NCBI GenBank assembly: GCA_050950505.1
Contig: JBMNHS010000001.1
Location: 736,001 to 800,000 of the forward strand
Direction of reading: 5' to 3'
From: Candidatus Methanomethylophilaceae archaeon
GTDB lineage: Archaea; Thermoplasmatota; Thermoplasmata; Methanomassiliicoccales; Methanomethylophilaceae
Length of the DNA stretch: 64,000 nt
Positions 1 through 64,000 of this stretch are shown piece by piece (positions within the stretch are counted from its first letter, which is position 1; each line of letters begins with the position of its first letter). A program made the translations under genes and the position numbers. The notes beneath the pieces are model-generated. The model worked only from the letters and a program-made list of their open reading frames with translations, had not been told where the DNA came from and did no database searches.

Positions 1-473
1 TGGGCAATCCCGATTTCAAAGTGAAGGACGAATTCATCCCCATTGTGGAACTGACCGAAGACCAGGCGGTGTTGATTTATGCTCACGCAGTTATGGGAAC
101 GGCCAAAGACCATGTCAAATGGCAAGTCACCAGCGGCGTCGGTTACAAATACTTCCCGTTGGTGAAAATCGATCCTGAGAGAGCTTCCACCGAAGCCGCG
201 CTGAACTGTGTCAAAATCTGCCCGAAGAACGTATTCGGCGTCCAAGACGGAAAACTTGTGGTTGAGAATTCCATCAGTTGCACTCTTTGCAAATCCTGTA
301 TGGAATCCGTTAACAACGACGGGTCCGTCGTGGTCAAAGGCGATGACGAAAACTTCCTGTTCACCTTCGAAACCGACGGATCCCTGACTGCTGAGCAAAC
401 CCTCATCAAGACAATAGAGATTCTGTCCGAGAAGGCGGCAGACATATCTGCACAGATTGCGGAACTCGTTTAA
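1..473 (+). CDS. rpoD: DNA-directed RNA polymerase subunit D (Rpo3), 5'-truncated by the window edge
   Basis: The frame is open from the window start. Motifs PIVEL, G.AKDHVKWQ, a ferredoxin-like insert (CVKICP...CTLCKSC) and FLFTFETDGSL. Confidence 0.95.
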   Translation, partial: GNPDFKVKDEFIPIVELTEDQAVLIYAHAVMGTAKDHVKWQVTSGVGYKYFPLVKIDPERASTEAALNCVKICPKNVFGVQDGKLVVENSISCTLCKSCMESVNNDGSVVVKGDDENFLFTFETDGSLTAEQTLIKTIEILSEKAADISAQIAELV

Positions 474-482
474 ACATCATTC

Positions 483-503
483 AGGGGCATCCGCCCCTTT
501 TTT
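483..503 (+). terminator. GC hairpin plus U-tract between convergent rpoD and polC
   Basis: AGGGGC-ATCC-GCCCCT followed by TTTTT, just after the rpoD stop. Confidence 0.7.
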
Positions 504-520
504 AATTTATTCACAGTCAT

Positions 521-3500
521 TCAGAAGAAATCCTGAAGAGTGCACTTTTTGACTTTATCGTTGTCGAATACGGACTTCATGCTCATTTCCAGAAGTTCGA
601 TTCTGTTTTTGGTGTAGTCGTTGACGTTGTAATTCTCGCTGACTTCTTTGGAAATCTCAAGATATTTCATGACGCTTCCTTTGTAAACCGTCATGATGAC
701 GGGCGTGTCACATTTTGTGCATCTGCCGGTTATCGGTATCCTTCTGTATCTTTCGCCGCATTTTGAGCATCTGAATCTCTGTGCCGAGAAACTTCTCAGA
801 TTTCCTATCATGTCCGGCAGGAAGTGTTTGTTGATGATTTTGGTTGCAACGTCTCTTTCGTCAACCGCCCTGATTTTTTCGCAGAGAGACAGTTGGGCGT
901 CCATTTTCTCTGCCATGGTTTCGTATGTAATGTAAGCGGAGAATCTCGGACCTTCGGCGATATCGGAAGTGTCGTGGGTGAATCCCAGTCCTTCGTATTG
1001 CGCCGGAGTGCCGACACGGTTTCCCACCAAGTCCATAATCTTCTCCACTTCTTTGGTGTTGGCGAGTTCCGATGCCGCATGGTAAAGTTCCAGGGGGTAT
1101 TCCCGAAGACAATCCACGTTATGGGCTTCTTTGTCTATCTCGTTGGGATCCAATCTGGTGGTAAGAACCAGCGGCGCATCCATCATGCCTCCGCGGGAAC
1201 TCGGAAGAAAACTGAAGGAGAAATTGAGCAAAGCGTCCAAAGCCAGGATGATGCAATCTTCATCACCGTCGCAATTTCTTCTTTTTGCCGCATGGAAGAA
1301 GGGATGTCCGAAACATCCTCTTGCGGAAGTGTATCCGATGATTCTGCAAAGAATCCCCCCCGAGGTGTGAGGGGCGAGACCGAAGGCAATTTCACCAATC
1401 AGTCCGCTTCTGTCCGTCACATTGTAATACGGTCTGAGTTTGTACAATCCCTCAAGTTCATCGTCCACGAACTGTGCCACCTTCGTCATGAAGTCCCCGC
1501 ATTCCATAGGGGGGATTATATCCTGAACTTTCAGTTCGCAGATTTGGTCCGGATCGGTCAGGGGTTCCCCGTTCCAATCGTGGGTGTAACCGAGCTCTAT
1601 CGCCTTTTCCACAGTGAGTTCAATCTCTCTGGGTCTGAAGTGGGTAAGGGGAATGTCGGTCATGTCGTAACGGACGGTTCCGTCTTTGTTCACAAAAAGA
1701 TCGTGTTTGGCTCTGAGAATGCCTTTTTCGAGAGCCTCCGGGACTTTGAGTTTGGATCTCAGCGTCTGAACGCACCTTACCGCTTTCGGTTTATTCTCTC
1801 CGAGGCGCTCACAGGCAGCCGAAAGTTCGGCGTCCAGATTCACAGGCATGGGGCTGACGCCTCCGAATTGGTTCATACGCGGATTTATTTCTGACACGGT
1901 GTGGCTCTTGCAGTCCCGGCACCATGATCTCCAAGTAATCTTTCCGCAGGAAGTGCATTTTCTGGAGCCTACCTGCAAATACACATCGGAATTGGAGCCG
2001 CGCACGTTCCCCGCGGATCTTTTTGATTTTTCAATTGCGGTTATCAGGTCTCTGTTGGAATCCAATCCCGAACCCACCGGAAACAGGCCGTGGGATGTGG
2101 GAGCCATTTCTCTCTGATAAGCTTTTTCGGGACGTCCCATTCTCATTCCGATTCTGGTGCCGCCTCTGTTTTTGACGGTAATTCCCAAAGCCTTGCTAAC
2201 GGCATCCAGAGAGTCCTCTCCGTCAAACTTGCCTTTTTCGACGATGTTTCCCTCCTTCGGTTCCAGATTGAGACAATCAAGAATCACATCGCTGTATCGT
2301 TTGAATATTCCTATGCGGCCGTTTCTGAATCTGTGCAGAGCCCCGAGGTTCTCGAACAAAGTTTTAATGTCTCCTTCCGCGGGAACGGAAATGTTCCCTT
2401 CGTTGTATGAGCCATGTTCAATCAGATGATTCCTTATGCGTACCAGTTCATCGAGTTTCATGTCCGACCAGAACAGATTGTATTTCGGATGTAAGGGAAC
2501 ACCCAGTTCGACACTCATTTCTTTGGCTCTTTTGTAAGTCGGAAGTTCCCAATCTTCGGGAAGTTCCCCTTTGATCAGAATTTCCTGTCTGTGCCACTCA
2601 ATGCAGTATCCCGGAGGCACGAGCACGTGATTGTTTTCGCAGAATTCTCCGAAGGGCACCAGAACTTCTCCGTTGTCTACGATGCGGACGATGCGGCTGC
2701 GGACTTCTTCCACTTCTTTTTTGGTGTGACAATAAATCATGTCCCCGTTGTTCAGGACGACTGTAGGTCCTTCAATTTCATCACAAGGGGTCACGACGCA
2801 ACCCTTTCCGGGTCTTTCGATTTTCATCTGTGTGCCTATGGCCATGAATTCTTCCATGGCGTACATGGTGGCGGGACTGAAGGCAAGGGCGGCAAGCCCT
2901 GTTGTCCTGGCTCTTCCGTATCTCAAACGGAATCCCCCTTCTCTGCTGGGATATCCGAAAACGGGACGTCCCGCGATGATATCTGCCAGATAAGTTTCTT
3001 CCGGATAGATGGTTTTCTTGGCGTTCTCTTCCTCAACTTTGTCTTCATCTTTGGAGGGAGCGTGCAATTCCAGATATTTTGTTATGAAATCCCAACCGTC
3101 GATTTTCAGCGTATCGACGTGTTTTTTGATTTTTGAGGCTTTCTGGCACAGTCCTTCGGCGATGACTAAACAGGCACCCCCTCTGACTCTGTTGGTCTCT
3201 ATTCGGGGCAGATCCCGGAATCCCGATATCTCAACCTGTTCCGTACCTTCCCCGTCAATCATCACCGGACAGTTTCTCACTATGAGATCTATCTCCTGGG
3301 ACGTGGGCGAATACTGAAGGTGCTGTTGTTGTCTGTACAGGGAGATTTCCTCATCGAATCTGGCAATCTCCTGTTCGGTGGGTTGGTAATGGCCGAGATT
3401 AAGTTCTCTTCTGACAACATCGGCGATGAGAACGCTCATCGCCTGCGCGGTACCTCCCGCGGCTCTGATGGGCCCCGCAAGCATAAGATCCACGAATTCC

Positions 3501-3925
3501 GTTCCGTCATCGTTTCTTTTTACTTTGACGTCCGCTATCCCCTCCAGGGGAGCGACGAGAATTCCCTCGGTCAAAACCGCCAAGCCCACGCGTATCGCAC
3601 GGTCCAAAGCCATTTCCACGCTGTCCGCCGGCCTTCTGGCGACTTCTTTCGCGACCAACAGGGACACAAGTTCCCTGTTCCGGTTCTCTGCGGTGAGGCG
3701 TCTTATGTCTTCGGCCACGCCTTCGACCTGATAGTCCTTCAACAGTTCTTCTACCCGGGATGCAAGATCCTCGGCCTGAGGAACTTCAACGAAGGGCTCG
3801 GGGTCGATACCCAGCTTTCTGGCTTCTCCTGCAACGGCATAACATTCGTCCTTCTGTCTTGCAAGATCGGAGAAGTACCCGTACATCTCCTCGCTTGCGA
3901 CGGGGCCTTTTGTCATTTCAGGCAA
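521..3925 (-). CDS. polC: DNA polymerase D large subunit DP2
   Basis: 1134 aa. Motifs GILVAPLEGI, GPIRAAGGT, FHAAKRRNCDGDED (catalytic) and C-terminal Zn fingers. No intein-sized insertion. Confidence 0.97.
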   Translation of the reverse strand: MPEMTKGPVASEEMYGYFSDLARQKDECYAVAGEARKLGIDPEPFVEVPQAEDLASRVEELLKDYQVEGVAEDIRRLTAENRNRELVSLLVAKEVARRPADSVEMALDRAIRVGLAVLTEGILVAPLEGIADVKVKRNDDGTEFVDLMLAGPIRAAGGTAQAMSVLIADVVRRELNLGHYQPTEQEIARFDEEISLYRQQQHLQYSPTSQEIDLIVRNCPVMIDGEGTEQVEISGFRDLPRIETNRVRGGACLVIAEGLCQKASKIKKHVDTLKIDGWDFITKYLELHAPSKDEDKVEEENAKKTIYPEETYLADIIAGRPVFGYPSREGGFRLRYGRARTTGLAALAFSPATMYAMEEFMAIGTQMKIERPGKGCVVTPCDEIEGPTVVLNNGDMIYCHTKKEVEEVRSRIVRIVDNGEVLVPFGEFCENNHVLVPPGYCIEWHRQEILIKGELPEDWELPTYKRAKEMSVELGVPLHPKYNLFWSDMKLDELVRIRNHLIEHGSYNEGNISVPAEGDIKTLFENLGALHRFRNGRIGIFKRYSDVILDCLNLEPKEGNIVEKGKFDGEDSLDAVSKALGITVKNRGGTRIGMRMGRPEKAYQREMAPTSHGLFPVGSGLDSNRDLITAIEKSKRSAGNVRGSNSDVYLQVGSRKCTSCGKITWRSWCRDCKSHTVSEINPRMNQFGGVSPMPVNLDAELSAACERLGENKPKAVRCVQTLRSKLKVPEALEKGILRAKHDLFVNKDGTVRYDMTDIPLTHFRPREIELTVEKAIELGYTHDWNGEPLTDPDQICELKVQDIIPPMECGDFMTKVAQFVDDELEGLYKLRPYYNVTDRSGLIGEIAFGLAPHTSGGILCRIIGYTSARGCFGHPFFHAAKRRNCDGDEDCIILALDALLNFSFSFLPSSRGGMMDAPLVLTTRLDPNEIDKEAHNVDCLREYPLELYHAASELANTKEVEKIMDLVGNRVGTPAQYEGLGFTHDTSDIAEGPRFSAYITYETMAEKMDAQLSLCEKIRAVDERDVATKIINKHFLPDMIGNLRSFSAQRFRCSKCGERYRRIPITGRCTKCDTPVIMTVYKGSVMKYLEISKEVSENYNVNDYTKNRIELLEMSMKSVFDNDKVKKCTLQDFF

Positions 3926-4883
3926 CCGCCATTGCCCTCAGTTTCTCAAGGATGAGGTTCCTCAGCTCTTCCAGGTTCTCTCCGGTCTCAGTGGAGAAAT
4001 ATAAATTTCCGCTTTCTGTTTTCTTCAAATCGGATTTGCTTTCGACGACGATTATGTCCACGCCTTCGAAACCCTTCTGGACGGATTCCAGCAAAGTCTT
4101 TTGCTTTTCCACGGAGTATCCGCAGGATTCGGAAGGGTCCAACATGAACACCATCACGTCGGTAAGATATCTTAGAGCCAGTACTGCCTGTTTTTCGATA
4201 TCGTTTCTGTCGTCGAAACTTCTGTCAAGCAATCCCGGCGTGTCAATGATCTGATAAGTGTTCCAGCCGTCTTCCGCGTGTCCTATGACGATTCCTTTCG
4301 TTGTGAAAGGATACGGAGCGATTTCGGGAGTGGCGGTGCTCAGTTCTCTCATCAGGCTGCTTTTTCCCACATTGGGGAATCCGGCTATGACTGCGGTTGG
4401 AACGTTGGGTCTGACGGTTGGAAACTGTCTGAATTTGTTTTTGGCGTCCTGGAGGAACAGCAAATCATCGGATATCTGTCTGAGATAAGAGGTCAGGCGT
4501 CCGTAGAATCCTCTTCTGGAGGACTCTATGTAAGAAACGTCTTTGCTTCTGCGGATTTCTCTCAGTGTCTCATTCTTCAGACGGTCAACCCGTCCCGTGA
4601 CCCATCTCAGGGCCCCCAGGGATTTTTTGTATTCGTCGACCCCGATGACAAGATCCACAAGCTGAGGGAAAAAATCGTCCTTTTTGTCAATTCTGGGAAA
4701 TCTTTGGACATAACCCGACAAAGTCGAGGTGACAATATCTCCGGAAGCGGTGACTCTTGCCATAGCGGTCAATCTTCTGCCGTCTATCGCTGTCGGACCT
4801 CTTTTAGATATCTTGGCCGCTCTGCCGAACGCCTTATCCATCAATTCCTCGGAAGTGAGCACTGTCGGTATTCCCTGTTCCAT
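3918..4883 (-). CDS. NOG1-family GTP-binding protein
   Basis: GFPNVGKSS, PYPFTTKG and DTPGLLDR motifs. Confidence 0.93.
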   Translation of the reverse strand: MEQGIPTVLTSEELMDKAFGRAAKISKRGPTAIDGRRLTAMARVTASGDIVTSTLSGYVQRFPRIDKKDDFFPQLVDLVIGVDEYKKSLGALRWVTGRVDRLKNETLREIRRSKDVSYIESSRRGFYGRLTSYLRQISDDLLFLQDAKNKFRQFPTVRPNVPTAVIAGFPNVGKSSLMRELSTATPEIAPYPFTTKGIVIGHAEDGWNTYQIIDTPGLLDRSFDDRNDIEKQAVLALRYLTDVMVFMLDPSESCGYSVEKQKTLLESVQKGFEGVDIIVVESKSDLKKTESGNLYFSTETGENLEELRNLILEKLRAMAVA

Positions 4884-4926
4884 TTAGACCACGTCGTACG
4901 ATAGGGAACGGGTATAATATAGATTG

Positions 4927-7900
4927 TCAGGCCCGGCCTATCACGGCTTTCACAAGCCATAAATCCGTCCGCATTTCAGGATTGATTTTGATTGCCGAAG
5001 GCAAAAGAACGGATGGACAATCCTCCAGAACGATGCCTGCGGTGACTGACCATCTTCCCACGTCCCGGCCGAACAGTCCGCAAAGTCCCGACAGATTGCT
5101 TGAAACGAATACGCCGACATCCACCGTTGGGATAACATCCGTCTTATTCAGGAATTTCGGGGTGTTCATGCCGGTATGGGCCGTCATGGAAAGATGGATG
5201 TTGTCGTAAGGCAGCGAACGTCCGTCTATTCCGTAGGGATTTTCCATGTTGAACAGCAGCGCCTCCACTTCCCCCACGAGATACTTTATAGTTTCACTCA
5301 CGGTTTTGGTGTTTATCGATAACGCGATTCTGAATCCCGTCGCCGTGGTTCCCGCCAGATCCGTCACGTCAAAGGACACGAATACCGAAGCTTCGATCAA
5401 ACAGCCGGAAATATGCTCTATGGCCGTGGTTATGGCATCCTGTATGGCACGTTGCAAAAACTCGCTGAGATCTTCGGTTCCGTCAAGCAGACCGCCCATG
5501 TCATTCATGGTTTTCACCGCTGATTCCTTGAATATCTTCAGCATGGTACCTTTTACCAATTCTCCGTTGACGAAACCTCCGCAGTTTCCCGTTCCTGGAG
5601 TACCTTCGGCGAATACCCAGTCAACTGCTCCGTCGGCAACTCTCTGCCAGGTGTAACTGTTGTTTTCTCTGTCTTTGCCGACAATAGACCGATCAACTTC
5701 CTTTCCTTCCCGGTCGAGAAGAATGATGCATTCACCGTCCAGAACATTGTTTTTGTCATTCATCAGAACCATGTGGCTGTCCAGATTCACAACGTACAGT
5801 TCTCTGGGTGCCAGAACGATTTCCCCCAGGGTCATTCTCTTTGTTTTTGTGTTGGATCCCGCCACCAAAGTGTAACCGGTTATGTCCGCGCTAGTCGCCG
5901 AGGCATTGTAAAGCTCCACCCATTCGTTCCCCACATCGTTTCCGGGGGGATTGGATTCGAACTCATTCACCACAACTCCGGTTTTGAAGGGTATGTCGTA
6001 TTTCAGGGAAAGTCCCGCATCAAGACTTCCTTTCATACCCAGAGCGGGGAGGGGGATGTTGGACAGCATCGCCCCTATGCCGTCCAAATCCGACAATCTC
6101 ACACCGGCTTCCCTGTATTGGACCGTGTGAGGGAACACCACGTCCAACGAAGTGTTTTTCACAATTCCGTTCAGTGAAGCCAACCGGTTTCCGGTTTTCA
6201 TCATCGGATCCAATTTCATTCTCAGATTCCAGTCTTCTCCCGTAATTTTTATTTCGGAGGTTATGAAACGTTCTTTGCCTTTGCTCAGGTCCCTTTCGTT
6301 GATGGTCATGCCGCAATTGAATGCGACCCCCGACACCTCTCCGGAGAGTTCGACAATAAGAACGTTCTTCACATTCTTGACGAAGGATGCTATGTCGGTG
6401 CTGAAGGTAAGAGCCATTCCAAGGAACGATATCCCTACGGTCTGTTTTTTGAGGGTGGCTCTGAAAATGAACTCGACCATATCGGCATAACCGCCGACGG
6501 CACGATCCAGCATGGCGCTCAGTTCCCCCTCTGCAAAATTCTTGATTTCCAACATAGGACCCATGATTGCCGAATAAAGTTTTTCGATGACGGCAGTGGC
6601 ATAATTCATTATTTCCATCAGTGCGGGTCCGAGAATCGAAATAACTTCGTTTATTATTTTGAGAAGTTCCCTGATCGGTTTCAATATGGGATCCAACGCA
6701 TCGAGCAAAATCTTCCAACCGTCTTCTAAAAACGTGGTGCTGGCTTTGTATCCGTAAACTCCCTCAAGCTGCCAACCGCTCATTACCGGAATCTTCAGAT
6801 CCACATGTATCGGAACTGTTCCGGAGATGTACGAATCCCTCGTTCCCAGCAACGCGGCCTCGGTGCTCTTTCCTTCGGCGGAATATTCCAATCCGTCGGT
6901 CAGCACGACCCTGAACACCGTGCAGTACGCGGCACCCTTCTTTTCGTTGAATCCCACATAATGAATGCAATCCCCAAGATTGTTGTTCGGACCGAGAATT
7001 TCGATGTTCGGGGACAAGCGGTCCGTGACGGAGATGAATTCCTTTTTCGCATCTTCAGGGTCTTCCAGAACGAAGTATCTTTCGGAGGGAAGTTCCGTCA
7101 GTCCGCTGTAAGGGTTGAGATTCATGTTATCGCACATTTCTTCGCACAGGTTCGTCATGCGCATCGGCATGTCGTACAGCAAAGCCATCGCAGGCAGAAT
7201 CTTCATCCCCGCCATCGTGAGAAAATCCCTGATGAGGCCGCTTTGACCTCCGGGAACCTCAAGCAGTACGCTGAATCTGCCGGACATTTTCTTCGCTTCC
7301 GCCTCATAATGGGATATTACATTTTCGTCGTACAGGGATGCCCTCAGGGAATCCATGAGGTATGTCACATCTTCCGAACGCAATCCCGAATTAAGCAGCC
7401 TTTGCTGGGTTGCGGCAAGTTCGGGATGTTCCGTCATCATCGCTTTCAGTGCGTCAACGCCGAAAGCGGAATCGAATCCTTGTGTTAGTTTTTCGCATAT
7501 TGCACCGTAAAAAGGATCGTATATCGTCTGCTCGTCGATGGAACTTCTCACCGAACGTTCGAGACCGCCGTCCAGTCCGGACAGTGATCTTCTCACGGCG
7601 TCCATGACGTTTTCTGTAAAAGGCACGTCATCGTCAAACACGACCGGGACGGAAACCTGACCCAGAGATCTGTCGGAACCTATTTTCACCGCCGCGGTGT
7701 TCAGTATGCTTCTCGTCCATTCCCGGATGAAGTTGTGTTCTTCTCGGTATTCGCTTTTGAAATTCCGGATTCCGTTCCAATTCAATATATCCACATTCGG
7801 GTATTCCAACACGTTGGTGAATCCCCCGACCGTCACGGTGTGTTCCTCACCGTTCACCATTCTTGTGATTGAAGTTTCGGAAACATGGTAAGATACGGTT

Positions 7901-8967
7901 TTTCCGTTCAAGAGGTATCTGTAATCCGATTCCGAGTATCCGTTGCGTTCCATGATTTCTCTGATGTAAGGTGCGGCGGACATGGTGTCTTTGCGGGTGA
8001 AAAATCCCACCAAGGAGTCCCAGGCGTTTCTCACCTTGTCCGAGGCGTTGTCCAAAAAGTCCGCCATCACATTACCGCAGAAATAATCCTCCCATTGGAG
8101 AACGAGTCCGTCGGTGACGGACACCAATGCCTGTGCGTACACGGCGCCCAGGTCCAAAGTGAGAAAACCGTCTTCCGACGCCAGCAAGTCCGCCAAATCC
8201 ACGTGCCCCGTTTCAGTGAGGAATCCCTCTTCCGAGTCTCTGAAATAAAGGAGTTCCATCGCGGTCACGCAGCTTCTGTAAGATTTTTCCACATCTTCCG
8301 CGGTGAGGATTCCGTTCGTTCCCATGCTGCCCTGAGCGGCAAGGGATCCGTATCCTCTTATGACCCTTTCCTGAGCCAAGGCTGTCAGTTGATAAGACAT
8401 CATCTGGGACAGCATCGATCCCTCGCCCCGCAGTCCCGCTTCGAACAGGGAACCCATCTCTTCAACCAAAGGTAATGCGCAGCTTCCGTCCGAACGTACG
8501 GCAAGCGTCCTCTCCGTCGTGCCTGCCCCGCATTCGAACCTTGCGGTGAACGTTCCTTCGGCACGCAGATAAGTGGGCATCCGTCCTCCGTCGGAGGATC
8601 GAAGGGCTTCGGTGTGCAACCCCACATCCAAATTCAAAGGGACGATCCGTACGTTCCCGTCGTAAGAGGGGAATTGTTTTTTAATCCAAGTTTCAGCGGA
8701 AGATTCAAAATCATCCGCTTTCGAAGACAGGGTTCCGCTTCCGTTCCCGACGGAAATCAACAATTCGCCCATACCGCGATTGACAAAGGATGCGGTTCGG
8801 TCCACTGACGCTTCAAGCCGTTTCAACTCCTCTGTCACGTCGGAGACGTTGTCTTCCGCATCGGATATTCTGTAGGTGACGACGCCGTACCCCATCGATA
8901 GAATCAGCACCGTGACGGCGATGATTGTGAACGGCATGTTCCCCCTTTTGTTTTTCGCAATCGCCAC
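4927..8967 (-). CDS. Large surface protein with class III (prepilin-like) signal and lamin-tail domain
   Basis: 1346 aa from a GTG start. N-terminus KNKRG|NMPFTIIAVTVLILS; LTD motif VVVNEFESNPPGND..EWVELYN. Confidence 0.75.
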   Translation of the reverse strand: MAIAKNKRGNMPFTIIAVTVLILSMGYGVVTYRISDAEDNVSDVTEELKRLEASVDRTASFVNRGMGELLISVGNGSGTLSSKADDFESSAETWIKKQFPSYDGNVRIVPLNLDVGLHTEALRSSDGGRMPTYLRAEGTFTARFECGAGTTERTLAVRSDGSCALPLVEEMGSLFEAGLRGEGSMLSQMMSYQLTALAQERVIRGYGSLAAQGSMGTNGILTAEDVEKSYRSCVTAMELLYFRDSEEGFLTETGHVDLADLLASEDGFLTLDLGAVYAQALVSVTDGLVLQWEDYFCGNVMADFLDNASDKVRNAWDSLVGFFTRKDTMSAAPYIREIMERNGYSESDYRYLLNGKTVSYHVSETSITRMVNGEEHTVTVGGFTNVLEYPNVDILNWNGIRNFKSEYREEHNFIREWTRSILNTAAVKIGSDRSLGQVSVPVVFDDDVPFTENVMDAVRRSLSGLDGGLERSVRSSIDEQTIYDPFYGAICEKLTQGFDSAFGVDALKAMMTEHPELAATQQRLLNSGLRSEDVTYLMDSLRASLYDENVISHYEAEAKKMSGRFSVLLEVPGGQSGLIRDFLTMAGMKILPAMALLYDMPMRMTNLCEEMCDNMNLNPYSGLTELPSERYFVLEDPEDAKKEFISVTDRLSPNIEILGPNNNLGDCIHYVGFNEKKGAAYCTVFRVVLTDGLEYSAEGKSTEAALLGTRDSYISGTVPIHVDLKIPVMSGWQLEGVYGYKASTTFLEDGWKILLDALDPILKPIRELLKIINEVISILGPALMEIMNYATAVIEKLYSAIMGPMLEIKNFAEGELSAMLDRAVGGYADMVEFIFRATLKKQTVGISFLGMALTFSTDIASFVKNVKNVLIVELSGEVSGVAFNCGMTINERDLSKGKERFITSEIKITGEDWNLRMKLDPMMKTGNRLASLNGIVKNTSLDVVFPHTVQYREAGVRLSDLDGIGAMLSNIPLPALGMKGSLDAGLSLKYDIPFKTGVVVNEFESNPPGNDVGNEWVELYNASATSADITGYTLVAGSNTKTKRMTLGEIVLAPRELYVVNLDSHMVLMNDKNNVLDGECIILLDREGKEVDRSIVGKDRENNSYTWQRVADGAVDWVFAEGTPGTGNCGGFVNGELVKGTMLKIFKESAVKTMNDMGGLLDGTEDLSEFLQRAIQDAITTAIEHISGCLIEASVFVSFDVTDLAGTTATGFRIALSINTKTVSETIKYLVGEVEALLFNMENPYGIDGRSLPYDNIHLSMTAHTGMNTPKFLNKTDVIPTVDVGVFVSSNLSGLCGLFGRDVGRWSVTAGIVLEDCPSVLLPSAIKINPEMRTDLWLVKAVIGRA

Positions 8968-9100
8968 GGCAATTCATTTCACGGAGGCATCATAAAGGTC
9001 CCAATGACAGTTAGTATTATTCCCGTCTGATGCGATTAAAACAACAATCTCTTATTAATAGGAAGAATAATACCCGTTCATTAAACAAAGAAGGTAAATC

Positions 9101-10723
9101 ATGTCTTCAACAACACAAACTAGCTCACTTGCCAAGGGACTTCCAAAGAAGACGGAATCCCTATGCCCCGAATGCGGGAAAATTTTAGAGGCCACCATCT
9201 ACGAAAAAGACGGTAAAGTGTACATGGACAAAGAATGTCCGGAACACGGTGAATTCTCCGACATATACTGGTCTGACGTGGATGCGTATTTGAGGGCCGA
9301 ACACTTCGCATATGACGGAACGGGATTAAAAAATCCCCATGACGAATCCTTGTCCGAAGGGGAAACCGTTCATTTCATGATTGACGGCAGAAGGTTCGAT
9401 GTTCTGTCGAGCACGGCTCTGGCGTTGATAGATTTGACCAACAGATGCAACATGAACTGTCCGATTTGTTTCGCCAACGCCAACGAGGCGGGGTATGTTT
9501 ATGAACCCACTTTCGACGAAGTCGTACAGATGCTTGAAGCCCTCCGTGCCGAGGAGCCCATAAAGTGCACCGCGGTACAGTTCTCCGGCGGAGAACCCAC
9601 CGTATACCCGAAAATCGTCGAAGTTATCGCCAAAGCAAAAGAGCTGGGCTTTGCGCAGATAATGGTTGCATCCAACGGATTGAAATTTTCCAGAGATTAT
9701 CAGATGCTGAAGGACTGTATGGAAGCGGGAATGAACACCATATACCTGTCTTTCGACGGAGTCAGCGATGATGTGTATCTTCAGGCAAGAGACCGGAAGA
9801 TGCTTGACGTGAAGAAAAACGTCATCGAAAATTGCAAAAAACTCAGGGAAGAAACCGGAAGATCCCCGTCCATAGTTCTTGTTCCCACACTGGTCCGCGG
9901 CGTCAACGATCATCAGATCGGAGACATCATCAAATTTGCCTTCGACAATTCCGAAGTCGTCCGCGGCGTCAACTTCCAGCCTGTGGCGTTCACAGGCAGA
10001 ATTTCCAGGGAAGAAGTTTCCGAAGGGAGAATCACTCTTACGGATTTGGTTGAAAAGTTCGAGGAACAGACCGGATTCGCGAGACCCGAAGATTGGTACC
10101 CTGTGCCCGTGGTCGCCCCCATATCAAAATTCGCAACCGAACTTATGGGCGAAAACATGGTAACGCTAACGGCTCACCCCCACTGCGGATTGGCAACATA
10201 TCTGTTCGAGGCCGATGACGGTTCCGTGACACCTTTGCCCCGTTTCATAGACGTTAGACAATTCTCCGACGAGCTGGATAAAATCGCGGATAAAATGGAG
10301 AAGGCCAAATTCAAAAAACTCAAAGCACTGAAAATTGTGAAACTTCTCAACAAAGTCGTCCGTGAAGAAGATATGCCGGCGGGACTTACAAAAAAGAAAT
10401 TTACAAAAGCAATAGGAAGTATAATGGGAAACAAATCAAAGAAGAATCTTGCAAACTTCTCTTGGAAGATGATGTATGTGGGAGGAATGCACTTCCAGGA
10501 CTCGTACAACTATGATATCGAGAGGACCAAACGCTGTGCGATTCACTACATCACCCCGGATTTGAAGGTCATCCCCTTCTGTGCATACAACGGAGGCCCG
10601 GAATACCGTGCAGGGGTCGAGGCAGAGTTCTCGATGCCCCTTGCGGATTGGAAGGCCAAGAACAAGAAGGCGGCCAAAGAATTGGAAGAGGCTTTGATTG
10701 TACCCGAAGATCAGAGAGCGTGA
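9101..10723 (+). CDS. tes: Radical SAM tetraether lipid synthase (Tes/GDGT-MAS family)
   Basis: N-terminal SLCPEC..KECPEHG metal domain, CNMNCPIC radical SAM motif, QFSGGEPT, FQPVAFTGR, HPHCG, C-terminal RCAIHY..IPFCAYN; adjacent to GGR. Confidence 0.88.
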   Translation: MSSTTQTSSLAKGLPKKTESLCPECGKILEATIYEKDGKVYMDKECPEHGEFSDIYWSDVDAYLRAEHFAYDGTGLKNPHDESLSEGETVHFMIDGRRFDVLSSTALALIDLTNRCNMNCPICFANANEAGYVYEPTFDEVVQMLEALRAEEPIKCTAVQFSGGEPTVYPKIVEVIAKAKELGFAQIMVASNGLKFSRDYQMLKDCMEAGMNTIYLSFDGVSDDVYLQARDRKMLDVKKNVIENCKKLREETGRSPSIVLVPTLVRGVNDHQIGDIIKFAFDNSEVVRGVNFQPVAFTGRISREEVSEGRITLTDLVEKFEEQTGFARPEDWYPVPVVAPISKFATELMGENMVTLTAHPHCGLATYLFEADDGSVTPLPRFIDVRQFSDELDKIADKMEKAKFKKLKALKIVKLLNKVVREEDMPAGLTKKKFTKAIGSIMGNKSKKNLANFSWKMMYVGGMHFQDSYNYDIERTKRCAIHYITPDLKVIPFCAYNGGPEYRAGVEAEFSMPLADWKAKNKKAAKELEEALIVPEDQRA

Positions 10724-10727
10724 AAAA

Positions 10728-10898
10728 ATGGCAGTGATAGTGGATTTTGGAAAATGTCTTCACTGCGGCGGGTGTGTCGGCTCCTGTCCGCAGAATGCGA
10801 TATACATGAACGACTACGTGCTTGAGTTCAATGAAAATTGCAACTCCTGCAAGAGATGCGTCAAACTTTGCCCCGTTGCGGCACTGAGGATGGGGTGA
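10728..10898 (+). CDS. 2[4Fe-4S] ferredoxin
   Basis: ATG at 10728; CLHCGGCVGSCP and CNSCKRCVKLCP. Confidence 0.92.
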   Translation: MAVIVDFGKCLHCGGCVGSCPQNAIYMNDYVLEFNENCNSCKRCVKLCPVAALRMG

Positions 10899-10902
10899 TA
10901 TC

Positions 10903-12096
10903 ATGAAAAATTACAACTGTGATATCGTAATAGTCGGCGCGGGTCCCGGCGGCAGCATGGCCGCAAAGTTCTGTGCTCAGGCCGGACTTGACACCATACT
11001 AATTGAAAAGAAAGCCGAAGTGGGATCGCCCTTGAGATGTGCCGAAGGCGTATCCAAGAAATGGCTGTCCGAAGTCGGCATCACCCTGGACAGATCCTGG
11101 GTTTCCGCAGACATGGTAGGGGCGATAATCAAATCCCCCGCAGGCCACGTGTTCAGGATGGACGGCCGTGAATCCGGTGAGGAAATCGGTTATGTTCTCG
11201 AAAGACATCTTTTCGACAAGGCTCTTGCCAGGGATGCCGCCGAAGCCGGTGCCAAAATCATGATGCGCACCGGATGCACCGGAGTCATCCGCGAAAACGG
11301 AAAACTCGTTGGAATCAAAGCCAAGAGCATGGGCGAACCCATTGAAATCCGCGCCAAGTGCGTGGTTGCGGCTGACGGTTACGAGTCCCAGGTCGCCAGA
11401 TGGGCGGGTGTGGACACCGTCGCCAAGATGGGCGACATCAACTCCTGCATACAGTACAGGATGACCAACATCGATGTGGAACAGGAATGGTGCGAATTCC
11501 TTCTTGGAAATGACATCGCCCCCGGCGGATATCTCTGGATTTTCCCCAAAGGCAACCGCTCCGCGAACGTAGGTATCGGTGTCAGAGGAAACCGCTGTGA
11601 CGTTCCCGCCGCCGCCAAGTATTACCTTGACAAATGGATCGACCAGGATGACAGGTTGAACAAGGGACAGATAGTCGAAGTCGCCAGCGGCATGGTTACC
11701 ACCTGCCCCGGATTGGATTCTGCGATTTACGATAATCTTGTTCTTGTAGGAGACGCCGCAAGGATCATCGACCCCATAACCGGCGGAGGAATATGTCATG
11801 CCTGCAGAACCGGAATGTATGCGGGCAAAGTACTTGCGGAATGCAACGAGAAGAACGACTTCTCCAAGGAAGCCCTCAAGCCTTACGAGAGGATGTGGCG
11901 CAACAGGATGGACGACAAACTCGTCCGCAACTGGATGGCCAAGGAGAAGATGAACGCCGTTGACGACGAAACCATGGACGAAATCATTGAGATTCTCAGC
12001 GATTACGAGATCGACCAGCTTGACGTCTTCGGAATTCTCAAGGCAATCAAGGACAAGTTCCCCCATCTCGTCGAAGAGTTCGCCGACTTGATCTGA
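10903..12096 (+). CDS. Digeranylgeranylglycerophospholipid reductase (GGR family)
   Basis: GAGPGG FAD motif, RCAEG, PGGYLWIFP and GDAA..IDPITGGGI. Confidence 0.9.
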   Translation: MKNYNCDIVIVGAGPGGSMAAKFCAQAGLDTILIEKKAEVGSPLRCAEGVSKKWLSEVGITLDRSWVSADMVGAIIKSPAGHVFRMDGRESGEEIGYVLERHLFDKALARDAAEAGAKIMMRTGCTGVIRENGKLVGIKAKSMGEPIEIRAKCVVAADGYESQVARWAGVDTVAKMGDINSCIQYRMTNIDVEQEWCEFLLGNDIAPGGYLWIFPKGNRSANVGIGVRGNRCDVPAAAKYYLDKWIDQDDRLNKGQIVEVASGMVTTCPGLDSAIYDNLVLVGDAARIIDPITGGGICHACRTGMYAGKVLAECNEKNDFSKEALKPYERMWRNRMDDKLVRNWMAKEKMNAVDDETMDEIIEILSDYEIDQLDVFGILKAIKDKFPHLVEEFADLI

Positions 12097-12104
12097 AATC
12101 ATTT

Positions 12105-12129
12105 ACCGGCCTCACGGCCGGTCAAAAAA
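12105..12129. terminator. Hairpin between convergent GGR and mvk
   Basis: ACCGGCC-TCAC-GGCCGGT followed by A and T tracts. Confidence 0.6.
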
Positions 12130-12135
12130 CATTTT

Positions 12136-13068
12136 TTATTCTTCTAATTTTACCCCGGGAACTCCGGTGTTGACCGTTATGGGACGGCCGCCGTGCAAAA
12201 GAATGGATCTGCTTACCTTTTCCGGTTCGTCGGTCAAAGCGATCATACTGCCGCCTCCCCCCGCCCCCGTGAGTTTGGCGCCGTAGGAATATTCATTGGC
12301 GGCGTCGACGAGACGGTTCAGCTCAGGACAGGAAACTCCCAGTATGGACAGGAGTTTGTGATTTTCGGTCATGAGTTCCCCGAGTTCCGTTTTGTTGCCG
12401 GTGTTCAGAGCACCGATGCCTTCCAAAGTGACGGTACCGATTTCATCCACGATATCTTTGGCGAATCGGTTTCGGTCCCGGTATCTTCTGACCTTTTCAA
12501 CCAAAGGTCCGGTCAGAGCCCTTTTGCCGGTATATCCGATCACAAAAGTCATTTCCGGCGCATGGATGTCGCATACGTCCCATTTCTGACCTCTGTTCTC
12601 CACCGTCCACAACAGTTCATCCGCATCGGGAAGGTTCAGGCCTATGCCGCCTCCGTGGACCGAAACCGAAACATCCATCGGACTGCCGATGCCCTGGGCG
12701 TAATACTCCGCGGCGTAAGCTTCTCTCATGATTTCTTCCGAATCCAGGGATTTCCCCAACATGTGTCTGACGGCACAGGACAGGGAAGCGCACAGTGCGG
12801 CGGAAGATCCCAATCCCGCCCCGGAAGGCAGATTGCTTTCCGAGGACAGGTTTATGGCATCGATTCCGTGAATATCCAGTATGTGCTTCACGTGAGGATG
12901 TTTGTCGATATCGTCTTCTTCTCCGTTGACGATAAAAACGTCGCTTTCACTCACATTGCACCGGAAACGTCTGTCGATTGCCAAGGCAACGGCGGGTTTG
13001 CCGAAAACTACGGCGTGCTCCCCCAGTACAACAAATTTTCCCGGAGCCGATGCTGAGACCGTTTTCAT
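12136..13068 (-). CDS. mvk: Mevalonate kinase
   Basis: APGK..LGEHAVV, PSGAGLGSSAA and KLTGAGGGG GHMP motifs. Confidence 0.95.
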   Translation of the reverse strand: MKTVSASAPGKFVVLGEHAVVFGKPAVALAIDRRFRCNVSESDVFIVNGEEDDIDKHPHVKHILDIHGIDAINLSSESNLPSGAGLGSSAALCASLSCAVRHMLGKSLDSEEIMREAYAAEYYAQGIGSPMDVSVSVHGGGIGLNLPDADELLWTVENRGQKWDVCDIHAPEMTFVIGYTGKRALTGPLVEKVRRYRDRNRFAKDIVDEIGTVTLEGIGALNTGNKTELGELMTENHKLLSILGVSCPELNRLVDAANEYSYGAKLTGAGGGGSMIALTDEPEKVSRSILLHGGRPITVNTGVPGVKLEE

Positions 13069-13580
13069 TCAAGCAGCCCGTATTTCTTCATGCTTTCGGC
13101 AATGGCATCGTTGGGATTCCTTTTGTTGAGAAGAGGCTGGGGTATCGACCACCATTCTTCTTCGAAGGCTTCCAGAGCCAGTTCGTACTGTTCGTTGTTT
13201 TCAAACTTCTTGGGGTCAACGGACAGTATGGCCTTTCTCTGTTCTTTGAAAAGATCCACGCCGTATTTCTGATTGGTCAGTGCGACGCCCAGATAACTGT
13301 CCAAGGCGTAAGTCATCTCCTCCGCAATCTCGTTGGGAGAACATTCCATTATGATGTCGAGAACGGAGTTGATTGCCATTTTGAATATGAATCTCATCCT
13401 CCCTTCTTCGGGGATGTTTTCATTTTTCACGACGTTTTCCATTTCTTCGAAAATCAAATCGCTCAAAGCCGATACTCTTCGCGGATTTTTTCCGAACAGT
13501 TGCTTGAACAGTCTTTCTTCTTCGGAAAGTTCCTCATCGTCACCGAACAATGAGGCATTCGGATCGTAATCGTTTTTCAT
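13065..13580 (-). CDS. Hypothetical acidic protein
   Basis: 171-aa ORF with ATGA overlaps to both neighbours. Confidence 0.8.
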   Translation of the reverse strand: MKNDYDPNASLFGDDEELSEEERLFKQLFGKNPRRVSALSDLIFEEMENVVKNENIPEEGRMRFIFKMAINSVLDIIMECSPNEIAEEMTYALDSYLGVALTNQKYGVDLFKEQRKAILSVDPKKFENNEQYELALEAFEEEWWSIPQPLLNKRNPNDAIAESMKKYGLLE

Positions 13581-14704
13581 TTTCTCAGCTCCTTAACGGT
13601 ACGTTCGAGTATATCCATTCCCGCCGATATCTTCTTCTCGTCGGCGGCATATGAAAATCTGAGGTGACCCTCCCCGAATTCACCGAAAGCGGATCCCGGG
13701 GTGCATATCAACCCGTTCCGGGCCAAAGTATTGGCCAACTCCTGTGACGGAAGGTCCATGTCGAAAGACGGGAATGCGTAGAATGCTCCGCGGGGGGGAA
13801 TAAGGCTCATCCCGTCTATTTCGTTGATTCTTGAGGAAATCAGGTCTCTCCGTCCCTTGAACACTTTGCGTGCGTTTTCCAGATAAGGTTCTATTCCGGG
13901 AAGTGCCGCCAACACTCCGTACTGGGAAGGCATTGCGGGACTGGCACAGACGTGATATTGCATTTTTATCAGGTCTTCCATGTTTTCTTCGCCGGCGCAT
14001 ATGAACCCCAGTCTCCATCCCGTGACGGCCATCATTTTTGAAAACCCGTTGACGACGAAGGCACGGTCCAATCTGTTCATGAACGAATGGTGAACCCCTT
14101 CGTAAACGAAAGGGTCGTAGACTTCATCGGACAGTATATACAGATCCCGGTCGTCCGCCAGATCGATCAGGGCTTTGTAGGATTCTTCGGACAGCACGCC
14201 TCCCGTGGGATTGGAGGGGTTGTTCACAACGATCATACGGGTGTCCTTGGTGATTTTTCCGGCAATATCGTCAATATCCGGTTGAAAATCCCCCTCCGTC
14301 AATCTGTATTCGGTATAGTTTGCCCCTGCCAGTTTTGAATGGGGTCCGTAAATGACGAACCCCGGGCCGGGAACCAACACGTTATCCCCCGGATTCAGAT
14401 AAGACATCATAATCTCCAGAAGGGCGGTGGAACCGCTGGGAGTGATCATTATGTTGTTGCCGGTCATTTTTCCGTATTTGCCGTAACGTTCGGCAACGGC
14501 GTTCCTGAGTTCCGGGATTCCTGCCGTGGGGCCGTATTTGTTGAGTCCTTCGGAGGCGGCTCTGTTCATACCCTCTATCGCCGCGGCGGGAGGGCTCAAA
14601 TCAGGCTCGCCCAAACCCAGGTTAATTGAATCCGGACCGGCCAAATCAAACATCTTCCTGATACCCGACATGGGTATGGAAGACAATCTGTCAGACACTT
14701 TCAT
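13577..14704 (-). CDS. PLP-dependent class I/II aminotransferase
   Basis: NLGLGEPD, NNPSNPTG, SDEVY and FSK...TGWRLG. Confidence 0.93.
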   Translation of the reverse strand: MKVSDRLSSIPMSGIRKMFDLAGPDSINLGLGEPDLSPPAAAIEGMNRAASEGLNKYGPTAGIPELRNAVAERYGKYGKMTGNNIMITPSGSTALLEIMMSYLNPGDNVLVPGPGFVIYGPHSKLAGANYTEYRLTEGDFQPDIDDIAGKITKDTRMIVVNNPSNPTGGVLSEESYKALIDLADDRDLYILSDEVYDPFVYEGVHHSFMNRLDRAFVVNGFSKMMAVTGWRLGFICAGEENMEDLIKMQYHVCASPAMPSQYGVLAALPGIEPYLENARKVFKGRRDLISSRINEIDGMSLIPPRGAFYAFPSFDMDLPSQELANTLARNGLICTPGSAFGEFGEGHLRFSYAADEKKISAGMDILERTVKELRK

Positions 14705-14783
14705 GAGCTGTAATCGTGGGTTAAGTCTATATTATTTTAGTTGTCGGTATCTGTTTATATCCAAAATTCCATCTGGACGGCCG

Positions 14784-14990
14784 ATGAGGGATGATAAAAC
14801 GGTTCTGTGGGCGTTGGTAAACATCGCAGGTCTCGCAATCACGATAATCGGGATGTTCGGCGTTGTGGAATTATTGGATTTCGGGTATGCCATTTATGTT
14901 TTTGTCGCAGGCACCGTCGTAACCCTCGCATCGATGTCGGTCATCCTGAGGAGTGCTTACCGAACAGACGGAAACGGAGGCGGAAGATGA
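14784..14990 (+). CDS. Small two-TM membrane protein
   Basis: ATG at 14784, 68 aa with two hydrophobic helices; its stop overlaps the next ATG. Confidence 0.65.
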   Translation: MRDDKTVLWALVNIAGLAITIIGMFGVVELLDFGYAIYVFVAGTVVTLASMSVILRSAYRTDGNGGGR

Positions 14991-16132
14991 AGAAAAATCT
15001 CAATTCCGAAATGCTTTATTTCATGTTCGAATCAGCGAATATGCACAGATGGAACGATCACCTGAGACCGTTGAATCTTACCGAACAGGACAAACAGGCC
15101 CACAAAGCCGCCGTCATATGGGTTCTGGGAAAATATGATGAAGACGACGGGAACGAAATCGATTGGAAAACCATGATCGAACATTCGGTTTTCGAATTCA
15201 TCAGCAGGATGGTGCTGACGGACCTGAAGCCCCAGCTGTATCACCAGATAATGTCAGATAATTCCGAACAGGCAAACAAGTACGTATTCAACGAATTCAA
15301 ACGCAGAGTCCCCAACATGAATCCGGAGTTCTGCGATCGTCTTAAGGCATACCTGCAGTCCGGGGAGGCTTCCCGCGAGGACTGTATCGTCGAAGCCGCC
15401 CATTATCTTGCGACCAAATGGGAATTTGACGTAATTTACAAAACCAACACGGGAATGTTCAACATCGAAGAGACCAAGGACAACATAGACGGTGAGGTAT
15501 CGAAGCACCTCGGTCTGCAGGGTGTCGTGAAAGCACTTACCGATAAAGGCACCAAAAATTTCATAGACAAATTCGGACAGCTGAGGTTCCAGCAAAGATG
15601 GACAAGAACGCCGAGAATACCCCAAACCACGGTGCTCGGACATTCCTTAATGGTTGCCAATGCAATCTTTCTTCACAATCTGGATGTCGGGGCTTCCGAT
15701 GAACAGATTTACAACGACTATTACGCCGCACTTTTCCACGACCTCCCCGAAGTTTTGACCAAAGACGTCATATCCCCGGTAAAAATCAATGTGGAAGGTT
15801 TGGCGGACATGTTGGGGGAAATAGAGAAAAAACTGATGGAGTCCGAAATACTGCCGTTGCTTCCCGAATCTTGGCGGGATGAAATGGAATTCATGTTCAA
15901 CGATCCCTTCGGCAACGTGGACAATCCGAGATTCGGAAAACGCCGCGGAAGCGCGATAAAGTCCTGTGACTTGCTGTGTGCTTATGTCGAAGCTTATGTT
16001 TCGATATGCTACGGAATATCTCCTCATTCTTTAAAAGAAGGCGCGGAAGACCTCCGGGCGAAACTCAAAGAGACCGGCAGCGACATAAACGCCGCCGAAC
16101 TCATAAAAAGTTTCGAGGAACTGAAGATTTAA
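14987..16132 (+). CDS. Tandem HD-domain phosphohydrolase (YfbR-like)
   Basis: ATG at 14987 after GGAGG. RWND..H in the N-domain; QRW..VLGHS..FHDLPE..D in the C-domain. Confidence 0.8.
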   Translation: MKKNLNSEMLYFMFESANMHRWNDHLRPLNLTEQDKQAHKAAVIWVLGKYDEDDGNEIDWKTMIEHSVFEFISRMVLTDLKPQLYHQIMSDNSEQANKYVFNEFKRRVPNMNPEFCDRLKAYLQSGEASREDCIVEAAHYLATKWEFDVIYKTNTGMFNIEETKDNIDGEVSKHLGLQGVVKALTDKGTKNFIDKFGQLRFQQRWTRTPRIPQTTVLGHSLMVANAIFLHNLDVGASDEQIYNDYYAALFHDLPEVLTKDVISPVKINVEGLADMLGEIEKKLMESEILPLLPESWRDEMEFMFNDPFGNVDNPRFGKRRGSAIKSCDLLCAYVEAYVSICYGISPHSLKEGAEDLRAKLKETGSDINAAELIKSFEELKI

Positions 16133-17394
16133 CCTATGCGTTCCTGTCCGCCCATGTAAGGCCTGAGCACTTCGGGTATCGTAACGGAACCGTCCTCGTT
16201 CTGGTAATTTTCCAGTATGGCGACCATGGTTCTGGGCAGTGCCAGTCCCGATCCGTTCAGGGTGTGCACGAATTCACTTTTCAGGTGAGGTTCAGGTCTG
16301 TATTTCACCATGGTTCTGCGGGCCTGGAAATCCGTGAAGTTTGAACAGGAAGAAGCTTCCAACCAAGCGTCCTTTGCAGGGGCGTGGAGTTCCAGATCGT
16401 AGCATTTGCTGCAGGAGAAACTCATGTCTCCGGTACACAGCAACAGAACACGGTAAGGCAACCCGAGAGCCTGTATGAGTTCCTCGGCGTCATTCCTGAG
16501 AACTTCCAGCACGTCGTAGGAGGTTTCGGGAAGAACGAATCTCACCATTTCCACTTTGTTGAATTCGTGGACTCTGATGATTCCTTTGGTATCCGCATGT
16601 TTTCCGACTTCCCTTCTGAAAGAAGGGAGGTACGCGGAATAATGTATCGGCAAATCTTCCTTTGCCAATATTTCATCCCTGTGAAGGTTGGTTATGGGAA
16701 CTTCGGCGGTGGGGTTGAGATACAAATCATCCTTTTCGATGAAGTACATGTCTTCTTTGAGATTCGGATACTGGCCGGTTCCCGTGACCGAAGCGGTGTT
16801 GACGACGACGGGAGGGAAGACTTCGGTGTATCCCTGTCTGTTATGAACGTCAAGGAAGAAGTTGATCAAAGCCCTTTCCAATCTGGCACCGTCCCCTTTG
16901 AGACAATAGAATCCGCTTCCGGCGACTTTGGCGCCTCTTTCGAAATCAAGTATATCCAAATTCTCACCGATTTCCCAGTGTTCTTTGGGGGTGAAATCAA
17001 ACGTTCTTTTTTCTCCCCATTCGTAAACCACCGCATTTTCGGTGGAATCCTTTCCGATGGGAACGCTCCCGTGAGGGATGTTGGGTATGTTCAGAACACA
17101 GTCTTCGCGGATAATTTCCAACTCGGCCATTCTGGCGTCGTTGTTCTTTATGCGGTCCGCCGTTTCTTTCATTTCAACGATTGCCGCGTCTTTGCCGGCG
17201 CCTTTTGGCATTTTCGCTATTTCAGCGGAAACTCTGTTACGGACCTTTCTGAGTTCGTTGTTTTCGCCGGTGAGATTTCTCCATTCCGTGTCGGCCTCGA
17301 GGAAACGGTCCAGAATTTCCGGATCAACGTTCCTGTTGACCAACATGGTCCTTATCATTTCGGGTTCGGATCTGATTATGTTGACATCCAACAT
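16129..17394 (-). CDS. serS: Serine--tRNA ligase (canonical type)
   Basis: MLD start, coiled-coil arm, PTAEVP, FRRE, RVHEFNKVE and HTLNGSGLA. Confidence 0.97.
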   Translation of the reverse strand: MLDVNIIRSEPEMIRTMLVNRNVDPEILDRFLEADTEWRNLTGENNELRKVRNRVSAEIAKMPKGAGKDAAIVEMKETADRIKNNDARMAELEIIREDCVLNIPNIPHGSVPIGKDSTENAVVYEWGEKRTFDFTPKEHWEIGENLDILDFERGAKVAGSGFYCLKGDGARLERALINFFLDVHNRQGYTEVFPPVVVNTASVTGTGQYPNLKEDMYFIEKDDLYLNPTAEVPITNLHRDEILAKEDLPIHYSAYLPSFRREVGKHADTKGIIRVHEFNKVEMVRFVLPETSYDVLEVLRNDAEELIQALGLPYRVLLLCTGDMSFSCSKCYDLELHAPAKDAWLEASSCSNFTDFQARRTMVKYRPEPHLKSEFVHTLNGSGLALPRTMVAILENYQNEDGSVTIPEVLRPYMGGQERIG

Positions 17395-17403
17395 TCTATC
17401 GCC

Positions 17404-17697
17404 TCAGAACTTTTTCTGGCAAAGAGAAGTCCAGGTTCTGTTGTCGGTCAATACCACGACGTTGCCCCGTACGTCCACGACGACGGAATCCGTGGATTCG
17501 GCTATCTCGTCAGCCACATCCGAGGTTATTCTTTCCGCATTGGGCAGGACACGGATCTTCAGCAATCTGTTCTTCTTCAACTGGTTGGTCACTTCGTTCA
17601 ACAGACCTTCGTCAATGCCGTCCTTGCCCACGTGCACCGTGGGGGATAGGTCATTGGCGCGTCTCATGAGCTCCTTTTTGGCGTGTTTCTCGGTCAT
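17404..17697 (-). CDS. YhbY/CRM RNA-binding protein
   Basis: L.PTVHVGKDG..LLKIRVL..VRG. Confidence 0.9.
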   Translation of the reverse strand: MTEKHAKKELMRRANDLSPTVHVGKDGIDEGLLNEVTNQLKKNRLLKIRVLPNAERITSDVADEIAESTDSVVVDVRGNVVVLTDNRTWTSLCQKKF

Positions 17698-18013
17698 GTT
17701 TTTGTTCCTTGATATATGGCTGACGCCTTACGACGCCGCATTCGGCACAGGTCATGCTGACTTTGCCGTTATTCAGTCTGACGGTGCAGTTGACGCCCGG
17801 TACCAGAGGGACCAGGCATCGGTCGCAGTACACATACGTCCCCGGTATCCCCGTACGGGTTTTCATACCTATCTTTCGGGCCAAATCCACATAGCGTCTG
17901 GCTCTGTCGGGTTTACCCTCTTTGACGGCATCGACGGCCATGGAGGTCAGCTTTGTTATGCGCTGAGTTCCGATGTCCGCTGCCTGTCTGGAAGATATGC
18001 GTCTCCTGGACAT
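17651..18013 (-). CDS. rnp4: RNase P protein component 4 (Rpp21)
   Basis: RARRYV.LARKI and a CxxC...CxxC zinc ribbon. Confidence 0.9.
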   Translation of the reverse strand: MSRRRISSRQAADIGTQRITKLTSMAVDAVKEGKPDRARRYVDLARKIGMKTRTGIPGTYVYCDRCLVPLVPGVNCTVRLNNGKVSMTCAECGVVRRQPYIKEQKHDRETRQKGAHETRQ

Positions 18014-18059
18014 TGGTTCATCACATTAAGAGGATGATATAAACATTGGTATCCGGACC

Positions 18060-19064
18060 TCAGAACGGAACCATGGACAGAAGATATTCTTTCAGTTCCG
18101 TCTCTTCTTCGCTGAGTTCTTCCTTTTCTCCTTCGACATAAGTCTCCCAGAGGAAAACGAAATATTCGTGGAAATCGGAAACCGTCTTGTTCCATTCGCT
18201 TCCCGAGGACGATATTCCCAAAAATTCGTTGTTCAGGGTCCATTTGCCGGAAGTTCTGTCAAATGTGATTTCGGCAGTCAGAGGATTCAGCAAAACAATG
18301 TCTCTTTCAGGCGTAATCATCCTGTTGAAAACAATACCGGGAAATTCCTCTCCCCCGCAAAGGTTCCTGACCTCCGCGATATCCCCCTCGTCATTCATGA
18401 CGGCCAATCCGGAAATCAGACAGGAGTTCTTCCCCGAGAGATTTTCCGCATTCTTTCTGTCGAATTCCTTCCACAGGGTTATATCGTAAGTTTTCGCGCC
18501 GGTGTTCAGTTTGTAACCTTTCCGTCCTTTGCCGTCGGCGCTTTTATCGATTACCCCCGCCAAAGCGCAGGTGAACTTTTTCACGTCGGCTTCGGAGCTC
18601 TTTCTGAATCTCTCCGCATCGGCGTTTAGGAAATCTTTGAGGTTCTTTCCCCTGCCGTAGCTGAACCTGTCACCGTCCAGTTCGTCACACAGAGCCATGA
18701 GTTCTTTTGCAATCGCCACTCTGTAACGGGGGTCGGTGTACGTGCTTGAGAGCCAGTTGTCCACCATTCCCGTACCTGCAATGTCGAGGGTGTTTTCCAG
18801 CCAAACGAGAGCGGTTTCGAGAACGGTATCCCGGTTCTCTCTTTCTTTCGGTTCGGAACTCAGACAGAATTTGGATCTGAAGGCATCGGGTGAAGATCCC
18901 TGGAAGCCCATTTCGGCGGTTACGATGTACATGCCGACATGTTCCAGCAGATTTTGGACGTGTTCCATTATCTTTTCTTTTTTGATTTCGGAAAGTTCTC
19001 TCCCGTTGACGGGGACAACGTTGAATTTCAGAGTATCCATGAACGGAGACGGATTGACCTTCAT
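18060..19064 (-). CDS. Hypothetical protein, possibly with a HicB-like C-terminal domain
   Basis: Long ORF with uncertain start; C-terminus NEFLGISSSGSEWNKTVSDFHEYFVFLWETY. Confidence 0.6.
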   Translation of the reverse strand: MKVNPSPFMDTLKFNVVPVNGRELSEIKKEKIMEHVQNLLEHVGMYIVTAEMGFQGSSPDAFRSKFCLSSEPKERENRDTVLETALVWLENTLDIAGTGMVDNWLSSTYTDPRYRVAIAKELMALCDELDGDRFSYGRGKNLKDFLNADAERFRKSSEADVKKFTCALAGVIDKSADGKGRKGYKLNTGAKTYDITLWKEFDRKNAENLSGKNSCLISGLAVMNDEGDIAEVRNLCGGEEFPGIVFNRMITPERDIVLLNPLTAEITFDRTSGKWTLNNEFLGISSSGSEWNKTVSDFHEYFVFLWETYVEGEKEELSEEETELKEYLLSMVPF

Positions 19065-19271
19065 ATTTTTAACATGATTCCCGGCAACCCTCGAAAAAAT
19101 CGGAAAAATCATGAAAAACATACCGTCGGGAGCGGTAAATTATATAGCAGACCCCTACTTCATGATTATCGGTGGACACACCGTCCGGACGGTTTCCCTA
19201 TTATATCAAGGGACAGCTCTTAAATATAAAATCAGGAATGTGTGCCCGTTACAATTCATCAGGTGTTGCAG

Positions 19272-19787
19272 ATGGCAAGAAAACCCGCATCAATGTACAG
19301 AGAAGTTAAAGGTCAGGCGAACACACGCCGCGAATACGTCGGGGGAGTACCCTACAGCAGACTCGTTCAGTTCGAAATGGGCGACCGCAGGGGAGAATTC
19401 CCCATCAAACTGTCCCTCAGAGTGACGAACAGAGTCCAGATCAGGCACACAGCTTTGGAAGCCGGCCGTATCGCAGCCAACAGAGTTCTCAGCAGAGCGG
19501 GACCCACATCTTACCACCTTACCGTGAGGGCATACCCTCACATTGTTCTCAGAGAGAACAAATTGGCAACCGGTGCGGGTGCCGACCGTGTTTCCAGCGG
19601 AATGCGCAACTCCTTCGGTAAAAACGTCGGAGTCGCCGCGAGGTTGAAACACAACCAGGCCGTATACACCGTACGCTGCAATCCCTCCGTCTTCAAAGCG
19701 GCAAAGGATGCACTCTGGAGAGCATCCATGAAACTGCCCTCCCCGTGCTACATTGACGTGGAAGAAGGCATGGAATTCGCCAAGTGA
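19272..19787 (+). CDS. rpl10e: 50S ribosomal protein uL16 (L10e)
   Basis: MARKPASMYR, QIRHTALEA and LRENK.ATGAGADR; AGGTG RBS upstream. Confidence 0.96.
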   Translation: MARKPASMYREVKGQANTRREYVGGVPYSRLVQFEMGDRRGEFPIKLSLRVTNRVQIRHTALEAGRIAANRVLSRAGPTSYHLTVRAYPHIVLRENKLATGAGADRVSSGMRNSFGKNVGVAARLKHNQAVYTVRCNPSVFKAAKDALWRASMKLPSPCYIDVEEGMEFAK

Positions 19788-20773
19788 TGTTCGATCTGGA
19801 GTTGGAACGGACCGCCGGTTGGATTTCTTCCAACGGCTATTCCAAAGTCGCCGTTCAACTGCCCGAAGGATTGAAACTCAGGGCGACGGAAATTTCCGAC
19901 GCCCTGAAGGCATCCACCGGTTCCGAAATCATCATTCTCGGCAGACCTTGCTACGGTGCATGCGATTTTTACAAAGATTACAAATCGGTGGCGGACGCCC
20001 TTGTTCATTACGGCCATTCCGCCATGCCGTCTCTCGGGGAAGACCCCGATATTCTTTTCATTGAAGCCAGGGCAAAAGTGTCATTGAATGAATCCTTCGT
20101 TGATTCATTGGACAGACTTCCCGCAAAAGTGGGGATTCTCGCATCGATTCAGTACATCGGACTGATTCCGGAAGCGACACGTCTCATAGAGGCGACCGGA
20201 AGGACGGTTTCTGTGGGGGAGGGAGACAATCGGATAATGTATCCCGGACAGATTCTGGGGTGCGACTGCAGTGCCGCCGAAGCCGTCGCGGATTCCGTGG
20301 ATGCGTTCCTGTTCCTGGGAGAAGGAAACTTTCACCCTTTGGCCACCGCATTCGGCGCGGACCGGGAACTTTTCGTTTACAATCCCGTCATCGGCGAAAT
20401 GAAAAACATCGATGACATCAAAGACAGGATTCTAAGAAAGCGGTTTGCGGCAATCACTTTGGCCTCCGAGGCAGAGAGCTTTACGATAATCCTCTGCAAC
20501 AAAGCGGGTCAGAACAGGTCTTCCGAAGCCGAAAGGATGAAAGATCTTATCCGGAAAGCGGGAAAGAAGGCATACATTCTGATTCTGGACGAAGTGACCC
20601 CCGATTCACTGATTCATTACAGAACGGACGCGTTTGTGAACACCGCCTGCCCCCGCATAGCGATGGACGAATCCGCAAGATTCGGAAAGCCCATGCTGAC
20701 AATACCTGAAACCGAGATAGTTTTCGGCCTCCGGGACTGGTCCGATTATGTGTTTGACGCCATCCGCGAATGA
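19784..20773 (+). CDS. dph2: Diphthamide biosynthesis protein Dph2
   Basis: QLPEGLK, CYGACD, HYGHS, GQILGC and TACPRI. Confidence 0.95.
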   Translation: MMFDLELERTAGWISSNGYSKVAVQLPEGLKLRATEISDALKASTGSEIIILGRPCYGACDFYKDYKSVADALVHYGHSAMPSLGEDPDILFIEARAKVSLNESFVDSLDRLPAKVGILASIQYIGLIPEATRLIEATGRTVSVGEGDNRIMYPGQILGCDCSAAEAVADSVDAFLFLGEGNFHPLATAFGADRELFVYNPVIGEMKNIDDIKDRILRKRFAAITLASEAESFTIILCNKAGQNRSSEAERMKDLIRKAGKKAYILILDEVTPDSLIHYRTDAFVNTACPRIAMDESARFGKPMLTIPETEIVFGLRDWSDYVFDAIRE

Positions 20774-20827
20774 TTGATTTTTCTTGTTTCCCGACTTCTT
20801 AAATAATCCGTCAGGTTATGGAAGGTC

Positions 20828-21574
20828 ATGGTAACGTCGGAAGAGTTCCTGAAAGGCCCGTACTCCGATGCCCGGATAGGTATAGGGCGGGGTTCCGATT
20901 CAGGCAATGTCGAGAAAAGCGTTGAAGCGTTCAAAGATCTCGAAATTGTGATTTATGACGACCCATTGCCTTTGGCCAACGATTTGGCGACCGGGGAAAT
21001 CGATGCCGCAATCCGCGGAGACATGTCTTCATCCATTCTGCTTCCGGCAATCAAAGACGCCCTTTGTCTGAACACTTTGGAAAGAGTCGTTCTCATGGAG
21101 CCTGTGGGCGGAGAACTGTTCCTGCTGTCGCCTGTGGGCATAGACGAAGGATGGACGGTCCAACAGAGATTCGTTCTTGCCGTCAATTCCGTGGGATTGG
21201 CCAAAAGAATAGGGCTGGGGACCAAAATCGCGGTAATGTCCGGCGGAAGGTGCGAGGATTACGGCAGATGCAGAGCCGTCAACGACAGCATAGACGATGC
21301 CCTGATATTGGCAAAAATGCTGACCAACGAAGGCTATGACGCATATCACTCCCAGATACTGATAGAAGAAGCCGTCAAGAAAGCGGACATCGTGATAGCC
21401 CCCGAAGGGATATCCGGAAATCTTCTGTTCAGATCTATGCATCTGGTGGGAAACGCAAAAGCGTTGGGTGCCCCGATAGTAAATTCGGAAAAGGTGTTCA
21501 TAGACACGTCCAGAGCAAAAACGGACTATCGGGATTCAATAGCGCTGGCACTAAAACTTGTGGAGAATAAATAA
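20828..21574 (+). CDS. mtxX: Methanogenesis marker protein Mmp4/MtxX
   Basis: DAAIRG, PVGIDEG, VMSGGR..D.GR, PEGISGNL.FR and DTSR. Confidence 0.88.
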   Translation: MVTSEEFLKGPYSDARIGIGRGSDSGNVEKSVEAFKDLEIVIYDDPLPLANDLATGEIDAAIRGDMSSSILLPAIKDALCLNTLERVVLMEPVGGELFLLSPVGIDEGWTVQQRFVLAVNSVGLAKRIGLGTKIAVMSGGRCEDYGRCRAVNDSIDDALILAKMLTNEGYDAYHSQILIEEAVKKADIVIAPEGISGNLLFRSMHLVGNAKALGAPIVNSEKVFIDTSRAKTDYRDSIALALKLVENK

Positions 21575-22047
21575 TGCAATTGGAAATAGACGGAGAATAC
21601 TCCGGAATCAGGTTTTCGGCATGTCACTTCATCCCCATGCACGACAAATGTTCCCGTCTTCACGGACACTCTTATGTCGTCCGTTTGAGGCTGGACGGAG
21701 AAATAGGGGATAACGGGATGCTTATGGATTTCGTCGTTCTTAAGAAAGAACTGAGGTCCATGATGTCTTCGATGGATCACAGAACCCTGTTGCCCGGGAA
21801 ATCAAAAGAAGTTAAAATCGCGGAAAAAGACGGATCCGTTGAAGTCATCACCTGCGGAAAACGTTATGTTTTTCCCTCGGAAGACGTCGTCATATTGGAC
21901 ATACCGCATACGACGGCTGAAGAAATGGCCAAGATGATGGTCGGACAGATGATTGAAAACGTGGATTTCCCCGACAACGTCAAAGCGGTTTCCATAGGTC
22001 TTGACGAAGAAAGAGGCCAGACCGCGTGGTATACGGAGGAACTCTGA
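21574..22047 (+). CDS. queD: 6-carboxytetrahydropterin synthase
   Basis: FSACH, KCSRLHGHSY, MDF, DHR and TTAE. Confidence 0.9.
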   Translation: MQLEIDGEYSGIRFSACHFIPMHDKCSRLHGHSYVVRLRLDGEIGDNGMLMDFVVLKKELRSMMSSMDHRTLLPGKSKEVKIAEKDGSVEVITCGKRYVFPSEDVVILDIPHTTAEEMAKMMVGQMIENVDFPDNVKAVSIGLDEERGQTAWYTEEL

Positions 22048-22715
22048 TGCCGAAAGCCGTGGTTCTTCTGTCGGGAGGATTGGATTCGACCACCACTTTG
22101 GCCATGGCCCTGAATGACGGATCGGAAGTGTTTCCGATAAGTTTCAGATACGGGCAAAGACACGACAAAGAATTGCGGTCCGCATCGGAGATATGCGAAC
22201 ATTACGGCGTAAAACACACAATCATAGACATCGATTTATCCTCCTTTCAATCGGCATTGACCAATCCGGACATAGATGTGCCCCATGACAGGAAAGGGGC
22301 GTTGGACGCGGAAATCCCCGTGACGTACGTCCCGGCCAGAAACATAGTGTTTCTGAGCATCGCGGCGGGACTCTGCGAATCTGTGGGGGCGGACAGGATA
22401 TACATCGGAGCGAACGTTGTGGATTATTCCGGTTATCCGGATTGCCGGCCCGAGTTTTTCGATTCTTTCGAGAACATGCTTACGAAAGGAACCAAGGCCG
22501 GAGTGGAAGGAAACCCGATAAAAATCATGACTCCTATTTTGAACATGTCCAAAGCGGACATAGTCAGAACGGCCAAAAAACTGAACGTCCCACTTCACCT
22601 GACCTGGTCTTGTTACGAAGGAAACGACAAAGCCTGCGGGAAGTGCGATTCCTGCATACTCAGGCTGAAAGGATTCAAAGAGGCGGGATACGAAGACGAC
22701 ATCGAATACGGGTGA
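22047..22715 (+). CDS. queC: 7-cyano-7-deazaguanine synthase
   Basis: LSGGLDS, YVPARN, YPDCRPEF and SCY..CGKCDSC. Confidence 0.96.
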   Translation: MPKAVVLLSGGLDSTTTLAMALNDGSEVFPISFRYGQRHDKELRSASEICEHYGVKHTIIDIDLSSFQSALTNPDIDVPHDRKGALDAEIPVTYVPARNIVFLSIAAGLCESVGADRIYIGANVVDYSGYPDCRPEFFDSFENMLTKGTKAGVEGNPIKIMTPILNMSKADIVRTAKKLNVPLHLTWSCYEGNDKACGKCDSCILRLKGFKEAGYEDDIEYG

Positions 22716-22718
22716 ATC

Positions 22719-23339
22719 ATGAGAATAACCGAAACCTTCACTTCGCTGCAGGGCGAAGGGCTCAAAATGGGCGTTCCGACTTATTTCATAAGAACCGCCG
22801 GTTGCAATCTCGATTGCAGTTGGTGCGATACCAAATACGCCTTCGGAGAAGGGACGGAACGGGATATACGGGATTTGGTCAGGGAATGCAATGTGTCCCA
22901 CGTATGCGTGACCGGAGGGGAACCGATGTTGCAGGATGAACTTCCGGAGCTCATCGGTTTGTTGCTGTCCGAAGGCAAACACATAGTTTTGGAGACCAAC
23001 GGATCTGTGGACATAAGCAATCTTCCGAAGGACGGGAATTTGATGATAAGCATGGATGTCAAGTGTCCTTCGTCGGGGATGTCAGACCGGACGATACTGT
23101 CAAACCTGCGGAATCTTACGATGAAAGACCAACTCAAATTCATCATCGAAGACAACGGGGATTTTGAATACGCCGTGGAAACATTGAAAAAACATTCCCC
23201 GGAAACCAATGTAATCTTTTCACCGGTGGGCGGAATGAATCTGAAACCTCTTGCCGAAGAGGTGCTGTCGAGAGGACTCGACGTAAGGGTGTTGCCGCAG
23301 CTTCACAAAATAATCTGGGGAGACAAACGTTCAGTCTGA
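22719..23339 (+). CDS. queE: 7-carboxy-7-deazaguanine synthase (radical SAM)
   Basis: SLQGEG, GCNLDCSWCDT, TGGEP, ETNG and QLHK. Confidence 0.95.
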   Translation: MRITETFTSLQGEGLKMGVPTYFIRTAGCNLDCSWCDTKYAFGEGTERDIRDLVRECNVSHVCVTGGEPMLQDELPELIGLLLSEGKHIVLETNGSVDISNLPKDGNLMISMDVKCPSSGMSDRTILSNLRNLTMKDQLKFIIEDNGDFEYAVETLKKHSPETNVIFSPVGGMNLKPLAEEVLSRGLDVRVLPQLHKIIWGDKRSV

Positions 23340-23699
23340 ACCTTCGGAACCCAGGGCTTCGAATTTCTTTCTGCGTTCGTAACGTCTTTTGAAATCGTTG
23401 ACGCTTTCTTCGACGGTCCCTTCTTCGTCTGCGGAAACGGTGATTCCCGCATCCGAGAGTATTTCGTAACCGTGAGGTCCGATCCCTCCGACGATGATCG
23501 CATCGACGCCAAGATCCACGATGGCCTTCGCAACCAGCATTCCCGCCCCCGATACTGAGTCTTTGTGTTCGTTTTCCACAACCACGTAGTCGAGAGTGTC
23601 CATGTCGACAATCAGGAAATAAGGTGCGTGGCCAAAATCATCGGCCACATAAGAGTCCAGCGTATCCCCCTCGGAAATAACGCCTATTTTCATACTCAC
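23331..23699 (-). CDS. NifX/NifB-like Fe-Mo cofactor-binding family protein
   Basis: FGHAPYF.IVD, EN...GAG and GGIGP. Confidence 0.85.
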   Translation of the reverse strand: MSMKIGVISEGDTLDSYVADDFGHAPYFLIVDMDTLDYVVVENEHKDSVSGAGMLVAKAIVDLGVDAIIVGGIGPHGYEILSDAGITVSADEEGTVEESVNDFKRRYERRKKFEALGSEGSD

Positions 23700-24517
23700 T
23701 TCACCGTTTCGACAATCTTGTCTATTATGGATCTGAACGCCTTTCCCGAAGGGGAATCCGGCGCATCCATAACCACAGGTTTTCCCATGTCTCCGGATTT
23801 CACGACGGAGGGCTCCAAAGGAACTTTTCCGAGGAACTGTATCCCGAATTCTTTCGCGACGGCCTCTCCGCCGCCGCTCTTGAAGATATCCGTGATTTCT
23901 CCGCAGTGCGGACAGGCAAACCCGCTCATGTTCTCGATTATTCCGATTATGGGTATCCCGACTTCATTCACGAAGGATATGGACTTGCGGCTGTCTATAA
24001 GGGACATGTCCTGAGGGGTGGTCACTATTACCGCTCCGTCAGCTTTGGGAATCAGCTGAATGATCGACAAAGCTTCGTCCCCGGTTCCCGGAGGCATATC
24101 GACAATCAGAAAATCCAGTTTTCCCCATTGGACGTCTTCTATGAACTGCCGGACCGCCGTCATCTTGACGGGGCCTCTCCACAGAACGGGAGTGTCCTTG
24201 GTCGGCAAAAGGAAAGCCATCGACATTACCTTCAAAGAAGGAGGTATCGGAATGGGAACCAGTTTTTCGTTCTGAACATCAAGTTTTCTGTCTTCTATAC
24301 CGAACATTTTTGGGATACTGGGTCCTGAAATGTCGATATCCATGAGACCGGTCTCATATCCCGCATAAGACAGCGCGCTCGCCAGATTGGAAGATACGGT
24401 GCTCTTTCCAACTCCGCCTTTTCCGCTGAGAACTATAATCACATGTTTGATTTTCGCAAGACTTTCGTTGAGTCTCGTGTCTTCCTCAATTTTATCCGCG
24501 CTGATTACTCCAGCCAT
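23696..24517 (-). CDS. Mrp/NBP35 Fe-S cluster carrier ATPase
   Basis: SGKGGVGKST, WRGP, DMPPGTGDE and ENMS.F.CPHC. Confidence 0.95.
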   Translation of the reverse strand: MAGVISADKIEEDTRLNESLAKIKHVIIVLSGKGGVGKSTVSSNLASALSYAGYETGLMDIDISGPSIPKMFGIEDRKLDVQNEKLVPIPIPPSLKVMSMAFLLPTKDTPVLWRGPVKMTAVRQFIEDVQWGKLDFLIVDMPPGTGDEALSIIQLIPKADGAVIVTTPQDMSLIDSRKSISFVNEVGIPIIGIIENMSGFACPHCGEITDIFKSGGGEAVAKEFGIQFLGKVPLEPSVVKSGDMGKPVVMDAPDSPSGKAFRSIIDKIVETVK

Positions 24518-24580
24518 ACAAATCGCTCCCGTCAGCACCGTATAATCTTAATAGTCTATCGGTTAAAAACCCTCATCGCA

Positions 24581-25015
24581 ATGAATATAACCCCGGGATT
24601 GCATGAACGACTCATGCCTCTAGGAGATCCGCAAGGCGGAGATTTTGAATATACGGACGAAGGCTTGCCGGAAAACATAACCGCCGTACGCGTCCCCACG
24701 AAGAATCTTTCCGCCGGAATGAAGTTTTATACCGAACTTCTCGGCATGGACGCCGTTGTCAAAAAGGAGAACTACGCGGTGCTTAAGAGGGGTTCTGCGG
24801 TGATACTCATGGAACTTTCGGACAACGTGGGTGTCGATACAGGATTCTATATCGGGGTTGACGACCCTTATGCCCTTCACAGGAGACTGATAGACGAAGG
24901 CGTCATTTTTATGGTCGATCCCGAAGCGAGTCCCGTGGGCGTATACACTTCGTTCAGAGACTATGACGGCAACATCATACGTGCCGTGGACATGCACGCC
25001 GTGGATTTCTTCTGA
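24581..25015 (+). CDS. VOC/glyoxalase family protein
   Basis: FYTELLG and FRDYDGN motifs; ATG at 24581. Confidence 0.8.
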   Translation: MNITPGLHERLMPLGDPQGGDFEYTDEGLPENITAVRVPTKNLSAGMKFYTELLGMDAVVKKENYAVLKRGSAVILMELSDNVGVDTGFYIGVDDPYALHRRLIDEGVIFMVDPEASPVGVYTSFRDYDGNIIRAVDMHAVDFF

Positions 25016-25017
25016 AA

Positions 25018-26244
25018 TCAGTTCCCTAAATCGGCAATGCTGATCGCTTCGGCGATTTTGTCCTCAAGTTCTTTTGGAAGACCTTCTATGCCCCCGGAAA
25101 GGAATCCGCTCACAATCATACTGACCGCATCGTCTTCGGAAAGTCCTCTGGACATCAGATACTCGATTTGATCCCGGGCAATTTTTCCCACCGCGGCTTC
25201 GTGCGTCATTTCCAAGTCCGCGACGTTGGCTTCCAGTTCGGGAATGGCAATGGAACTTCCGGTTTCCGACAGTATTATGCTTTTGCACTCGAGATGCGCT
25301 TTGACCCCGGGGCAGTTGCCCACCAACCGTCCCCTTGCAATCATCTTCCCGCCGACGATTATGCTTCTGCTGACAATCTCGGAAGAAGTGTTTTTTGCGT
25401 TCAGGTTCACCACCGAACCGCTGTCTATGTCCGAATCTGTCTGTGCAATGCACATGGAATTGAACTTGACGGAAGAACCTTCTCCGTTAATGTTCGCCAC
25501 CGGATTGGACTGAAGAGTCCCGACATCCTCCAGAATGACGTAGTTGTTCGTATAATTGGAATTGGCCCCGATGTTGATGGCCGTTCTCGGTCTGACGACG
25601 GTTTCCTTTCCCCAGTTGTGTATCATCGAAAAAGTGAGGTCGGAATTGTCTCCGATGAACATCTCGGTGATTCCCACATGCATGGAACCCCCGGCGTGGG
25701 GGCTCGTCGCGCAACCGGTTATAAGACTCGCGGAAGCGCCGTCTTCGACGACTACGATGTTGTGGACGTTCTGAACGGTGTTGGCGGAGTCCACAAGCAT
25801 GCAGGTCTGAATGGGTTCTTCGATGCGGTATCCGGATTTGATTCTTATGAAATAACCGTCGGATTCTTCCAAGTATGCGAGAGCCGTATACTTGTCCCGA
25901 TCCGGTTCCACGGCGCTCCAGGCGTAATCCTTGACCCATTCATATTTTTTGACGGCGTTGGCCGTGGACATTATTTCGACGCCCTCGGGAGTTTTGGAAG
26001 AACAGTGTCCCAGGGAGTTGTCTATGAACATGATTGTGGCGGCACGGGAGTCTTCGTCGGCGGTCACGCCGACGCTTTCCATGGTCTCCTTGAAAACGTT
26101 CCCGGATCCTTTCAAATCGTCGATGACGTCTCTGTCCCGTCGGCCTATTTCGTATTTCGAAAGATCGACATCGTCACCGTATGCCGCTTTCTTTTTCAAA
26201 GCCTCCTTCACTCTGGAATCATTACTTCCTTGCATACTCCGCAA
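25018..26244 (-). CDS. sufB: SufB/SufD-family Fe-S scaffold
   Basis: QNVHN, TGC, MIHNW, HLECK and THEAAVGKI..YLMSRG. Confidence 0.9.
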   Translation of the reverse strand: MRSMQGSNDSRVKEALKKKAAYGDDVDLSKYEIGRRDRDVIDDLKGSGNVFKETMESVGVTADEDSRAATIMFIDNSLGHCSSKTPEGVEIMSTANAVKKYEWVKDYAWSAVEPDRDKYTALAYLEESDGYFIRIKSGYRIEEPIQTCMLVDSANTVQNVHNIVVVEDGASASLITGCATSPHAGGSMHVGITEMFIGDNSDLTFSMIHNWGKETVVRPRTAINIGANSNYTNNYVILEDVGTLQSNPVANINGEGSSVKFNSMCIAQTDSDIDSGSVVNLNAKNTSSEIVSRSIIVGGKMIARGRLVGNCPGVKAHLECKSIILSETGSSIAIPELEANVADLEMTHEAAVGKIARDQIEYLMSRGLSEDDAVSMIVSGFLSGGIEGLPKELEDKIAEAISIADLGN

Positions 26245-26972
26245 TCCCCGTATCCTTTGGTTTTTATCTTTTTAAGCAGGTCGGCAGGTCTTCCGGTGCA
26301 GCGGATCCTTCCTTCTCCCATAACATAAGCTTTGTCCGCTCCGATATAGTCCAATATCTGTCCGGTATGCGTGATTACCAAGGCGGACACCCTTTTGGGA
26401 GTGCTCTTTTTGCAGTTCTTTTTTTGATAAAGCAAGTCTCTGACTTTGTTTCCTATGAGATCGATGCTCTGTAAATCCACGCCGGATTCCGGTTCGTCCA
26501 GCAATATCAGTTCGGGACCCTGGGCGGTGAGTTGCAACAATTCGGACCTTTTGATTTCCCCTCCCGAGAATCCCACATTGACGTCTCTGTCCAGAAATCC
26601 GTCCATTCTGAAATCTTCGGCTTTTCCGAGGATTTCCTCCGCACAGTCTTCGCGGGCGGTGGTGGCAATCAGTTTTCCCAATTTCACCCCGGTGACGTTG
26701 GGAGGCCGCTGCATCATCATGCCTATGCCGAGCTCTGCGCGTTCGTTTACCGGAAGATCGGTGATATCAGTGCCCCTGAACAGAATATGGCCTTCGGTAA
26801 TCCTGTTGGTGCTGTAGCCCATGATTGCTGACAACAACGTGGATTTGCCGGAGCCGTTGGGTCCGAAAAGTATGCAGGTTTCGCCCTCTTCGATTACAAG
26901 GTCGACCCCCTTCAGAATCTCTCTTCCGCCGGCTTCGGCATGAAGATTTCTGATTTCGAGCATATTCGCCAT
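26208..26972 (-). CDS. sufC: SufC-like ABC ATPase
   Basis: GPNGSGKST, NVGFSGGE.KRSE and LDEPESG. Confidence 0.92.
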   Translation of the reverse strand: MANMLEIRNLHAEAGGREILKGVDLVIEEGETCILFGPNGSGKSTLLSAIMGYSTNRITEGHILFRGTDITDLPVNERAELGIGMMMQRPPNVTGVKLGKLIATTAREDCAEEILGKAEDFRMDGFLDRDVNVGFSGGEIKRSELLQLTAQGPELILLDEPESGVDLQSIDLIGNKVRDLLYQKKNCKKSTPKRVSALVITHTGQILDYIGADKAYVMGEGRIRCTGRPADLLKKIKTKGYGDCGVCKEVMIPE

Positions 26973-27099
26973 GTTGACGGTTACAGGTAATCATTCGTTT
27001 AAAACTTTGTTTGCGACAAACCCCGTGATAAAACAGGATACGGCGGAGCGACGTCGGAAGCAAACAAAGAATTATACATTGGTCGTATATTTTCGCATC

Positions 27100-27678
27100 A
27101 TGAAGGTCATTGCACTGAACGGCAGTCCCCGTCTGCTGGGAAACACGTCAAACATCGTCATGGACATGCTTGACGGATTCGCCAAAGAAGGCATCGAGAC
27201 GGAACACATCCAACTCTTTTCTTACAATTTCATCGCATGCAACGATTGCAGATCCTGCGAAATGCGCGGAGACGGCAGATGCATTCACGAAGATGACGAA
27301 CTCAATAACATCATGGACAAGATGAGGAAGGCCGATGCAATCCTCTTTGCCAGTCCCGCATATTACGGCACTGTGACGTCGCAGATGAAAGTGTTTTTGG
27401 AGAGGGCCGGACTGTCTTTCGAAACCGGCGACCTGGGTCTCAGACGCAAAGTCGGAGGGGCGGTGGCGGTCGCCGCCCATGACGGCGCGAGCACCGCTTA
27501 TTCCGAGATGGTCAATTTCATGCTGAGAAATCAGATGATTGTCTGCGGTTCCACTCCCCAGACTGTTTTCAGAGCCCTCAATTCCCCTCAGTATCTGGAA
27601 GACAAAGGCGCCGTGAAGGCGATATCCACCCTGGTAAAGGAAATGATTTGGGCCATGGAACAGCTTCAGAAGAAGTAA
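27100..27678 (+). CDS. Iron-sulfur flavoprotein (flavodoxin family)
   Basis: NGSPR..GNT, CNDCRSC..C and ASPAYYG; ATG at 27100. Confidence 0.88.
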   Translation: MKVIALNGSPRLLGNTSNIVMDMLDGFAKEGIETEHIQLFSYNFIACNDCRSCEMRGDGRCIHEDDELNNIMDKMRKADAILFASPAYYGTVTSQMKVFLERAGLSFETGDLGLRRKVGGAVAVAAHDGASTAYSEMVNFMLRNQMIVCGSTPQTVFRALNSPQYLEDKGAVKAISTLVKEMIWAMEQLQKK

Positions 27679-28388
27679 AACCCGCAGCCTTCTTCGACGG
27701 AAATATTGGCCACGGCTTCCATCCTTTCCACGGGACCCGAATACCGTCTGGTCATCATTTTTCCCTCTATAGGGAGGGCCTTTTTCAAAATTTCCAATTC
27801 TTCGAGGAGTTTTTTTCCGTCTTCGGAGGTAAACACTTTGCCTTCGGCGGCGCTTTCAGGAACCGATGCGACGATGGGGCATCCGTGTCTTCCGGCTATT
27901 TCCGGCAGTAAACTGTCATCGGGTCCGAAAGTGCCGATGCATCCTCTTCCTTTGTCCCAGGACACTTTGCAGGCGGCGCAGGTATCTCTCGTTTCGTCGA
28001 AGGAAATCATTTCCCACTCTGTGGTGCGGTTTTCCGGCAAGGAGTCCGCTATGGCTTCTTCCCGGGCGGTTTCGTCAAGTTTGGAAAGATCCACCCATCC
28101 GGAATAGGATTCCTCGGCCAGAGGGCTCAGCAAAGACGCATCATCTTCGTTTTTCAGAAGATCCATGTGCACGTTTTCGGTGTTCTTGTTCAGTTTGTTC
28201 CTTTTGCGGAAAGCCTCCCAATCGCCGACGGCATTTTCCGCCGCCGCTTTCGGCACCACTCGGAGCACCTCCGCCGCATCCCCGAATCTTTCGGGGTTGG
28301 CCGCGAGCACTCTGACCAGTGTGAGTTTTTTGTCTCTGCAAAGAGCGCCGGGGCACTCCAATTCCTTAATCGCTATGTTTATTCCCAT
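27666..28388 (-). CDS. Hypothetical Cys-motif protein
   Basis: 240 aa with CPGALC, CAAC..GC and GCP; overlaps the upstream gene. Confidence 0.75.
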   Translation of the reverse strand: MGINIAIKELECPGALCRDKKLTLVRVLAANPERFGDAAEVLRVVPKAAAENAVGDWEAFRKRNKLNKNTENVHMDLLKNEDDASLLSPLAEESYSGWVDLSKLDETAREEAIADSLPENRTTEWEMISFDETRDTCAACKVSWDKGRGCIGTFGPDDSLLPEIAGRHGCPIVASVPESAAEGKVFTSEDGKKLLEELEILKKALPIEGKMMTRRYSGPVERMEAVANISVEEGCGFYFF

Positions 28389-29469
28389 CTGCCGATTCCT
28401 CCAATTTTCTCAGATAGCCGTTACGCTTGCGTCCGAACGACGCAACCGCGGCCAAGAGCTTGAAGAGGATGTACAACAGTATTATTATGATTACTGACAG
28501 AACAATTTCATAGGAAGTTATCACGTATTCTTCTATTTCGAACAGAATTTCCGATTCGAAGGGGACGACAATATCGCCCATTTCAAAAATCATCAGCACC
28601 CAGACGAACATATATGCAAGACTCATTGTCTTGAAAACGAGCCAGGCTTTGTTGCCCGCGCTGTAGAAATGGGTAAAGAATCCGAGAATCACGACAGGTA
28701 TTCCGTAATACGAGAATCTGTACAGCAATCCCGCAAGGAAATCCACGATTTCGTCGTCTATTTCATAGTCCAGTTTTTCGAGCAGGAGTTCCGAATAATT
28801 TATCAGAACATAGGGAATCAGCACTATCACCAACAATCCCACGACAACGGAAAGCAAACCCTTGCCCAAGGAACCTTTTCCGAGATCCTCTCTGAATGTG
28901 GTGTTTACCGAAGGTTTGAATTCCCGGTCGGCCCTGGCGGTGTTGTATTTTTCCATGTACTTGTCGCGGTTGCTCCCGTACTTCGTGAAGGCTATAACCA
29001 TCTTCAGCAGAATCAGGATATACATGATAATGATGAAGCCCTTAATCGAAAGCAGAAGGTTAATCGCACCAACGGGGAAATCTTCATCCACCATGGAAGA
29101 AAGATCCAGGGAAACGGACATAGTGCCGCCTTCGAATATCAGGTATATCCACATCAGGGAATATCCCAGGGATATCAGTGTGAACAGCAGTTTTGCCTTG
29201 CTTCCCTTGTCATACGCTTTGTTGAAAAACGCCAACGCGACTATGGGCAAACCGTAAATCGCGAATCTGTAAATCATGTCTCCGAAGGATTCAATCAAAC
29301 CCTCAAGTCCTTCGACATCGGAAACTTCCATGAAATACTCCAGGAAGTACAAAACCACAAAGGGCAGGACAACTATCGTAATGAGACTCACAATAGCCGA
29401 AACCGTGCCGCGCCCCCAAGAGCCGAATCTCAAATCTTGTCCCAGGGTGGTGCTTTCCGTGCCGCTCAT
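28366..29469 (-). CDS. Polytopic membrane protein with internal duplication
   Basis: About 8 TM segments in two similar halves. Confidence 0.8.
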   Translation of the reverse strand: MSGTESTTLGQDLRFGSWGRGTVSAIVSLITIVVLPFVVLYFLEYFMEVSDVEGLEGLIESFGDMIYRFAIYGLPIVALAFFNKAYDKGSKAKLLFTLISLGYSLMWIYLIFEGGTMSVSLDLSSMVDEDFPVGAINLLLSIKGFIIIMYILILLKMVIAFTKYGSNRDKYMEKYNTARADREFKPSVNTTFREDLGKGSLGKGLLSVVVGLLVIVLIPYVLINYSELLLEKLDYEIDDEIVDFLAGLLYRFSYYGIPVVILGFFTHFYSAGNKAWLVFKTMSLAYMFVWVLMIFEMGDIVVPFESEILFEIEEYVITSYEIVLSVIIIILLYILFKLLAAVASFGRKRNGYLRKLEESADGNKHSD

Positions 29470-30545
29470 GCGAACGCCTCCATGAAAGCTTCCATGATTT
29501 CAATCAACTGGGCGAAACTGTCCTTGTCCAATTCCAAAGTTTCCGTGGTCCCCTCGACTTCGATTTCTATTCCATAATCTCCGCTGTCGTACTTTTCTTT
29601 CAGAGCCTCGACAATGGTCTTCGTTCCGTCGGTTTCCGCGACGAGGGACAGTCCGTCCGTGTCGTCGTTCTTTATCGTTATATCCACGTCGCCCACGGTA
29701 ATGTTAATCTCTTCCGGAAGGTCTATGGGGAAATCATCCAGTTTCTCATCCATTTTTATCTCGATTCTGTTTTCGGTGACGGTTTTCGTCATGCTTATTG
29801 CCGGCATTCCTTCGAAAACATCAATGTTTACTTCGGCATAAACCGAAGCTCCGGCCAACCCGTAGAAATATTTGCCGGAAATTTCAATGCCCAAAATGAG
29901 ATCCAGGGAATCGTCGCTTCCGGACATCACGGTAAGCATGGCATTGAGCATGTTGACTTTGAGGCTGACCGGCAATGCGGCGGATTTTCCGGCCTTGATT
30001 GTAGTGGGTGCCCCCTCGAGAATTTTGTAATCCACGGTGCCTTTGTCATTGAGCAGACTTATTCCGAGGTCTATATCCATCAAATCATACCTGAGTTCGT
30101 TCCGAATCCTGATTTCGGTGAATATGCTGATACTCATTTCGTCGGATTCTTTCATAATCATGGACTGGACGAGGGTTTTGTTGTCCGCCCCTTTCAGAAC
30201 AACGATTGCATCTTCGTCAATCAATGCCAGGTTTTCGATTTCAGTAATGGAATCGTCAATGTCGCCCTCCTGATTGGACGGTGTTATTTCATGAATCAAT
30301 GCAGAATTCGACTTTTGGACGACCTGAACCGTGTAATCTACGTTGTTCTCGTTCAAAGCGCTCCTGATGTTATCTCTGAAAAGATCGGCGGAATCGGTGA
30401 CCGGGTATTCGGAATCGGTTCCGATTTCAAATTCAAGAGGAAATTCGTCCAAATTGTCGGGAACGACCCCTGCGGCAACGAACACAATCACCCCTACCAC
30501 AGCTATGGCATAGACTGCGTGCATTATCGCGTTATAAGTCTTCAT
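29466..30545 (-). CDS. Membrane-anchored acidic extracellular protein
   Basis: N-terminal TM helix followed by a beta-rich acidic region. Confidence 0.75.
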   Translation of the reverse strand: MKTYNAIMHAVYAIAVVGVIVFVAAGVVPDNLDEFPLEFEIGTDSEYPVTDSADLFRDNIRSALNENNVDYTVQVVQKSNSALIHEITPSNQEGDIDDSITEIENLALIDEDAIVVLKGADNKTLVQSMIMKESDEMSISIFTEIRIRNELRYDLMDIDLGISLLNDKGTVDYKILEGAPTTIKAGKSAALPVSLKVNMLNAMLTVMSGSDDSLDLILGIEISGKYFYGLAGASVYAEVNIDVFEGMPAISMTKTVTENRIEIKMDEKLDDFPIDLPEEINITVGDVDITIKNDDTDGLSLVAETDGTKTIVEALKEKYDSGDYGIEIEVEGTTETLELDKDSFAQLIEIMEAFMEAFA

Positions 30546-30630
30546 GGGGGATAATGACGATGTAAATTTAAATTAACCGTTATTCATATCGGAAAATATG
30601 ATTAAGATGACCGTTGATTAAGGGTTGATT

Positions 30631-31119
30631 ATGTCTGATATCAGAATAAGGAAGAGGAAAAGAATGAGGGAACGGGATGCAAAGAATTTGTCCTCACTCC
30701 TCGAAGATACGATGGGAGTTCCGGTTTTCGGAGACGAACCCATAGATATGGCCGAAAGCACGGATTTCAAACTTATATTCGTCGGAAGCGAAATACTGGG
30801 TTTGGTGCATGAGGAAAAACCCTTCCTCACGATAAGAGGCATATTGAAATATAAACCCGGGAAACGGTACGTGACCGTGGATATGGGGGCGGTCCCCTTC
30901 ATAACAAACGGGGCGGATGCGATGGGTCCCGGCATAACCGACGCCGATCCGGAAATAGAAGTCGGAGACATGGTCTGGATAAGGGACATGCGGAACGAAA
31001 TTCCGTTGGCGGTAGGGGTGGCTCTCAGACCAGCCGCCGAACTGATGGAGAAAAAACAGGGCAAAGCCGTGACCACCATACATAATGTGGGCGACAGGCT
31101 CTGGAAATACGGGGAGTGA
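30631..31119 (+). CDS. PUA-domain RNA-binding protein
   Basis: VTVDMGAVPFITNGAD.MGPGI; C-terminal H.VGD.LW. Confidence 0.9.
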   Translation: MSDIRIRKRKRMRERDAKNLSSLLEDTMGVPVFGDEPIDMAESTDFKLIFVGSEILGLVHEEKPFLTIRGILKYKPGKRYVTVDMGAVPFITNGADAMGPGITDADPEIEVGDMVWIRDMRNEIPLAVGVALRPAAELMEKKQGKAVTTIHNVGDRLWKYGE

Positions 31120-31475
31120 TTCTTTTGTTGTTCAGCAGACGTAAAAAATCGGAAAACGGGCGGATGTTCGTGGATTTGGAGGACTACATGGAGGACACGG
31201 GAATCGACGATCGCGGAATCGTCATGAAAACCCTTGACATGAGACAGTTCTCCGACCTGACGGCGGTGGCCGATATGGTGAGCCGCAACTGGATGGTCCT
31301 GATTGAAACTTCAATGTTCGAGGAAGGCGAAACCAAAAGGAGGGATGCGGTGGAAAAAATGAGAACCGTCGCCGAGGACCGAGGCGGACGCTTTTATGAA
31401 ATATCCGACAGAGTCGTTCTTATCGCCCCCCTCAACGTCAAAGTGGAACGTTGCCGCATAAGGAGGAAGACGTGA
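31116..31475 (+). CDS. sepF: Cell division protein SepF-like
   Basis: FVDLEDY at the N-terminus; GG..ISDRVVLIAP.NV at the C-terminus. Confidence 0.65.
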   Translation: MILLLFSRRKKSENGRMFVDLEDYMEDTGIDDRGIVMKTLDMRQFSDLTAVADMVSRNWMVLIETSMFEEGETKRRDAVEKMRTVAEDRGGRFYEISDRVVLIAPLNVKVERCRIRRKT

Positions 31476-31476
31476 G

Positions 31477-32778
31477 ATGGTGAAAACCGTTCACGATCCC
31501 CTTCACGGAAGCATCTGTTTGGACGGCGTATTTCTTAAACTTGCCGACAGGCACGAAATGCAAAGACTGAGGTTGGTGAAACAACTGGGTATGGGGAATT
31601 TGGTGTTCCCCGGGGCGAATCACACAAGATTTGAACACTCTCTCGGCGTTTATCACTTATCCGGCAGAATGGCCGAATTTCTTGAACTTTCCGAAGAAGA
31701 AACGGATACGGTATGCGTCGCCGGCATGCTTCATGACATATGCCATACGCCGTTTTCCCACACCCTCGGCGAACTTGCCGAAGTGCGGTTCGGACTGGAT
31801 CACATGAAAGCGGCAAGAAAACTCATTCACGGAGACATTCCCATATACTCCGAATATGACGAAGAGACCCTCGCGTCCGAACCCACCATAGCGGAAATCC
31901 TGGAAGATGCGGGGATATCTTCCGAAAAAGTCTGCGATCTTATCGAATATCCCGAATCCAGACGGCCCAATCAAAGCTTCTTCTCCAAAGAAGAGGGTCA
32001 GTCATTTTTCAAAACCGGGGACCATCTACATCAGATTATCCACGGACCGATCGATTCCGATCAGATGGATTATCTCGTCAGAGACGCCCATTACACCGGC
32101 GTGACCCACGGGGCAATAGACATCGAGCGGATAATATCCATGCTGGAAGTTCATAACGATCAGCTTGTGCTCAGGAAAGGAGGAATCACCGCCGCCGAAG
32201 GCATGATGGTTTCCCGTTCGCTGATGTACACTTCGGTGTATTACCACGAAACCGTGAGGGTCGCCGGCTCGATGCTTAACAAAGCCGTCGAGGAGTCAGG
32301 ATTGGAACTCGCCGATATCCATCTGATGACCGACTGCGATCTCATGTCGGTTCTGGAACGTCAAGGGGGAAGAACCGGTAAAATCGCAAGGAATCTGAAA
32401 AACAGAAGACTTTACAAAAAAGCCCTTGCGGGATATGTTGCGGATCTTTCGGAAGAAGACATGGTAAATTTGGCCCGGTACACGGAATACGGGGAGAAGA
32501 AAAAACTCGAACAGGAAATCGCCGATGCGGCGGACGTTCACCTGTCCGAGGTTGCGGTGGACATACCGTCAGAATCCGCTCTGCTGTCAAAGATAAGCAT
32601 AGGGAAAACCGACGTTCCGATACTCAAAGACGACAGAGTGCGGAGCATAACCAAAATATCTTCCATAGCGAAAGCCCTGCAGTTCAGGGATACTTTCAGA
32701 TGGGCGCTTCTGGTGTCATCCCCTGCGGACAAGACCGACGAAGTGCGGAAAGCCGCGAAAAAGGTCCTCAATCTTTGA
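31477..32778 (+). CDS. HD-domain phosphohydrolase (dNTPase-like)
   Basis: DPLHG, QRLR.VKQLG, HTRFEHSLG, LHDICH and DYLVRD. Confidence 0.9.
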   Translation: MVKTVHDPLHGSICLDGVFLKLADRHEMQRLRLVKQLGMGNLVFPGANHTRFEHSLGVYHLSGRMAEFLELSEEETDTVCVAGMLHDICHTPFSHTLGELAEVRFGLDHMKAARKLIHGDIPIYSEYDEETLASEPTIAEILEDAGISSEKVCDLIEYPESRRPNQSFFSKEEGQSFFKTGDHLHQIIHGPIDSDQMDYLVRDAHYTGVTHGAIDIERIISMLEVHNDQLVLRKGGITAAEGMMVSRSLMYTSVYYHETVRVAGSMLNKAVEESGLELADIHLMTDCDLMSVLERQGGRTGKIARNLKNRRLYKKALAGYVADLSEEDMVNLARYTEYGEKKKLEQEIADAADVHLSEVAVDIPSESALLSKISIGKTDVPILKDDRVRSITKISSIAKALQFRDTFRWALLVSSPADKTDEVRKAAKKVLNL

Positions 32779-32854
32779 TTTCAGAGCCGTTTATATATCA
32801 AAAGTCCGGGGAAGGGCAGTAATTATATTCACAATATGCACATAGACATAACGC

Positions 32855-33475
32855 ATGCCCGGAGGAATACTGGCGATCGCCGCCATCGGTATCGTCGCCG
32901 CAGTTGCCACGACCATCGGCGAGATTGCGGTGCTTACGATGTTTTACATATCGACACCGGAAGGTCCCGAGGGACGCACCAAACGCAGAATCATCGATAC
33001 GGGATACTTTATCGGGAGCGGGTTGGGGATACTGGTGTCGGCGGCAGTCGCATTGGGATTCAGACATTTTGTGCCCTTTGAGTATCTCTGTTGGTTGGGC
33101 ATCGTCCCCATCGCCATGGGAATTCACTATCTCCTGCGCCCGGTGGCCGACCGCGAAATATGCAAAGCGGGAACCCTCATGGACAAAATGAGGTCGGTTC
33201 TGACCCCTCTTGGACTTTACACCATGCTGGCAATGGTTCTGACCCTTGACGACCTGACCGTCTACATCCCGTTGCTGTCGGTGATAAATCAAACCGAGAT
33301 GGTATTGGTGCTGATCATAGCCGTCGCGAACATTGCTCTTATGGTATCGGCCAGCAGATACATCAGAAACATTACTTCGATAAAGTGCCACATAGACAGA
33401 ATACAGCGTTGGCTGGCGCCGATGCTGTTCATACTTATCGGAGTGTTCGTCCTTGCTCAGGGAAGCCTGTTCTGA
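32855..33475 (+). CDS. CadD-family (cadmium resistance) transporter
   Basis: Hydrophobic; LGIVPIAMG, DDLTVYIPL and RWLAPMLFILIG. Confidence 0.75.
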   Translation: MPGGILAIAAIGIVAAVATTIGEIAVLTMFYISTPEGPEGRTKRRIIDTGYFIGSGLGILVSAAVALGFRHFVPFEYLCWLGIVPIAMGIHYLLRPVADREICKAGTLMDKMRSVLTPLGLYTMLAMVLTLDDLTVYIPLLSVINQTEMVLVLIIAVANIALMVSASRYIRNITSIKCHIDRIQRWLAPMLFILIGVFVLAQGSLF

Positions 33476-33476
33476 A

Positions 33477-34928
33477 TCATCCCTTTATGACGCCGATGGG
33501 TGTGAGTTTGACCACCTTTGACGAAAGTCCCGCCCCGCTGACCACGTCGATGACGGTATCGATGTCTTTGTAAGCCTCGGGAGCCTCTTCTGTCAGACCT
33601 TGGTCGGAACCGCTGAACAGAACTATGTCATGGTCCGAAAGGTCTTTTCTTACTTCGTTGGCGGTGGTTTTGTGGGATGCGGATTTTCTCGACATTGTTC
33701 TCCCCGCTCCGTGGCAGGTGGAACCGAACGTCTGTTCCATGGCAGTTTTCTGACCGAGCAGAACGTAAGTTCCGGTTTTCATGTCTCCGGGTATTATGAC
33801 CGGTTGGCCGACATCCCTGTATTTTGAGGTGACTTCTTTGCGGCCGGCGGCGAAAGCCCGGGTGGCCCCTTTGCGGTGAACCACCACGTCCATGTTCTTC
33901 CCGTCCACGGAGTGGTTTTCTTCCTTGGCTATGTTGTGCGCCACATCGTACACAAGATCCATCTCCATATCTTCCGCCGGGCGTCCGAGAACATTTTCGA
34001 AAGATTCCCGGATCCAGTGGGTGATCATCTGTCTGTTGGCCCAGGCATAATTGGCGCCGCAGCACATGGCTTTGAAATAATCCTCCCCCATGGTTGATTT
34101 CAGGGGTGCGCAGGCCAGCTGTCTGTCGGGAAGTTCGATGGAATTTTCCCGTATGTACTGTTCCATGTCTTTCAGGTAATCCGATGCAATCTGGTGGCCG
34201 CAGCCTCTGGATCCGCAGTGCACCGTGACGGTGACGGTGCCCTTTTCCAATCCGAAGACTTTGGCGGCTTCCTCATCGAAAACCTCGTCCACCACGTCCA
34301 ATTCCAGGAAATGGTTTCCGGAACCCAGGGAACCGAGTTGAGGCAGCCCTCTTTTCTTTGCTCTGTCGCTGACCGTTGAAGAATCCGCATCCTTCATCCG
34401 ACCTCCCTCTTCGGTGGTGTCCAGATCCTCTTTCCATCCGTATCCGTTTTCGATGGCCCATTCGGAACCGGCAATCAGAACATCGTCAAGTTCCTTCTGT
34501 CCCAATCTTGTGAGTCCTTTGGACCCGAGTCCCGAAGGGACGTTGGAGAAAAGAGCGGCCACGAGATCTTTTCTTTTTTTGCCGATGTCGTCAACCGTGA
34601 GGTTGGTTTTGATAAGACGGACTCCGCAGTTGATGTCGAAACCTATCCCCCCGGGGGAAATGCTCCCTTCGTCGGCGTCCACGGCGGCGACTCCGCCAAT
34701 GGGGAATCCGTAACCCCAGTGAATATCGGGCATTGCCAAGGAATTTCCAACAATTCCCGGAAGGCAGGCGACGTTGGCCGCCTGCAAAGGAGCGTTGTCG
34801 GAGCGGATCTGCGGTATCATGCCCTCGCCGGCATAGATAACCGCATCTGTGCGCATGCAGGGAACTTCGCCCTTGGGAATGCGCCATCTGTATTCATCAA
34901 TCCTTTCCAATGTGCCGTTCCATGCCAT
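33477..34928 (-). CDS. rtcB: RNA-splicing ligase RtcB
   Basis: MPDIHWGYGFPIGG, DINCG, GNHF, HCGSRG, HRKGAT and CHGAGR. True start is ATG 34928. Confidence 0.97.
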   Translation of the reverse strand: MAWNGTLERIDEYRWRIPKGEVPCMRTDAVIYAGEGMIPQIRSDNAPLQAANVACLPGIVGNSLAMPDIHWGYGFPIGGVAAVDADEGSISPGGIGFDINCGVRLIKTNLTVDDIGKKRKDLVAALFSNVPSGLGSKGLTRLGQKELDDVLIAGSEWAIENGYGWKEDLDTTEEGGRMKDADSSTVSDRAKKRGLPQLGSLGSGNHFLELDVVDEVFDEEAAKVFGLEKGTVTVTVHCGSRGCGHQIASDYLKDMEQYIRENSIELPDRQLACAPLKSTMGEDYFKAMCCGANYAWANRQMITHWIRESFENVLGRPAEDMEMDLVYDVAHNIAKEENHSVDGKNMDVVVHRKGATRAFAAGRKEVTSKYRDVGQPVIIPGDMKTGTYVLLGQKTAMEQTFGSTCHGAGRTMSRKSASHKTTANEVRKDLSDHDIVLFSGSDQGLTEEAPEAYKDIDTVIDVVSGAGLSSKVVKLTPIGVIKG

Positions 34929-34952
34929 ATTATCAAAACCTTGGAAAATAGG

Positions 34953-35027
34953 GGCCGGGACCGAGATTTGAACCCGAGTCGGGGGATCCACAGTCCACCA
35001 GGATAACCAAGCTACCCTATCCCGGCC
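34953..35027 (-). tRNA. tRNA-His(GUG), intronless, with encoded G-1 and no encoded CCA
   Basis: The reverse complement folds as a cloverleaf: acceptor GCCGGGA/TCCCGGC, anticodon loop CT-GTG-GA, T-loop TTCAAAT, discriminator C. Confidence 0.95.
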
Positions 35028-35145
35028 ATGAATAATCGCTTGATTGTGTTAATGTACATAAAGATTATTACGATTCCGACCTGCGGGGTCCCTGTTCATA
35101 CAATGGACTATCCTTATTATATGAACAATACCCATTGTCAGTTTT

Positions 35146-36060
35146 ATGGGAAAGAAAAACCTGATTTCAGTCACGGACATGAAAGACGAGTGGCCGGATC
35201 TTGTTGATTTGGCGATAAAGATGAAGGCCGAGCGAGGAAAACACGGCGATCCTCTCCTCGACAAAACACTGGCGATGATATTCGAAAAGCCCAGTACCAG
35301 GACCAGGATATCCTTCGATGTGGCAATCACCGAACTGGGCGGTCACGCTCTGTACATCGATGAATCGAATTTGCAGATGGATCACGGAGAAACCATCGAA
35401 GACACCGCGAAAGTGATGAGCAGGTTCGTGCACGGAATCATGTACCGTGCCAACGATTACAAATCCATGGATAAGTTCGGGGAATTCGCCACGGTTCCGA
35501 TAATCAGCGGCCTTGACAATCTGGAACATCCCTGTCAGGCTCTTGCGGATATGGTCACAATAAAGGAAAAGAAGGGAGGATTCCGCGGAAAGAAACTGGT
35601 GTATCTCGGGGACGGGAACAACGTCTGCAACTCTTTGCTTTACGCCTCCGCCATTCTCGGATTGGACATGGTGGCCTGTTGTCCGGCGGTCAGGATGCCC
35701 AACGCGGAAATTATGCTCAACGCATCCCGTATAGCCGATGCCAACGGGAGCAAAATCATAGCTTCCCACGAGCCCGTCGAAGCCTGTGTGGATGCGGATA
35801 TACTATACACCGACACCTGGGTTTCCATGGGGGACGAGACTTCCATCGAAACCGCCACGAAGCTCTTCAGCAAATATCAGATCAACAGGAATCTGATGAA
35901 TTTGGCAAAACCGGATTGCATCGTGATGCACTGTCTTCCCGCGTACCGGGGACAGGAGATAACCGAAGAGGTCATCGACGGACCCAACAGCGTGGTGTTC
36001 GACCAGGCGGAGAACCGGCTTCACGCCCAGAAGGCCGTGCTGTACACCTTGCTCAGATGA
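35146..36060 (+). CDS. argF: Ornithine carbamoyltransferase
   Basis: STRTR, HPCQ, HCLP and QAENR. Confidence 0.96.
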   Translation: MGKKNLISVTDMKDEWPDLVDLAIKMKAERGKHGDPLLDKTLAMIFEKPSTRTRISFDVAITELGGHALYIDESNLQMDHGETIEDTAKVMSRFVHGIMYRANDYKSMDKFGEFATVPIISGLDNLEHPCQALADMVTIKEKKGGFRGKKLVYLGDGNNVCNSLLYASAILGLDMVACCPAVRMPNAEIMLNASRIADANGSKIIASHEPVEACVDADILYTDTWVSMGDETSIETATKLFSKYQINRNLMNLAKPDCIVMHCLPAYRGQEITEEVIDGPNSVVFDQAENRLHAQKAVLYTLLR

Positions 36061-37468
36061 TCTGACACGAAACCAAATCCTCGACGGCGTCGAGGAACAC
36101 TTCTTTTTTATCCGCGGGTATCGTGGCGCCGGCGGCAACACTGTGACCGCCTCCGAATCCGCCGACGAACCCCGCGGCTTTTTTCATGACTTCCGAAAGA
36201 TTGAGTCCGCGATTCACAAGCGACCGGTCGGCTCTTGCGGATACCTTGACCCCGTCTTCCGCGTCGGCAAAGGCGATTATCGGCAAATCTCTCCTGGCGA
36301 TGTCCGTGTTCAGCAACATTCCCGCAACTATTCCCACCACCGTGTCCCGTATGCTGTCTCCGGCATCGAAATATTGGACGAAACGTCTTTCCCGCATCAG
36401 ATGATTTTCACGGACGTAAGTCAGAGCCGAAGAGATGTTCTTTCTGTGTTCTGCACGGTTTCTTTCGGCGTCTTCCAACGCGGTGATGTCCCCGCAACAG
36501 ATTCTCATTCCCGTATCCGCGTCTTCATATCTCCCGCAGGAATTCAGGATGGTGGCGAATTCCTTTGCATCCCTCAGCCCCGAACCCTTTTCGAAGTTCG
36601 GCAGGGTGTACACTTCGCCGTAAAGACGGTCGATTACGTCGGAACCGTCCAACAGATCCGTCAACTTCTCCGTGGCTCTTTCCTTTTCACCGGGACTGAG
36701 ATCGTTCCAGACTCTGTTTTTTCCTCTGTGGGTAAGTCCGATGTTCAAATCCGAATAAAACTTGACGCAATTCTGAGGGGAATTGGTCAGCCCCGGAAGT
36801 TCCGGGTCGTTGCTGTACTGCAGATACTGCACCAACCCTCTGGTTTCCCTTCCGAAAAGACGCAAATCCATTTCCGGCAACACGTCGCCGGCGGCAAAGG
36901 CATCGTCCACAATGACACGGTTCAGTCCTGTGAGCCCGGAGCCTTCGCTGTCTTGGAAATCCCCCACGGCACCGACGAGTCCGAGGAAGGCCAAATCGAT
37001 GTTTCTCGGATCGACTTCCTTGGCGACCATATACGTCGCCCCCGCCCCGCTGATTTCCACGGACCCGTCTATTCCGAAACAATGGGGATTCACGTGAAAG
37101 ACTTCGGAAAACCGGCTCAATGTCATCTGGCCGTTTTCCCGTCTGGTATCCGGAACGTGATGATCGGTAATCAACAAACCCTGTTTGGTAAATTCGGAAA
37201 AATACCCGCTGCCCAAGTCACATATCCAAACAAAATCTTCTTTGCTCGAATTCACGGTACTGACGACTTCTTCGGTAATCTTTTCCACGTAAACCGTAAC
37301 GTGTTCGATGCCGAGACGTTCCAAAGTCATGGAAGCTATGGAGCCTGCGGAAATGCCGTCGGCGTCTATGTGGGATATGACGAGAACGCTTTCGGCGGTT
37401 TTGACGGCTTCGGCGGCGCGTTTTGCCTCTCTTATGAATTTTTTGTAATTACCAGATAAATCCCGCAT
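36053..37468 (-). CDS. RecJ-like DHH/DHHA1 phosphoesterase
   Basis: HIDADG, DLG, DHH and GGGH..AAGA. Confidence 0.9.
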   Translation of the reverse strand: MRDLSGNYKKFIREAKRAAEAVKTAESVLVISHIDADGISAGSIASMTLERLGIEHVTVYVEKITEEVVSTVNSSKEDFVWICDLGSGYFSEFTKQGLLITDHHVPDTRRENGQMTLSRFSEVFHVNPHCFGIDGSVEISGAGATYMVAKEVDPRNIDLAFLGLVGAVGDFQDSEGSGLTGLNRVIVDDAFAAGDVLPEMDLRLFGRETRGLVQYLQYSNDPELPGLTNSPQNCVKFYSDLNIGLTHRGKNRVWNDLSPGEKERATEKLTDLLDGSDVIDRLYGEVYTLPNFEKGSGLRDAKEFATILNSCGRYEDADTGMRICCGDITALEDAERNRAEHRKNISSALTYVRENHLMRERRFVQYFDAGDSIRDTVVGIVAGMLLNTDIARRDLPIIAFADAEDGVKVSARADRSLVNRGLNLSEVMKKAAGFVGGFGGGHSVAAGATIPADKKEVFLDAVEDLVSCQII

Positions 37469-38210
37469 AATCCCTCACCAGTTTGGGATAAACGATTTCT
37501 GCGATCCGTTCCAGATTGACCGTGTCTGCCCGGTTGTATTCCACCAGTTTATCCAAAGCATCGGCGTCATTATACATTTCCCAGCGTTTCCACAGGCGCA
37601 CGGCTTCGAAACCGTCCACCCCCTCTATCTCTTCGGCCCTCTCGATCCCCAATTCCGTCTCCAATCTTCCGAGTCCGCCGCTGAATCCCACTCTGCGGGC
37701 GGCGAACCTCAGGTCGAGGTGAGGCATTTCAAAATCCAACGAAGGGAAACTGTTTTTCAGTATGGGGATGTCGAAACAGCTGCCGTTGAAAGTAACCAGC
37801 ATGGTGGAACCGTTCAAAGCATCGGACAGATTTCGGGAGTTCAGTTCTCTTCCGTGGACAAGCGTCACGGTACGGTTCTTTCTGTGAACGGTGACGGCGG
37901 TTACAAGGGAGTCCCTGCTCAACCCGTCGGTTTCTATGTCCAGATATGCGGCTTCGTCGCCGAATTCCCCGAACATGCGCCATTTTTCGGATTTGGGCGT
38001 TATTTTTCCCAGGCCGACCGAATCTCTGTTTTTCAGCAAATCCGCGGCTTTGGAAATCGCCCGGTCGCAATCCCCTTTTCTGTACACGGGGACGGTGCAC
38101 ACCTCTTCGGCGTCAAGGAACTCTTCCCAGTTTCTGATTCCGGATTCCCAAATACACATCTCCTTTTTCTTTCCGATTGACGGAGCTATGCAGAAGGTGC
38201 GCTTAATCAT
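37449..38210 (-). CDS. YprB-like RNase H-fold exonuclease
   Basis: LDIETDG, TFNG..FD, HLDL and YNRAD. Confidence 0.85.
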   Translation of the reverse strand: MIKRTFCIAPSIGKKKEMCIWESGIRNWEEFLDAEEVCTVPVYRKGDCDRAISKAADLLKNRDSVGLGKITPKSEKWRMFGEFGDEAAYLDIETDGLSRDSLVTAVTVHRKNRTVTLVHGRELNSRNLSDALNGSTMLVTFNGSCFDIPILKNSFPSLDFEMPHLDLRFAARRVGFSGGLGRLETELGIERAEEIEGVDGFEAVRLWKRWEMYNDADALDKLVEYNRADTVNLERIAEIVYPKLVRDYAGFIW

Positions 38211-38287
38211 AACTTGAGCTTATTGTCAGACTGTGTAAAAAACCCTTGCATCCGCTGAATTAATATGTCTTCCGCGGATAATGTAGT

Positions 38288-39004
38288 ATGCGCACACTGG
38301 AAATTCTTCCCGATGTCCTGGTGACCAGCGACCGATGCCTGTTGCTGGAAGGGGGCCGTACCGCCGTCATAGGGGATTTGCATCTGGGATACGAAACTTC
38401 GTTGGAAGACGAAGGCATGTTTCTGCCCAGGGTGAACACGGGTACGATACGGGATGCGCTGAATCGGATCATAAGCAGATACGAGCCTGAAAGAATGGTT
38501 CTGTTGGGGGACGTGAAACACGATTTCCGGAGATCCAGGGGAGAATCCTCCGACGAGATTCTGCGTGTAATCCGTTTGCTCAACGAAGCCGTGGAAACCC
38601 TGGTTATCAAGGGAAATCATGACAATTACATTCAAAACGTGTTAATTGAAGAGGGAATGTCTGCCGTCGATTTTGCGGACATCGCCGGATTCAGACTGGA
38701 ACACGGACATGTGGATTCAGGACGCAGACCGGTAATCATCGGTCACGAGCATCCGGCGGTAAGGATTCCGGGTTCCGGCGGGGAAAAAATACACTGTTTC
38801 GTGCTGGCCAGAGAAGAAGGCGTACTTGTGATTCCTCCTTTCAGTCCCATGTCGTTGGGCAGCGATTTGCTCACCGAAGGAACGGCAATGTCCCCCGCAC
38901 TCCGGGAATCGGATGTGGGTAAGGCCGAGATATACGGAGTGTCGGATTTGGGAATCATGGACCTGGGCACTCTGTCGGAATTGGAAGACATGGATGCTTA
39001 CTGA
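38288..39004 (+). CDS. Calcineurin-like metallophosphoesterase
   Basis: DLHLG, GDVKH, GNHD, HGH and GHEHP. Confidence 0.9.
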   Translation: MRTLEILPDVLVTSDRCLLLEGGRTAVIGDLHLGYETSLEDEGMFLPRVNTGTIRDALNRIISRYEPERMVLLGDVKHDFRRSRGESSDEILRVIRLLNEAVETLVIKGNHDNYIQNVLIEEGMSAVDFADIAGFRLEHGHVDSGRRPVIIGHEHPAVRIPGSGGEKIHCFVLAREEGVLVIPPFSPMSLGSDLLTEGTAMSPALRESDVGKAEIYGVSDLGIMDLGTLSELEDMDAY

Positions 39005-39085
39005 GTCAACGGCACTTGTATAACGCGTGCACCTGAACATTAAATAATAGTTAATACATTCAACCGAAACAGGAGAATTAAACGT

Positions 39086-40117
39086 ATGTCAATGACTCCA
39101 AAAGAAAGAGTGCTTGCAGCAATGAAACACGAAGAACTCGACAGGCCTCCCGTCGCGATTTTCACTCAGTCCGCTACCCTTGGAATGATGGATAAAACCG
39201 GCGCCGCATGGCCCGAGGCACATGGTTCTGCTGAACTTATGGCGAAATTGGGATCTGCACAGGCCGACATGTTCGGTTTCGAGGCAGTAAGAGTGCCCTT
39301 CTGTCTGACCGCTGAGGCAGAGAGAATCGGCTGTCAGGTCGCTGTCGACAAAAGAGACGCGGCCCCTATGATTAAAGAACACCCCTTCACTTTTGATCCT
39401 ATGAGCGGCGAATACGACAGCCCGGACTCCCTTATGGGAGTTGAAGAGCTTATTTCCGGCGGCAGACCCAAAGTGGTCCTCGAATCTTTGGAACTTCTCA
39501 AGAAGTCCCACGGCGACACCCACTGCATCGTCGCGGGAAACACCGGTCCTTTCACGCTTACCGGTCACTTGGTGAACACCGAAAACATGGTCTTCGCCAT
39601 GATGATGGAACCCGAACAGGTTTCCAAATGGGTCGGAGCGGTCGCACCCCTTCTCAAGGGATACAGCCAGGCTCTTGCCGATGCCGGTGCGGATGTCATT
39701 CAGATGTCCGAACCCACCTCATCCACCGACCTTATCGCGCCTGACATGTTCATGGACGCCTCCGGTGTCTTCGTGAAAGACGCACTTGCGGGAGTCAAAG
39801 GAGCTTACTCCATCCTCCACGTGTGCGGCAACACCCTGCCCATTCTCGACGTTATGGCCGGCACCGGCGTTACCGGTCTGTCCATCGAAGAGAAAGTTGA
39901 CCCCTTCGAGGCAACCAAGGCAGTCGGCGGAAAGACCGTTCTTGTCGGAAACGTCGGATCGGTCAGACCCCTCTACCAGGGAACTCCTGCGGACGTAGAG
40001 CGCGAGACGAAGAAGACTGTGGAAGCAGGCTTCAACGTCATCTCGCCCGGATGCGGTATCGCTTCCGCGACCCCCGACGAGAACCTGGTCGCAATGGTCA
40101 AAGCAGTCAAAGGATGA
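39086..40117 (+). CDS. mtaA: Methylcobamide:CoM methyltransferase (MtaA/MtbA family)
   Basis: PFCLT.EAE, GPFT, and Zn ligands LHVCG and PGCG. Confidence 0.88.
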   Translation: MSMTPKERVLAAMKHEELDRPPVAIFTQSATLGMMDKTGAAWPEAHGSAELMAKLGSAQADMFGFEAVRVPFCLTAEAERIGCQVAVDKRDAAPMIKEHPFTFDPMSGEYDSPDSLMGVEELISGGRPKVVLESLELLKKSHGDTHCIVAGNTGPFTLTGHLVNTENMVFAMMMEPEQVSKWVGAVAPLLKGYSQALADAGADVIQMSEPTSSTDLIAPDMFMDASGVFVKDALAGVKGAYSILHVCGNTLPILDVMAGTGVTGLSIEEKVDPFEATKAVGGKTVLVGNVGSVRPLYQGTPADVERETKKTVEAGFNVISPGCGIASATPDENLVAMVKAVKG

Positions 40118-40205
40118 ACGCGGTTCATTCCTGACTCAAACCCCTTACCTTTATTTCCACTTCTTCTTACAAATATTTATTACGGCGCAACCCGATTGCC
40201 GGCAC

Positions 40206-40913
40206 ATGTCCGAAATAACGGCGGCTAACGCAGGGTACGCTTCCGAAATCAAGTCGACAGTCAAACTTGATTTTGAACCCGTAGCCATAAAACTTATTCC
40301 CGAAGGCGAAGATTTTCCTGATTATTCAAAACCCGAACGCCAAATGTCCCACTGCCAGGCAATCACCCGTGCCCGCAAAGGCGAATATTTCACCCTGAAA
40401 CCCGAAGATTTCAGCTGTCATGTAGGCTCTTCCGCCCTGAACATGTCCGACACCCCGGAAGGTGTGGCCGACGGAACCTTCCATTACAATCTCGGAGGAT
40501 TCGAAACCCCGGAGGCGGCGGCAAAACTGATCGAGGACCGCATAGAGATGGACACAAAGATAATCGGCGAAATCGTCTGTCCGCTCAAGGACGCGGATTT
40601 TGAACCTGATGTGGTCGTCATAATAGACGTCCCCGAAAAAATCTATTGGTTCGTCCCGGCAATCACCGGGGTCGACGGCGGAAAAGCATCCTTTACCATG
40701 GGTTCTTTTCAATGCACCTGCGAGGACGTGACTTCATATCCTTACGTGACGCAGAGTCTGAATATTTCTCTCGGATGCTACGGATGCAGAAGAAGAACGG
40801 ATATGAAACCCGAAGAATTGGCAATGGGTTTCCCGTACTCGATGATCGGTGAAGTGACGAGACGTCTCGGAGTGTTGGGCGAAGGCATAATGCAAAAAGC
40901 AAAGCGTGATTGA
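40206..40913 (+). CDS. DUF169-family protein
   Basis: PVAIK, HCQ, SC.VG, QCTC and SLGCYGCR. Confidence 0.8.
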   Translation: MSEITAANAGYASEIKSTVKLDFEPVAIKLIPEGEDFPDYSKPERQMSHCQAITRARKGEYFTLKPEDFSCHVGSSALNMSDTPEGVADGTFHYNLGGFETPEAAAKLIEDRIEMDTKIIGEIVCPLKDADFEPDVVVIIDVPEKIYWFVPAITGVDGGKASFTMGSFQCTCEDVTSYPYVTQSLNISLGCYGCRRRTDMKPEELAMGFPYSMIGEVTRRLGVLGEGIMQKAKRD

Positions 40914-40954
40914 GACACACACCGCGTCTGATACAAACCTTTTAATATTAGATT

Positions 40955-41113
40955 TCTAAAACAGATATATTAACGCTGTTTAATAATCAGAATCCGTAAA
41001 TCAATTCACAATTTAACACTGTGAAACGTTGGTTTTATAATAGATTAACAGGATACTCAGAATTGCAAGGGAGTACAGGGCCCAACCCTGTAGAATATAA
41101 ACGGAGGTAAAAA
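40955..41113 (+). promoter_or_regulatory. Putative mcr promoter/leader
   Basis: AT-rich region with TATA-like ATATATTAA and TTTTATAA, a hairpin at 41074-41092 and RBS GGAGGT. Confidence 0.5.
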
Positions 41114-42445
41114 ATGCCAAAATACGAGGACGTAATTGACTTGTATAGCGACGAGGGAAAAGTTCTTGCGAAAGACATCCCCCTTGAAGCAATCAGTCCG
41201 TTGCGCAACAAAGCCATCCAGAGGATTGCTGACCTTACCAAGAGGACCTGCGCCGTCAACCTCGCCGGAATTGAGAGCTCTCTCAAAACCGGTTCGATGA
41301 TGGGCGGTATGTTGATCAAAGGTAAGGAAATCGACATCCCCTTGGTGAAAAATGCTGATAAGATTGCGAAAGCAGTCAAAGAAATGATTCAGATATCCCC
41401 GGACGACGACACCAAAGTGGAAGTCAAATCCGGAGGAAAGAGCTTGGTCGTTGTATTGCCCGAACAGAGGGCCAACGTAGGTATCGAGTACACAACCGGA
41501 TTCACATCCACCGCTGCTGCCGTTACCGAAGCGATCATAGACGAATTCAACATCCCTATGTACAAGGCCAACATGGTCAAGGGAGCCGTTTGGGGAAGAT
41601 ACCCTCAGACCGTCAACTTTGCAGGATCCAACATCAGATCCATTCTTGAAGTTCCTCAGAACAACGAGGGTGCAGGTTACGCTCTCAGAAACATCATGTC
41701 GAACCACGTTGTAGCGCTTGTTGACAGAAACGCGATGCAGGGAACTGCGCTGTCCTCGATCTTCGAGCAGACCGCAGCTTTCGAGATGGGAGACGCCATC
41801 GGTCCGTTCGAAAGGGGTCACCTCCTCGGACTCGCATACGTAGGTCTCAACGCCAACAACATGCTCTACTCAATAGTCAAGAAGAACGGTAAGACCGGAA
41901 CAGTCGGTACCGTTATCGAATCCATCATGGAAAGGGCCATTGATGACGGTGTCATCTATGTAAAAGAAACCCTCCCGTCCGGATACAAAGTCTACACGAC
42001 CGATGACCTCCCCCTGTGGAACGCCTACGCGGCGGTCGGACAGGTGGCGGCAGTCATGGTGAACGTCGGTGCGGCAAGAGCCGCCCAGGGTGTGCCCTCC
42101 ACAGTTCTGTATTACAACGATCTGCTTGAGCACGAAACCGGACTTCCCAGCGCCGACTACGGCAGGTCTATGGGAGTTACCGTCGGAATGTCATTCTTCT
42201 CTCACTCCATTTACGGAGGAGGAGGACCCGGTCTGTTCCACGGAAACCACGTTGTTACCAGACACTCCAAGGGTGTTCTGATCCCCGCCATCACCGCAGG
42301 TAACTGTCTTGACGGCGGAACGCAGACATTCTCCGCTGAAGCAACGTCCGGAGCCTTCAAAGAAGTTTTCGGTGACTTGGAAGAATTCCGCCGCCCGATA
42401 CAAGTCGTCGCGGCCGAGGCGAAAAAGATAAAGAAGAAGGTCTGA
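41114..42445 (+). CDS. mcrB: Methyl-coenzyme M reductase beta subunit
   Basis: WGRYPQ, GYALRNI and [14 protein letters not shown]. Confidence 0.99.
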
Positions 42446-42447
42446 AC

Positions 42448-42873
42448 ATGTTGAAACCGCCAGCGGAATATGCCGGAAAGCCACTTCCGGAAGTAAGAAT
42501 AACGACAAACCGTCTTCTCGGCGCTGAGACGACCGAGAAAGTTTTGAACGATTTGAACGAAATCGAGTATATAAGACAGATTCACTTGTCGGGCGAAAGC
42601 CTGCCGAAGACAATCAACAGCGGTCCCAACAAGGGGCTCGACAACAATCACACGCAACGCCGCATGATTACGGTTTGCGGAAAAGAGATGGAACTCCGCC
42701 ACATGGTCGGTTCTTTCTACATCGAGCTCAATGTTGAGAACGAGGAAATGCTCGAAGAGACCGCTGGAAAAATCAAGGAAGTTTTCGATGCCAACATAGA
42801 GCACGGATTCACGCTTGATATCGGTAGATACTCAAAATACAGACCTTCTTTAAGAGACTATAGAGGTGTTTAA
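42448..42873 (+). CDS. mcrD: MCR operon protein D
   Basis: RLL..ETTEK.LN and GESLP....GP; lies between mcrB and mcrG. Confidence 0.95.
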   Translation: MLKPPAEYAGKPLPEVRITTNRLLGAETTEKVLNDLNEIEYIRQIHLSGESLPKTINSGPNKGLDNNHTQRRMITVCGKEMELRHMVGSFYIELNVENEEMLEETAGKIKEVFDANIEHGFTLDIGRYSKYRPSLRDYRGV

Positions 42874-42875
42874 AT

Positions 42876-43652
42876 ATGTCATCATACAAAAGACAGTTCT
42901 ACCCCGGACAGAGTGACCCTGCAGTCGCAAGGCGCAGGATTATGGATCCCAAGGTAAAACTGAAGCAACTTCGCGATGTGCCCATGGAGGACGTCGTGAA
43001 ACTTATGGGACACCGCAACCCCGGAGAAGACTACAAGTCTATTCACCCCCCGATTGAGGAGGGCTCCGAACCCGACTGTCCTATCAGAAAATTGGTTACC
43101 CCCATCGACGGCGCCAAAGCCGGAGACAGAATCAGGTACATTCAGTTCACTGATTCCGTTTACTTCGCACCCGTGTCCCCTTACCAGAGGGCATGGATGT
43201 ATCTGTCCAGACACAGAGGTATCGATACCGGTACACTGTCCGGAAGGCAGATTATCGAAGTCAGGGAAAGAGACCTTGAAAAACTCGCAAAAGAATACAT
43301 CGACAACGAAACCTTCGACTCCGCACTTACCGGAATCAGGGGTGCGACTGTTCACGGACACGCCTGCCGTCTCGATGAGAACGGACTTATGTTCGACGCA
43401 TGGCAGAGATACGTCTGGGACGACGAGAAGAAAGAAGTTGTCTATGTGAAAGACCAGGTGGCTTTGCCCCTCGACACGAAGATTTCCGTCGGTAAACCCG
43501 CAAGCATGGAGGATGTCAAGAAGAGATCCACCATCTTCAGGGCAGACGGAGTCGACATGAGGGACGACAAAGAAGTCACCATGTACCAGCACAGAATCCA
43601 CTTGCTCAGAACATTGGGCGGATTCCAGCCCTTCAAGTTTAAGGGGGAGTAA
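42876..43652 (+). CDS. mcrG: Methyl-coenzyme M reductase gamma subunit
   Basis: QFYPG, GTLSGRQ and RGATVHGH. Confidence 0.99.
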   Translation: MSSYKRQFYPGQSDPAVARRRIMDPKVKLKQLRDVPMEDVVKLMGHRNPGEDYKSIHPPIEEGSEPDCPIRKLVTPIDGAKAGDRIRYIQFTDSVYFAPVSPYQRAWMYLSRHRGIDTGTLSGRQIIEVRERDLEKLAKEYIDNETFDSALTGIRGATVHGHACRLDENGLMFDAWQRYVWDDEKKEVVYVKDQVALPLDTKISVGKPASMEDVKKRSTIFRADGVDMRDDKEVTMYQHRIHLLRTLGGFQPFKFKGE

Positions 43653-43655
43653 GTA

Positions 43656-45314
43656 ATGGCAGACAAAGACAAAAAGTTCATGGAAGCAGTCTCTAAGAAA
43701 TTCGAAGAGGCTCCTACCGAAGTATCCACGAGCTACTATAAATTCGGCGGTTACAAACAGTCGAAGAGCAAAGTAGCGTTCCAGGATGCAGCAATGAAAA
43801 TTGCCGAAGAACGCGGTTTCCCCATGATGAATGAGGACATCGGAGTTCCCCTGGGACAGAGGTCCTGGATGCCCTACCAGCTGTCGCACACCGACATCTT
43901 CGTAGAGCCCGACGACCTTCACTGCATAAACAACCCTGCTATCCAGCAGGCCTGGGATGATATCAGAAGGACCATCATAGTCGGTCTGGACTCGCCCCAC
44001 AACACCATCGAGAGAAGGCTCGGTAAGGAAATTACCCCCGAGACCATCAACACCTACCTTGAAACCGTCAATCACACCATGCCCGGTGGAGCGGTTGTTC
44101 AGGAACACATGGCAGAATGTAACCCCGCGTTGGTTTACGACTCCTATGTCAAGGTGTTCTCCGGTGACGATGAAATCATCGATGAAATCGACAACAGATT
44201 CGTTATCGACATCAACAAGCTGTTCCCTGAAGACCAGGCAAAACAGCTTAAAGATGCGATCGGCAACAAGATGATGCAGGCTGTCCGCGTCCCCACCATT
44301 GTCGGCAGGGTCATGGACGGTGCGACCACATCCAGGCACGCAGCCATGCAGATTTCGATGGCTTTCATTTCCGCCTACAAACTGGCGGCAGGTGAAGCGG
44401 CCATCGCGGACTTCGCATATGCGGCCAAGCACCAGTCGATTTCCATGGGTACCATGATGCCCGCAAGACGTGCAAGAGGACCCAACGAACCCGGTGGAAT
44501 ACCCTTCGGATTCATGGCAGATGTCGCTCAGTCCGACCGTGCTTACCCCGATGACCCCGGCCGTGCGGCTCTTGAAGCCGTTGCGCTCGGTGCAATCATC
44601 TACGATCAGATCTACCTCGGAGGATACATGTCCGGAGGTGTCGGTTTCACACAGTACGCAACCGCGGCTTACACCGATAACATCCTTGAAGACTACGTAT
44701 ACTACGCGATTGACCAGATCGAGAGCAAATACGGCGGTCTGTGCAAACTTGACCCCAAGGACTCGGAAGCCGTCATGAGCCTCGCTGAGGACATCAACGG
44801 TTACGCACTCTCGTCCTACGAGAAGTACCCCGCAGTCATGGAAACCCACTTCGGAGGTTCGCAGAGATCCACCGTTGCCGCGGCATCTACCGGTATCGCG
44901 GGATCCATGGCAACAGGTATCGCCGATGTCGGTGTCAACTGCTGGTATTACTCCATGCTCGAGCACAAGGAGAGGCTCGGAAGACTCGGATTCTACGGAT
45001 TCGACCTTCAGGACCAGTGCGGTTCCGCCAACTCCTTCGCTTACAGATCTGACGAAGGTCTGCCCATGGAAGCCCGTGGACCCAACTATCCCAACTATGC
45101 AATGAACGTCGGTCACATGTCCGGTTACACCGGAATCCCCAAGGCAGCCCACGCAGCCCGCGGAGATGCCTTCACGGCCAACCCGTTCATACGCGTCGCT
45201 TTCGCCGACCCCTCGCTCCAGTTCGACTTCGCAAACATTACGAAGGAGATCGGTCGCGGCGGTCTCAGGGAATTCGTCCCTGCCGGTGAAAGAACTGCAG
45301 TCATCAAGGGATGA
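43656..45314 (+). CDS. mcrA: Methyl-coenzyme M reductase alpha subunit
   Basis: [36 protein letters not shown] and NYAMNVGH. Confidence 0.99.
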
Positions 45315-45318
45315 TCGC

Positions 45319-45597
45319 GTGAAAGTAGGCGACATAGCGAAGTATGTGCCGACCTCAACGGTGGGCAAGGTGACGGAAGTCAGGGAAAGAGACGGCAAAA
45401 CGTGGATTAAACTGGACTTTACCGGTTTGTTCTACGACTTGAACAGTCTTGAACCGGCCGCCGAATCCGAATATACTCCTGTCGCTTACAAAGATCGCGA
45501 AAAGAGGTTCGAAGGCAAAATGCAGTCCGTCAAGGACATAGAGGACACGGCCCGCGAGGTCGACATCTCTGAGTACATGCCTTCGGGCGGCGGTTAA
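45319..45597 (+). CDS. DUF2098-family protein
   Basis: GTG 5 nt after mcrA; SH3-like KVGD.AKY..TSTVGKV..L.Y and C-terminal GGG. Confidence 0.75.
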   Translation: MKVGDIAKYVPTSTVGKVTEVRERDGKTWIKLDFTGLFYDLNSLEPAAESEYTPVAYKDREKRFEGKMQSVKDIEDTAREVDISEYMPSGGG

Positions 45598-45630
45598 ACC
45601 CTTTACCCAAACTTTCTTTTTTTTTATTCT
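45598..45630 (+). terminator. Pyrimidine/U-rich terminator of the mcr operon
   Basis: ACCCTTTACCCAAACTTTC followed by a T run directly after the stop. Confidence 0.65.
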
Positions 45631-45645
45631 AAACAAAAAGCGTGA

Positions 45646-47031
45646 TTATTTCCTCTTTTTGTAGAGCTCATTCATATCCACCAGAGTTAATTTTTCATCT
45701 CTGGCACTTTTAATAAGATTCTCTTCGAACCCGGATAACGAGAATAGAATGCAACTCCGTTTTGTATACCCCTTTACAAAGGATGCCGCTCTTTTCAAAT
45801 TATCCAGATCTTTCACACACATCGGAGAAGATTTGAAGTTACAGCTGCCGAACAACACGTTGGAAGCAATATCGATTCCGTCAATCGCGACAATATCAAT
45901 TTCAATATCGGTTTTCAGTTCAGAATCGGGTCCCCACCATTTGCCTATTGTACGGTATTCTGTGTTCATTGTCACATACTGTTTACAGATTTCTTCGAAC
46001 TGTTTGCCCATAAATCCCGGAAGCATTTTTTCAATTTTTTCATATGCACTCTCTGAATCATGTGTCCGTATGTACGGGAGAACCTTATCCAAAACACCAT
46101 ACCTGAATCTGAAGAGGCCATCATTCAATTCATAAACGTCCCTTCTGCGAGAATTGGACATCGGAACTTCTCTTCTGACAATTCCGACAGACATCAGTAG
46201 CGATATGTTGTTTGAGCAGGTCCCTTTCTCTATTCCGGTGGCTTCGGAAATTTCTTTGATTTGAGTTTTTCCGTTGGCCAGTGCAGAGATTATTGACATG
46301 GGTATTGATGAATTTGTAAACTCTTGTCGTATGAGGTTTGCGGATTCTTCCAATAAACCCGACGAAGGCAGAAGGAAATTTTCTATCAAAGACTCTTTAA
46401 ACGTATCATGCTGCGAAAGCCATTTTAGATAAAGAGGAATTCCGCCGGATATAGCGAAATACGTGGCGCATTCAATATTCTCAATTTTCGGAAAGAATTC
46501 GCAGGATTGTATGTAACTCAGAGGCTCTAATTTCATTTGGCGACTGAACCGTCCAAAAAGAGGCATTTGTTTTCCGTTGAGGATATAGTGCATCATTCTG
46601 ATTGAAGATCCGCATAAAATTACGGTCAAATTTAATTCGGCAAAGTTGTGGTCCATGTATTTTTGAAACAAAGATGGGAAATACGGAACGGCATTAACCA
46701 GAAAAGGAAATTCATCGATTATTAATACGGTATTTTCTTCTTTGCAGGCCTTTACAGTGATGTCCAACGCATCTTTGAAACTTGTTAATTCTCCAAAAAA
46801 AGCATCAGGGAATGTTGATTGCAGAGACGCTGAGTAATTTTGCAGGTTAATTTTTTCACTGACTTCATTGCCTGTAATAAATATATTTTTCTTTACAGAA
46901 TTCAATCAACAGGGAAGTTTTACCGACTATTCTTCTTCTTCTTCTTCCGCATATGGCGATACTTTTCAGCCCTTCCCTATTGTATAACGTCTCCAATTCA
47001 CTCAATTCATGTTCTCGGCCTATGAGAACAT
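45646..47031 (-). pseudogene. Frameshifted archaeal AAA ATPase with C-terminal DUF234-like nuclease-fold domain
   Basis: The N-terminus IGREHEL..GRRRRRIVGKT is in a different frame from the main ORF (IIDEFP, GGIP.YL, WW..EIDIV). The shift is near 46885. Confidence 0.85.
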
Positions 47032-47051
47032 ATGGTATCAATATCTTCTTT

Positions 47052-47079
47052 ATGTTATTAGAACAATGTTATTAGAACA
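47052..47079. repeat. 14-bp tandem repeat x2
   Basis: ATGTTATTAGAACA ATGTTATTAGAACA. Confidence 0.85.
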
Positions 47080-47225
47080 TTGTAAAGTTTTATATTAAAA
47101 AACTTTTGTTGTAAAACTTTAATATAATCCTGATTAATTTCAATTTATAGAGTTTATTATAAATATCTATAAACCTGGGCGCATATTAAACGGAGTTAAG
47201 TCAACATCAAGGTTAAGGAATAAAG

Positions 47226-47832
47226 ATGTAAAAAAGCAATTTTATTCTCATTACGACACTTGCCGTTTCGTTAATGTTATCGATTCCTTTAGCCTTCGGT
47301 ATGGCAACAGTAACTATTAATGATAATTTTGTTTAGCTTAGGGAAAGTGCCACCGGCGGTTTGGAGATGGAGGCGGCGGAGGCGGATTTTAATATATTTA
47401 TATCTCCTGATAAAATTGGAGAATACCCTGTATTCAGCTTCCATCATAAAGGATGAAGACAATAATTTAATTCCGTCGACATGGTTTATGGATGATCGTA
47501 CAGTAGATTTCCAGGTCACAGTACCCCGGGGTGTGAAATCCGTATTGTATGCACATATCTACAAAGGCGGTGTTGCCAATACAACTGATATTACTATTGA
47601 TATCAATATAAACGGAAATGATTTTTCGGTCCATGTTACTGCTTCTGGCTCATATGGAGATAGTGAAGGCTATTACTCTGTAATGCCCACTGAAGATGGT
47701 CCAGTGATGAAAAAAATTGAATTAGCTGCATTAAAAGCAGATGATTTTATGTCCTGTGATGAAGGTGAAGCCTTATTGAATATTTCCGGGGAACGAGCGG
47801 GGACTACTTTTACCAAAATTGAACTTGCCTAG
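47226..47832 (+). pseudogene. Decayed secreted protein gene
   Basis: ATG-TAA, then a signal-peptide-like KSNFILITTLAVSLMLSIPLAFG, an in-frame TAG and a frameshift into the 47320-47832 frame. Confidence 0.6.
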
Positions 47833-47872
47833 TATTCTTAGACCGATTTGTATACACCCTGTAATTTTTTTA

Positions 47873-47901
47873 TTATGTAAAAATTGTAGTCGTACTGCAA
47901 T
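47873..47901. repeat. Palindromic 29-bp site, copy 1
   Basis: TTATGTAAAAATTGTAG-TCGT-ACTGCAAT; 24/29 identical to 49183-49211. Confidence 0.75.
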
Positions 47902-47931
47902 AATTACAAATAGATACACGTCAATATTTAG

Positions 47932-49167
47932 GTGATGATTGATCGAACTGTCTTAAAGACCGTAGAAGAAAGCATTCGTTTGAAGCCGGTGACTTTAATA
48001 ACAGGTGCCCGACAGGTTGGCAAAACAATATTATGTAAACACATAGCGGAAAAGCACGGTTTCAGTTATGTTTCTTTAATCGACAGATCTGAACGGGCAA
48101 TGGCTACTAAAGATCCGGACATGTTCCTCAGCATCCATAAATCTCCTTTGATAATAGACGAAGTGCAGTATGCACCTGAGTTGTTGGATTCAATAGAAGC
48201 CATTGTTGACAAAGCGAAATATGACACGGGACACAACGAAGGGATGTACATACTTGCAGGAAGTCAGGTGTATAATCTGATGGACGGTGTAACCCAATCG
48301 ATGGCAGGCCGAATATCGATAATCGACATGTCTCCTTTGAGTATGAATGAAATTTTATCCAGGGATGAAACTCCTTTCGAAGTAAATTTTAAAGAAAACA
48401 TCAGGAAATCCATGGAAGTCAGCCTTTCTGTCGAAGAAGTTTATAAAATGGTTATACGTGGAAATTATCCCGAATTATATGAAAAACCCAGTATCAAAAC
48501 CAACAAATTCTACTCGGACTATGTGGATTCGTATATCAGCAGGGACGTTTCACAGATAATAAATCTGAAGGATCAAAACAAATTTATGGAATTTCTTGAA
48601 CTCATGAGTTCTTTAACAGGCCAGGAATTGGTTTATAACAACGTGGCAAAGACGTTAGGCGTTAACATACGAACCATACAGTCTTGGACCGGAGTACTGG
48701 TTGCCGGAGGGATAATTCGATTGATACGGGCGTATTCCGAACGTTCCACAGTTAAACGAATAGTGCGTCATCCGAAAATGTATTTCTGTGACACCGGTTT
48801 AGCGTGTTATTTGGCTAAAATTTTCGATTACAGGACACTGATGGCCGGATACCTCAAAGGCCCTATGATTGAAACCTTTATAGTGAATGAGATTTTGAAA
48901 TCATACAAGAACAATTCGGAAGAAGCGGGATTCTTCCATTATCGTGATTCCCAGATAAACGAAATCGATCTTATCATTCTCAGAGACGGTAAATTAACTC
49001 CGGTCGAATGCAAAGCCGGAATTACTTACGGTTCTTCTGACATCAAAGCATTTGCAAGATTAGAGAATTCCGATTACGAAATAGGGCCGTCCTGTTTGAT
49101 TTGTCTTACTGAAAAAGCTTACCCTATACGGGATGGAGTTTATGCTCTTCCAATAACTTCGATTTGA
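47932..49167 (+). CDS. AAA+ ATPase (AAA_14 + DUF4143)
   Basis: GARQVGKT, IIDEVQ, GNYPE, PKMYFCDTG and EIDL...ECK. Confidence 0.9.
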   Translation: MMIDRTVLKTVEESIRLKPVTLITGARQVGKTILCKHIAEKHGFSYVSLIDRSERAMATKDPDMFLSIHKSPLIIDEVQYAPELLDSIEAIVDKAKYDTGHNEGMYILAGSQVYNLMDGVTQSMAGRISIIDMSPLSMNEILSRDETPFEVNFKENIRKSMEVSLSVEEVYKMVIRGNYPELYEKPSIKTNKFYSDYVDSYISRDVSQIINLKDQNKFMEFLELMSSLTGQELVYNNVAKTLGVNIRTIQSWTGVLVAGGIIRLIRAYSERSTVKRIVRHPKMYFCDTGLACYLAKIFDYRTLMAGYLKGPMIETFIVNEILKSYKNNSEEAGFFHYRDSQINEIDLIILRDGKLTPVECKAGITYGSSDIKAFARLENSDYEIGPSCLICLTEKAYPIRDGVYALPITSI

Positions 49168-49182
49168 TTGAGCCAGCAATAC

Positions 49183-49211
49183 TTATGTCAAAATTGTAGC
49201 ACAACTGCAAT
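49183..49211. repeat. Palindromic 29-bp site, copy 2
   Basis: TTATGTCAAAATTGTAG-CACA-ACTGCAAT. Confidence 0.75.
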
Positions 49212-49307
49212 TTTTTTGTAATATTTACTTTCACATGGATTCCAAAGTGGCCGACTTACGTGATAACCGCGATAGCCAGGGCTGTGCCGTGCTGCGCACG
49301 GGCCTGT

Positions 49308-50054
49308 TCAGAAACCCAGAAGGAACCTGATCTCCACGCCTAATACGTTGAGAATACCGAAGATGTTTTCTCTCAGACCGGGTGGTCCGCTGAATCTCAT
49401 CGCATCACCGTCGCGGTCGTACTCCACGATGCCGTTGTCCAACTCGTCAATGACTTTGTTTGCGGTCATCTTCCGAAGCACCGAATCCATAACATTGCTG
49501 AGCATGGTCGCAAGCGACACCACCGTCACCATGGCATCCTGTCTTCTGTGAAGATGCAGATACACATGATTCACACCCATACCGGACTTCATTATCCTGA
49601 AGTTCTTTTCGCTGTGATACTGTCCCAAATATACGTCCACAACCTTGTCGGCCGTCGCACCTTTGCGAAGATCTTCCCCGTCTTCGACGGCGAAGGGAAG
49701 GTTAGTCACCAGTACCCGTATTGAAAATCTCTCTGCGGCTTCGGCAATCTTGTCCTCAACGATCGAAACCGTACCTGTACGTCCCCGCCAATGAGGACCG
49801 TCCGGATCCTTCTTCATCAACCTTGGATCTTCCGAGAATGTCACATCCGTACGGTAAGCGCCGCAGTATTCGTTCATCATCTCATCGAAAGCCTTGCGCG
49901 CATCGTCTTCGCAGAAAAATTTTCTGCTCTTGAATTTGGATATGCGTTTCGTTGCCGCTTCAAATCCTCCGTTCCTGAGATATTCCGAAGATTCCTCTAT
50001 GCTTCCGGACAGTCTGAATAAAAAGGTGAAGTTTGCCCCGAGGGCTGTTTTCAT
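49308..50054 (-). mobile_element. IS1634-family transposase remnant (C-terminal part)
   Basis: FFCEDDA, LVTNL and Y.GQ..SEKNFR.MKS..VYLH. The N-terminal catalytic region is missing. Confidence 0.75.
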
Positions 50055-51376
50055 ATCCCCAGTATCCAGGTGGCCATTGCGAAGTAAATGAACACTCCGC
50101 TGATATCGGCGATGGAAGTGACCAAAGGCCCGCTTGCCGTTGCCGGATCGATCTTCAGCCGAGACATCACAAAGGGGAGCGTCAGACCTATGAGGGATCC
50201 CACCAGAACCACCACTATCATGGTAAGTGACACTATCAGAGCGACTTCGGGACCTCCGCGGACGAGACCCAGTACAGAAACTGCAATGGCCATTGTGCAA
50301 CCCATCAACACAGCAACGGCGGCTTCGCGGCCGACAAGCCGCAACCAATCCTTGGAGCCCACATCACCGGTGGCCATGGCTCTGATGACCAGGGTGGATG
50401 ACTGGGTTCCCGCATTGCCGCCGCTGTCAATGAGCAGCGGCAGAAAGAAAACCAAAGCAATGACCGAAGTTATCGTTTCTTCGAAAAGTGCGATTCCCGC
50501 ACCGGAAAAAATATTGACGAAGACCAACACCAGCAGCCAGGGTAAACGGGCCTTGTACAACATTTTTATGCTGGCACCCTTGATGTTGGTCTTGACGGAA
50601 CCCACCAGGGCGGAACGGTGAATGTCCGCGGTGGTATCCTCTTCCATTATGTCCAAGGCGTCGTCGAAAGTAATGGCCCCCACCAGACGTCCTTCGGAAT
50701 CCACCACCGCCAATGCGGGAATGTCTTCCTCCATGATGAGATCGATGGCCTCGGAACGCGGACTGCGGGTACGGGCGAAAATGTCCTTTCCCGTTACCAA
50801 ATCCGTAATCGGCGTATCCGGTGTGGATTTAATCAGTTGTCCCAAGCGTATGTAACCGAGGTAATGCCGCTCACGGTCGATGACGAAAATACTCTCCATT
50901 TCATCCGGTCGCAGAGTGGATCGGTGCAGACCGTGGAGAACATCTTCAACAGTCTGGCTCTCTCTGACCGCCATATAGCGGGGACTCATGACCCTTCCGG
51001 AGCATCCTTCGGGATATCCAAGAAGAAGATTGACGGCATCACGGGCCTCAGGGCTCATGTTCGTCAGTAAACGTTTGGCGACATTGGCGGGAAGTTCCTC
51101 GAACAGACGGACGTGATCGTCAGGGTCCAAATGTCTCAGGAGGCGAAGAATTTCAGGATCTTCCATGGAAGACACAAGCAGGGCCTGTTGATCCACATCA
51201 AGATCTTCGAACACTTCGGCGGCCATATCTTTGTTCAAAAGACGGAAGGCAATTACCTTATCCACCGCTACCAAACCGGAAATCAGCTTACGGATGGCAA
51301 CATCGTCCATGCCGGCCAGAAGAGTGCTGAGTTCGTCCAACCGTTCATCCTCAATCATCTTCTGAACTTCTTTCAC
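50051..51376 (-). CDS. mgtE: Magnesium transporter MgtE
   Basis: N-domain, CBS pair, RLPWL, GGNAGTQ and DPA.ASGPLVTSIAD. Confidence 0.96.
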   Translation of the reverse strand: MKEVQKMIEDERLDELSTLLAGMDDVAIRKLISGLVAVDKVIAFRLLNKDMAAEVFEDLDVDQQALLVSSMEDPEILRLLRHLDPDDHVRLFEELPANVAKRLLTNMSPEARDAVNLLLGYPEGCSGRVMSPRYMAVRESQTVEDVLHGLHRSTLRPDEMESIFVIDRERHYLGYIRLGQLIKSTPDTPITDLVTGKDIFARTRSPRSEAIDLIMEEDIPALAVVDSEGRLVGAITFDDALDIMEEDTTADIHRSALVGSVKTNIKGASIKMLYKARLPWLLVLVFVNIFSGAGIALFEETITSVIALVFFLPLLIDSGGNAGTQSSTLVIRAMATGDVGSKDWLRLVGREAAVAVLMGCTMAIAVSVLGLVRGGPEVALIVSLTMIVVVLVGSLIGLTLPFVMSRLKIDPATASGPLVTSIADISGVFIYFAMATWILGI

Positions 51377-51593
51377 AATATCACCATTCCCCCCATAAGG
51401 GTCTTTTCAGCGGGGTATGGCACAGGATTCATTTCATTGTATCCCATGTTTTCAATCATAACTGAAGATTCGAAGAAGCGGGTCGGAGCATTTCAACGGA
51501 TGTCGCCCCGTCCGGTTTAAAATTCTCGGAAATATCCGATCCGCATAACCGGTCCGACGGCGGTTATTTCTATATCGTAATCGATGCAGTACC

Positions 51594-52154
51594 ATGGTTA
51601 TACGAATGTACAGTTCTCTGAAAGAGACGGAGGTCATCACCGACGATGCATATCTTGTCGGAAATATTCACGACGTCAATTATTCGTCCAGATCCTGGGA
51701 TGTTCACTCTTTGTTCGTGCGCGGTGTCAAAGGATTAGGGGATGTGTTGGGGGCATCCGCCTTCAGAAAACTTCAATTCTCTCTGGTGGTCGACGATTAT
51801 GCGTTGAATGATGTATTGTTGATCCCGGAAACCCGCGATCAATTGCAAAGGGCGTTGGCTTCCGATGAAAACGACACCGAAAAGATTGGCAGTCTGATTG
51901 GAAAAACAGTGATGTCTTTGGACGAAATCCCCATAGGAACCATCGAAGATGTAGGTATCGACACGGATGCTTGGAAAATCAATTCTTTCAAGGTAAAAAT
52001 GGAAAAAAACGTCGCCACCGCATTGGACATAAAACTGGGTCTGTTGAACAAAACGGCTTCCGGTCTGTTGACCAACCATGTGGAGTCCGTCACAAAGACC
52101 GTGAATCTGGCCCACAAAGTGGAAGAACTCCGCGGTTATTTCACTCTGGATTGA
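51594..52154 (+). CDS. Tandem PRC-barrel protein
   Basis: Two repeats of L.G/E..V...D...G.I.DV..D...W. Confidence 0.78.
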   Translation: MVIRMYSSLKETEVITDDAYLVGNIHDVNYSSRSWDVHSLFVRGVKGLGDVLGASAFRKLQFSLVVDDYALNDVLLIPETRDQLQRALASDENDTEKIGSLIGKTVMSLDEIPIGTIEDVGIDTDAWKINSFKVKMEKNVATALDIKLGLLNKTASGLLTNHVESVTKTVNLAHKVEELRGYFTLD

Positions 52155-52707
52155 AGTCGTCAAAAGCCACTATTATAGATGCAAGACGCGAATCGTCTTC
52201 GTATCCGTAATATTCTTTAATCAACAAATCCGAAGTTGGGGCGGGACTGCATGAGATGACTCTCGTGCATCCGTTCTCTTCGGACAATTCCGGGAATGGG
52301 ACCGGCGGCAATACGAAAGCCTCCTCTCCCTCGCCTTTTATATGAGGGAACATTACAAAACTTTCCGACAACCAGACGATATCTTCCCGGTCTTCGTATT
52401 TTTTGAACGTGAAGGGAAACACTTCGGTCCCCAGCAACTTGCCTTTGGAATCCATAAGGATGACGGTGGCTTCGGGCGGAGGTCTGAATCGGGGATCTTT
52501 GATTATGCAGATGAGATGATCCCTTTCAAGAGCCTCCGCGAAGCCTGTGTTTTCGACATCGACATAACCTCCGATGGCCTTGACTTTCGCTTCTTCTTCC
52601 TTGAGGGTTTCGACCAAATCTCTGTCAAGGTAAAAACAGTGTACTACGCCTCTGAGGTTCTTAACGATGTCAAGAGGTTTTTTAGGGCCATGGCTATTCG
52701 ATATCAT
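52141..52707 (-). CDS. Hypothetical protein
   Basis: 188-aa ORF with FRPPP and PPVPFPEL..SPAP motifs. Confidence 0.75.
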   Translation of the reverse strand: MISNSHGPKKPLDIVKNLRGVVHCFYLDRDLVETLKEEEAKVKAIGGYVDVENTGFAEALERDHLICIIKDPRFRPPPEATVILMDSKGKLLGTEVFPFTFKKYEDREDIVWLSESFVMFPHIKGEGEEAFVLPPVPFPELSEENGCTRVISCSPAPTSDLLIKEYYGYEDDSRLASIIVAFDDFNPE

Positions 52708-52735
52708 ATTATCCGTCCTTTTCGGAATTTAACGT

Positions 52736-53062
52736 TTACTCTATATTTATAGAAACGTCTTTTTTGAGACCCATTCCGCCGGCAACTTCTACGGCCTTTA
52801 AGACTCCGCAGGGCACCGGGCAGGTTGCATGGGGCAAATGTTCGGTGGCCAGTTTGTATATCGTGGTCGTACTGACGGGAGCTTCGACTTCCAAATAGGA
52901 TGTTATGGGTTCCAAATGGGGGGCCAACTCCTGAAGGTATTCACAATCGGTGTCGAGTGTTACGGTCACAACGCCCATATCATCTCCGACGGCTGTAATC
53001 ACAGTAATTCTTTTGCAGGCACCTGCATCCACAGTTACTTTACATTCAGTCATTTTCATCAC
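52736..53062 (-). CDS. Small Cys-containing protein (DUF6951-like)
   Basis: GAC, TDC and HATCPVPCGVLKAVE. Confidence 0.7.
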   Translation of the reverse strand: MMKMTECKVTVDAGACKRITVITAVGDDMGVVTVTLDTDCEYLQELAPHLEPITSYLEVEAPVSTTTIYKLATEHLPHATCPVPCGVLKAVEVAGGMGLKKDVSINIE

Positions 53063-54008
53063 TGCTCAGTCTAATCAGATTATCCGCACCCGCCATAGAC
53101 CTGATATCAACAACGCCTACGGCTGCGATGACTCGATTATCTAAGTCGATAGGGGTTACAATTACCTTTATACCTTTGTACGGGCCGGAGGTTGCAATCT
53201 TCCGAATTGTGGTTCCCACATTGATTACCTCTTCCAAAACCTGACCGGTGTAGGTATTGTCTATAACTGTTCCGTTTTCTATCCTGATGCCGAGATTGTC
53301 CCGGCTTTTCGCACAGACCGGCAATCCCCCCACCAAATCATGAATGGCAAAAGCGAGGGAAACGAGTTCGTTTCCGGTGCTTCTGTGACTAAGGATATCT
53401 TTCAGATCCCTGTCGAACTGAAGTCCGCCCATAAGGGTCAGGGCCGCGATGACGGCGCCTTCTTCGGCCACGGCATGGGTTTCCCCGGTGCCTATGATTA
53501 TGACGTCTTCGTTCCGTATGCTTACATTCGCCCAAAGCAAATCGTTGAGTTTGTTGTCAACGGGATATCCGGAGCCCGGGAACATCAATCGGCCGTTGTT
53601 GCAGATGAGGGTTGTCGCCCCCGTTGCTCCCGCCTTGATGGCCACATCCCGTTCTTCGCAACCGTACTTTACTCTGGACGCCATCTTGGATACCCTTACA
53701 ACGCAATCGTATTCTCCGATAGTCAGGGATTCTGCGTCAAGATGTTTGATTTCCATATAGGCGGAATTGTAATAATCGGTACCTTTTTTGTTAATGGAAA
53801 CGCCGCTTTTGTCAATATCCACAAGACCGTGTTCCTGAAGTATTCCCAAGATAGTTCTGGTGCTGCCCTCTCCGACACCAATCATCGAGGACAGTTTTTT
53901 ACGTCCGATCGGATTATTCTTATCGAGACAGTCCAACGTCTTCCAAATATGGTAATCGCTGAATTTGGGTATGGGTCCTCCTGCGCCTTTGCGATGTTGG
54001 GTAAGCAT
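53046..54008 (-). CDS. wHTH/DUF4443-DUF2111 fusion, putative regulator
   Basis: IGRKKLS..IGVGEGSTRTIL HTH, ERD.AIKAGA.GA, and C-terminal GLPV..S...GPYKG..VIVTP..AAVGVVD. Confidence 0.75.
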   Translation of the reverse strand: MLTQHRKGAGGPIPKFSDYHIWKTLDCLDKNNPIGRKKLSSMIGVGEGSTRTILGILQEHGLVDIDKSGVSINKKGTDYYNSAYMEIKHLDAESLTIGEYDCVVRVSKMASRVKYGCEERDVAIKAGATGATTLICNNGRLMFPGSGYPVDNKLNDLLWANVSIRNEDVIIIGTGETHAVAEEGAVIAALTLMGGLQFDRDLKDILSHRSTGNELVSLAFAIHDLVGGLPVCAKSRDNLGIRIENGTVIDNTYTGQVLEEVINVGTTIRKIATSGPYKGIKVIVTPIDLDNRVIAAVGVVDIRSMAGADNLIRLSSDEND

Positions 54009-54038
54009 ATGGATGTATCAATCATCCATGTTTATAAA
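54009..54038 (-). promoter_or_regulatory. TATA box plus operator-like inverted repeat
   Basis: ATGGATG-N7-CATCCAT (54009-54029) next to TTTATAAA (54031-54038). Confidence 0.6.
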
Positions 54039-54164
54039 CTAACCGCCAAAAAAGGACATTTGTGAAATATGCCCGGCTGTGCCGGCGGATAAAAGCAGAT
54101 TAATTTCGTCAACGCCGTTGAATTTTTTAAGAGTGTTTTAATATCCTCGGTTCATTTCCCATAC

Positions 54165-55787
54165 ATGGTCAAAGAGTCGGTAGACTTCATTATAATAGAG
54201 AACGTCACAAAGAAATTTGGTGAGAAAACTGTACTTGATGGTGTGAGTGCAACCATACAAACCGGGAAATCGTTAGGACTTATCGGGAAAAGCGCCGCAG
54301 GTAAAAGTGTGCTCATTATGATGTTGAGAGGAAGCGGAGATTATGCTCCCACGACGGGACGTGTGATTTACAGAGTGAACAGATGCGTCGAATGTGAGAA
54401 TCTGGACCTTCCCTACGAAGGTACGCCCTGTACGAAATGCGGTTCCGATACGAAAACAATCTCCGTCGATTATTGGTCTCTCAGCGATGACGATGTTCTG
54501 AAACGACAGATGAGAAGTCGCATTGCTATCATGTTGCAGAGAACCTTTGCGCTTTTCGGTGACAAAACCGTTATTGAAAATCTTTTTGAAGCTATCGGCG
54601 ACCGTGCCGAGGGCAAAGAAAGGACCGAAATGGCATTGGAAATTCTCGAATTCGTCGGAATGACTCACAGGACGACCCACATTGCGAGGGATCTTTCCGG
54701 AGGAGAAAAACAGAGAGTGGTTTTGGCAAGGCAGATTGCCAGGAACCCCCTGTTTTTGCTCGCGGATGAGCCTACGGGAACTTTGGACCCGTACACCGCC
54801 GAAGTCATGCATGACCGACTCGTGAAGTATGTCAACGAAAAAGGAATCGCAATGGTTTTTGCCTCCCACTGGCCGGAAGCCGTCGAAAAGATGGCCGATG
54901 AAGCCATCTGGCTTGACGCGGGAAAAGTCGTCATGCAGGGAGATCCGAAAGAAATATCCGATAAGTTCTTGGAAGGCTACTCTTTCGAAAAGAAAGAATC
55001 CGAGAATTTGGGTGAGCCCATCATAAAATTGGAAAATGCGGAAAAGCATTTCTTCTCGGTCATCAGAGGCGTGGTCAAAGCGGTTGACGGGGTAACTTTC
55101 GAAATAAGAGAAAGGGAAGTTTTCGGATTGGTCGGCAAATCGGGCGCGGGCAAAACCACCACGTCCAGAATGATTGCCGGAATGACTCCCGCCACGGGAG
55201 GTTCCGTCGAAATCAAAATCGGTGATGATTGGATCGACATGTCCGAAATCGGAATGGCCGGAAAAGGACGGGCGACACCGTACATAGGATTCCTTCATCA
55301 GGAATACACGCTGTATCCTTACGACAACGTCCTCAGCAATCTGACCACAAGCATAGGCTCCAAGATGCCTGCAGAATTGGCCAAGTTCAAAGCCATGCAG
55401 GTGCTGGAAAGCGTCGGATTCGCCAAAGAAGGGATGGAGGATTTGCTTTATTCATATCCCGATACCCTTTCCGTCGGGGAATGCCAGAGAATCGCTTTCG
55501 CACAGGTTCTCATCAAAGAACCCAAAATAATTTTATTGGACGAACCCACGGGTACGATGGATCCGATTACAAAAACAATCGTGGCAAAATCGGTCATCCG
55601 CGCCAGAGAGATTCTCGGTGAAACTTTCATCGTCGTAAGTCATGACATGGACTTCGTTGAAAATATATGCGACCGTGTCGCTTTCATTGCCGACGGTAAG
55701 GTAAAGGCCATCGACACTCCCGATGCGGTCATCGGCCGATTCGGTTTGGAAGAATTGCAGGACAACGAATCGGACACGGGTGAATGA
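54165..55787 (+). CDS. atwA: Methyl-coenzyme M reductase component A2
   Basis: Two ABC domains with a Zn insert; [12 protein letters not shown] and [16 protein letters not shown]. Confidence 0.96.
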
Positions 55788-56409
55788 AGTGAAAAAACAA
55801 ATCGGCCGTCACCTGAGTTTCGTTGAATGCAGAGAGGCCATGGGTCTCGGGGTAGGAGGAGCTCTTGCTCAGAGGGCAACCATTTCCGACAGCGGAAGAG
55901 ACGTGGTCGCTGTGGCAATGGGCCCCGGCAAAAGACACATAACGAAACCCGTGTGCGAAATCACGTATGCCCTAAGGGAAGAGGGAATAGACACCAGCGT
56001 CCTGGTGGTGAACGCAGGCTCGGGAGTACCTTCCGACGCTCCCGACGTGACCACCGGTTCCAGATTCGGATTGGATCCTCTGGAAGTGGACAGACTCCGT
56101 CAGTTCAAAGTTATGATTATTCACTTGGGAAACGTACGTAACCATATAACGTACAAAGCCCGGTTGGTCCTCAGAAACGTGGATTTGCCGTCGATAGTCG
56201 TGGCTCAGTGCCCTGTTGATTTCGAGGACTTCGCCGCGATAGGCGTGAAAACGGCTCACGTCATGCCCGCGGACGAGGATATTCAGACCCGGGGATACAT
56301 AGCCGACATCGTCACCGGCGTGGTCAGGGGAGTCACCTGCCCCCAGGAAAAATTGGACGAGATAGTGTCCAAATTACATGCGGTCATGCCGAGAGGTGAA
56401 CGCAGATGA
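55780..56409 (+). CDS. mcrC: MCR protein C
   Basis: [27 protein letters not shown] and [11 protein letters not shown] start at 55780 or 55789. Confidence 0.94.
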
Positions 56410-57920
56410 AAGTATTCGTCAACGGAAAATTGAAAGTATTGGAGGAAGGCGCAACCCTCGGAGACGCAATCGAAGGCGAGACTTACAGCGAAGGTTCGCT
56501 GATGGCCGTCCATCTTTCGGTGGACACCGTTACCAAAACCACAAACGATTTTGAACTCGTTCTTGAAAGAGGAACGATGGTTCTCCGTCTGGACGACACC
56601 CCCGATGCGGAACTGTTCAGAAATATAATGAACGATGTCGAAGGTTCCACGGCCAGATGGGCTACCAGGAATCTTGTGTCCTTCGGTTCATTCCCGACCG
56701 GGATAGAAGCGACGGCCGAAGACAGAATGTATCGCAGATATGACTGTTTCTTCTCTCTGGGGGGAGGGGACAACCACACCACTTACATGATGATCGCCAA
56801 ACGGGATCACCGTGATTCCTACGGAGCGGGTTCCGGAAGAATCGGCCGCATAACCGTGGGGAGACATCTTTTGGACAACGTTCGGGAAGGAGAAAACATA
56901 ATCGAAATACGTCCGGTCATGTCCGAAACAAGCACGGACAACGTGGAAGTGACCTCCGATCTGTCCTATGAACTCAAAGAAGGATATTCCGTTTCCACAA
57001 ACATTCTGTTGGAACTGAATCCCAAAGCCCCGATGGCGGCGGAACACGTGCTCATAGCGACTTCAGGCGGGAAGTTCGACGTGACAGAACCTGCGGGAAG
57101 CTTCCTGGCGAATTCGGGATTTATTGATGCGGACATAAAACAGGAATTTTCCGACGTCAGGGAACCCGGTTCCGTAACCGTGAGAAACGAAGGTCTGGGC
57201 AACGGACGCATTTTCATATACAAAGACAAGAGACAGATATCCCCGTCGCACAGTTCGGCGGGCAAAGTGACCCGTGGGCTGGCTTTGATATCCATGGCCA
57301 AGGAGGGCGATTCCGTGGCCGTGGTCACCGACCCGCCGAGGATACTCGCCGTGGGCATGACCCAAAGTGAAGGCGAAGACTATCTTAATGCCGCGGGAAT
57401 CAAACAAATCAGAAAGGGGGACCTGTCCGATGACGCGATAGTGGTCGAACAGGTTCCCGAACGCACCATGGATGCTTTGGCCGCGGGAAGCGTTGAAACC
57501 TTTGCCGTGCCCCGCGACAGAATATACAAAATAGAAATATCCGCCGATGACAGGGAAACCGTCAGATTCTTCAGGAGAATCACGGGATTGGACCACAAGT
57601 CCGTCGGTTCCATGAAAGTGCAGTTCACTTTCGAAGGGGCGCAGATGATAACGTTCCACGGTGACGAGGAAAGAGGCAAAACCCTTCTGCCTCAGGAACC
57701 TTTCAAGAACGTCAAACGCGGAGACATAGGCGTGACCAATCAGGTGCGTCCGATGAGAGGGCTTCTGGGAATACGCCTGGAAGACAGCAAATCATACGGG
57801 CCTACGGGAGAGGAAGCCTACGGAACCAACATAGTCGGAAGTTTCCTGGGAAACCTGGACAAAATGCTTGGAGAAGCGGAAAGCGATAAACCGATTTACA
57901 TTACGGAGACAGACATATGA
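56406..57920 (+). CDS. mmp3: Methanogenesis marker protein 3
   Basis: Cyclophilin-like repeats, VTVRN.G.G.G.I.IY, IGVTNQ and YGPTGE..GTN. Confidence 0.9.
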
Positions 57921-58333
57921 GCGACAACAGGGAAACCAGACTGCTGATGATTTCACCCAGGTCAAAATTGACTCCCGATCAGCTTGTGCGTACCATTCAC
58001 GCCATGAACCGGGACGTCAGGATGAAAGAGACCTGTTACGGTGCCGTCATAGAAGGAGAAAAATTCGCGTTGAAGGCACTTACCGAAGAAATACGCGGGA
58101 AATATCCCAATGAAGTGTATTCAAAGCGCAGGGCCTACCCCGCGGGGGACCAGAGGAGATGCCGCGCGCACCATGGAACCCGGCCGGGATACAGCCAACT
58201 GGAAGCCGAATGGGACCTTCTTTCCAACGTTCAATACGGTCTGGAATGTGCCGACAGGGGAGAGGAAAGAGTACCCCTGAAAGCAAAAGAAAAACTGCCA
58301 ATACTGGAATTTAAAAGAATTTGCGAGGAGTGA
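57917..58333 (+). CDS. mmp6: Methanogenesis marker protein 6
   Basis: KETCYG and GD.RRCRA..G.RPG..QLE.E. Confidence 0.9.
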   Translation: MSDNRETRLLMISPRSKLTPDQLVRTIHAMNRDVRMKETCYGAVIEGEKFALKALTEEIRGKYPNEVYSKRRAYPAGDQRRCRAHHGTRPGYSQLEAEWDLLSNVQYGLECADRGEERVPLKAKEKLPILEFKRICEE

Positions 58334-58335
58334 CG

Positions 58336-58770
58336 ATGAAGATTTTTATAGATCCGCCGAACAGTCTGATTCTGTTCGACATAGTGGAGAGATTCGGGCA
58401 TGAGCCCCTGAGTGCCATGGCCGCCATACAAGAGAGGATAGACAACTTGGAGATTGACATGCCGCCGATGAACGTGACCCTGGATGACGTGGTCAACGGA
58501 CTTGAGTATGCCGGCGTGGAAGTTCCTTCGGGGGTGAGAGGAAGACTCGCTCTCTGGGGACCGATGATAGAAGAAGCGGATGCGGCGATAATAATGGAAA
58601 ACGCCCCGTACAGCTTCGGTTGCGTGGGCTGCGAACGCTCCAATGAGATGATTAAATATCTCATCATAAAACGGGGCATACCCCAACTCCGTGTTTCATA
58701 TCCCGGAACCGAGGAGGAAGCCAAAGACTTCGTTCTCAGCACCAAAGAATTCCTGGAGGGGCTCGAATGA
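58336..58770 (+). CDS. mmp5: Methanogenesis marker protein 5
   Basis: [23 protein letters not shown] and FGCVGC.R.NE. Confidence 0.92.
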
Positions 58771-59990
58771 CGATCAAAATAGCACAGCTGTCCTGCGGTA
58801 CGGAATACAGCAGCGTTCAGCACGAAATAGAAAAGGCCGCATTGTCGGTCGGGGCAAAGATGGTATATCCGGACGTGGGCGCCGCCGACGTCGACAAAGC
58901 CGTGAAACGGTTCGGATTCAATCCCCACTCCAATCAGTTGAAAATCATGATAGCCAGGGCCGCCGCCCTGGCAGACGGGAAATATGACGCGGATGCAGTT
59001 TTCATATGTACCTGTTTCAGATGTGCCGAGGCGGCGCTGGTAAGAAACGAACTGAGAAGATTCATTCAGGATTATACCGATCTTCCCGTCGTCACATATT
59101 CTTTCACCGAGAGGCTGAAAGCCTCTCAGATGCTGACGAGGATGGAGGCTCTGGTCACAATCGTCACGAGAAAAGAGCTTTTGGCAAGGGAAAGGCAAAC
59201 CGGCCTCAGCGCCGGTCTAGATTCCGGTTCCAGTACGACCAAAGCCGTCGTCATGGAAAACAACAAAATCATCGGAAAGGCCTGGACGGGTTCAGGGGAT
59301 GTTGTGAAATCCGCCGACCAGGTTCTCACCGAAGCGTTGAACCAGGCGGGCTATGAACTCAAGGACCTGGAGGCCATAGGAACCACGGGATACGGCCGAT
59401 ACACCCTCGGAAAGCACTATAACGCAAAACTTGTCCAGGAAGAACTGACGGTCAACTCGAAAGGCGCCGTTTGGCTTGCCGACAGGCAGAGAGGGGAAGC
59501 GACCATTCTGGATATCGGAGGAATGGACAACAAAGCCATCACCGTCCGTGACGGAGTTCCCGACAACTTCACAATGGGCGGTATCTGTGCGGGCGCTTCC
59601 GGAAGATTTTTGGAAATGACCGCGAGAAGAATGGACGTAAACATCGAAGAATTGGGCCCCTTGGCAATGAAAGGAAACTGGAGAAACGCCAAGATGAACT
59701 CTTACTGTTCCATTTTCGGTATTCAGGATCTGGTAACCCAATTGGGGGAAGGAAAGACCTTCGAAGATGTGGCCGCGGCCGCCTGTCATTCCGTCGCCGA
59801 ACAGGTTTACGAACAGCAGCTTCAGGAGATTGACGTAAGACGCCCGATTATTCAGGTTGGGGGCACTTCGCTGATCAACGGCCTGGTGAAAGCCGTGGGC
59901 GAAATATTGGGCGAGATGCCCATAGTCCCGCCGGAATCTCAGTACATCGGTGCCGTCGGAGGCGCTTTGCTGAGCTCGGGGATGCTGTGA
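58767..59990 (+). CDS. mmp15: Methanogenesis marker protein 15 (ASKHA activase-like ATPase)
   Basis: [29 protein letters not shown] and CAGASGRF. Confidence 0.93.
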
Positions 59991-59999
59991 GGTAATATC

Positions 60000-60566
60000 A
60001 TGGAAATCACGGTCCAGGGAACGGATCCCTTCGGGAATGAGGAGTACGAGACACTGTTCCGTAACATAATGAACGACATGGGGGATGCCATGGCGATTGA
60101 GAAAGCCCATCTTGTTCTCAAAGCCGAAATACCCCTGTTCGTGTTCTCGGTGAAACTGAGAAGCGAACCCGAGAACAGAAAAATCTCCGATGTGGCAAGC
60201 ATAAGGGCGGAAGGCGACGGAATCCATATCACCATCACCGACGAGCGTTACGCCCCGGAGATTCTGGACAGGATGTGGATGATGTACGGAAGGAACAGTG
60301 TCGAACAGCAGACCCGTTTCGACATGTCTGTTTCCGGAGCTAAAATGGATGACGTGGCGAACACGGTGGTCGCTTCCGGAGAAGAAGCGTTGAAAGAAGT
60401 CATCGGTTCGGTCTGGAGGTCTATGCCGGAAGGCATCAGGGTCCGCGAATCCTTCATTACCGGAACCGTTCTCACGGTGGTTGCCACCGAGGAAATCATG
60501 TTGCCCGAATACAGGAAAGAAGGCGTGGACATCCACGTGATGATGGGAGGTTCCCCTGATGTTTGA
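60000..60566 (+). CDS. mmp17: Methanogenesis marker protein 17
   Basis: DERYAP..L..W..YG and PEG.RV; position in the operon. Confidence 0.85.
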   Translation: MEITVQGTDPFGNEEYETLFRNIMNDMGDAMAIEKAHLVLKAEIPLFVFSVKLRSEPENRKISDVASIRAEGDGIHITITDERYAPEILDRMWMMYGRNSVEQQTRFDMSVSGAKMDDVANTVVASGEEALKEVIGSVWRSMPEGIRVRESFITGTVLTVVATEEIMLPEYRKEGVDIHVMMGGSPDV

Positions 60567-61497
60567 AGTTATAATGTACGACGGCGGTGTTTACCGTTCG
60601 TCAGAACTTTTCGAGAAAATAGAAGATGTGGGCGGCACCGTTCTGCAGAGAATCAGAAGTTCTCAGATGCTGACGGTGACGATGTCGATTCCCAGTGAAG
60701 ACAAGGAAGACATCGTCTCACTTTGCACCGAAATCGGAGGGGACGTCAAAGAAGTTCCTTTGGCCGGAACCGAAATCGCCGTCGTGGGTCCCACCTTGGG
60801 ACGTCATCACATGCCCCACCCCATATGCGACATAGCCGAAGCCCTGCGGAGAAAAGGCGCTTTGACCATAGTCATGGGATTGGCCAGAGGCAGAGGCAAA
60901 CACACGTCTCAGATTTCAGCATCCGAAATCGCAATCATAAACGAATACGATGCGGCGATATTCTGTCTCGGGAATTTCAGTCCATGCATCAAAGCCAAAG
61001 CCGAGATGATGAAGGACATCAAAGTCCCTCTGATACTTGTCTGCGGTCCGCCAATGGAAAATTTCGAAGATTACTGCGAAGCCACGGTATGCGGGGTAGG
61101 CAGGAAATCCGAAAGGATGAGATCTTCTCAGGAAAGGGGCAAACTCAACGAAATAGTGTCGACAATGGAAGACATTCTTCACAATAAACGTAAGATGTTG
61201 TCCGAAGATCCGCTGTTCGTTCATCCTTCGGAGGTCAAACAGGTCTTGGAGAATTACCAACCTTTGGACATGTGTCTGAGGCCCTCGCCAATAGTTCTGC
61301 ACATGGACGGCCTGAGGGCGAAGATACCGTATGCCGAGAATATCGAAGCCATCGGAAACATGGAGATATACGGCAGAAAACTGAAGGACATAGCCACAAT
61401 CACCGAATCCAAACTGGACAACAGCAGTATGCTGGTAAAAATAAAAACGGCTTCGGAGGTCGAATACGACGACAACCGTGCCGAAAAACATCCGTAA
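60559..61497 (+). CDS. mmp7: Methanogenesis marker protein 7
   Basis: GGVY..E.IEDVGG, PLAGTEIAVV.PTL and HHMPHPICDIAE. Confidence 0.92.
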   Translation: MFEVIMYDGGVYRSSELFEKIEDVGGTVLQRIRSSQMLTVTMSIPSEDKEDIVSLCTEIGGDVKEVPLAGTEIAVVGPTLGRHHMPHPICDIAEALRRKGALTIVMGLARGRGKHTSQISASEIAIINEYDAAIFCLGNFSPCIKAKAEMMKDIKVPLILVCGPPMENFEDYCEATVCGVGRKSERMRSSQERGKLNEIVSTMEDILHNKRKMLSEDPLFVHPSEVKQVLENYQPLDMCLRPSPIVLHMDGLRAKIPYAENIEAIGNMEIYGRKLKDIATITESKLDNSSMLVKIKTASEVEYDDNRAEKHP

Positions 61498-61894
61498 GGG
61501 CACTTACGCTCTGTTCCTGACCCTGTCCGAGGATATCACGGCAGACACGGGAGCCCTGGGCGAAGTCTTTTACGAAGCGGGAGAGTACTGTTACGTCGGC
61601 AGTGCCATGAAGGGTTTGGATCAGAGAATATCCCGTCACATGTCTTCGGAAAAAAAGATTCACTGGCACATAGACAGACTCACTCCCGTTGCCACAGATA
61701 TGATTGCTTACGTGTCTGAAGGAATCGACTGCGTTCCGGAATGTGCCATGGCGGACATCGCCGTGAAAACAGGGCTCGTTCCTTACGTGGACGGTTTCGG
61801 GTCTTCCGATTGCGGATGCCGCGCACATTTGTTCAAAGTGCCCCCCGGAGGGAAAGACCGCCTGGTCTCAGTTCTGAGTCTGACACCTTATTAA
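61478..61894 (+). CDS. GIY-YIG (DUF123) endonuclease
   Basis: GTY, YCYVGSA, RH, HWHID and GFGSSDC.C..HL. Confidence 0.88.
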   Translation: MPKNIRKGTYALFLTLSEDITADTGALGEVFYEAGEYCYVGSAMKGLDQRISRHMSSEKKIHWHIDRLTPVATDMIAYVSEGIDCVPECAMADIAVKTGLVPYVDGFGSSDCGCRAHLFKVPPGGKDRLVSVLSLTPY

Positions 61895-61990
61895 CGGTAT
61901 AACCACGCGTGCGCGATTGAGTAATCCTTATAATGTATCACAGACTTCCGACTGTATAATAAGTTCACACTTCGGATGTGGAGGCAATAA

Positions 61991-63610
61991 ATGAAAGCGA
62001 AAGCAACCAATAACACTGAATCAGTTTTATCACGTGATGTAACAGACGAGACAATCGCCAAGCTTGAAGGCATTGTAGGGAGAGACAACGTAAACACAAG
62101 CGATCTCGAAAAGATCCTCTACAGTCATGATTTGGCCCCGCTTCCGAAGGAAGCAGGTGTCGCATTCAAAAATATTCCTGACGTCGTCGTAAGACCCGAA
62201 AATGACGATCAGGTCGCTAAAATTGTCGCATTGGCGTACAAAAGCGGAATTGCAATCATTCCCAGAGGCAACGCCACCTGGGGTCTCGGCGGATGTATGC
62301 CCACTCACGGCGGCATTGTTGTGGATCTCGCGTCCAGAATGAACGACATCATCGAAATCAACACGGAAGACATGTACATCAAGGCACATGCCGGATGCAC
62401 CTGGAAGAAGGCAATGGATGAATGCATGAAATTGGGCTTCATCATAGGATCCTATCCCTCCAGTTTCCCCTCCGGCACACTCGGTGCATGGATATCCACC
62501 GACGGCATGGGAACCGGGAACTACAAATACGGAACCGCCAAAGACAACATTCTCAACATGAAAGTTGTTCTTCCCGACGGTGTAATGATTGAAACCGGTT
62601 ACGACCACATCGGTTCGTACATGTCCGGTTACAACCTCAACCAGTTCTTTGCAGGTTCCGAGGGCACCTTGGGAGTAATGACCACAATCACTCTGAGAAT
62701 CTACCCCATGGGAGAAATCAGGCCTCTTGCCTACGAATTCGACACCCTCAAGGAGATTCACGGGCCGATTCAGAAATTGGTCAACCACCCCAGCATAATG
62801 CCCCTTCACATTTCTTGGGCAGATCATCTGCACTTTGCAAACCAGCGGAAAGCCGGCGTTCACAGCACGGAAGCAAACAATATGCTTTTGGTAACGATTC
62901 AGGGCGACCCCGAATTCCTGGACTTCGAAGAGAAGGCAATCGACGCCATCATGGAAGAGTGCAATGCCAAAAAATTCGACAGTGACTTCGCCATGCACGA
63001 GTGGGATGAAAGATGCTACGAATTCAGGGCAAGGAAAGCCGGAGTCGGAGAGATTCCCGCGGAAGTCGTGGTCCCCGTCAAAAACTGGGGAGAGTTCGTC
63101 GATGAGTGCTACGGTGCTTTCGACACCATGAATATGGAAGCCGGCGGTGTGATCGGAGTCATCGTTGACCGCAATACCGCAATGTTCATGCCCTACTACT
63201 TCAAGGATGACGAAACCCTGTTGGGCATGGCCGCGTTCTCATTCAACTTCTACCTTGGCGACAGGGCCATGGAGTACGGCGGAAGGACCACCGGATTCGG
63301 AGTGTTCTTTGCCTGGAACCTTGACATCATACGCGACGAGAACACCGCACAGTTCATGAGAGAACTGAAGACCGCGGTGGATCCCAACGACGTCATGAAC
63401 CCCGGTCACCTGGTGTGCGGCACCACAAGATTCGGAATCGATCTTACCGAGAAGATTATGAGCTTCGGAAGTCAGCTCCTTCAGGGCGTAAAGAAGCTCC
63501 TTCCCGCCGATACGACCTTCAACCAGAACCTCAAGAGATTCAGGTATGAAGAACTCGAACACGGAAAGGACGGTTCCAGAACCCGTGTTCTCGGTGACGG
63601 TTCCGAGTAA
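61991..63610 (+). CDS. FAD-linked oxidoreductase (GlcD/D-lactate dehydrogenase family)
   Basis: PDVVVRP, IPRG, GSEGTLG and DPNDVMNPG. Confidence 0.88.
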   Translation: MKAKATNNTESVLSRDVTDETIAKLEGIVGRDNVNTSDLEKILYSHDLAPLPKEAGVAFKNIPDVVVRPENDDQVAKIVALAYKSGIAIIPRGNATWGLGGCMPTHGGIVVDLASRMNDIIEINTEDMYIKAHAGCTWKKAMDECMKLGFIIGSYPSSFPSGTLGAWISTDGMGTGNYKYGTAKDNILNMKVVLPDGVMIETGYDHIGSYMSGYNLNQFFAGSEGTLGVMTTITLRIYPMGEIRPLAYEFDTLKEIHGPIQKLVNHPSIMPLHISWADHLHFANQRKAGVHSTEANNMLLVTIQGDPEFLDFEEKAIDAIMEECNAKKFDSDFAMHEWDERCYEFRARKAGVGEIPAEVVVPVKNWGEFVDECYGAFDTMNMEAGGVIGVIVDRNTAMFMPYYFKDDETLLGMAAFSFNFYLGDRAMEYGGRTTGFGVFFAWNLDIIRDENTAQFMRELKTAVDPNDVMNPGHLVCGTTRFGIDLTEKIMSFGSQLLQGVKKLLPADTTFNQNLKRFRYEELEHGKDGSRTRVLGDGSE

Positions 63611-63643
63611 GTACGGACTCAAGTCCGCAAACCTTTTACCTTT

Positions 63644-63672
63644 AATTCAATCCGAACGATTCGGATTGAATT
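63644..63672. repeat. Perfect 13-bp inverted repeat
   Basis: AATTCAATCCGAA-CGA-TTCGGATTGAATT. Confidence 0.85.
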
Positions 63673-63965
63673 CTTTCAAATCTTCTGTAATTTTTTGAAG
63701 CTGAGGGTCTCCGGGACAAAGTTTAAAATTCCGACTCAATCGAACCGTTTCATCGGATATCATGAAAAAAGGTTATTTTATAAACACCGCATTACCGTCT
63801 GATAATTTATACAATTGCTTATAAAAAACAAATTTTAGGAAATAAAAAAATTTGGATTTTAAAAATTTGAAATCTGATGAAAATATTGAAAAAAATAACC
63901 TTTCTTATGCAATTTTTTTCTCGAGATATGAGGGTATATATACTCTATTCGGAGAATTTTAGTAT

Positions 63966-64000
63966 ATGTCCAAAAAAGGAATTGTTGCGGCAATCATTGT
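63966..64000 (+). CDS. Probable start of an exported protein, truncated by the window edge
   Basis: MSKKGIVAAII is signal-like, with a TATA-like TATATATA about 25 nt upstream. Confidence 0.45.
   Translation, partial: MSKKGIVAAII

Follow-up and report, generated by a model that had tools for sequence, protein, structure and literature searches.

Two divergently oriented groups of genes meet in the analysed window, the whole 64-kb stretch of DNA. On the minus strand, a gene for a 320-aa protein with a winged helix-turn-helix (wHTH), a DUF4443 and a DUF2111 domain (hereafter the regulator) is followed by two uncharacterised genes. The plus strand carries the operon for activation of methyl-coenzyme M reductase (MCR). 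The features are as follows:

52141 to 52707, minus strand: P3, third gene of the regulator operon, an open reading frame of 188 aa from an orphan family
52736 to 53062, minus strand: DUF6951 gene (Pfam), 108 aa, Cys-rich with HATCPVPC, overlapping the stop codon of the regulator gene
53046 to 54008, minus strand: regulator gene (P0001), 320-aa wHTH-DUF4443-DUF2111 protein (open reading frame with translation, Pfam domains)
53103 to 53345, minus strand: DUF2111 domain, residues 222-302, predicted GAF/PAS/Cache-like fold (Pfam, domain model)
53433 to 53720, minus strand: DUF4443 domain, residues 97-192 (Pfam, PDB sequence match, model)
53793 to 53957, minus strand: winged helix-turn-helix, residues about 18-72 (AF2 model, Foldseek)
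54009 to 54029, no strand: palindromic putative operator ATGGATG-N7-CATCCAT (sequence, cross-locus conservation, PWM)
54031 to 54038, minus strand: TATA box TTTATAAA of the regulator operon (sequence, aligned promoters)
54110 to 54120, no strand: CAACGCCGTTG, form taken at this locus by another conserved intergenic element (GTTAAC/GTTAA type), which lies towards atwA (sequence)
54136 to 54144, plus strand: putative atwA TATA box TTTTAATAT, with the start codon of atwA about 25 nt further on
54165 to 61497, plus strand: MCR-activation operon atwA-mcrC-mmp3-mmp6-mmp5-mmp15-mmp17-mmp7 (NCBIfam)

This layout, as assigned by Pfam and NCBIfam, bears out the preliminary description, which had reported the fusion gene divergent from the atwA-mcrC-mmp operon, the perfect palindrome between its TATA box and start codon, and two uncharacterised genes headed by the regulator, here DUF6951 and the family-less P3.

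An ortholog of the regulator was present in all 41 searched genomes of the order. Its N-terminus, previously proposed to be a helix-turn-helix, was indeed modelled as a winged helix, with helices at residues 18-30, 36-43 and 47-59 and a two-strand wing at 63-66 and 69-72 (AF2, pLDDT about 90). Pfam assigned this part to CggR_N (PF21715; residues 24-80, 36.7 bits, cut-off 30) and PH0730-like_N (PF22167; residues 32-77, 33.1 bits, cut-off 30.2), and Foldseek superposed it on the CggR DNA-binding domain on its operator (7oyk) with an rmsd of 0.8 over 63 columns. For the regulator, Foldseek matched PH0730 (2p8t) with an E-value of 2.6e-10 and a TM-score of 0.76 on the target. The recognition-helix motif G46-E47-G48-S49-x-R51-T52 was invariant across 17 orthologs. 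Residues 97-302 comprise DUF4443 (PF14544; residues 97-192, E 8e-29, 99.9 bits) and DUF2111 (PF09884; residues 222-302, E 1e-30, 106 bits, profile positions 1-82 of 83). The DUF4443 region, modelled with a pLDDT of about 90, also matched residues 28-185 of 2p8t by sequence in the PDB (E 3e-9). Pfam detected no SorC sugar-phosphate-binding domain in the regulator, and neither an HTH_IclR nor an IclR effector-domain profile matched at E-values up to 0.01.

The structure prediction called for in the preliminary description gave a GAF/PAS/Cache-like sensor fold for DUF2111 (pLDDT 81.5), with middling scores. The top 50 Foldseek matches of this model were all Cache, PAS or GAF sensor domains, the best being Tlp3 (E 5e-4) with a middling TMq of 0.58. 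VIA-align gave a Z-score of 8.6 to DevS GAF-B (2vks; rmsd 2.7, 95 aligned) and 8.5 to CitA PAS; matches of Z 8.0-8.6 over 95-108 residues are middling, and such scores can reflect merely a common arrangement. Seven polar residues in the DUF2111 region of the regulator were invariant (H223, R242, E244, D250, E259, Y277 and D301).

In the phylum sample, DUF2111 was found in all 24 genomes of the order and in none of the 177 remaining genomes, and among 14 control genomes in M. jannaschii and M. acetivorans only; its restriction to methanogens thus refers to genome-by-genome sampling of its own phylum plus these 14 genomes. Other methanogens have stand-alone DUF2111 proteins of about 125-140 aa, in clusters labelled Methanobacteriota, so the role of the domain need not be transcriptional everywhere. 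Fusions of DUF2111 with wHTH-DUF4443 occur in two domain orders, one in P0137 and one in the 320-aa regulator, which argues for a functional unit. We take DUF2111 to be the same as COG4029. In Table 5 of one study, COG4029 appears as the methanogen-specific MMP0337 (PMC1852104). The literature searched gave no further paper on MMP0337 and no mention of DUF2111, DUF4443, PF09884 or PF14544.

The putative operator consists of ATGGATG (54009-54015), a 7-nt spacer (54016-54022) and CATCCAT (54023-54029), with the core TGGAT-N9-ATCCA at 54010-54028. The arms end there, with T at 54008 opposite G at 54030, and the ATG of the regulator gene occupies 54008 to 54006 on the minus strand. TGGATG-N7-CATCCA with at most one mismatch occurred once in the window against 0.26 expected, and at least once in 23 of 100 shuffles; a single palindrome is within chance for a window of 64 kb. 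The significance of the palindrome comes instead from its conservation across orthologous loci, on which the preliminary description had staked its proposal. Among 93 distinct orthologous promoters, TGGAT-N9-ATCCA was exact in 68 and had one mismatch in 15, so that 83 lay within one mismatch, whereas the control windows gave 0 and 4 of 1860, respectively. Ten of the 93 promoters were without the motif, with at least three mismatches in nine (L017, L018, L020, L023, L090, L092, L095, L097 and L099) and two in one (L046). Other families of the order have GGATGGAT-N5-ATCCATCC at the same spot of the regulator promoter.

Alignment of 77 distinct promoters revealed a T/A-rich box 4-9 nt before TGGATG, and in 57 of them the regulator ATG begins 1 nt past ATCCA. 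The centre of the TATA box lies about 27 nt from the ATG; from this spacing and the gene orientation we infer a leaderless mRNA and divergent transcription. The palindrome would then sit between the TATA box and the start of transcription, as in autoregulated archaeal repressors, and its conservation at this fixed place fits autorepression. The 1.33-Mb genome has a single exact copy of the 7+7 palindrome, and this operator is also the best PWM match genome-wide (25.2 bits, against 19.3 for the runner-up). Having the best genomic site in its own promoter is the usual mark of an autoregulated factor. Short metatranscriptome contigs (161-1789 nt; two runs of one study) matched parts of P3, the regulator gene and atwA-mcrC at 99% identity or more; transcription starts, strand and expression level cannot be read from such contigs, and some DNA may be present in the library.

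Of the two downstream genes, DUF6951 belongs to a family that, in the phylum sample, was found in 23 of 24 genomes of the order and in none of the 177 remaining genomes; the gene adjoins the regulator in many loci, not all. Two further DUF6951 copies have uninformative neighbours (AIM24, Ham1 and a transglycosylase). The highly conserved P3 follows the regulator downstream in 27 of the 30 loci of one set and in the majority of a second set. It gave no Pfam, NCBIfam or PDB match and no usable Atlas match, and its relatives, all from the order, are named solely 'hypothetical protein'. P3 as a divergent Mmp17 was rejected; the true mmp17 is at 60000-60566, and BLASTP of P3 against it gave an E-value of 0.058. 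A P3 paralogue at C1:844637, considered as a neighbour of the F430 ligase gene cfbE, was likewise rejected, as NCBIfam identifies the adjacent Mur ligase as FolC.

A genome-wide scan for the motif, suggested in the preliminary description, unexpectedly marked corrinoid and tetrapyrrole genes, while atwA and mcrB of this genome were without a site. Intergenic palindromes with at most one mismatch numbered 18 for the N5 spacer and 13 for N9, against 0-10 for seven other spacers. TGGAT-N5-ATCCA is often composite (TGGATGGAT...ATCCATCCA), and the related palindromes lie at or beside the TATA boxes of the marked genes, which were identified from greedy ORF calls. A palindromic DNA signal upstream of genes for cobamide synthesis and transport is thus present in this genome. 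The synthesis genes facing N5 or N9 sites are cbiD and cbiL (two sites), a cysG-N/sirC-like gene and a cobD-like aminotransferase gene. The BtuF/BtuD-type uptake genes encode two Peripla_BP_2 binding proteins and a heme/corrinoid-type ABC ATPase (two sites). Sites also face the genes for MtaC (exact) and a second corrinoid protein, a Fer4_NifH+Oxidored_nitro (NifH-NifD-like) fusion, a NifH-like gene, and a P3 paralogue at C1:863173-863763 (exact). TGGAT-N5-ATCCA further marks small RNAs, at whose locus Rfam at gathering thresholds detected tRNAs only. Several N5 matches, such as C1:1097170 and C1:1147832, are probably due to chance.

Part of this set is conserved among relatives. The site was within one mismatch in 16 of 24 cbiL promoters, where it abuts the TATA box, and it occurred in 13 of 28 mtaC promoters. 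For mcrB, 13 of 29 relatives had an exact palindrome, for both N5 and N9, at -125 to -141 beside the TATA box; the best match in the mcrB promoter of this genome had three mismatches. The link to MCR is therefore real in part of the order, namely in other families, and absent in this genome; where it exists, it involves the structural mcr operon, not the genes for activation. TTGGAY-N5-RTCCAA occurred 2-14 times per genome in all 24 genomes of the order, as against 0-2 for the reversed-pattern control, and 0-1 times in 17 sister-family genomes.

In a non-methanogen whose only member is of the two-domain wHTH-DUF4443 type (G060), a gene 1.4 kb from that member has a perfect TTGGAC-N5-ATCCAA in its promoter, after the TATA box and before the ATG. 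The neighbouring genes, for a DAO oxidoreductase and a PQQ-propeller/PKD protein, are not B12-related. This site weakly supports a link between the protein family and the motif.

Since the related palindromes mark these genes, we read the 320-aa protein as a ligand-sensing factor that autoregulates and governs a regulon for corrinoid/tetrapyrrole cofactors and methane formation. This prediction is the best reading, and we hold it with moderate confidence. Its observed basis is the domain content, the folds, the conservation and placement of the sites, and the functions of the genes beside them. From these we infer that the 320-aa protein, rather than another factor, binds the sites. The palindromes might instead be operators of another factor, either a two-domain wHTH-DUF4443 paralogue or an unrelated protein, with the three-domain gene as one of its targets. 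The genome has three wHTH-DUF4443 paralogues that all share the GEGSxR recognition-helix motif, so another paralogue could bind some or all of the sites; the N5 sites are far commoner than the N9 type, and the site in G060 exists beside a two-domain member only. However, the main two-domain paralogue keeps a fixed place behind metK, and its own promoter is without a site (none in 16 metK-linked loci examined, bar chance-level distant matches). Of the family members encountered in this analysis, the three-domain regulator alone has such a site in its promoter, and that site is the best of the genome. We therefore consider another binder unlikely.

The preliminary description had further suggested that the regulator may control the divergent MCR-activation genes. 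For the atwA operon, it knew of no characterised regulator, and the literature searched yielded none; a search combining atwA, Methanomassiliicoccales and transcriptional regulator gave no match. Passages of the paper on the MCR activation complex name McrC, Mmp7, Mmp17, Mmp3 and A2 and, in those passages, no regulator (PMC12176620). A2/atwA (54165-55787, NCBIfam) is divergent from the regulator in all 28 loci for which upstream DNA was available and, in a further set of 80 loci, in 76; the median intergenic length is 156 nt over 87 distinct loci. This conserved arrangement would suit control of the atwA-mcrC-mmp operon from the regulator's own operator, which would set the level of MCR activation. 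The occurrence of DUF2111 with methanogens also favours it, as does the mcrB palindrome of relatives, which ties the factor to MCR in part of the order.

The promoter architecture argues against such control. Some 107 nt separate the operator from the atwA TATA box, which has an equivalent in relatives ('gatataaaa', about 25 nt from the atwA ATG) and near which this genome has no TGGAT palindrome. Additional TGGAT/ATCCA half-sites, of which the intergenic regions have 38 against 21 expected, cluster beside the regulator's own promoter. The atwA side has instead a distinct conserved element: of 82 intergenic regions, 54 have GTTAA at a distance of 40-100 nt from the atwA ATG, as against a mean of 6.5 and a maximum of 15 in shuffles. 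AACGnCGTT was rejected as the core of this element, as it was exact in 6 and within one mismatch in 39 of the 82 regions and GTTAA fits better. Similar sequences, TTAACGCTGTTTAA (40970) and TTAACACTGTGAAA (41013), lie upstream of mcrB in the window. Moreover, insertions of 1.4-3 kb split the two genes in some genomes, and the operator is kept, or nearly so, at the regulator (exact in L086 and L100, three mismatches in L090). Direct control of the atwA operon through this operator is thus unsupported and in our view quite improbable, and the operon appears to have a control element distinct from the TGGAT palindrome.

Two further alternatives concern the nature of the protein and of the palindrome. 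The protein might not primarily be a transcription factor, its wHTH serving protein contacts and DUF4443-DUF2111 acting as a cofactor carrier or chaperone for the MCR machinery encoded nearby. The stand-alone DUF2111 proteins and the neighbouring MCR genes would agree with this, but the superposition of the wHTH on the DNA-bound CggR domain, the invariant recognition helix and the conserved palindrome in the promoter make it very improbable. That the palindrome acts as an RNA hairpin masking the start codon in a leadered transcript is hardly credible: it folds to -7.5 kcal/mol and both arms changed together in L019, L106 and L112 (TGGATA...TATCCA), but 12 of 200 shuffles fold equally well (a modest z-score of -1.78), many relatives have one-arm changes (TGGATA...CATCCA, TGGATG...CAACCA), the site lies 4-9 nt past the TATA box and so upstream of the expected start, and the same motif stands upstream of TATA boxes at cbiL, mtaC and mcrB.

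As an autoregulated, ligand-sensing factor, the 320-aa protein would be a one-component transcription factor whose PH0730/CggR-N-type winged helix reads TGGAT half-sites, presumably as a dimer. The tandem small alpha/beta sensor modules, DUF4443 and then DUF2111, would tune DNA affinity to a small molecule. The likeliest ligand is a cofactor of tetrapyrrole type (a cobamide, or F430 or a precursor); CoM and CoB are less likely. Binding between its own TATA box and the leaderless start would prevent TFB/RNA polymerase from being recruited, so that the regulator-DUF6951-P3 operon would be repressed by the product of its first gene (negative autoregulation). Direct control of the atwA operon has no part in this explanation. 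In this family the own operator is N9-spaced, whereas most regulon sites are N5; a single dimer normally would not accept both, unless through composite sites or two binding modes.

A wider proposal, possible but tentative, is that the 320-aa protein is a master regulator coupling tetrapyrrole-cofactor supply to methane formation in Methanomassiliicoccales. DUF4443 and/or DUF2111 would bind a cobamide or F430 (or a precursor). Besides its own gene, the protein would control cobamide synthesis and uptake, corrinoid methyltransferases, NifH/NifD-like (CfbC/D-like) genes, small RNAs of anti-Shine-Dalgarno type and, in most families of the order, the mcr operon itself. Its role would parallel that of the B12 riboswitch in bacteria, with a protein in place of the RNA.

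To our knowledge, little is understood of how methanogens regulate MCR, its cofactors and the B12-dependent methyltransferases that supply it. Here, an uncharacterised factor with three DUF-type domains, one of them methanogen-restricted, is paired with a well-defined DNA motif in a testable way, and the predicted regulon is coherent in gut and digester methanogens living on methyl compounds. If the reading is true, it would name ligand-sensing domains, offer a handle on methane formation by Methanomassiliicoccales and explain the order-wide linkage of the regulator gene with the mcr and atwA clusters. If the protein is a master regulator, three domains of unknown function would moreover receive their first function, and the protein might be the archaeal B12 regulator predicted two decades ago.

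Among known proteins, PH0730 of Pyrococcus horikoshii (2P8T) likewise has a winged helix followed by DUF4443. It is about 200 aa long, is without DUF2111 and is a structural-genomics 'hypothetical protein', for which no function, site or ligand was found in the literature searched. The CggR/SorC repressors share the Pfam type of the N-terminal domain (rmsd 0.7-0.8 on DNA-bound CggR), whereas their SorC sugar-phosphate-binding domain is replaced in the regulator by DUF4443 and DUF2111. The IclR family has the logic predicted for the regulator, a wHTH plus a GAF/PAS-like effector domain (fold-match Z 6.2-7.9), but the regulator is without an IclR Pfam match, has two putative sensor modules rather than one and works in an archaeal promoter context. 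Archaeal repressors such as MDR1, LrpA, Phr and NrpR have operators between the TATA box and the start. The placement is shared, with the operator just downstream of the TATA box, overlapping the start region and blocking polymerase recruitment; the protein families are unrelated to the regulator, whose operator is putative and known from sequence.

For the regulon, the closest parallels are the cobalamin riboswitch regulons of bacteria and the archaeal CBL-box. Rodionov et al. (J Biol Chem, 2003) reportedly described a 'CBL-box' signal for a hypothetical archaeal B12 regulator. The literature searched gave no match for 'CBL-box', and broad searches for B12 regulators gave nothing on archaea. 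As far as we know, Archaea are thought to be without B12 riboswitches of the bacterial kind. Both systems resemble the present one in the genes that are marked, namely cobamide synthesis, BtuF/BtuD-type uptake and corrinoid-dependent enzymes, the likeness to the CBL-box being one of gene set. The cobalamin riboswitch is an RNA switch, whereas here a DNA palindrome is paired with a predicted protein factor.

The regulator gene lies in a 1.33 Mb genome of a Methanomethylophilaceae-type member of the Methanomassiliicoccales, and the features of its locus are as follows.

52141-52707, minus strand: P3 gene, third in the regulator operon, 188 aa, matching no family, downstream of the DUF6951 gene
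52736-53062, minus strand: DUF6951 gene, 108 aa with an HATCPVPC motif, overlapping the regulator stop codon
53046-54008, minus strand: regulator gene, encoding a 320-aa protein by ORF translation
54009-54029: operator palindrome, ATGGATG (54009-15), a seven-base spacer and CATCCAT (54023-29)
54031-54038: TTTATAAA, beside the palindrome
54110-54120: CAACGCCGTTG, the local GTTAA(C) form, upstream of the atwA TATA box
54136-54144: atwA TATA box
54165-61497, plus strand: the complete MCR-activation set by NCBIfam (A2/atwA, mcrC, mmp3, mmp6, mmp5, mmp15, mmp17 and mmp7)

Pfam placed a CggR_N/PH0730-like winged helix at regulator residues 24-80, DUF4443 at 97-192 and DUF2111 at 222-302, and no NCBIfam model matched the protein. 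According to PMC12176620, the ATP-driven activation complex consists of A2, McrC, Mmp3, Mmp7 and Mmp17. The regulator and the atwA cluster are only 13 kb away from the mcr structural operon, which begins with mcrB at 41114. Relatives mostly have mcrB on the regulator's contig, at a distance of 4-16 kb where readable, with two genomes (G017 and G030) as exceptions at >400 kb. DUF6951 has three paralogues per genome, here at 52736-53062 and, on contig C1 of the source genome (G000), at G000:C1:278257-278559 and C1:69631-69909; the neighbourhoods of the latter two were uninformative on role. Of the genomes sampled across the phylum, only members of the order had DUF6951 (23 of 24); M. acetivorans was the one carrier in a control set of 14 genomes.

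The preliminary description had reported a perfect ATGGATG-N7-CATCCAT palindrome between the TATA box and the start codon of the regulator, and this was confirmed, with the ATG at 54008. With up to one mismatch allowed, the palindrome matched once in the 64 kb (0.26 expected) and also turned up in 23 of 100 shuffled sequences, indicating that a lone palindrome in the window is not beyond chance. It is beyond chance because it is conserved across orthologous loci. A regulator ortholog was present in all 41 genomes of the order searched, and atwA lay divergently upstream in 28/28 loci with upstream DNA and in 76/80 further loci from named assemblies. The 108 loci with sufficient upstream DNA gave 93 non-identical promoters, of which 68 carried TGGAT-N9-ATCCA exactly and 15 with one mismatch, whereas control windows from the same loci (n=1860) gave 0 exact and 4 one-mismatch matches; a conserved operator is thus supported. 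Across relatives the arms were constant, with variation in the flanks and in part of the spacer. The motif was missing from 10 of the 93 promoters; at least three mismatches were present in nine (loci L017, L018, L020, L023, L090, L092, L095, L097 and L099), and the L046 promoter had two. In the aligned promoters, a T/A-rich box stood 4-9 nt ahead of the operator and the ATG came 1 nt after it in 57/77, therefore giving a TATA-to-ATG distance of ~27 nt, which would be the spacing expected for transcription starting at the ATG. In more distant families (~40% protein identity), GGATGGAT-N5-ATCCATCC occupied the equivalent place.

A weight matrix built from the own operators was run over the genome. 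The own site was the top match (25.2 bits), and the next matches were three elements, each following a TATA box, within a tRNA cluster and ahead of a conserved small RNA. This region (G000:C1:615100-615480, outside the window; loci L031 and L152-L157) contains one to three tandem units of a TATA box plus ATGGATGGATGAYAYnTCCAT, followed by a conserved ~85-nt RNA with a 5' hairpin (AUGUCC/GGACAU) plus a long GC stem around the anti-Shine-Dalgarno-like hairpin loop CCUCCUCCUU. The TATA-plus-element unit was found in 15/15 genomes of the genus (reversed-pattern control, 0); the RNA has no Rfam family, and its consensus fold showed a few compensatory pairs.

We further scanned the genome for TGGAT-Nx-ATCCA (x = 3 to 11, up to one mismatch), with genes from our own ORF calling. 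Intergenic matches numbered 18 for N5 and 13 for N9, versus 0-10 for each of the other spacers. Genes facing N5/N9 sites were cbiD and cbiL (two sites), a cysG-N/sirC-like gene, a cobD-like aminotransferase gene, two Peripla_BP_2 binding protein genes, a Fer4_NifH + Oxidored_nitro fusion and a NifH-like gene. A heme/corrinoid-type ABC ATPase gene faced two sites, an MtaC gene an exact site, and a second MtaC gene and another corrinoid protein gene sites with one or two mismatches; a 196-aa P3 paralogue (E 6.6e-9) faced an exact GATGGAT-N5-ATCCATC. The cluster at G000:C1:860282-866501 (locus L032) encodes a Peripla_BP_2 binding protein, a cupin, tRNA-Gly, the P3 paralogue, an ABC-2 permease, an ATPase and the heme/corrinoid-type ABC ATPase, and carries four TGGAy-N5-ATCCA palindromes (861470, 863782, 865526 and 865604). 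The genome, which has no evident nitrogenase, contains four NifH-like genes (G000:C1:977938-980097; C2:126714-127574; C2:131006; C2:27329), one of them fused to a NifD-like domain. All four scored below the CfbC and NifH cut-offs, and TGGAT-type sites stand directly ahead of the ATG in two.

Conservation of these sites extends to relatives. A site with at most one mismatch abutted the TATA box in 16/24 cbiL promoters, and in 13/28 mtaC promoters one preceded the TATA box by ~12 nt. In other genera the palindrome adjoins a corrinoid-protein gene's TATA box, and in one of them it stands 4 nt ahead of a CfbC-like fusion gene. The exact composite TGGATGGAnnATCCATCCA was present at -125 to -141 of mcrB in 13 of 29 distinct relatives (L259-L261, L263, L265, L269-L271, L273, L274, L283, L285 and L286), covering families f2-f6 and one genus of f1; at locus L146 the composite precedes a TATA box by ~9 nt and is followed by a ~100-nt leader. 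The mcrB promoter of the source genome had no site, its best match having three mismatches. TTGGAY-N5-RTCCAA occurred in 2-14 copies per genome in all 24 genomes of the order (reversed control, 0-2) and in 0-1 copies in 17 sister-family genomes.

The divergent atwA operon had been proposed as a target of the regulator. The operator and the atwA TATA box are ~107 nt apart, and the extra half-sites, mildly enriched in the intergenic regions (38 versus 21 ± 4.7 expected), adjoin the regulator promoter. On the atwA side, 54/82 regions (6.5 expected) carried another conserved element, GTTAA(C), with 40-100 nt between it and the atwA ATG. The distance, the half-site placement and the distinct element thus give no support to a TGGAT factor directly controlling the activation operon, which in the source genome is probably not the target. 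The conserved synteny makes a functional link between regulator and activation operon plausible. Two similar TTAAC...GTG/GTT words, TTAACGCTGTTTAA and TTAACACTGTGAAA, immediately precede the mcrB TATA box (40970-40983 and 41013-41026), and the strict word occurred in just 4/29 mcrB regions. The GTTAA-type element may be a separate control signal common to mcr and atwA promoters.

As to which protein binds, each genome also encodes one or two two-domain paralogues (wHTH-DUF4443 without DUF2111). The main one lies directly behind metK throughout the order (here G000:C1:835651-837518; also loci L237-L253), which suggests a SAM- or methionine-related role, and no TGGAT palindrome was found upstream of it in the loci examined. 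Of the family members seen, the three-domain gene alone had the motif in its promoter; autoregulation by the three-domain protein would be the most economical reading. The own-site spacing is N9 in the source family versus N5 elsewhere, and composite sites (TGGATGGAT...ATCCATCCA) fit both spacings alike, which would allow either two modes of binding or two separate factors. A non-methanogen of the phylum outside the order (G060) carries a two-domain gene and, 1.4 kb from it, a perfect TTGGAC-N5-ATCCAA (L257:3861-3875), which sits between a TATA box and the start codon of a gene for a PQQ-propeller/PKD protein.

The suggested N-terminal HTH was supported by an AF2 model of the whole regulator (17-sequence alignment, pLDDT 80), in which residues 18-72 form a canonical winged helix, accompanied by two alpha/beta modules. 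Foldseek ranked PH0730 (2p8t) top (E 2.6e-10) and matched the DNA-bound CggR domain at an rmsd of 0.8, with IclR regulators and tandem-GAF segments ranking after these. DUF2111 was found in 24/24 genomes of the order and 0/177 others in the phylum sample, and the two methanogens were its only carriers in the control set of 14; in other methanogens it is a stand-alone protein of ~125-140 aa. A profile search of 1.84 billion representatives returned few full-length three-domain clusters and the permuted fusion DUF2111-wHTH-DUF4443 (P0137). Proteins P0143 and P0133, also among the representatives, have a double DUF2111 and a response-regulator fragment with DUF4443 and DUF2111, respectively. The C-terminal domain had been proposed as a sensor; modeled alone (pLDDT 81.5), DUF2111 matched only sensor domains of the Cache/PAS/GAF type, with middling scores both in Foldseek (best E 5e-4, TMq 0.58) and in VIA-align (Z 8.6 for DevS GAF-B and 8.5 for CitA PAS, 95-108 of 116 residues aligned). 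A Cache/PAS/GAF-like sensor fold is thus likely, although not proven.

Judged from the promoters carrying the motif, the computationally predicted regulon likely covers the supply and use of corrinoid/tetrapyrrole cofactors and, in other families, mcr as well, which is more interesting than the earlier reading of atwA control.
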